NCBI RefSeq assembly: GCF_002571385.2
Contig: NW_019217813.1
Span: forward strand, 539,512 to 603,511
From: Stylophora pistillata
Taxonomy: Eukaryota
DNA: 64,000 bases
Reading direction: 5' to 3'
A model generated the notes under the pieces. That model worked only from the letters and a program-made list of their open reading frames with translations. It was not told the DNA's origin and searched no databases. Positions 1 through 64,000 of this stretch are shown one piece after another; within the stretch, counting starts at the first letter, position 1; each line of letters opens with the position of its first letter. The position numbers and the translations under genes were made by a program.

Positions 1-198
1 CAATTCTTATGACATTGGTTCAGAGAATTTAGTACTGGGTCAACCAGTTATCTCCTAATTGATATTTAACAATTATTCCATGAGCACGCATTGGATATGA
101 GATGATAGATAGCCAATGAGGCGCGTAGTGCCGAGTTGGCTATAATCATCTAATATCCAACAAGGGCGAGTGAAATAATTGTTTTATTTTAAAAAACA

Positions 199-236
<38 letters not shown>

Positions 237-271
237 GTTAGAAGAAACCGGATGTTACAATGTACAGATAT

Positions 272-323
<52 letters not shown>

Positions 324-1141
324 GTTGAATTGCATGATCCAATGATCCAGTTTTTAATAATTTTCTTTATTCTCATCCCTTGTCTGACAGACATAGTATT
401 GATATTTTATTTAGTATTGATAGATTGAGGAAAAATTCTTTCTTGGTCACCCATGGGAGTGAAAGGATCAAATTATGATAGGGATACAAGGATCACTTTT
501 TTCTCTTGCCATTTTAGGTATAACTTTTTAAGCTTCACCCATAGTGCTATCAGTAAAGGATAATAGTTTCTTAATAAACACCTTCCTCAATTAGGTTCCC
601 CTTCTTCCAATAAGTGCCCCTCCTTTTAGCCAACATTTTGAGTAAGTGCCTTGGCACTTATTCGAGGAAATGCTTTCCGTAGGTCAACAAATTAGCAATC
701 ATAGCCTTTGCTCACAATAAACAAACTATTATAATCAGAAAATCAGCATTCTTCCATCAAAATTAAAGCTTACTGTACGTTCTCGTACAGTACAGTATTT
801 ACATGTTTTTGTTTTATGGTTTGTTTGTCCTCCGTTGTATTTTTCGTTGTTTTTTATCCAGATCAAATATAACCTGACTATGATAAAAGAAAGCAATAAT
901 CAATTCACACTCCAGATATTTATTCAAGTACTTACCAGTTCTCTAAGCTCCAAATTAACTTTTTCCTGCTGTCTGATTAAATGTGATTTGTATGCAGCTT
1001 GGAATCTAACCATAAGGGGCTGAAAAAAAAAAAAAAAACACCAAATACAGTTATATTGGAAGATTTACAATGAATGTGTATCTTATTTGGCCCTGAAAAC
1101 GTCAATGGAAAATATTGGTAATGAAGACAATGTTTACTTAC

Positions 1142-1579
1142 ATGATCGGGATCAAGAACCACCATGTCACTCTCCCCGTCTGAACCTGATTCCTCTTCAT
1201 CCCTAAGATCTCCATCGCCATCTTCACCGATATCAGCCTCAATCTCATCCTCTCTAGCTTCCTCGCCACTGCCAGTGATCTCCTCAGAGAGCAATGTCTG
1301 CGCTCCAGGCACTCCTCGCGGATCAAACGTTGGAATATCCTGTGTCAAAGTTGCGGTAGGGACGAGACCTTCACTCTCTGCACCGGTTACAACGGTGTCC
1401 ACATCACTCGGATCGCTCAAACGAAAGTCCTTCAATGCTTTAACGGTCAATTTACTGACTGCATCTTGAATAGACTTTTTGGAATCAGCTGAGCCTTTTG
1501 ATCTTCCAGATACCGGCCTCTGTTCGCCTCCTTTTCCTTCTGAATCACTGGGTCCGTTTTCTCCTAACTTGTCCGCCAT
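1142..1579 (-). CDS. CCDC40: Coiled-coil domain-containing protein 40 (axonemal ruler), first coding exon; gene continues off the left edge
   Basis: ATG at 1579. Acidic low-complexity N-terminus ends in ESDMVVLDPDH, then a GTAAGT donor at 1141. VVLDPDH matches the conserved CCDC40 motif LVVLDPDHPLM. An X-box lies just upstream, as expected for a ciliary gene. Confidence 0.75.
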
Positions 1580-1798
1580 ATTTCTTCCTTCAAAACTTGG
1601 TTGAACTTTGTTTCCTTGGCGACTTTGATGTTGAGCCCGCGATCTTGAGTGACGTCACATACATACCATTTCCTTATTTGAAGAGCTTACAGCCACAGGG
1701 ATTATGCGTATTTTGGCAAGAAACAGAAGGAACTGTGAAACATGTAGGGTAGTTGTAGCGATTATTTCTCAGCTGATTTTTAAAAAACCCCATTCAAA
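1580..1798. promoter_or_regulatory. Bidirectional promoter shared by CCDC40 and MGRN1, with an RFX X-box (1610-1623) and a CRE palindrome (1649-1658)
   Basis: Divergent ATGs about 220 bp apart. GTTTCCTTGGCGAC fits the X-box consensus; GTGACGTCAC is a perfect CRE/ATF site. Confidence 0.6.
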
Positions 1799-4700
1799 AT
1801 GGGTAATCGGTTTAGCAGACAGAATGAGGGAGTCGAGGATTTCGACGTTTCTTCGCATCCTTATCGTTATCCTCCGAATTTAGGTAAATATCTCTCGCTT
1901 TTTTGAGGGTTTAAAAACATGAAAACGCTATCTACTATGTTTGTTATGGCATTAGCATTCCCTCCAAATGGTTCCTAACTTTCGGATTTGGTCTGTAGGA
2001 AAGAACTTCTTTGCCGATTATTTTCTCATGGGAGGATCGAAGTTTGATACCCCGCAGCCAGAGGCGTACCTTTTCGGAGAGAACAGCGACTTAAATCTAC
2101 TAAATCCTAAGCCAGTGTCGGTAAGTGTTGTATCTAAGTATTCGCTTCTGAAGGAAAACGTGTCGAATTGAATGTAACTGCTGTTTCTAGGTTGACACAG
2201 GCTGATGTAAAATTCTTAGTTACAGTCAAAGAAGACACAGCTTTTTAGAGTTGTGTTTACTTTATCCAAAGCTAAGCATCACCACAGTGGCCGATTCGTT
2301 TAGTTTTAATGTTAATTTTCAGCGGAGCAGAGTGACTTTTCCTTGTGAACAGACTTTGATCACATTTCTTTCTTGTGACTGTAATTCACAAGTGTGGAAC
2401 TTTGAACGAGATTCTTGACCTGTTACATGTAAATGAGCAAAATCGAGTCCATTTTCTTGTAAAGCAGTGACTCTTTGGATAGGATCAAATTTCCAATCTT
2501 GTTGACGTTTTCTTTTTGTGAAAGGGAATTTAGCTTAACATGCACATTTTATGCTTTACAATGTCTTAGTAAAACAATCTAAAGGAAAGAACACATGGTA
2601 CCATTAGAAGGGAAGGTTATCCCAATATTGCACATCCATCAAATTTTGATGGGAGAATTTTGTCTCTAAAACTCAAGTAAAATAAACTACACTAATGATG
2701 ATACAAATTGATTTAATTTTAGCTATGAATGTATTAATTTTGAAAGGGCAACGGAGTCTTTTACTTATTTTCTTCTAAGGGCAGACCTGACCGCTACCCA
2801 TTTAATTTTTTCCTTCTCAAAATCGTCCACGGCATGCAGTTTTTACAGAAGATGTTGTTCATTGTGGTTATGTGGATAAATGAACATTTGAGTGTTAGTC
2901 AAAATTTAGCCAGCAACTGGTGCATTTGGATATCTACCTTGAAAAACACACCAGCTTTTCCAAATGCTTTTAGCTCAATTTTCAGTATAGAAGCATGTGA
3001 TTGTGCTGCCTACTTTATCACTGTCCGCTTACTCAAAATCTTTTTGACAACCCTGTGAGTTGTTTGTTCAATTTATTTCGAGCGTTGAGTTCAAATGAAT
3101 TCTGTGAGCATTATGGTGTTATAGAAGTATTAACCCTTTAATTAACTCCCATGAGTGATCAAGAAAAAACTTCTCTTAACAATATCAAAACAAAATTAAG
3201 CAGACGAGTGATGAGAACAAGTCAAAAAATATTGTTACTTTAGAGGATTCTTAGTTGATCCAATTCCAACTTCTCCAAAACACACATCTCAGAAGAATTT
3301 TCTAGCAAAAAGGAAGGAAAATTCAGGGCTCAACACTAACTGTAGCCAACAAGCCACAGACTAGTAGACTTTTTATTTCCACTGGCCAGTTTGGCTAGTA
3401 AATGAACTGAAATTGTTGTAACATCTTAGCTGTCACCAGCCACTTGGCTAGTAAATTGAAAAGTTAGTGTTGAGCCCTGGAATTATTCACAAGATCTTGT
3501 GAGCGAAAGGGTTAAAACTTAAGACAACTTGAGCTAAACTCACTATCAGGGTCTGACTGACGTGCAGACTGCAGCCCAAAATGTGGAATTGTCAGCCACT
3601 ATCATCCTATGTCAGTTTAAAAAATTCAATAGTTTTTTTGTCTGATGTTATTCAAGTATTAATTTTTTGTCTTTTCCTTTTTTTTTTTTTCATATTTTCA
3701 TTCCTAAGTTTCCATACAGGCAGCCTCTAGACAATGAACCAACAAAGACACTTAGAAGTCTTGTGAATCTAAGGAAAGACTCATTAAGGCTGGTGAAGTG
3801 AGTGCATTGCTTTCTTACATAAATTTGTTTTTCACATTTCTTGTAACTGCTGGTGAAAATTCAAAATCAGGTTTTCAATGCATTTTTGTGTGATCTTATA
3901 TGAGTAATATTTGTTTTTTTATAGGAGCTTAGATCAAGAAAGCTTTGGAATTGAGTTTATGTTTGATGCAGATGTGAAGTGTGCAATAACGATACATTAC
4001 AAGGCAACAGAAGACTTATCCACAGGCTTAGCAATGTAAGTTCAAAAGTTAGATCACAAGAAATGCTCTCTGCCATCAGTCAAATCAATTATAGAACATT
4101 GTCAAAAACTTCAAAGCACAGTCAACCTGTAGGTTAATTTTAAGGAAAGGTTAACCCTTTCATTTGTAGTATCCACACAAACAATAAGCCATTTCCAACT
4201 TTTCTTGGTTCAAAGAGAAATTACAACACAAAGACAAGGCAAAGTGTGAAGCTTCTCTTATCAGTGTAAAGAATAAAGAGTTGTGGTAAAGAAAATGAAT
4301 AAAAATATCTCAAATTTTGCAAAATTAAAATCCTATGAAGTGTGCCTGTTTGATTTTCCAAATTTAAGTTCTTGTGAAATTAAGTAACAATAAGGTACTT
4401 GAACAGCCAGTTAAATAACTAGTTACCAGGTCTTAACAAGAACCCAACCTGGACATTAGATTTGTTTCAGTATAACGTGGTTTCTTGTGTTCCAGCTACA
4501 CATCACAAGATCCACTCACATCTTCCCCAAAGACACACTTCCCAAAGGGATCTGGTCAAGTGTATAACAGTTCTCCTAAACACAAGATCAGACCTAGTTT
4601 GTTTTCTGAGGATGAGGTGAGTTTTCATTAATAGCCATGTCTTAATTAAATTATTGATGTGTTTATAATACAATTGATAACATAATGACAAAATTCTCTT

Positions 4701-7700
4701 CTACACCATGAAACACTGTATCCTGTATGCCAGATATTTGTAGGGTGGTACTTGTGATACTGAATTTATTGTGCTATATCAGGGTCACAACCCTAGAATT
4801 TACTGTGCACTGATTCATAAAGCAGTGGTCACATATACCTAAGAAGGAACCCTTTCACCCATTACAGTAACTAGCATGTAATTTCCACCTACAATATCAT
4901 CCTTGAATCACACATTATGGTCACAAGAATAAAGGAAACTATTGTCAAGTTATGAAGTTCCTGCAGGACTCGACACTAACTTTTCAACTCAGTTTGTTTA
5001 CTAGCCAAAATTGCTAGTGGAAATTGAGAACCATCGGGCAAAACTGAATTTCTACTAGTCTATGGCTAGTTAACTACCGTTAGTGTCAAGCCCTGGCCTG
5101 ATTGTGAAACAAATTCTCCTTGTTGGCACCTTTGCAAATGTACAGAGAACAGTATTGAGAATTTATTAGATTTGCCGACAGGCAGGGACACTGCACAGCT
5201 TCCGCCAATTACAGTGGGCACAGTAAACCCACCCATCCCAGCCCAGGGGAGGACATCCACCATGCAGTAATCTCATGTGTGGGAAATTAACGTCTCCTGC
5301 CCCCAACCCTGCAGGAGACGGGACCTCCATTTATTCTTCCCTATCCGAGAAGACTAGAATATCTAAACATTTCTTGATGTTATATAGAAAGGTAGCAAAT
5401 TCTTCTCAATTATTTTAAGACCTTGAGTGTTGGTCCGGCAGGGGCTCAAACCCTTGACCTCCCGCACAACAGTCCAGCATACTATCCATTAGGCTAACTG
5501 GGCGGCGGTTATATGCATACTGTTGTGTTAGAGTGTGAAGAGTTAAGTGAAAAAGTTCTACATTGTCTCTTTCCAAACACCACCTATAGGAAAACTTAGG
5601 CAGATGGTAACACTATACTATTATATTATTGGTGTGAACATTAGCAAATTAATCACATGGCTTCCCTAGTGGGACACGTACTTGTGAGGTGTGAATGTGT
5701 TGCTTCATGAAACGAGACATCAAATGTTTGTGATTGCTTTCACAACTCATACAACCTTACTTTTCTCTGTAGCATCCCATTGTCATTTTCACATCACATT
5801 TAATTGGCTACATGTACATCTCTTTGTTAGCCTACTGAATGAAATAACTGGATTCCTGAAAAAAGACTCCTCGGTACTTGCAGCACACTTTAAGTTTCTC
5901 TTTTCAGATTGTCTTGTATCCCCTTGTGTAGCTGGGGAGAAACTGATGTTACCTTAGATGTCACCTAGGGCTTTATTCCATGTATTCCTTCAGTTAATGT
6001 TAAGTTCTTTTAGTCAAATTTAATTTGGAATTCTGTGATTCATAATTGTGTGATGTTGTGTTTTTTTGTTTTTGTTTTTTTTTTAATTTACTTATACCAG
6101 CATTATTTGGTTTCACATATATAATTATTTATATAAATTTCTTTTTTACCTTTAACGCTAGTTGAACTATTGCCCTGTTAAGCATACATGCATTCCAGTT
6201 GTGATTCAAATTGATGCAGATGAGGAAGGTATGGTGAAGATTAAATTGAATATATTCAAACAGTTTAATGATTGGAGAAGAGTGTACCAAATAAAGCCAT
6301 GATACTTGCAGATAAGCTGCAATTTTAGCAATTGCAGAAATGAAGCCTGAAAAAAATTGAGGCTTTGATGGGATACAAACCCATGTTTCCAAGATACTAG
6401 TTGGGTGCTATTGCCAAATGAGCTACAAAGCCACATGTCGGTAGTGGGACACATTTTAGAGGGTTCTTTTATCGTAGTTGAGCACTAGAAGTTTAGCACT
6501 CTTTACTGAGGCACTCCAAAGGAGGCCTTAGTGTAAAATTTGGGTTCATTTGTCTTGACTGACAAATTCAAGTTGAAGCTTCTAAAAGTACAATTGTCTC
6601 AGCAAGTTTTTTTGTTTGCTCCAAGGACTAGTTGAAAAGTCTGTGAAAATTCTATGGGAAAGAGAAAACATTTTTCACATACTTTTCAAATGTTTTCCAT
6701 ACATGTATGCCTTTCACATGGAAAGTTTCACATTCACATGAGATATTTTGGTTAAGAAAACCATGTTGCTACAGTTTTATTACAAGCACCCTAGTATGTG
6801 CAGCTATAAATCTAGTTTAGTACAAAATCAATGCTCATTTATACTGTTGTTGTTTTAGTTTTGTTCTCTCAATCTTGAATATTTGGCCCTTTAGTGTTTG
6901 CTTCTTTTTTTGCATATGGTCTATCTATTGTTTCCTATTAAGGGATTGGAATTTTTAATGCTATGATCTAATGATAACTTTATTTCCAGGCTGATAATAA
7001 CAATTTATTTACTAACATGTCATGATACTTCTCAAGACCTCTTCCTCTCTTCCCTAAGTAACACTGGATCAGTTATTTAATACATCTTTTGTTCACAGAA
7101 TATCTTGGTCACTCTAACGTCACACTGGCAACATTTGAAAAAATGTCTGATGGATCTTTCATCATAAAGCCTATCAAGCAGAAACAGATGGTATGATCAT
7201 AGCTTTATCTTGAACAATTTAACATCTACATGCACTTTACAAGCTATGTTCAGTAAAGTAGTTGATTTTTTTTGTTCAAGCCACTTAGTATTTTGGAATA
7301 ATTAAAAAATTCCAATATGAGGGGAAAAAACGCTTGTCTTCTACTATTAAAAGGTTGATGGTCTCTGTTACCTCCTCCAAGAAATCTATGGTATTGAAAA
7401 CAAAGTTAATCTAAAAAGTACAAAGGTTAGTGTCTAATTATTATGGTTTTTCAGAAATTGCATTCACATACTTGTAGCTTTGATCCTGTGGCTTTGTAGG
7501 ATTTTTTCATTCTTAATGCTGCATTTTGATATTACCATGATCCGTTGTGGGTTTAATATATGTGGGGTCTTCCATGCAGTTGGTCATGTCAAGCCATCTG
7601 GTTTAAGTTAAAAAACTTCATTAACTTGACCTCAGGCCAAGTCAAGTCTTCTATCCCCTGAAAGGTAGTAATAAATGCACTTACTGGAGATAGACGGAAA

Positions 7701-10700
7701 TGAATTGTAGGAAACTGTATGATTACCTTTTTTGAGACAAAGAAGGTTGATGGGAGGAAAATGGTTAGTGTTTTACACCTGTGAGTGACCAAGACAGAAT
7801 TTCTCCTCACAATATGTATAGGTAATCGCAGGGGGCCGAGTAAAATTAAGGATTAATTGGGAAGTTGCTGAAATTGCCCAAGTCCCACAACGACAAGGGC
7901 AATTTCTGCAACTTCCGAAAACACAAGTGATATTACTCCTTAATTTTACGACGAACCATGTGATTACTTGTTTATAATTTAAGGGGCAAAATGTTTCTTA
8001 CTGATCTCATGCAAAACGGGATGCCATTGTTACAAAACAAACAGAAATTTCTTTACCTTGGCAGCTGTTGCTAAGCGATTTTCAGCCAATTATTTTCAAG
8101 TAATTTTGCCCGGGGCAATTACAAAAATTAAGAAAAAGTGCCCTCTGTCTTGACCAATCACAATTCAATAATTTTGCCCCTTATATGATAACAAAAGTGA
8201 ATTATAAGACAAGTGACAAGAATAAAGAAAAATTTAAATTGGGAGGCAGACATTAAGGAGAATTACTGATGTGATCTTGGGGATAACAGGGGCAGATCCA
8301 GGAATTTTTGATTTGGGGGGTCCAAACTTTGGTTCAGAAAGGACTGTTGGACTCTTTTGAGGCAATTACTTCTCCCCAACACCCCCCACACCCCCTCCCA
8401 CCAGTGGTGGTTGTATGTTATAATTCCTTGGCCGCTTACCATTTACTTGGATTCATTAATTTAAAAAATCAGCCAGATAAAAAGTGATATACGATCCTGT
8501 CAATGTAAGAATTTCAGTCTCAAAGTTGTAAGCGTCAGATCTGATAGGGGGGTCCAAACCCCCCGGGCCCTCCCCCTGGATCCGCCACTGGATAAAAGGC
8601 CCCCTTATCAAGTATGCAAAATGTAGACAGGCTAAGCACCTTTTGAAGTTGTTTTTTCTTGAGTAAGTAATTCTTGGGGTATGGCATTTTTTTTGTTATT
8701 TAAATAATGCTTTTTGTTGTCAATGTGCATACATCTGTCACAGGATGAAGATAATGAATTAGAAGAAACTGGTTTAGAGTGTGTAATTTGCATGAGTGAC
8801 ATGCGAGATACTCTGATCCTACCCTGTAGACATCTGTGTCTTTGTAGAGATTGCGGTGAGTTGACTTTTGTCGCATTTTGTGATTTCATATCAATATGTC
8901 CACCACACAGCGATCATCAGTTGAGTGAAGCACAAAAAAAGTTTGGTGATTGGGTTTTGACTGGAAAAATAATGGTGTTGTAACAGGCAACCTTTTCGCT
9001 TCCTGTGGTAAATGAAAGTCAAGATCCCTGCATCACTAACCATTAAACTTGAAAGCTTGCCAAAAGAAGTCAAATGACACATTGCTATTGGAAACGGAGC
9101 CAGTTTCCCATGACAATAACAGGATTTTAGCATCAAAATGTGGTCGCCAAACTTCCTTTGCATCCCACGCAACAAAATTGTAGTATTTGGGTCAGGGTAT
9201 ATGACAACATTCTTTAAAATGTCCACTGCACTCTTTTTTTGTTTCATTTTCACCAAGTGATTGAATTGGTAAACAAATCATATGAGATTCACAAGATCAC
9301 ATGGTTCCAACACTATGGACTTCCCACTGCTCAACTGATAATGTGGTTGTAGTGAATTAACGAGTGCTGGTTGCTCTTAATACTTTGACTCTCACAAGTG
9401 ACTAGCATCTAATTTAACTGTACCATATCACCCTTGAATCAACTTCAAGGTCACAAGAATAAAAGAAATGTTCACATACTAAAGAAGCTCTTGATTCTTT
9501 AAGAAATTCTCCTTGTCAGCATCATACAAGAACATTATGGAGAATATGCATATTGATGTTAGGTTGTAAACGATGAAGAAATTTGAGTACCTTGCATAAA
9601 TATTATGGCTGTTTCAAGCTGGCTACTTATTTTCAGACACATTAACTGCTGCTGGAGTCATTTTAATTTTTTTTTTCTCAATACTTTCAGCTGAATCACT
9701 AAGATATCAAGCAAGTAACTGCCCCATTTGCAGATCACGTAGGTGGCTCTTCAATGTTTGTAGACAATACAGTAGAGCAAACACACAATACTATCAGTAT
9801 TAACTCATTGACAAGAATCACAAAACTTCATGATGTCATGTAGTTTTTGTTTTTTTAGATAGGAAAGTGATATCAGGTTGAAATCTCAAGTATCCTAAGC
9901 ATTAACCCTGCTGCTGCCAAACTTTAATTCTAAATCCTATGCATTTCAGACAACGTCTATTTCAATACCATTCCTAAAAGATTGCTGAATTCTTGATCAT
10001 TTTTCAGTAGCCCTCTATTTTAATCATCTGTTACTGTTTAACCCATAGCATTTCATGCTTTGCTACAAATCTGTGCTTATATCAAGAAGCAAATTGGCCC
10101 AAATTCTCAGGTATGATACTCTGAAAATGGCAAAGGTCAATGGACAGTTTTGTTGATTTAGAAGCTGCAGATAGATGTAGATGGGATTTTCCAATAGTGT
10201 TACCAATTATTTATCGAGTGGTTGGGGGGGGGGGGAAGGGTGTTGAGTGGAAGAAAAAGGGTCACGTGTCCACCTCCCCTCCTCACCATCAGGTATTCCG
10301 TTGGGATGTCTTGTACTGCCTTCGTTCAAATGAAATATCGTGCTCGCAAAGCAAATGACAATTCTTTTTCTACTCATTTCCCCCAATATCTATATACTAA
10401 TGACCCATGATCCACATCATAACTAGAATCATTAGAAATTTTGAACGTTTTAGTGAGCAGGCGTTATTTATCGCCTGGAGCCTTTGGGTCGCAGTTAATT
10501 AGCAGTCAATTTTCTGTAGTCCCTCTTCCCCACTCTCTCCCGTTCCATCTGAAAAAGATGTGATCCCCAAAATCCTCCAACCAACCCCCCTCCCGACCCC
10601 CTCTGCGATAATGAGTGACTGATACCTGAGTAAATATGAAAATGGCCGACCCATGGAACAAATCTACCGTGAAACGTTTACACCATACGCGAGATCGATG

Positions 10701-13588
10701 CAATTTTCAATCTAGCTCATAACGTGCTTGCTTATTTAAGTGTTAATTTTGTTTTGAAATGTTATTTTGATTATCATTCTATCCCTTGCTTCTCTCGAAT
10801 CAGGAAACTGCTCATGGAGAGAATGCGTGGCCTGGGTATGAAGAGATTCCTCTAGTAGAAGCACTAAATGGAACAATCAAACCAGACAATATACCAGAAG
10901 GTATTGGTTTGATATTTGAAGGTTATTGTAAATAAAAAAAAAATTACAAGAGATGAAAAAGTATAATTGCATATGCTGTCATTGCACTCGAGGAAACCTG
11001 AGTGACCATGGGTTCAAGTTGTGAGTTTGTGAAGTCAATCTCAGCGCGTGCTACAAATAGAATCACATTATCTATTATTTTGTTTTATTACTGGAATTGG
11101 TTTAAAGAAAAAAAAAGTCATCCCACCTACTCATGGGCCATGGCCGCTTTTTTAAGAACGCCGCGCTGTGCCGCTTTCCTTGAATTCTCACTGGCTTGCT
11201 GATTTGTCTACGTCTCTTCTAACTGGACGTTAATGTTGCCTTTCTTGGGTTCAGAACAACTCACATTATAAGATATGGCTTGATTAAGTCATTCACTCTT
11301 CAATTTATGGTCGCGGGAAAATGAAAAAGGGAAGACATGAAACTCAAGCGAATCTGTTCAAGTAGCGGTTTTTCTTCCTCATACCTCACCTCTATTTATC
11401 TGTGTATTTCGTCATCACAGAAGCCGTTGCGCGCATGCGTCGAAGATCAGCGTCAAGTATTCGATCCTCGGGCAAAAGGAGAGTTGAGAGTGCTCGCGGT
11501 CAGCGTTATGTTGAGAGATCCCTTTCCGCGTGTTCAGGGATGTCGCGACCCAGCACAGCCCCTGTGAGTAGAGGCAGAATTGAACAAGTGGGGGAGCCTG
11601 CAAGTGTTGAGCGAATTCAACGGCAGGAGGCTACATTAGAGTCAAAAGACGTGGTCACGATGATTAATAGTGCAGAAATCGAAGAAGCAACGTCGGTGCA
11701 CGAAGAGGAACAAGGTAATTACAGTTTATTGATATTTTGATGTTTCGTGCAGATGTTGAACGTTTGTAACGATANNNNNNNNNNNNNNNNNNNNNNNNNN
11801 NNNNNNNNNNNNNNNNNNNNNNNNNNNNNNNNNNNNNNNNNNNNNNNNNNNNNNNNNNNNNNNNNNNNNNNNNNNNNNNNNNNNNNNNNNNNNNNNNNNN
11901 NNNNNNNNNNNNNNNNNNNNNNNNNNNNNNNNNNNNNNNNNNNNNNNNNNNNNNNNNNNNNNNNNNNNNNNNNNNNNNNNNNNNNNNNNNNNNNNNNNNN
12001 NNNNNNNNNNNNNNNNNNNNNNNNNNNNNNNNNNNNNNNNNNNNNNNNNNNNNNNNNNNNNNNNNNNNNNNNNNNNNNNNNNNNNNNNNNNNNNNNNNNN
12101 NNNNNNNNNNNNNNNNNNNNNNNNNNNNNNNNNNNNNNNNNNNNNNNNNNNNNNNNNNNNNNNNNNNNNNNNNNNNNNNNNNNNNNNNNNNNNNNNNNNN
12201 NNNNNNNNNNNNNNNNNNNNNNNNNNNNNNNNNNNNNNNNNNNNNNNNNNNNNNNNNNNNNNNNNNNNNNNNNNNNNNNNNNNNNNNNNNNNNNNNNNNN
12301 NNNNNNNNNNNNNNNNNNNNNNNNNNNNNNTGGAGAGCACTCAAGAAGCTAGAGTTGCCCTCGGCTATCGCCTCGGGCAACTCTTACGGGCTCTCCAAAC
12401 TTTCCGCGTGCTCCATAACTCGACAGTGCACGCTAAAGCATGAACCAATTGTTAATTATAGCAGAAAACGGGGATTGCAGGACTTGTTTCTCAAATTAAT
12501 TGTGTAATTTGGTAATATCAACTAATTTGAAATTGTAAATTGGCCACCGTACTGGAGTCAAAAAGCTGACGTTTCGAGCGTTAGCCCTTCGTCAGAGCGA
12601 ATATGGAAGAACTGTGGGTTGTGTGTGGGTTTATATGCAGAAAGTGGAGCTACGCTATTGGTGGGAACATGGCGACGAGAAAAACACGAATAAATTAGTA
12701 GAATAAAAAGCGTTCGTTTATACCTGTGGGATTAAGAGTGCCGATTAGAAAGATAAACTTTTGTTCAAAAGTTTTGCGGCTTTCCGAGCTACCTAAATGT
12801 AAGGAAAGACCGCAGATTGCCATATGTTGCTTAGAATGATTAGGTAGATTAAAGTGTTTAGCGACTGGTTTTGATGCGTCGTTGTCATTCCTTTCTACGT
12901 CACGAAGGTGTTATCGGAATCGGTCACCTAGTCGTCTTCCTGTTTCGCCGATTTTTATCTTTTTGCAATAGGTGCAAGTTAAGGAATAGATGATGTTAGC
13001 TGAGGTGCATGTGAAGTGATCAGTGATCTTAATTTTTACCTTTTAAAGCACACACAACCCACAATTCCTCTATTAATCTATTTGCTACGACGAAGGGCTA
13101 ACGCTCGAAACGTCAGCTTTTGTAATCGTTACGGTGGCCAATTTACCATTTCAACTTTGTTGATATATCCAAAGTAATTAAACTGATTGGTGCGATAAAT
13201 CAGTTTACACGAACCCGACTTAATGCATTTAGTTGAATCCTGGCCTTGTTTTTTTTTTTTTCGGTTTAGTAATGCAGTTGTTTTCTTCTTGGGTTTCCTA
13301 TGTCTCGATCTGCATATTACCTGGTATTTCAGATAGCATGTAACTGAACGAGCCTGTCTATTTTCCTTTCCAGTCGTAAACCCTGTACTAACAAAGGAGG
13401 CAGAGCAGTTCGAAGATGCACAGGACCTCCAAGTACACGTTGACGCATCCTTACCCGGCACACCACTGAGCAGTGATGTTAGTGGACGCAGCAGCCTCAG
13501 TGCCGGAAGCGCGTCAGCGACCACGCCGACTTACATCCGGTTAGAGGAAGGAACAGGGGAGGTTTCTGTTACCGTGCTACCTACATGA
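1799..13588 (+). CDS. MGRN1: E3 ubiquitin ligase MGRN1/RNF157 family (Mahogunin RING finger)
   Basis: Phase-consistent exons: 1799-1883, 1999-2120, 3709-3797, 3925-4035, 4496-4616, 6162-6228, 7099-7190, 7354-7425, 8744-8855, 9691-9738, 10049-10110, 10804-10900, 11421-11714, 13374-13588. Motifs: [121 protein letters not shown]. The gap 11775-12330 could hide an exon. Confidence 0.95.
3324..3479. mobile_element. MITE with CAGGGCTCAACACTAACT terminal inverted repeats (related copy 4964-5095)
   Basis: 18-bp TIRs with an imperfect 5-bp flanking duplication; inserted inside an older interspersed repeat. Confidence 0.7.
5176..5509 (-). mobile_element. tRNA-derived SINE (other copies 26548-26899 -, 62329-62585 +)
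   Basis: A/B-box tRNA-like head followed by a shared core (consensus ccggaccaacactcaaggtcttaaaataactgag...ctagtcttctcggataaggac) in three copies. Confidence 0.8.
8287..8590. mobile_element. hAT-like MITE with 5-bp TSD GATAA
   Basis: TIR CAGGGGCAGATCCAGG / CCTGGATCCGCCACTG; GATAA on both flanks. Confidence 0.8.
9380..9572 (+). repeat. Abundant ~200-bp interspersed repeat family (copies near 4850-5170, 15310-15690, 25570-25775, 31385-31560, 36435-36635, 46995-47460, 58345-58530)
   Basis: Shared consensus agtgactagcatctaatttctcc...aatcaaacattaaggtcacgagaataaaggaaatgatcaccaact...aaattctccttgtcag...ggagaatatgcatactgatgttagggtgtaaagggtt. Confidence 0.8.
12505..13180 (-). mobile_element. Penelope-like retroelement remnant: GIY-YIG endonuclease fragment flanked by inverted pseudo-LTRs
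   Basis: Minus strand ~13035-12705 reads DHFTCTSANIIYSLTCTYCKKIKIGETGRRLGDRFR*HLRDV..VAKHFNLPNHSKQHMAICGL..EQKFIFLIGTLNP. The two ends are inverted copies of each other. Confidence 0.85.
12565..12598 (-). ncRNA. Minimal type I hammerhead ribozyme motif (Penelope pLTR)
   Basis: GCU-CUGACGA-A-GGGC-UAAC-GCUC-GAAAC-GUC-AGC: intact CUGANGA/GAAA core, stem II, palindromic AC/GU stem III, GUC cleavage triplet, 3-bp stem I. Confidence 0.65.
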
Positions 13589-14316
13589 TTTGTTGTAGCA
13601 CATATCTGATTAGGTAGTTTACGCTTCAACTGAAATAATGGCAATTTCGGATTGCATCGAACTCACGCCGTTCTGCTCTTTTCAAAACTTAAAACTAATC
13701 GCTTACCCTGGTCAATCATTTGAATTTACTTCGAATCCTTACGGGCTTCGTTCGATGTCAGCTTATCCCCTTATGGGCTCTAGTGGCACTTGGTGGTGTT
13801 GCCCTCTTTTTACCTCCATTGAAAAGCGCTCTAAATAACAGATTCATCTGATCCTTTTCCTCGTGAACCCCTTATTATGATCAATAGTAAGGTTTGTTTT
13901 GCATTTTTACATGTTGCTAATGAAAGAATGGCTGAACTCACAAGTTAATGCCAAGTTAATTTACAGTGTGCGTTTACCCTACTACGACTGCCTAGTGGCG
14001 ATAATGCCGCAAAACAAGTCTGCCCTTTCTTCGGGATTGCCTAATATACTGGGTAAATAACCACTGCTCGTTGTAACCAAGAAGCAGCTATGTAATAATC
14101 AAAGAAAAAATTGTATTTACTATTATTGAATGTCATCACAGAAGTACATCATCATTTTCGCGTTTATCTTTTTAACGTCAATGGTTTGCGCAATTCTCTA
14201 TCATCTGTTAATTTTTTCATGTTTTAAGTAATGACTTTTGTCAAAGCTCCTCGAGCGTTTGCAAGGTGCAAGGAAATTTTGACCTCGAAATGAGGTCTGG
14301 AGGCGTGTAAGGCTTA

Positions 14317-15079
14317 GGCCTAGTTTCTACGTCGCGTTACAGTCGAATTTAATTCAAGGTCTCACAAGTAATTTAAATTCGACGATAGCGCGACGTCTAA
14401 AACAAATTAAATTCGTCCTTGACGTTTTATTCGTCTTGGTAAGACGGGTAAAATATCGATAACGCGTCTTCAGTTTTAACGTCGCACTAGCGTCGCGTTG
14501 AATGAAATGCATACATTTTCTTAATGTATTTCAATTTATTTTGGCGAGCCCGCGGCGACCCGTGGCGAGCTTTTCAAGTAATCCGCATGCGCAAAAGCTC
14601 GTCTTGGGCACTTCCCGCGCGAGTTTACGTTGTAGTTTACGGCTTTAGCGCTTTGGAGAAAAAGTTTGTCATCTTCTTGCAGTAATTGTGAGAAACAAAC
14701 GAAGTATTCTAGTATAACGTGTGGTAAAAGTGTTTGTGTTCGATAGGAATGTTCGATTCTTGAAATTAATGAAGAAGCTATCGGCTGGCAACCAAATAAA
14801 TGTGTTGGGTATTGTCTCAGATGTGCTCCTTGTATAGAAAAGCGTCAATGTGGATTTTTTCGAGCAAAATTGTTTTCAAAGCTTTAGCCCGCGCCATCTT
14901 TGTTTCAAAATGACACCTCTAACCAGAGGCACTGCTTTTGGGAAGAGAATTAAATCTTTGATCGTATTAATTTCGACGCATAAAACCACGCCACGATTTA
15001 CGTCGACGGAACGACGAATTTAATTCCATTAAATTCGTCTGAATTAAATTCGACTGTAGCGCGACGTATAAACTGGGCC
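14317..15079. mobile_element. PIF/Harbinger-type non-autonomous DNA transposon
   Basis: ~40-bp TIRs beginning GGCC (GGCCTAGTTTCTACGTCGCGTTACAGTCGAATTTAATTCA) with a 3-bp TTA TSD on both sides. Confidence 0.85.
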
Positions 15080-15434
15080 TTACACGTGAAGAAAAATTTG
15101 CATGGAGAGCACTGATTTAAAAAAATTCCTCGATGTTGAAATCCAACATGGTCTTAAAGAAACTAATAATGTGAAATTGCCCTTTTCGTTAGAAACGTTG
15201 TGTCCAATGACTTAGTAATTACCTTGGAGAACTAGTTGTAAACAAATTTCAGAATTTCTTCCCATTGCCCCGTAAGAAACTGGTCAGGGCTTGTTCGCAG
15301 CTTGTTTGACCCTTCGACTAGCACCTAATTTCTCCTTAGAATTTCACACATTGATCACCAGATCGCCCTCCTCGGCACTCAAGAAAATTTTAAAGAACTG
15401 TACTGAGAATATGCATACTGATGTCATGGTATGA

Positions 15435-15678
15435 TAGCCTGCAGAGCAGGCGTTCTAGTGGAGTTTGGGCGAAAGTTAGACCTCGCGAAAAATAGAGCGA
15501 GGCGAAATATTAGGAGGTAGGGGGAGAGGGAGAGGAGAGAAAGGAACTGCATGGTAGTAGGAAAGGTTCCTTTCTCTCCTCTCCCCCTCCCCCTGCCTCC
15601 TAATTTTTCGCCTCGCTCTATTTTTCGCGCGGTTTAGCTTTCGCCCAAACTCCACTAGAACGCCTGCTCTACAGGCTA
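15435..15678. mobile_element. Foldback MITE (near-perfect palindrome, ~113-bp arms), 8-bp TSD
   Basis: TAGCCTGCAGAGCAGGCG...CGCCTGCTCTACAGGCTA with an 18-nt loop; flanks tggtatga / tggtgtga. Confidence 0.85.
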
Positions 15679-16169
15679 TGGTGTGAAGGATTAGGAGACT
15701 CACGGAACCTTTCCTACTACCATGCAATTTAAAATTCTCCGAAAAATAATCAAGTTCCATTCATATTTATCGGAGGCATGCCCACTTTACATTATGACAT
15801 TTGTTTAGATTTACCACTATTTAAACGATTTTGTAATAGATAATTTTTGTACATTACTCTCGCTAGATATTTTAATCGATTCAGTGTTTAACATGTGGCA
15901 AAGAATTTTTCTTTTTAAGAATTGAGAATGCTTGCCACAGTCGTGGAGCGTGCTCTGAATAAAGACCTGACGTTTCCCTTAGGGCAGTTCACTACATTGT
16001 TAAAAAACGAACGACTGTCTACATTTATTAATCAAAGTATTAATAAAAGCAGCATGAGTTATAAATTATAAATCTCCAATCCATTATATTTCAGTGTCCT
16101 TGGAGCATGCTAAAATCAAATAAAATTGTACAGTTTTGAACTCAATTTGTTGTTTTATTTATATTAATA

Positions 16170-16695
16170 TCATAGGTGACAAATTACTCCTTAATTTTGG
16201 CGCGAAATTTCAGCGTTAATTTTTAATTTCACATGTGAAATTAAAAAAACTGCCATGGTAACATCTCTTGTATCTCGATCAGAGCCAAGATGGCGTCGAG
16301 ATTTAAGACGGTGACCCGTGAAGTTACGAAATTAAGAGAAGCGGCCGAAAATTTAAATACGCGAAAGAGCACAATTAACTGGGTGCGAGTTTTTGAGAAG
16401 TGGTGTGACGAAAATAACCTTGAGAAAAACCAGGAGATGATTCTTCCCGAGCAGTTAGATGAAGTACTCGAGCGATTTTACGCCTCCGTGTGTAAACAAG
16501 ACGTAATTTGTCACCCACGATATTAAAAGGTAATCAAATGGTTTTCTCGTGAAATTAGGAAATAATTTCACTTGTGTTTTGTCAAAATTCTGATAATTTC
16601 CCTCGCCTAAAGGCTCGGGAAGTTATCGGAATTTTGACAAAACGCGCGTGAAATTATTTCCTAATTTCATTCGTTGCCATTTGATTACACATACA
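16170..16695 (+). mobile_element. Crypton-like relic carrying the N-terminal fragment of a DUF3504/tyrosine-recombinase-type ORF (16290-16500)
   Basis: MASRFKTVTREVTKLREAAENLNTRKSTINWVRVFEKWC..PEQLDEVLERFYASVCKQD resembles Crypton/KCTD1/ZMYM DUF3504 N-termini. It is truncated and flanked by inverted gtgacaaattac/gtaatttgtcac. Confidence 0.6.
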
Positions 16696-17141
16696 TATAT
16701 ATGAGAGGGCAACCACGAAACAGGTCTGTAGGGATGAAATGTAGTTGATTTTTTTCTGCCTATCACAAAGGCCCATTTCCAACCGAGGTGCCTTGCGCGC
16801 CCGGATCATTTTTCATAGATGAAAAATACGCTGTTTTCCTCGTAGTTGCGGAATCGCTTTGATATCTTCTTCCGTCTTACTAATTAGGGCTTTCAAAGTT
16901 CCATCTTGAATCATGTGCGAACAACAAACTATCGTAGTATCCATATCAGTAAATAGTTTTTAATTCTTACATGTATGACGGTGAAAAACGCCATTTGAAA
17001 AGTTGATGCCGCGGAAGAAGCGGTCTAGAGGAAGGCCGAGTCTGCCCGGCTCGGCAAAGGTTACACACCTAAAGGGCCGACAAAATCCAAGAAAAGGGCC
17101 TTTGAACGATCGATTAGTAGCGCCTTGTATACGATGGAAAA

Positions 17142-17455
17142 TTAATTATAGCAAATTCTATTTTTCGAATGAAATTCCTTTCTTTTATTCAAACCGTGGG
17201 GTGCCAAAGAGAACACCTGAGCACTCCAATAAGCCTCATTTGCGATTAAAAGCCTATCGATCTCTACAGAGCCACTAGGGGCCTGTACATGATCAATGCA
17301 TTGGAACGAAAAATCATCCAGGGTGTGTGGGGTTTTGTTAAAGTGTATCGCTACTTCACAAGTTGTTTTGTTTGTGAGCATAGCAGATTTGTGATTTCGA
17401 AATCTCACTTTTAAGTCGGTAGTAGTAGATCCCACGTATTGCAGGCGACATTTAT
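17142..17455 (-). mobile_element. Second Penelope-like element fragment (C-terminal GIY-YIG endonuclease), 5'-truncated
   Basis: KCRLQYVGSTTTDLKVRFRNHKS..VAIHFN..FSFQCID..EAYWSAQVFSLAPHGLNKR; typical PLE GIY-YIG C-terminus. Confidence 0.85.
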
Positions 17456-18056
17456 ATCTTTATGTATATATAGAGGGTAGGTTCCTAAGGAGACCGGTGC
17501 TGCGTCGGTATTTACGTTTTATCGACCGAGTTGATTATGCAAATATTTGCCCCGAAAGAGAGATAGTTTTCATTTACATTTTCAAATAATTTTTCAAATT
17601 TTATAGTTGAATGATTGATTGGCTTGGCTCTCTCAAGAGGTTTGGTAGGAGTCGTAGTATTTTATTTTTCTTCTGAATTCGTCTGTCAGTGTGGGGGTGG
17701 TCGAAGAATATCAAGTGCGCGAGTTCGTGGGAACCCACTTTCTGCCCGCGATCTTTCACTCGCGAATCACGTGAGTCGCGAAATGCTTTCCTGGAGGTAA
17801 CTGAAAGAGTGTTTGTTTTTTTGAAGGAGTGGAGAGTTACGATTTCATTTTTCTCTTAGAGGGCAAACATTTCATGAAAAGCATTTTAAAAGCTGTGGAT
17901 ATATTGTGATTAACACCTTCAAATCAATACATGAGATTTTTTTACGCTTTGATTGTCACCATGGTAAATTATTCATAGAACGAGGGAGGAAAGAAAAGAT
18001 CACCGTCGCGGCCACCGAGCGACGAACATCTGTTAGCCTTACAGATAGATCCACAA

Positions 18057-18594
18057 ATGCCGGACAGCGAAATAACAAGAATTACAGGGACTACTGCGAA
18101 CGGATTCCTTTCCAAGAATCTCCAGCCAAAATATAAGTATATTGAAGACCCTGCCGATGTCGTATCACTAACTTACAAAAATCAGTACAGTCAGTTTAAC
18201 GTGAAATATCACGAGCTAAAGGTGGTCGCCTCCCCGATCTTCGGCCGTTTCAGCGGCGAACGAGTCGTTTTTGAATATGATTGGAACACAGTCAAGGTAT
18301 CGACCGAAAATAACTCGGCTTACGTCATGTTTTTGCGAGCAGGGACTTCCCCAGAAAGTGTTCAACGATTCTGTCTCAATTTTCTTTACTCGAGCGACGC
18401 CGATCGAATTTTGAGGTAAGGCGTTAATTTTTGTTTTTACTTTTATGCAAATCTTTCGATATTACATGCCATTTTTACGCCAAGTTTACAGCAGTACATT
18501 GTATTTCGGAGACGAAGTGAAGAAGATTTTATTCAGTACAAAGACTTCTTGCAATACTAGAGGCGGCCCAAGCGGCTATATTTTTATCCAGTAA
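18057..18594 (+). CDS. Uncharacterised protein, possible PH-like/EVH1-like fold (exons 18057-18415, 18492-18594; start uncertain)
   Basis: 120-codon ORF ending at a strong GAG|GTAAG donor. A short intron leads to a TTTACAG acceptor with phase-2 continuation STLYFGDEVKKILFSTK..IQ*. No family recognised. Confidence 0.45.
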
Positions 18595-19174
18595 CACAAC
18601 ACGCGGTAAAAAGAAAGTCGCCAAAATAGCATTAAACGACCCTAAGCAACAAGGCGGCTACGGATTAAAAGAAAGGAAAGTCAACAACTTATTTTCATCG
18701 CTTTTAATATCCTTTTTATTTTTCAATTTCTTTTTTATAATTTTTTTTCTTTTTTTACGGCACACGCTTACGCTAAATTCAATCTTCATTTGCTAGGTAT
18801 TCCCGATATACGCTCGGGCCGCCTGTAATAATGCTAGTCAATGACCCTAGACTATCGATGCATCACTGTTAACAAGAAACGTGATTAATTTCACTTTTTA
18901 TCGTCACAAGAATATATTTCGTTTCAAATCTGAAATACTCATGGCTTGAAAACTAGTTGCCTCTGATCATAAAATACACTTTCGCTACTTTATTTTTCTC
19001 ATGCCGTCATTATAAAAGCTCGAAACAGATAAATTAAACACGAGAGACTTTTCCAAACAACGTAATATGTTGTAATGGGTCTGTTTACGTAAGGAAATCA
19101 ACAGGTAATTCGTAAGCCTAGTAAATGTATAGCTTTTAGATAGTGATGCGTAAAGGTGGACAGTGCACCGTTTT

Positions 19175-21842
19175 ATGGCGACGCTTTCGGTGGGCTCCAA
19201 CGCGCGTGGGTATGTTATTTTTTTAGCTCCACAACTTACGTGAAAATACGCTTAGAGGGATATCTGACATTGCGTTTTTTTTTTCTAAGAAATTACAGAG
19301 GCGAAATTTACGCGGAAACAATCATCCTCAATGCAGTGGGATAGATAAAAAAAAAATCAAGAAAAAAGGAACCAGAAAAGTCCAGAACTTCAAAGTTTCC
19401 TGGGGAAGCCCAGACCTCTCTAAGAACGGAAGACTCTGCATGCCTTCAAAACTATTCTAAACCATCCACTCAAACCTCAAGCCAAATTTTATTGGGTCAC
19501 TATGACTTTTTGGTCCGACCCCAAGTGGACCAGTGGGCTGATGAAAACACAGCGGTCAAACGTTTAGTGAAGCTCCAAGCGAAATGGTGAATCACGACAA
19601 ACCGGTAAATGAAAAACCTTTGTTCACAAAAGTCTCGAGTTCTCCTTTTCCCTAATATTTTTTTCGCATATTCGCCGTTACAGCGGTTGTTTATTATGTA
19701 TTTAACTGACCTTTTACGCGGGAAATTGGCACGCAGACGATCAAAATTGATCCCTTTGCACATGCCCTACGTTTGACCGCTGTGACCCTTCATTTGCCGA
19801 TGAGTACTTAACCTTAGTGAACTAACCAGAAATCAACTCATGCATCTATTTCCTCAGAGAACATAGAATAAACGACGATGAGCTCAACATTAAATCAAAG
19901 ATGGAAAGTGTGCCCGCATCTCTGACGGTGCAGTGTCTTAGATCAGTTGTTATCAACATGGAACGCATGTCCAAGAAGGAACTTCTGTATCTACCCAGTC
20001 CTTATCGAGAGCTTTTCGTTCCAGACTCTTTCATTCCGGTCAAGTTTAACCTTTGGCCCCGACATGTACTTGAGAATGGAGAGAGTATAATTCTAATGCT
20101 GAAAAGAGAAATGATAATCAGCGAAATGCTACTGTTATTAAAGCATAAATTAGAGCTCAAAAGCGATGTAGAAATGAGCTTGTTCAGAGGGAGCCTTCCG
20201 GTAGAAGAAGATGATGTTATCATGGACGGAAATGTCGACTACGATTGCGTCGTTTCACCTTGTCGTGGCCCGACAGCCATTGCCAGTGAAGTACAGCTTG
20301 AAAAGCATCACGTGAACGTACGGAAAAGTCCCACTAAGGAGGTAAGTACCACCACATTGCGTTTGATAAAGGAGGAATAAATCATAGAACAATTCCTCAA
20401 CTGTGAGATTTTCCTCGGGGCGGTTTCAATACGCGAGAGCTACAGAAGACAAGGCGAAGAACAGAGGAAGGCTTAAAAGCAAATGGAATGATTGCGAACC
20501 GAGCCATTCACTTTTAAAGATTTGATCTGCAAGTCTCACATTCAGCCTGCTAACAAGCTTTCATTGTCAGCCTTGGAGGATAATAATAATCAACTTTATT
20601 TAATGAGGGTAAAACACATAACAGTATAAAACTGACAAACCAGTGGCCCTCTTAAAATATATTACAAACAATTATTGAAAAAGATTAAAAACTAATTAAT
20701 TATGGAAAAATTAAGGATGTAGATTTTTTCCACCTGCGGGAAGGTTTGAGTTGAGACAAGACGGCAAATTCAGGCCAGGGGTTGCGGAGAGGGAGGGGCT
20801 GGTAGGGCCGCGGCTCCACCACCTTTTTGCGCCCCCACCACTTTTTTGCGCTCCCACCCCCGCGAAAAATAATTACTATGAGTTTATTCCTTTTTTCGAT
20901 TTTCAATATAAAAACGTTATTTTCAATTGTCAGCCCTCCCACTTTACACCTTGCTCCGCGGTTACTGCAGGCTGGGTTTATTACGAATCAACTTAACGGC
21001 CTGCTCCCAGTTGGCTTGTTTGCTCAATTGGTAGAGCGCTACACTAGTATCGCAGAGGTCAGTGGTTCGAATCCCGTACAGGCCTGATGTTTTTCAGGTC
21101 TGATTTTCGCTATTGCATAAATAGCGCTCTCTGCTGCGAGGATCGTGCATCATACGTTGCATCATACGTTGCATTTTATTGAAACGTATTCAATAAGAAC
21201 GTTTCTTGTGATTTCTCTTAGGTTATTATTGCGTCGCTGGTTGGAAAAGAAATGAAAGAACTGCACGTAAACCTCTCCCTTCCCCTCAAATACCTAGACA
21301 TTCAATTGCGCCAGATTTTTCGACTCAAACCATGGAGTTTTTTGGTACTGTATCTTCCAAGCGAGGACCGCAACATATTTCACGCCGGAAAAATGATTTA
21401 CTCAAGTTACGAAGAGGAATTTGCCAAGTTTCTTGTTTCCAACGGGAGGAGAAATTTCCCAAGACCAGACCGAGGTATGGATACATTAGGAGTCAAAGAT
21501 ATGTACAAGGAATGCTCAGCTTTCAAGAAATCACTTCGTAACCATGGATTTCGCCCTGGAATGTTAGTAGAGGTTTTCGAGATCACTGGCCCGAGTGTCC
21601 CGGTCATGTACTCTGGTGCAGTCACCAAGGCCCAAGTCCTTGACGTGAATCCTGAGTGGTCGATTCAGACATTTAGGTATTACGTTGAAGTGAGCACTCC
21701 AGAAGCATCGAAGATTGAATCTATCGACTACGTGAGAGACTGCAAAAACGGCAAAGTGTCGGATATTTTAAACATGATGAAGAATCTGTGGAATCGGCCC
21801 GATCGAGGAGGTCGGCTTGAGTACGTCAAGCTACGCAGCTGA
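19175..21842 (+). CDS. Uncharacterised ~379-aa protein with BC-box/SOCS-box-like motif and ubiquitin-like segments
   Basis: Exons 19175-19209 (tentative, MATLSVGSNAR|GTATGT, phase 2), 19858-20341 (donor GAG|GTAAGT) and 21222-21842 (acceptor TTTCTCTTAG) join in frame without stops. Confidence 0.7.
20776..20967. mobile_element. hAT-like MITE with 5-bp TSD CAGGC
   Basis: Imperfect TIR CAGGGGTTGCGGAG / CTCCGCGGTTACTG; CAGGC on both flanks. Confidence 0.7.
20973..21165 (+). mobile_element. tRNA-derived repeat (same family as tandem copies at 60957-61423; degenerate relative near 6300-6470)
   Basis: tRNA-like cloverleaf GGCTTG..GCTCAATTGGTAGAGC..GGTTCGAATCCCGTACAGGCC embedded in shared flanks. 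Confidence 0.75.
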
Positions 21843-22054
21843 AAAATTATTATTAAGATTAAATCTGGAATGATGGTCGAAACAAGTTCGAGCTTAACGC
21901 AAGTTGACGGCGAATACGGGGAACTCATAGTACCAATTCGCACTTCGTGGTTCATCCGATTTTGAAATGACCTGACAGAATTGCTACTTTCCTTTCATTG
22001 AAAAATTGTATGGTCATGCGATTTTTCCAACCTGAATTAAGGCCCTTTTTTAGG

Positions 22055-22352
22055 GGTTTATGATCGTTTCGATACAAAGTAGTTTCGATACGAGTCGATT
22101 CCATACAAACCGAAGTCGATTCGACACATCGACATCGTGGATTCGATACATCTCAAATTCCCTCTATTGGACTATCGGACTGGTAGACAGTTGAAACGTC
22201 CAAATTTCTCCCTCGCTAGTTTGAATCGAAACGAAGTTGTATCGGAACAACTTTCAACGGGTATCGAATCGACTTTTTCAATGAATCGAATCGACTCAGT
22301 TTTTATCGAATCAACTTGTATTGAAACGAGTTTGTATCGAAACGACCGGACT
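22055..22352. repeat. MITE-like inverted repeat built from (T)TCGATAC/ATCGAA subrepeats
   Basis: Left gatcgtttcgatacaaa is inverted to right tttgtatcgaaacgacc, with internal iterated subunits. Confidence 0.6.
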
Positions 22353-22559
22353 CCGTTATGCTTGGGGCTGAATTAAACTAAGTTGCCTCAGACTGATCCG
22401 TTAGCAAAGTAGGTAGAATTTCACCCAACATGGGAGTTTAAACGACGACATCAATTTAAAATGAGGAAATTTTTAATGATTAGGTACAAAACAATTTTAT
22501 CATTCCTTCTTCAGCCTATCCGTCGCGCCATCAGTCGAGCGATTTCAAGGAGAGATTGA

Positions 22560-25500
22560 TCACTCATCTGTTAGAAATAGAAGCAAAGACAAGTTACAGT
22601 TGTTACGAAGTTTTCATAGTATTGTTCTAATAATACCGTCGCCTGGAANGGGGGGGAGTCCTTAATATGCATTTGGTTTCGCCAGAGAAGAGTGAGGTTC
22701 AATATTTAAAAAAGAAACAACAACAACAACCTGACGTGCCCAAAACACCAGAAAGACGCCGGTTTAAGATCTCTCTCTCCTTTATATCACGATAACATGT
22801 TTGATATAGAGTTTTATCGAATATATATTTTTTTAATTGGCAAAATTGACGAGGCCCACCTTCCTTGATCTTATCCATGGAATCGCCGCGAGTTACTCTC
22901 GCGGCTTTGAAGAAGCGATCAAAAAATTCTTCTCTTGATGAGTTCCTGCCTTTTTTAAGCCCGACGACAATGACCTAAAAGTAATATTTTACAATCAGCA
23001 GGAATATTGCTATTTTAGTATTTTATTTTATTTTCATTCTGGCAAGAAACATACTTGAATTCTTGATCTTTGCAAGAGACAACACACACAGTGATTGGAT
23101 AATTATGATACCTTGATGACGAGAGTTGTTACGATCAAAACCAGCTCTATTATTGTGGTGAGAGCCAGAGCCGCTGACCAGTCATCGTTGACTCCAAAAG
23201 ATGCAGCAAAACTACTCACGGCAAATTTACCAAGCATGCTCTTGGCGTGTTCGCATTCCTCGATTTCACCATCCTTCAAGTCAAACACTTTTTTATCCAC
23301 TTGAGTTTTTACTTCGCGACAGACGTGGAATATTTCAACGGAGCACTTTCCCCGGTAGTTCAGACTCGTTGCTCCTGAACTGTTCGGAAAAGAGTAGTTA
23401 GCTCATGTTAGAATTTCTTAGGTTTTTTCAGCCTTGTATTTAGAGCGACAATGTTCTTATTGCTGCATCCCTTAGTACGCTCGAGTCGTACTAATGGAAT
23501 ATTGGCCCTAGGTCGTTTATTCTTGGACGGACTGCTGCGCTCGGCCCGTACTGCCATGACCTCGGGCTCAAAAACCCCAGTACGGCCCTCGCGCTCGGTT
23601 AGCAAGGAGTTAGTATTTAACAGACTTTGAATTGAGCATTTAATCGATGAAAAATTTTCTTGCACCTCCAAGAGTGAAAATTACAGGTTTTTATTTTCAA
23701 TGGGAAGACTTTTAGGATTAATAAGGATTTATCATATGGCAAGGTAGTCGTGAGGTAAATGTAAGCGTTCTGATTGGTTTTTACTTGGTCGAGATTTCGC
23801 CATGCAAACGTACCGTTTCCACGGAAACGGTCATAAGCCGTATATTTTTGTCCTCGATAGCCAGAAAATCTCAAATGTGAGTTTGATATCTGTGCCAAAT
23901 AACAAACTACTCGCTAACTTCACCTACACGAGACGCACAGGGAAACATTGGCCCTCGCCCGTTTTTGTACGGACCTCGCTGCGGTCGGTCCGTATTGCCA
24001 TGACCTCGGGTCCATTCGGCCCTCGTACTTGGTTAGCAAGAAGTTACTCTTGTGTCTTAACTCACCAAGATAATGGCAATTCAAGAGTCCAACTCTTTCC
24101 CTTATCAAGCTGCTTGTACATGTCGATCAGTTGTAGAGTCAGTGCTACTGGCTTGCAAGTCGAATTTATGAGCAGGACAGATGACTAATGGAGAAAATAA
24201 AACAGCACATTAATTTTAAAACCCGTAAAACGATCATAAAATTGTAACATAGCTATATGAATCAGTAACTCGACAATGAATGTAAAATTTCTCACCCACC
24301 TCCCCTTTGTTGTAAAAATTTATTTTTCTTGCGCTCAAAGACGTTGATTGTGAGACTGTCAACTGACCCTGTTGGTCTAAACATGAAATAATTAATACCG
24401 AACGCTAATCTTTGAAAATAAGAATAGTTATGATTTCGTCAAGTTGATTAATTAAACCAGCTTAAGAATCGCTCTATTGGGTAAAGCTGAGGACGCTACT
24501 TTGACCGTGGTTGAGGCGGGCCTGAGTACGAGGAGCAAAGATCAGGACATGAAACGAAATCTAACAGGCTTACATCCGGGATGGGGGGCCTTCATAAAGC
24601 TGGTTTGCGTCGATTTTTTGGTATCTTGTTGTGAATGATCATCTATTGATCAAAAAGATATGGCTTATTAAGTGGTTTAAGAAGCCTTTCGACTCTTGTT
24701 TTGCCTTGCGTTTTTAAATGGACATGAAAATCCACAGTCCACATAATTGAGCTAACTGACGCGCAATGAGTTTGCTAGTTTTCAGTCTTTGTCAAAGACC
24801 GCGACGCTCTGCCTTGTCATGGGTCGTGTTCTGTGCTAAAACAGCCCTGTGCGAGGGTAGCGATTTGGAGATGAAAACTACCGTAATTCCTGGGCTGCAA
24901 CTGACTAGTTTTTAACAATTAGAGATTACAGAGCATTTCTTTGTACTAACATGAGGAGCATTTGTAGTAAAACATTCCATTTGGCCAAACGCTGACATTT
25001 ATTTCGCAAGTGACAAGGCTGTGTTCATCATCGGTCCATGTAGACAGCTTACATGTATATTTACGCACGGTTCGGTCCTTGTGGTAGTACTTAGATGCAA
25101 CAGCAATCCTGAAAGCAAAGCGGCTTGTATGGCGCTGTGAAATGAAAAAAAAAAAAAGTTATCAGAACGTTTTTTTCGCCCACAGGCTGGTAGATCATAA
25201 GACTGGAAGTTCTCCTGGTCTCTTTGGCAAACTTAGCCAGGATCGTAAGCAAGGACCGGAAGAATCGTGAGCGCTGCTAGAGCTGATTGCGCTCAGGCTG
25301 CCGAGGCTTATAATTAAATACTTTTTTTTGTCTTGCGGCGGAACAAACCCTATGAATTGAACTGCGAAAATGGCACTCGGTCTATTAAATGTACTAAATG
25401 CAGCGCCCTATACTCGCGGTACCATGGTCAGTTTTCTCTGACAGTTTATTTCCATCGCCGGCATGGGAGTTTAGTCGTTTCTCCTCACCAGAAAGCAGGC

Positions 25501-26254
25501 CAATAGGCAAACTGATCAGTTTCTTTTAAATTCACGTCAGAGGTATCAAATAAACTTTACGTCTTGATCTTTTGACTCCTAAGAGTGATTAACATTCAAT
25601 TTCTCTTTACATTATTACCCCTGAATCAATCATTAAGGTCACGAGAATGAAGAAGGTTATCGCCAACTAGAGAAGCTCTTGATTGTTAAATGAATTCTCC
25701 TTGTCAGTTCCTTAGGAAATGTATAGACAACAGTACAGAGAAAATGTATACAGTTGTGCTGTGTACAGGCGGGTTAAGTGCCAACCGGGAAGAGGCGGAT
25801 AGGTAACAGCAAAAGAATATTAAATTCAGTTTTTTTCCCCGGAAAAAAAGAAACAGATACTGGAGAGATCTAGCACCGTGTCTACGTGAAACGTGAACGG
25901 CAAATTGACCGCGTGACCACGTTTTTCCCGCCAGTTTTTTTCACATTTGCCGGTTTTATTCGCTTTTTCTTTCACAGAGTATAGAAGTCGGAAAAATTGC
26001 ACCAAAACTACCAAAACTATTCATTCAAGAGCACCTTCAAATGCACCATGACACGAGCTCTCGCAAAGCTAAAGCAATAAGGTTCATGCTATTTTACGTG
26101 AAACGTGAAAGGGCAAGCTGACATTTGCCGTTTATCTTAAACACGGTGCTGAGTCTCTCTAATGAGATCGTAGAAATCTTACCGCTGGAACCTTAAAGGC
26201 TGACTTTGGCTCCTGTAGTTTAGTCATTGCCGTACATTGTAAGGCCACAGACAT
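22560..26254 (-). CDS. Uncharacterised ~269-aa protein with a C-terminal hydrophobic helix (8 exons)
   Basis: Exons 26254-26183, 25134-25053, 24642-24574, 24376-24300, 24184-24066, 23379-23112, 22974-22860, 22567-22560. All GT-AG, phases match and there are no internal stops. TATATA at 26295-26300 lies upstream of the ATG. The last exon is tentative. Confidence 0.7.
25860..26161. mobile_element. MITE in intron 1 of the minus-strand unknown gene
   Basis: Inverted termini gagagatctagcaccgtgt / acacggtgctgagtctctc and an internal repeated tacgtgaaacgtgaa. Confidence 0.55.
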
Positions 26255-26494
26255 CTTTTTCGTCGAACGAGCCTGGTTAACAGCGATAGACAAGTATATA
26301 GCCACTGGTTTGCATTAAGATATCATGCGTGATTTTACGGTTAATTGTTATCAAACGTCCTCTGTATCTTGTTTAGGAAATTGTTACAGTGTGACATTCA
26401 AATTATCGGTAAAAAGCGAGAATATTTGGGTTAAAAAATTTTCTTATGTTTGAAAATTAGCAAATGGTATTTGGATATTGGGACGTGTTTAGGG

Positions 26495-26515
26495 GAGAGA
26501 GAAAGAGAGAGAGAG

Positions 26516-26546
<31 letters not shown>
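26495..26546. repeat. (GA)n microsatellite at a SINE tail
   Basis: Direct reading. Confidence 0.9.
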
Positions 26547-29500
26547 CTTTATTTACAGAGGGTAGCACTTAATAACTAGAAGCTAAGGAACTCGTGGCCC
26601 TCAGAACACCCACCCATCCCACCCCCGGGGAGGACACCCATCACACATGCAGTAATCTCGTGCGTGGGAAATTAACGTCTCCTACCCCTCATATAACCCT
26701 GCAGGAGAAGGGGATTACGGTTTATTCGTCCTTATCCGAGAAGACTAGAATATCTAACCATTTCTTGATATCATAGAAAGGTAGCAAATTCTCCTCAGTT
26801 ATTTTAAGACCCCGAGTGTTGGTCCGGCCGGGGCTTGAACCCTCGACCTCCCGCACAACAGTCCGGTGCTCTACCAATTGAGCTAACCAGGAGGCGGTTT
26901 AAGACCTCTGTTTGACGCTTCTTCGTAAATTATCAACACCTTGATAGTTAGAATATTTTCTCACCGCGTTATGTAGCTTCACACTGATATCCGCAAAGTG
27001 TGGGTCGTCTGCGGTCTCGAACTTCCAATGTTTGCAACTTTTGATGTCTTTCGATATTGAGCGTCGCTGCTAATCAAACGTCAAAAGTAATGTATTAGAT
27101 ATTATCTAGACGATAACCTTTTTATCTTGCTGTTTATTCATTGGTTAATTGTATCAAAAATTTTCTTTCCGGTATTTCGATCATTTGATTAGACGATGAT
27201 TCGGTGTTTCGTGTGGTTTTGTTTTCTTTATTCCGTTGTTTGTGTGATGGTTACCTGTCGACGAAAGGGTAACTTAAATATCAATGCCATCAATGCGGTG
27301 GTTTAGTTGTTCCTTGCGTTTGATTAAAGCGCTTTTTAGAAAAATGGAGAAACACCATTAGCTTATTGCACTCAAAAAGCAAAATTCAACCAAGTGCTAA
27401 TGAGAACTTAAAAACATATGTATTCCGTAAATTCCCTTTATTGCAGAAGTGCGCAAGTGGCAACAAAGTCGTGCTAGGCTCACGCTTTGTACCTGATTGG
27501 TCGAGAAACCGGCGCCAGCTTTTTAGCAAATCTCAGGGCGTTGTAAGGCCTACCGAAGCAATTCTGGATCATTCTTTGGTTTTTCTACGTTTCGTTGGGA
27601 TTTGCTCGGCAATTTCTTGTTCTTTTTTTTTTCGTTAGCTACAAAACTGATTGTCCTGTTTTAACTTCACAAGAATGATCTACAAAATGTCGGACTTTGA
27701 AAGAGTATCTTTTTCTTTCATCGAATGCGTATGCGTGTTCCTGAATTGTATGTAAAACACTTACCAGTTTCTTGTGTTTAGATTTTAAACCAGTACAAGA
27801 AAAGATCAGAGAGAAGCCAATAATGTAAGTAAAAAGTGCTACGAGTCGCCTTCTATATCGGTTATTCATTCTTTGTTTGCTTGTTTTTTTTTTTTTTTTG
27901 TGACTCGCAGAAAGTGACATCATAATGACTTCTTAGAAATCAGCGCGGGCTCAAATTCATACCCAGGATCTTCTCTACCACTTGCACATTCAAAAGAACC
28001 TTTGATCGGGCCTACTTTCTTCTCTGTACATAAGACCAGAGGTTCAAAGGAAGTTTATAAGTAAAACCAACACTGCAAAGACAAATCCGGAGGAAGGCTT
28101 TGGGATTTTCGGTCACAGTGCGGTTTTGGCGATATTTTAGATCGGCTTTTCGGTTTGTTCCGAAAAACTTCGATTTTTCGGTTTTGGTGTTCATTGGGTT
28201 TGGCGGAATTTCCGTTATAAAGCATTTGAATTTCCAGTTTTCGTCAATTTTGGATTTGATATTCGATGTAGTTTTCGGTTTTTCCTATTTGGGTTCTGGT
28301 TTCTCTTCTATGCTCCACTTGTCACTACTTTACAGTTTTCGGTTTTGATAGAATTTTTGCGCTTTTGGATGCGTACGAGTTTTTCGACTGTTTTGACCCC
28401 TCAATCTACTCTTACTACGCGAATTGAAAAGTGCCATCAATTCGCCTTTTGAAGAATTTTAATCGAGCGTCGGACGAAATCATAATAGATGCCCTCGTCC
28501 TCGTCACCAGTACCCCAGGACGCGCGTTTTTCTGCTCGCGTGAGATTTTGAGGCGCGTCGGGAGAGGTTTGCCGGGGGTCTGGCACTAGTTATCAGAGCA
28601 AGACCCCTCTTGCGTTGTTCATGGTTTCTTTCCCGTAGCCTAAGTGTAGCCGCATTCTTCACCCTCTCCTGAGGGGGGGGGGGGGGGTACGGCTACAAGA
28701 AGGCTAACTTTCCTGCAGGCTGAGAAACGCAGTACTGATGGCAAGGGTATGCTTGCAAGCTAGATTAAGTAGGGATGAAATAACTCTGGACAATATTTGG
28801 CAGAAAATTATTTTTTTATTAATATATGCATTAAAATTAGAATTATGCTTTTCTAGTAAATCATTTGAACCTTCTTACCAATTTGGAGTTCTACATTATG
28901 TGCATTAATCCAGCCCTACAGTTTTTTTTTGGAGGGCCTTATTCGCTTTCTCAACCAGAAAAACAGACATGTGTATGGCATTTGGTAAACAAAAGCTAAC
29001 AAAAATAAATCTAGACAACACCAATAAGTCCAAACCAATTTTGAACCCACTACAATCACGTAAATTACAAATTTATACTGGAAATCTACATAGCATAAAT
29101 TATATATTGTTGAAGAACAATAGCAGTGATTGGATACATACAAATCATAAATTAAATGATACTTCCAAAAGCAGTTTTGGTAATTATGTGGTGGGGACAA
29201 TGACCTAAGCTTTCATCAAGGAACTTCTTCCATGCTTTGTGGAGATTAAATCATGATCATTGATTAGATCAGTGGCTAGAGAGCAGTAGTGCGATCAGAC
29301 GAGCCATCTAGAAAGAGTCTGTAGGATGCCCCACAAACACATCCTTAAAAGTGCCCACCCAGAAGGCTAATGTCAGCTTACCTAGGAAAGATGTCATCAT
29401 CAAATATAATTGAACTGGCAAGCAAACTAAGAGTAAAGAAAAGGGGTGCTCTTACATGTCTATCATGGCCATTAACATTTGGTTTGGAAATAAAAAGAAA

Positions 29501-30646
29501 AGCCAGAAATGGAGACATCAGAACTTGAAACTAAGGTCATTATAATAATGATCCTGTATACAAAGGGGAAAAAACGAGTAGGGGAGTGACAAAATGGGAA
29601 AAAATTGGAGAAACCACCACCCAACTACCCCCCCTCCCAAAAAAAGGTACAAATACAATTACTATGATTTAACTAATATCTAAATTATGTTTACAATCAA
29701 AAAATACAAGAGCTCAAGGAGTTTCTATTTACAGAGTTTTCACAGCCAAACAGAAAGCCAGGTGTTTTATGGGTATCAGTGGTTTCAAAAAAAGTTATAC
29801 TCTAACATATGCAGGAAAAAGTTCCCATCAGGTCTTAAGTGATACTTCAAAAGTTGCCCCAATTTCCAAACCCGGTTCAAATTATATTGGACCTGCCACA
29901 TTTTGTAAAAATAATCAAAAGACATCTTCATCAGTAAAAATTATTAACCTATTTACTAGCTCTGTCTTGAAGTTTGTTAGATGCATGTGTGAAATTCCAA
30001 CTCTTTCAGGACTTTATGTAGAAGTAGGGCCCAAATTTAGGCATTCTTCAGTTCAGTAAAGGGGAGTACACAGCATCGACATCACACCAGCATTCACACA
30101 ATTATGTTCTGCTGCACTCAAGCTGCATCTCTTCTTCAAAATATCATTGGAAACACTAACTCACTGTCAACTATGTTTGTGATCACAATGACCATGTTAT
30201 TGTCTAGCCAATGACCTGGTTCTTGTTGGAAGAGACAAGTAGGAATTGGCCTTCTGTTAACAGCCAAAGAGGGAGGGCAGAGGAAGGAAATGTAGTCATC
30301 TTGAGGGGAGTGCAAGGGCAAAGTTTACTCCCTTAACCTAAACTGCATATGAATAATAATCATTATCATTTGATGAAATGGAAAAAAAAAGGCAATCATG
30401 CAATAATTTACCCAGTTGTTTAAAATACATATTCTATAATGTCATATTAACAGAAAACAAAAAAATTGTAAACAGAGAAAAATTCAGTAAATGTTTCCCT
30501 GTGTTGCTTCTATTTTTGTTGGTAATTCAGCAATTTTCAGTGCATCTATTTTCAGAAAATTTCACTCCAAAATAGCAAATGATACCACTCAGACTTATCA
30601 ATGATCATATGAAACAACATACTTCTTCAGAGTGTAAAATTGAATT

Positions 30647-37955
<7,309 letters not shown>

Positions 37956-38072
37956 TTTGCGACCTCTTCCCAAATGCGACGAACTTCCTACTACATGAAT
38001 ATAGGGCTGTACGTTCGAGAACAAATATGATCGACTCATGCGTTCGAAGTAGGAATGGGAACGAGTCGCCTT

Positions 38073-38100
38073 CATCCGTTTCCTAATATGGACTTAGTCA
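38073..38100 (-). promoter_or_regulatory. Serum-response-element-like module upstream of GRB2
   Basis: Minus strand TGACTAA-gt-CCATATTAGG-aaa-CGGATG: AP-1-like site, perfect CArG box (38082-38091) and Ets core, ~130 bp upstream of the ATG. Confidence 0.45.
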
Positions 38101-39614
38101 TCTCGAATTCCGAATTCAGCTAAACCCCAGTCCTAGACCCATCGGATCAAGTGAACCATGTGTGCCCCTTTTTAAAATTGTCTCTTTCCTTCGACCGATT
38201 CTAATAATGTAAGGGAACTTCTGCCCCAATAAAAACCATATAGACTGATAGTAGACGCCTAAAAATTCGGGAAGAGGGCTTTTTGATAATCTGTTAAATT
38301 CCCTTCCTAATGTACGCAAACTGATGGTGATAATAGTAGTAACATCATTATTTGAAACATTTGCTCGCAAAACTCAATGCTAGATCATCACTATTATACA
38401 TAGAAACTTCTAAAAACTTCTAAAATCGTTTATGAAGCATTTTGATTTTTGCTTAATAATATTAACAAAAACTAATAATAACTAATAAAACTGTGAAAAT
38501 AAAACCTTTATTCACTATAATCACTTAAAATATTAACAGAAATTATGACAATATGCCTGAAAATAAAAAAAAATGCATTAAAATGTCTAATAATAAAATT
38601 TATCTGAGTCAGTTTGGTCAATTGATCAATTAATTGAAACTGTATATTTTATTAAACCAACAACATAATTTTAAATATTTAGAAATTTGATAATAATATC
38701 AATAGTAATGAGTAATTGCACAAAGTGAGTGTCATCCACCCTCTCAGTTGGATCAAAAAAATACATTTACAGCTCAGAAAACTCTAAATAATCCAGATAT
38801 GACATTGGTGGAGTGAATGAATTCATCATCAAAATTTCATAGGAAGACAGTACTGTACTTCATTTAAGTCTGCCCTAGATAGCAAACATTGTGCCATATG
38901 AGCTTCTTGCAAAGTGGAACTCAACTACGCAGGCATGTCAGAGTAAGCAGTTGTTGATGGATAATAAGTTCCAGGCACAAGTCAAGTCTCATGATGGTTT
39001 TTCTAAAGGGCAAGTGGAAACCTTAGTTGGTCTTCTATCATCCAACAAAATCACAAGGAGGCAACATTATTTTCTTCTCCTTCTTCACAATCAGCATTGC
39101 AGGATGTGCCTACAGGCAAAGAAAAGTTCACACCGAAATGCTAATTATAGTGGTCTGCACATGATCATTGCTAGACTCCTTGGGTCGGGTCAGGCTTGTG
39201 CTGCTCAATGCTTCCTGCCTTATTGCAGGCAAAGAAACCCTAGTGCCAAAGTGCTCAAAATGAAAGCCTGCTGGCAAGCAACCTTCTCCAGGGGGCCAAC
39301 TGCCATTGGCTGCTTTGGAAGAATGTCAGGTCATTTCTCCCATTTTGTCTCCATAATGTACTCCACATAAGAGTACACCATGGGAGAGGTAGTGGATGGG
39401 ACAGGAAAGAGAAGAAATCCTCCCTTTGCTTTAAATATCTCAGTCTATGCATCATCACTTTCAATGCTATATTGCCCACTCACACTTTTGAGATGACCAA
39501 GTATTAGAGTCACAGTTTGCCTCAGCCTAAAAGGGACTAAAGGGGTTTTTTCTTACAGTATCAATAATTTCCCAGTTGAAGGGTTATCTTCTTCTTTTTT
39601 TCCTCTTTGTTCCT

Positions 39615-39840
39615 AGTGGAGCTCCCCTTGGGGTGATACCTTGTCATGGTGGAGTTGTGTCTCTAGGACCCAGAGAGCTGTGCCAGCAGGGACTTTGGTC
39701 CCTGGCAGGTCTAACCATGCCAGATTGGTTGAAGGGCAGAGACCAAACGAAGAACAGCCCCTGGTCCTCCAGGTTGGGGGTTGGGCGGCGGGCTGATAAC
39801 TTGCTCCCAGAAAAATAAATATATTACAGAAACCAAAACT
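39615..39840 (+). mobile_element. RTE-type non-LTR retrotransposon 5' UTR fragment
   Basis: ccttgtcatggtggag...cccctggtcctccaggttgggggttgggc..gggctgataacttgctcccagaaaa resembles RTE 5' regions; no ORF follows. Confidence 0.5.
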
Positions 39841-40772
39841 AGAATTACCACTGTGCCCTATCGGGAAGCAGGGGTACAAGATACTAACACCCGATTGGAG
39901 CACTGTGTGAAGCAAAGAAAGGTTATGGGAATACATAAATATAAGAAATAAGGGACAAAGATTAACCCTACACCAAATTCTCATGAAATGTATGGTAGTC
40001 AGTTCGGAGAATTGATATCTATGTGTTGGGGGTGAATCAGGTAATTTTTTTCAATTCTCAAATCACCATTTTGCACACTAACTTCAGAGAGCAGCTGATA
40101 TTCATATAATTGGTACACCTCTAACTTCATCAAATGCTTCGAACTTAAAGTCATCTTTTTAAGGGGAGTGACATTGACATCTACAAATTACGAAATCTAC
40201 ATACTATAATTACATGATAACATACACTGACTTAGTCTTTCTGCAGAACAAATGAGACACCAGGATGTCTGATTTAAGTAGAAATGTCCTTTTACGAAAT
40301 TTGAGTTACTTTCCCTTGATACACCACTTAATTAAAAAACTAATACTCAAGAAACTCTGAGAAAAATTAACACACAGATCCTGAAAAAAGGCAAAGTGTT
40401 TATACTTAAAAAGTTGATCCCAGAATCGTAAGTAAAGCGGAAACATTTCTTGAGGTGAGGTTTAAATAAAGATGGAATAGACCAGTCAAATGTTGTGTAA
40501 CTAAACTGAGATGTTGTATCTTAGAAGTACAGTCTGATAGAAGAAAATATCTTTATCCCATTTGTTAGACTTATTTCAGCAGCAATTAATGAAATCAAAA
40601 CTAAAATTAAATGTTGAATTTAATTCCCTTCAAATATCAGACCCGCACTTTAGTGGGGAGTGATCTCTTTCTGTATAAATGTGTGAGCAGCTCCACAATA
40701 TATTTACACTGTACACTTGACATATGGTATAATTATTATGATTACTTTGATAATTGAGACATGAAGTAACTA

Positions 40773-55500: not shown

Positions 55501-58500
55501 TTCATGCTTATGTATATTGTTAAGGGTAAGGTCATCATGTCGCATTTTAAATCAAATTGTGTGGACCAAAAATATTTATAACATAACCAAAGTTAAGCGA
55601 GCGCTCTGATTGGTCAATTTAGCGTCCCCCATTTGCCCGTGGGTGTATGCTGCTGACGTGAGCAAATGCAAAGGCTATTTTTCTGCGTACGCTTGTTTTT
55701 TTCTGGTCACGCAAGATTTGTTAAGTAAAAGGGAACTCGATAGCTTCAATGTATCAATATAAGAAGCTAGAGTCGCTCTTGGCTATCGCCTCGTGCAACT
55801 CTTATGCTTCTTTCATGCTTACCAACCTCCCACGTGCATGCATGACTCAATAGTGTATGCTGTGGTGTTTACCATTTGTTAAGTACTGAGCACCAGGAAG
55901 GAGTAATTTTTACTTCCAGCTACTGTTGGCATCTAAAAAAGATCATTAGTGCTTAAGCTCCCTACCTTGCAGAGTTAAAAAAAATAATTTATTTTTACAA
56001 GTATTAGAAAAAAAAATGTGTGAGTAGCAGACAAACATTGGAAGCCTGCTTCATTAGGATTTCAAATTAAATTGTCTCAGTTTTGATTGTTGTTTTAGGG
56101 AGATGATGGAGACTGACTCTACACCTGAGAATGATCAGGAAGACCATCTGACTGGTGTAACATTGGACACAGTTGCTCTGGATACAGAAAGTGATCAGCA
56201 AACTTTAGAAGTGGTGTCATCTGGTGACTCTATTATGTCCACATGTATAGAGGATACAAATGGATAGAAGAACAGCTATCTTTCTACTGAATCAGTTGTA
56301 CAAGAAGTATCTTTGGAATCTGACCAATTGGAAGATGATGTGGAAGGGAATCAGCCAGATTGTGACACAAATGTTAGTTGGGGTGAAAGTAAACCATTGA
56401 TATCCAGCTGTAAAAATTCAGAAAACTTTTTTGTGATGACAAAAAAAATACTGTAGTTTGATTTTAATTTATGTGCTTTTCTAGAAATACTTTGGTTGGT
56501 AATTAGGGGAAATTGGAAGACATTGTATTGGTCAGTTTTTCTATTTGACAAATTTTTTTCTTTATTTTAGTGGCCATTATTGAAATAAATGAAATAATGA
56601 ATAAATAAGTGCAGGGGTTTCATTAATGTTTTCAGCAGGAGAGCAACTGGTTTTCACAGGTGGGCAAAACTTTTTGAACTAAACTTCTTTATAAGATAAA
56701 CCTTCCTCCAGACTGTTAAACCAGGTGGGGCAAAACTGTCCTAACTGGTCAATTTGGCCGGGTGCCCGGCCTTTAATGAAACCCCTGTAAGTGGGATTTA
56801 GTAATGAACATTCCATGAGGTGGCTCTTCTGGTTGAATTGGAATTTAGAATGTTGGTTTTTTTGTGGAGGGAGGAAAACTGGAGGACCCAGAGAAAAACC
56901 CCAGGAACAAGGATAAAAACCCTGGCCAAAGTGGTGGGAGGTGAGCGCTCTCACCACTTTGCCTTCCCTGCTCTCTGTTCTTTGAATCTCTTCATTACAT
57001 TTGTTGAAACAACTGTTAAATAGTTTTTATTGTATTTCTAGTTTATTGTTTGTGTTTGGTAATTTGTTTCATTTTTCTCCTAATCTTAAATTGTTGATTG
57101 GGATACTTTAATTTATGACTTTCAATTCTGTAAATGTTATTTATGCTACACTAATCTAGAGAATTATTTTCTTCAAAGCTGTTTCTAAGTGTAGTGTGTG
57201 GTCTTTTGTAGGATATACATCCTGAAACTGGTGAGAGTAAAGAAGATGACCCTCTTGCCAACAATGAAGCAACAGAAGACCAAGCAACAGAAGAGAATGC
57301 AGAAGCAGAAGAAGTTGTTGCCATGACAGATGTCAGCAAAATGCCATCAAATCCTTCATCTTTTTTTGAAGACAAAGGAACAGATGATTTCTTGCATGAC
57401 CAGGATGACAAGCCTGTCAAATTTGGAAAAATAGTGGATCCTCATGTTTTGGGGTGCTGTGAATTCTGTGGTGGTCCAGTCAAGAGGCGACGGTATTGTT
57501 CTCCTGTGAAACGATTCTGCTCTAAGGGTTGCTCTCGCAGTTCTAGAAAAGCCAACCAAAAGGTATGTGATTTTAAGATGACCATAAAGTAGGAAACAGG
57601 ACATTTAATTCACAGAATAATAGAAGATCAGACAAAATTAAACACAACCAGAGCAAGTGTCTCTATTTATCGTGCTGATTTGGTTCATTTCTACTCTCCC
57701 AAGTGGTTTAGGTGAGCAGGTTGCAAGTGGCAGTCAGCTTTATCTTAGCCAAGAGATTGGGGGGTGGGCCTTAGCTTTCCTCACACCAAATCTTTCTTTT
57801 GGGCATGTTTGATATATCTGTATCTTTCAGAAGAAAGAAGGAGAAGACAATGGACAGGATTCTGATGAAGGTAGCACCACAGGAGGTTTGTTTGTATTCT
57901 TGTTTTTTATAATAAATTTTTGGTTTTTCATATCAAGATATTTGGAATTGCAATTTCTTTAACTTTGTGTTGTTTCTTGTACACATACTGGATTGTTGTG
58001 GAAATACGCTTAACTATTAGTGAGAAACACTCACAAGCTAGTTTTCAGGGATTACAACAAAACTTAAGTAATTAAAAATAGAATAAAATGCTATGAATAA
58101 ATGTAACATAATTAAGTACCCAGTTTTGGTCTGATTGACTGTAGTGATTACAATACTTAAGTTGTGATTTGATTTTGATGTGGATAAGATGAGAGAAGCT
58201 GTGTTAACTTATCCATCTATCTTTGAAATTTTCCAGTCACTGAAGGTGAAGCCCCACATAAATTTACTTGGAGTGATTACATGGAAGCAGCTTTAAGCAA
58301 AGCTGCTCCTGATTGCTGCTTCAAACATGTAAGTACACATAGTTAACCCTTTGCCCCTTACAGTGACTAGTATCTAATTTCTCCCTACAACATCACCCCT
58401 AAATCACACATTTAGGTCAGGAGAATAAAGGAGATGATCACCAACTATAGAAGCTCTTTAGTTAAAAGTTAATTCTCCTTGCCAGCACTTTAGGAAATGC

Positions 58501-61500
58501 ATAGAGAGCAGTACTAGTTTAGAGAATACTGTAAATCCTCTAATAAGCACCCCCCTAATAAGTCCGGCCCTCTAATAAGCCCCTCTCTTTTGAGAAAGAA
58601 ATTTATTAAGCCCTCCCACCCCTCCCCCTCAAAAAANNNNNNNNNNNNNNNNTCTAAATTGACAATGTTCATTTTCATGGTACTTATGAACTAATTTATT
58701 CTTGTTTTTCTGGCTACCATGTTCCCACCAATAACTTAGTTCCATTTTCTGCACATAAAACATATGCAAAACCACAATTTGCTCATATGAAAGGGCTAAC
58801 ATCGGAAACGTCAGCTTACAAACTCTCTATGGTGGCCAATTTACATTGGTCAAGAAAGAAAACCACAAAGGCAACGGCAACGGAAACATCACTAGACAAA
58901 GGGTTTTATGAGCAGAACAATGGCCGTGCTTGTGTGTTATAAATCTTTATAAATTTCTTTGCATCCTCTGCACAACGACAGCTAATTTTTTAAATTTCTA
59001 TATCTGATTTAAACAATGTGTTCCATATCCAGTTTTGAGATAGTTTTGACAGTGAGAAACAACCAAGTGACGTAAGAGTATCATGAGATTTGTAGGTAAA
59101 ATATAAGTTCATTTTTTAACTGACGTTGTCGATGGCATTGCCTTTGTTATTTCTTAAGCTCCATAACATCAACTCAGGGACACAGCACCACAATTTCTTG
59201 AGAAACCTACTCCCTTTATTGATTTTTGAATCGCCTTCATCCTCAACAGGCAACTGCTGATGTACCAGGCCTCAAGCCAGGAATGAAACTTGAAGCGGTC
59301 GACAGGAACAATCCTCCTTCATTTTGTGTTGCAACAGTCATTCAACAGGTTGGGCACAGGGTGCGTATACGTTATGATGGCTTTGGAAAGGACAATAGCA
59401 ATGACTGCTGGTGCAATTTCCAAGCAGAAGAGTTACATCCCATTGGCTGGTGTGCACAGAACGGCTATCCTCTTCAACCTCCTAAAGGTAAGATTTGTGT
59501 GAATTATTATCCTCGCTGTTCTTCCTATATACCAGGGAATTCAGAAAAAGCCAGTCACTAAGCTAGGTTCAACTTCCACTATTTTCTTGAGCAATGACCA
59601 GTAGCAGGTAATCAAGCCAGTTACCCATGCATGGTCAGCCTCTCCTTGTTCATGTTTTTATTACTGCTTTCTTGGTCTCAGTAGCCTGCTACACTATCAG
59701 TAGCCATTTTTTAAAAGATTTATTTAACAATTGAAACCCAGTTTATAGGCTCTTGCTTTAGTGGTCTTTTTTTCAGGACCAATTGGCCACATTAAATTTC
59801 TTTCTAAGAGGAAATAGTTTGAGTGCTAGGTTTAAAGCTCACAAGCCTGGAGTAAACATTGCTATAATATAGATAGGGTAGACACATCAAAAAAAGGAAA
59901 TGCTTCCAACTATCTCACATATTAATGAATGGTGGAGATTTTATCCAGAAAATAAAAATTAAGATATTTTATCCAGCAAATAAAAACTTAGATGCTAAAT
60001 GAAACATACCCTTGGGTATTCAAGATTGTTAGCATGTAGGTACTTTCTCTTTGGTTTATGATAATTGCCGTAGATCTTAGGACAAGTTGGATTGGCTGGC
60101 CTGTTGAGAGCTAGACTTATAAATGAGTAAATAAAATAATTTCTTTGAAGTTGATGATGTAGGAAGGGGTTACCCAATCTTCTGGGTCCCCAGTGCTTAA
60201 CCTGTTCCAGTTAGTTGGGTTTAATTGGACAGGTGCAATGTGTTTTTGGGATCTGTTTGCAGGTATAAATGAGTAAATAAACTAATTTCTTTGAAGTTGA
60301 TGATGTAGGAAGGGGTTACCCAATCTTCTGTGCCCCCAGTGCTTAACCTGTTCTAGTTAGTTGGGGTTAATTGGACAGGTGCAATGTGTTTTTTGGGATC
60401 TGTTTGCAGGTATAAATAGTACTCTTGAAGACTGGAGGACATTTTTGACTCAGACTCTCACAGGTGCTCTCGCAGCACCTCATGATCTGTTTAGAAAGGT
60501 AATATGTGACTGGCTGAATAGACCATATAGATCATGTAAAAGCCTTTGTCAATTTTTTTTTTTTATTATTATCATAGTTATATTAACAATTGTTATATTC
60601 TTAAAATCATTTATCAAGAACTTATTTTAGTGAGGTAATTTTCAGAGCAGTCCTCGTGATAAACGCCAGCAGATTAAAATGATTTAAAACTTGGTTGGAT
60701 AAAGAGTAATTTTAAATGATTGTGCAAATCAACATAATGTAAAGAACATCAAACAATAAACAAAAATTATTTTGTGAATAAACCCCTTCAGGCGGCTGGT
60801 ATGTCNNNNNNNNNNNNNNNNTCAGCGACGGTAAAGGTGTCAAACAATTGGACACTAAAAGTTGATGGTCACAAACTTAAACTTCACTGGAAAGCATCTG
60901 CCAAGGGAACATCTGCACTGGAGGGACAAAGGTCATTCAGCCCAACAGTAATTGAGAAATGAGATAGAATAAATATATGAAAATCATATATTGAACTGCG
61001 GTATTTGATACGTATGATGCACGATCCTCGCAGTAGATAGCGCTATTTAAGCAATAGCAAAATTCAGACCTGAAAAAAATCAGGCCTGTACGGGACTCGA
61101 ACCACTGACCTCTGCGATACTAGTGCAGCGCTCTAACCAATTGAGCTAACAAGCCAACTGAGAGCAGGCCGTTAAGTTGATTCGTAATGAACCCGTGAAA
61201 GTGATAAATGAGATAGAATAAATATATGAAAATCATATATTTTGAACTGCGGTATTTGATACGTATGATGCACGATCCTCGCAGTAGATAGCGCTATTTA
61301 AGCAATAGCAAAATTCAGACCTGAAAAAAATCAGGCCTGTACGGGACTCGAACCACTGACCTCTGCGATACTAGTGCAGCGCTCTAACCAATATATGATT
61401 TTCATATATTTATTCTATCTCATATCCAAATTACTTCAAGCAGACAAGTGATAAGAATATAGAAAAATATCAATTAGGGGATTATTAGTTGATCCAATAC

Positions 61501-63468
61501 CAAATTCTCCAAACTAATTCACTTACCTCTCCTCTGAAAAATTGTATGGCAGACAGTTTGGAGAATTCCTGGATGATATTATTGAGATCTTTGGAATGAA
61601 AGGGTGAAAAGGCTCTGGCACTGATCTTTTTGACAATTTTTTTTGTCTGTGATTGCATCTTTGTTTTGTCCTGTGGGAGATACTTCACTCTAACTGGGAG
61701 AGGTGTATCTCTACCAGGCATGCACCTCAGGCATCTTATGTTTCCTTTACTAAGCAAAGTCCATAATTCAGGGTCTGCAACAAGCATAATAGATTCATTA
61801 TAGTGAATTGAAGTCACTGACAACAACAACTATTCACTCGGCTCTGATGATGACTTCCATGCAGGTTGTCGAAAGGTCAGTCACCACCACCGTCAACTGT
61901 ACAGGTCCTTCTCAGGACTACACTCACCCGGACGATCACACTACACTTCCACATAGTATAAATTTTTGTCATTCACTTTTATTTTGATTTGTCTTTCTCC
62001 AATTTAAGACTCAAGAGCACTTCCAGCCAAGAGTTCATGGGTTTGAAATAAGCATGAAATTAGAAGCTGTTCACCCAATGAAGCCATCAATCATCTGCCC
62101 TGCGACAGTCACCAAGAGCTTGGGTCCTTACTACTTTGCTGTTACTACTGACTATCAAGAAGATGTGCCTGCAGTCACATTTTGTTGCCATAGTGACTCT
62201 CCAGGGATTTTTCCTGCAGGCTGGTGTTCCAGACACCAAGTGGATTTGTCTGTTCCTGGAAGTAAGTGTTGAGTGTTGTAAGTTAGACAGTGCTATTTAA
62301 GCGGGCAAGCTAGTAAAGCTATTGAGCTAACCTCCCGGTTAGCTCAATTGGTTAGAGCGCTGGACTGTTGTGCGGGAGGTCGAGGTCGATGGTTCGAGCC
62401 CCGGCCAGACCAACACTCAAGGTCTTAAATTAACCGAGGAGAATGTGCTACCTTTCTTTAATAAGAAATGGATAGACATTCTAGTCTTCTCGGATAAGGA
62501 CAAATAAACTGTAGGTCCTGTCTCCTGCATCTATTAATTAGTTAATTTGGTTAGGCAGGGGACGTTAAAGAACCCACTCACAAGATTACTGTGATGTGGT
62601 CTAGCCTGTTTACTGGGAATGGGGGGAGGGGGCATCTTCAAATAAGTTTCCTTTGATTGTTTGTAAATTGCTGATGCAGTCTGGCCAAAGTCCCCCAAAA
62701 AGTGTTGTAGTGGGCATTTGATCATATCCACATGTTAATTTGCGCAATATAAATATTAAATTATTATTATTTTTTTTATTATTAAAGTGGGAGGAGACGG
62801 GGCAGGAGGGGTACAGGAGCTAAGAGAGGAAGAGCAAGAGGTGGGAAGGAGTAACATTATACGGATGGAAAGCAGGAAGGAGATGTACAAATGGAGATAG
62901 GGGCTGATAGTTTCGAAAGAAACTGTTTGGGGCTGGGTCAGTGGGAATAACAAAATAATTTGGATATATCAACAAAGTTGAAGTGATAAATTGGCCACCG
63001 TAACGATTCCAAAAAGCTGACGTTTCGAGTGTTAGCCCTTCGTCGGAGCGAATGACAAAGGGCTAACGCTCGAAACGTCAGCTTTTGGAATGGTTACGGT
63101 GGCCAATTTACCACTTCAACTTTGTTGATATGTCCAAATTACAAATGGAGATGCTTGTCAATTGGTAGTGTGAGATGGAAGTCAATTTTGTGGTGTGTGT
63201 TTATCAAGGGGGTATTGAAGCAGGGTATGGGAAAAGGGTTTCACGATATTTAAACACAACTGGGCATCTCCAGTGTAGATATTTTACCTTACTGACATGT
63301 TATGTATCCCATTAAGGGGCCGGCCTGGGCGGCCATTATATTTACTCTTACATAGTCAAGGTTCTTGTGTGATTGTTTCATGTTTCAGGCTACACCAAAA
63401 AAACTTTTGCATGGGACAAATATTTAGCTGTATGCCGGTCAACCTTCGCCCCTCCTCATCTGTTTCGG
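49568..63468 (+). CDS. FCS zinc finger + MBT repeat Polycomb protein (Sfmbt/MBTD1/L3MBTL2-like), 3'-incomplete
   Basis: Exons 49568-49575 (tentative, ATGGCGCC|GTAAG), 56099-56372 (contains in-frame TAG), 57212-57562 (CEFCG..KRFCSKGCSR), 57831-57870/57885, 58237-58328, 59250-59487 (GMKLEAVD..RIRYDGF..LHPIGWC), 60410-60498, 62009-62261 (MKLEAVHP..IFPAGWC), 63389-63468. Phases match. Confidence 0.85.
54045..54230 (+). repeat. Second abundant interspersed repeat family (also 1-470, 3130-3515, 7770-8280, 61435-61605)
   Basis: Shared consensus ctcccaagatctcattagtaattctcc...ggagaatt.gtattggatcaact..taatcccc...aggagaaattctgtcttggtcactc. Confidence 0.75.
56612..56787. mobile_element. hAT-like MITE with 6-bp TSD TAAGTG
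   Basis: TIR CAGGGGTTTCATTAA / TTAATGAAACCCCTG; TAAGTG on both flanks. Confidence 0.8.
60118..60417 (+). repeat. Tandem duplication (~146 bp) that includes an MBT-gene 3' splice site
   Basis: 60118-60263 and 60264-60410 are near-identical, with TATAAAT microhomology at the junctions. Confidence 0.9.
60957..61423 (-). repeat. Tandem tRNA-derived repeat (249-bp unit, ~1.7 copies) with a terminal inversion
   Basis: Unit repeats at 60957 and 61206; 61391-61423 is an inverted copy of the unit start. Confidence 0.8.
62956..63141. mobile_element. Foldback made of two inverted Penelope pLTR/hammerhead halves
   Basis: Arms match the 12505-12600 and 13080-13180 pLTR sequence; hammerhead cores are altered (CCGACGA, ATGACAA). 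Confidence 0.75.
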
Positions 63469-64000
63469 GTATGTTTAGTAGATGTACAACTTTCTCATTA
63501 CTTTGTGTATAAATTATTCAAGGAAAGGTATCAGGGACAGGCTGGGAGATTTTTTTTTATTTTTGATAAAAAATTTTTAGGCAGTTTTTTTTAATGAAAG
63601 CTGGGTATAGTTATTTTCTTAAATCAGATTCTTTACAATCAGACAAAGTCTTTACAACCAATTATTGCATCTCATTTAGAAACTGTGTTGTCTCTTACCA
63701 ATTTTGCGCTGAAGGAAAACAAAGTTAAACTTATGCTGTGAAAGATCACCACATCGAACTGTGTAAACTGTAATTTTGAAACAACTCTTTTAACATTATT
63801 TGTAAACTTGTATTTCATAGCTGTGAATAAGCAGATAGTTTCTAAGCTAATGCCTTTAAGATTTAAGATTAGATATGGAATGATTCTTGTGCTAAATTAA
63901 TCTGATTATGGTTGATTGTGTTTTCCTTATTATGCACAAGACTTCTTTTTCTCTTTGCCAAGATCATTATTTTCATTTTAATTTCACGGAACTTTGACAT

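What the first reader, a model, noticed from the sequence alone, without database searches (positions are those of the whole stretch)
19175..21842. Unrecognised BC-box/SOCS-box-like protein with tandem ubiquitin-like segments: candidate new Cullin-RING adaptor
Seen: a phase-consistent 3-exon ORF. Known: the Elongin BC-box consensus is [APST]LxxxCxxx[AILV], and in SOCS boxes it is followed by an LPxP cullin box. Here PASLTVQCLRSVV...LLYLPSPYRELF fits both. Inference: IPVKFNL..SIILMLKREMIISEMLLLLKHKL..MSLFRG..YDCVV looks like a beta-grasp. VIIASLVGKEMKELHVNLSLPLKYLDIQLRQIF..LVLY..KSLRNHGFRPGMLVEV aligns by eye to ubiquitin (IFVKTLTGKTITLEV..RTLSDYNIQKESTLHL) with a long insertion. A third partial unit may follow (KAQVLDVNPEWSIQTFR). 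I know no family with an N-terminal SOCS-like box plus 2-3 Ubl domains. It lies between an E3 (MGRN1) and an E2 (UBE2S) gene.
Basis: partly seen in the sequence, partly recalled or inferred. Interest (0 to 1): 0.72.

Follow-up and report, generated by a model that had tools for sequence, protein, structure and literature searches.

The report
Ancient BC-box, triple-ubiquitin-fold coral protein
This is a spliced, single-copy coral gene for a 487-residue protein of an unnamed family that reaches as far as an amoeba; it carries a docking motif that likely binds Elongin B/C and two, probably three, predicted ubiquitin-like folds, so it likely picks targets for a protein-destruction ligase, though no binding has been tested.

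Summary
Real gene, wrong first exon. Coral orthologues (478-488 aa) and RNA contigs indicate exons 18057-18415 / 19858-20341 / 21222-21842 (487 aa), not 19175-19209. A profile search found 51 relatives, full-length ones 18-26% identical, one from the amoebozoan Thecamoeba; no Pfam family fits. The box is conserved: Leu 50/50, Cys/Ala/Ser 48/50, Pro 56/56. A box-only profile hits one PDB sequence, the SOCS3 box (E 0.006). A confident model (pLDDT 87) has two ubiquitin folds (Z about 11); a third is supported by profile only. The N-domain fold is unassigned. Best reading: an Elongin BC-docked cullin-RING substrate receptor, likely Cul2-type, with an undescribed tandem-Ubl module. The scan had no look-alike on other DNA. 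Interest 0.5.

The parts
18057..18415 (+). True coding exon 1 (residues 1-119/120): beta-meander plus helices, fold unassigned; phase-2 donor AG|GTAAGG. 5' end of the transcript inferred near 17920-17940 from contig lengths
   Evidence: tblastn of 4 homologues, 66-94% identity; ORF 17979-18419; models; contig overhangs
18234..18272 (+). Family motif P60-x-x-G63-x-F65-x-G67-x4-F72 of the N-domain
   Evidence: P60 44/47, G63 45/47, F65 38/49, G67 42/50, F72 41/49 in A3; coordinates
18416..19857 (+).
19858..20341 (+). Coding exon 2: linker, BC box, cullin box, Ubl1, variable linker
19919..19948 (+). BC box, residues 141-150 (SLTVQCLRSV), on predicted helix 142-152
   Evidence: 92% identical to three other coral genera over 141-152 versus 13-27% in the linker before it
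19991..20017 (+). Cullin-box-like segment, residues 165-173 (LPSPYRELF), Phi-P-x-x-Phi-x-x-x-Phi, 14 residues after the BC box
   Evidence: 40/50 rows fit; LPxP 4/50; LP-Phi-P 0/50
20027..20263 (+). Ubl1, residues ~177-255, beta-grasp
   Evidence: VIA Z 11.4, rmsd 2.1, 76 aligned to a ubiquitin variant; Z 10.6 to UBL4A
20342..21221 (+). Intron 2 (GT..AG, 880 nt), holding a high-copy repeat at about 20974-21157
   Evidence: joint seen in X22, X1, X4
21222..21587 (+). Ubl2, residues ~280-403, beta-grasp with a ~45-residue insertion carrying conserved R358-x-F360-P361
   Evidence: VIA Z 11.2, rmsd 1.6, 78 aligned to the USP4 UBL; homologous to Ubl1, hhalign 89%, E 2e-6; conservation
21573..21602 (+). 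Most conserved family motif, F400-E-V/I-T-G-P405-x-x-P408, joining Ubl2 to Ubl3
   Evidence: F400 42/47, E401 44/48, G404 48/50, P405 48/50, P408 47/51
21588..21842 (+). Probable Ubl3, residues ~404-487, then stop; no C-terminal Gly-Gly
   Evidence: strand-strand-helix order in the model; hhalign to a ubiquitin/Ubl profile score 22.0, E 7e-4, above Ubl1's 20.4; not folded alone; 0 of 39 full-length members end in GG

Best explanation
The gene encodes a 487-residue protein (N-domain, internal BC box plus cullin box, then two and probably three ubiquitin-like folds) that likely binds Elongin B/C through the box and likely serves as the substrate receptor of a cullin-RING ligase, most probably of the Cul2 type. 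Shown: gene structure, expression, conservation of the box residues. Predicted: helix-loop-helix shape of the box and beta-grasp folds. Inferred: Leu142 and Cys146 seat in Elongin C; the segment at Leu165-Pro166 contacts the cullin; the strongly conserved Ubl2-Ubl3 unit, alone or with the N-domain, holds the substrate near the E2; the Ubls are non-conjugated (type II). In many non-coral members an N-terminal Gly/Cys or Cys-aromatic-basic segment would tether the ligase to a membrane (inferred from recalled lipidation rules). The substrate is unknown.
For: Box residues are far more conserved than their surroundings in a family with about 20-25% identity: L142 50/50, C/A/S146 48/50, hydrophobic 150 50/50, P166 56/56 (rows include near-copies, so they are not independent). 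The published BC consensus fits 42/50 and the published Cul2-box consensus 40/50, at spacings of 10-16 residues, inside the published 8-23 (PMC4878042 and PMC3355856, passages). Without being told where to look, the whole-family profile ranked the SOCS3 SOCS box first of 177,635 PDB sequences, at the box (E 0.6); a box-only profile of 26 stretches gave it as the only hit (E 0.006). Pfam SOCS_box was the top family for those stretches (2 of 26, best E 0.022). Model pLDDT 87.2, pTM 0.87, helices at 142-152, 159-164, 167-173. Ubl folds. The genome holds an Elongin C exon. CUL2 receptors are reported to share no signature domain (bioRxiv 10.64898/2026.03.13.711689, passage), which fits the lack of a Pfam hit.
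Against: The window's own box scores no Pfam family and the SOCS3 match is modest, with boundaries that I chose after seeing and 26 of the 50 box-bearing rows used. The loose L-x3-[CAS]-x3-Phi pattern is also conserved at a second place, L316 (37/48), in a loop and strand of Ubl2, so the pattern alone is not specific. The Cul2 pattern is permissive: the SOCS3 box shown fits it too, so it does not separate Cul2 from weak Cul5 binding. The high pTM suggests a compact protein, and I could not see whether the box helix is exposed. A member from an amoebozoan sits badly with Cul2, which one survey holds to be animal-specific (PMC2785787, passage). No substrate evidence at all.
Confidence: 0.55

Rival explanations
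1. It binds Elongin B/C and acts as a ligase receptor, but with Cul5 (weakly, like SOCS3) or with another cullin such as Cul3.
For: The closest solved sequence is a SOCS box. 3 of 50 rows have Phi-P-Phi-P ending at the invariant Pro. SOCS1 and SOCS3 bind Cul5 relatively weakly (PMC4812663, passage), and ZSWIM8 with Elongin BC uses CUL3 (bioRxiv survey, passage). The amoebozoan member may predate Cul2 and Cul5.
Against: LP-Phi-P, stated to be required for specific Cul5 binding, is found in 0 of 50 rows in either register.
Confidence: 0.12
2. It binds Elongin B/C only as a stabilising partner and works as a multi-Ubl scaffold (for small GTPases, p97 or the proteasome) without forming an active ligase.
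For: Ubl2 resembles USP-type and UBX domains (USP4/11/15 Z about 11; UBXD7 and FAF1 UBX Z 9.4-9.5), and Foldseek lists USP7 UBL arrays and kindlin, all interaction modules. Cullin-contact residues were not tested.
Against: The second half of the box (P166 56/56, following hydrophobic pattern 40/50) is conserved, which a bare BC box would not need. Shared Ubl fold shows no function.
Confidence: 0.15
3. The helical segment is an internal structural core that packs the N-domain on the Ubls and only resembles a BC box; the protein is unrelated to Elongin BC.
For: pTM 0.87 points to a compact single unit. E-values to known boxes are modest. The loose pattern recurs at L316.
Against: Invariant Leu, small residue at +4 restricted to C/A/S, hydrophobic +8 and a downstream invariant Phi-Pro with variable spacing reproduce the whole two-part box, and the only PDB hit is a SOCS box.
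Confidence: 0.18

Closest known systems
VHL-box (CRL2) substrate receptors: VHL, LRR-1, FEM1, PRAME, ZYG11/ZER1 (PMC4878042, passages)
   Same: BC box followed 8-23 residues later by Phi-P-x-x-Phi-x-x-x-Phi; no common signature domain
   Different: Those listed use beta-domain, LRR, ankyrin or SWIM-type modules (passages); none of the passages seen lists tandem Ubl domains; here the box lies between two folded regions; binding to Cul2 untested
SOCS box of SOCS3 (PDB 2jz3) and other CRL5 receptors
   Same: Only PDB sequence matched by the box profile, over the whole box
   Different: No LP-Phi-P; box internal rather than C-terminal; no SH2, ankyrin, WD40, SPRY, LRR or GTPase domain by Pfam
Tandem type II Ubl arrays: USP7 C-terminal UBLs, USP4/11/15 UBL, ISG15, kindlin F0-F1
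   Same: Consecutive beta-grasp domains; Ubl2 has a long insertion
   Different: Identity only 6-18%; no USP catalytic domain, no diGly; preceded by a BC-type box; arrangement differs (whole-chain TM below 0.2)
FBXO7 (Ubl plus F-box, SCF receptor; recalled, no call)
   Same: A cullin-adaptor-binding box and a Ubl domain in one receptor
   Different: F-box/Skp1/Cul1 rather than BC box; one N-terminal Ubl rather than a C-terminal array; no homology tested

Membership tests
BC-box proteins | (S,T,P)LxxxC/S/AxxxPhi (PMC4878042) | tested here: met
   window SLTVQCLRSV; 42 of 50 rows, 47 of 50 with any first residue
BC-box proteins | Motif on an amphipathic helix | tested here: met
   helix 142-152, block pLDDT 93-95; exposure not examined
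BC-box proteins | Binds Elongin B/C | not tested
VHL-box / CRL2 receptors | Cul2 box Phi-P-x-x-Phi-x-x-x-Phi, 8-23 residues after the BC box (PMC3355856) | tested here: met
   40 of 50 rows, spacing 10-16; the pattern is permissive and also fits SOCS3
VHL-box / CRL2 receptors | Assembles with Cul2-Rbx1 and ubiquitylates a substrate | not testable with these tools
   needs biochemistry
SOCS-box / CRL5 receptors | LP-Phi-P in the Cul5 box (PMC4812663) | tested here: not met
   0 of 50 starting at the invariant Phi-P, 0 of 50 ending at it; LPxP 4 of 50; Phi-P-Phi-P 3 of 50
SOCS-box / CRL5 receptors | Pfam SOCS_box at a significant score | tested here: inconclusive
   2 of 26 stretches at E up to 1, best 0.022; none for the window's stretch
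Type II ubiquitin-like domains | Beta-grasp fold, units 1 and 2 | tested here: met
   Z 11.4 (rmsd 2.1, 76 aligned) and Z 11.2 (rmsd 1.6, 78 aligned) on a predicted model
Type II ubiquitin-like domains | Beta-grasp fold, unit 3 | tested here: inconclusive
   profile score 22.0, 0 of 60 shuffles as high, but the N-domain control also beat its 60 shuffles at 15.6; not folded alone
Type I ubiquitin-like modifiers | C-terminal Gly-Gly | tested here: not met
   0 of 39 full-length members
UBC/UEV/RWD fold (N-domain) | E2-like beta-meander and helices | tested here: inconclusive
   several E2/RWD rows at Z 4.5-5.1 with 74-89 aligned, within background; profile test 10 of 100 shuffles as high
USP7-type deubiquitinases | USP catalytic domain | tested here: not met
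   no Pfam hit in 6 coral or 34 other members; no room in the 487-aa model

The most novel reading that the evidence does not exclude
An ancient cullin-RING receptor family, older than animals and lost from the usual model organisms, in which a dead E2/RWD-like domain and a rigid triple-ubiquitin module clamp an internal BC box; membrane-anchored in most members, it would use its own Ubl folds as the substrate reader (for example of small GTPases) or to hand substrates straight to p97 or the proteasome, a substrate-recognition mode not listed for Elongin BC ligases in the reviews seen.
Probability: 0.15. Interest if true: 0.8.

Novelty: new variant of a known kind. Interest (0 to 1): 0.5.

Why it matters
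Elongin BC ligases are catalogued almost wholly from humans, worms, flies and viruses. A family that pairs a BC box with tandem ubiquitin folds would add a new receptor architecture and, with a member in Amoebozoa, would give a handle on which cullin Elongin BC receptors used before Cul2 and Cul5 split. It also names a function to test for a conserved single-copy coral gene now annotated 'uncharacterized' in Pocillopora, Orbicella, Montipora and Acropora. The impact is limited by the unknown substrate and the apparent absence from standard models.

Tried and rejected
First exon 19175-19209: rejected; a direct lay of either first junction was not obtained. My first splice script used a start one base off and was redone. 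Pfam on window exons, 6 coral proteins and 34 other members: nothing at curated cut-offs; weak rows for ubiquitin-clan families (ATG8, PB1, Rad60-SLD, UN_NPL4, OTU1_UBXL; clan membership recalled) mostly fell on the Ubl units but at E 0.03-0.2. PDB sequence search with the coral-only profile: 0 hits; the second hit (7fcn, E 0.95) was taken as chance. N-domain: Foldseek no match at E 0.001; VIA best Z 5.9 (capping protein), no row clear of background; no PH-fold row among the top 50, which does not exclude one. E2 homology by profile: a first run held wrong-strand fragments, the cleaned run of 29 fragments was not significant. Ubl1-Ubl3 and Ubl2-Ubl3 profile comparisons were not significant (0.3% and 2.8%). 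ESM Atlas: no usable hit for the Pocillopora orthologue; other tries did not complete or not held. Paralogues: one locus only in G000 with exon 3 and with distant member P0088. Gene neighbourhood as evidence: rejected. ARAGORN found no tRNA in the intron-2 repeat. Tree: corals, two unnamed groups and three long branches; deep order unresolved, so no claim on gains or losses. Literature: six locus identifiers, 0 papers in main texts; five topic searches (listings only) showed no description of such a family; supplements were not searched and could list these loci. Earlier scan findings: none by sequence or place; one by words (DM9-SOCS box, another family) did not bear on this.

Full report
1. 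Observation. A search with exon 3 for longer proteins returned four proteins of 478-488 aa whose clusters include RefSeq/GenBank 'uncharacterized' proteins of Pocillopora, Orbicella, Montipora and Acropora. All begin with a ~120-aa region that the window encodes at 18057-18415. tblastn of these four gives three blocks each and none at 19175-19209; a donor after 18415 is in phase and yields 487 aa, 87% identical to the Pocillopora protein. RNA laid on 19400-22000 shows the 880-nt intron 2 in 3 of 4 runs, and two contigs that enter exon 2 at 19856 with 478 and 492 unplaced upstream letters. The gene is single-copy in G000 by two searches.

2. Family. The word-indexed search found six proteins. 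A profile of six coral-type sequences against 1.84 billion representatives found 51 at E up to 0.001, 39 at 1e-10. Besides coral-like fragments, there are full-length relatives of about 460-700 aa, 18-26% identical to P0001. Of 20 distant representatives looked up, one carries an organism, Thecamoeba quadrilineata in EukProt (P0102); two clusters hold 'hypothetical protein' entries and the rest have no name, so their source organisms are not shown. Left out of the profile, P0102 still scores E 1e-24 over positions 52-454. The distant member P0088 finds only this locus in G000 (E 9e-7). A tree of 40 rows gives a coral clade, two well-supported unnamed groups (10 and 21 rows) and three long branches, with the deep order open. 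No Pfam family reaches its cut-off. That bilaterians lack the family is likely from the small hit count but was not tested, because the library has no names.

3. The box. In the 62-row alignment, 50 rows cover the box: L142 50/50, residue 146 C 36, A 9, S 3, residue 150 hydrophobic 50/50, and P166 56/56 preceded by L, I, M or V in 53/56. Among corals 141-152 is 92% identical while the linker before it is 13-27%. Published consensus patterns (PMC4878042, PMC3355856, PMC4812663; passages only) were applied: BC box 42/50, Cul2 box 40/50 at spacings of 10-16, LPxP 4/50, LP-Phi-P 0/50 in both registers, Phi-P-Phi-P 3/50. The whole-family profile ranked the SOCS3 SOCS box first in the PDB sequence set at E 0.6; a box-only profile from 26 of those rows gave it as the single hit at E 0.006, and Pfam SOCS_box appeared for 2 of 26 at best E 0.022. 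Caveats: rows include near-copies; the box boundaries were set; the loose pattern also holds at L316 (37/48); the Cul2 pattern also fits SOCS3.

4. Structure. AlphaFold2 on the Pocillopora-type orthologue P0001 with 62 sequences gave mean pLDDT 87.2 and pTM 0.87. Foldseek returned polyubiquitin, USP7 UBL arrays, ISG15 and kindlin, 87 matches at E up to 0.001, all with low whole-chain TM. VIA-align placed ubiquitin folds at 175-257 (Z 11.4, rmsd 2.1) and 278-402 (Z 11.2, rmsd 1.6, best to USP4/11/15 UBLs). Ubl1 and Ubl2 are homologous by profile (89%, E 2e-6). Residues 404-487 have the strand-strand-helix start of a beta-grasp and score 22.0 against a profile of 19 coral ubiquitin-like repeats, against 20.4 for Ubl1, 15.9 for Ubl2 and 15.6 for the N-domain control; it is probable but was not folded alone. 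No member ends in Gly-Gly (0 of 39). The N-domain folded alone at pLDDT 82.9 has no clear match; several E2/RWD-type rows at Z 4.5-5.1 and a motif resembling the E2 turn suggested a dead UBC-like fold, but the profile test failed (10 of 100 shuffles as high). Ubl2 and Ubl3 are the best-conserved domains among corals (70-80%) and Ubl1 the least (47-49%). Of 39 full-length members, 7 start MG with a Cys in the first 12 residues and 12 others have C-[FL]-x-[FL] in the first 30, usually before a basic run; these look like lipid anchors by recalled rules, and the coral proteins lack them.

5. Mechanism. Most likely the box docks on Elongin B/C, which recruits a cullin-Rbx module, and the Ubl2-Ubl3 unit or N-domain holds a substrate: an Elongin BC cullin-RING receptor, Cul2-type by motif (0.55). 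The genome has Elongin C and cnidarians have Cul1-Cul5 (PMC2785787, passage). Rivals: another cullin (0.12), an Elongin BC-stabilised scaffold with no ligase activity (0.15), or a look-alike structural helix pair (0.18).

6. Comparison and novelty. It works like a VHL-box or SOCS-box receptor; it fails the SOCS-box membership feature LP-Phi-P and meets the VHL-box sequence features, with binding untested. The review passages seen list SH2, WD40, SPRY, ankyrin, LRR, GTPase and SWIM modules for these receptors, not Ubl arrays; the survey's Table S1 was not seen. Searches for six locus identifiers found 0 papers and five topic searches showed no such family in their listings. I class it as a new variant of a known kind: known docking logic, undescribed architecture and family.

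7. Verdict. Observation partly confirmed (first exon wrong, protein longer); interpretation partly supported (BC-type box and Ubls hold up, the Cul5-type LPxP and the neighbourhood argument do not). Interest 0.5.

Noticed in passing
window 20974-21157: High-copy short repeat in intron 2 with a tRNA-like 5' part by eye (SINE-like; label is my reading). Read depth is 500-1000 against about 5 in the exons, with sharp loose ends at 20974 and 21157 and reads that go back 179-185 bases. ARAGORN calls no tRNA.
   Followed up: partly
window 19400-19856: One RNA contig (X1 record 1, depth 7.8) and a few X22 reads cover the 3' part of intron 1: retained intron, pre-mRNA, DNA carry-over or an alternative 5' exon. 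The in-frame Met at 19901 is not conserved in Pocillopora.
   Followed up: no
window 37737-38093 (-): SH3-domain exon (Pfam SH3_1, E 9e-6), GRB2-like by recall, lying between this gene and the E2 gene.
   Followed up: partly
window 8708-8980 (+), 42088-42213 (-), 977-1654 (-): RING exon (zf-C3HC4_3), E2 exon (UQ_con) and an acidic ORF that looks like the start of CCDC40 (recalled; no Pfam hit).
   Followed up: partly
window 17142-17459 (-): GIY-YIG fragment (E 0.0035, below cut-off) just upstream of the gene, probably a Penelope-like element remnant (recalled association); a similar-looking fragment lies at 12695-12910.
   Followed up: no
P0021 (Orbicella RefSeq model, 745 aa): Carries the exon-3 part twice in identical form; probably an assembly or annotation duplication.
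   Followed up: no
L040-L054 (G000 contigs C365, C366, C4141, C194): Several intronless ORFs with long arrays of diverged ubiquitin-like repeats, apart from the true polyubiquitin on C224.
   Followed up: no
P0071-P0084 group: The 640-700-aa members have Ala or Ser in place of the box Cys and a much longer, basic, Arg/Ser-rich insertion in Ubl2.
   Followed up: partly
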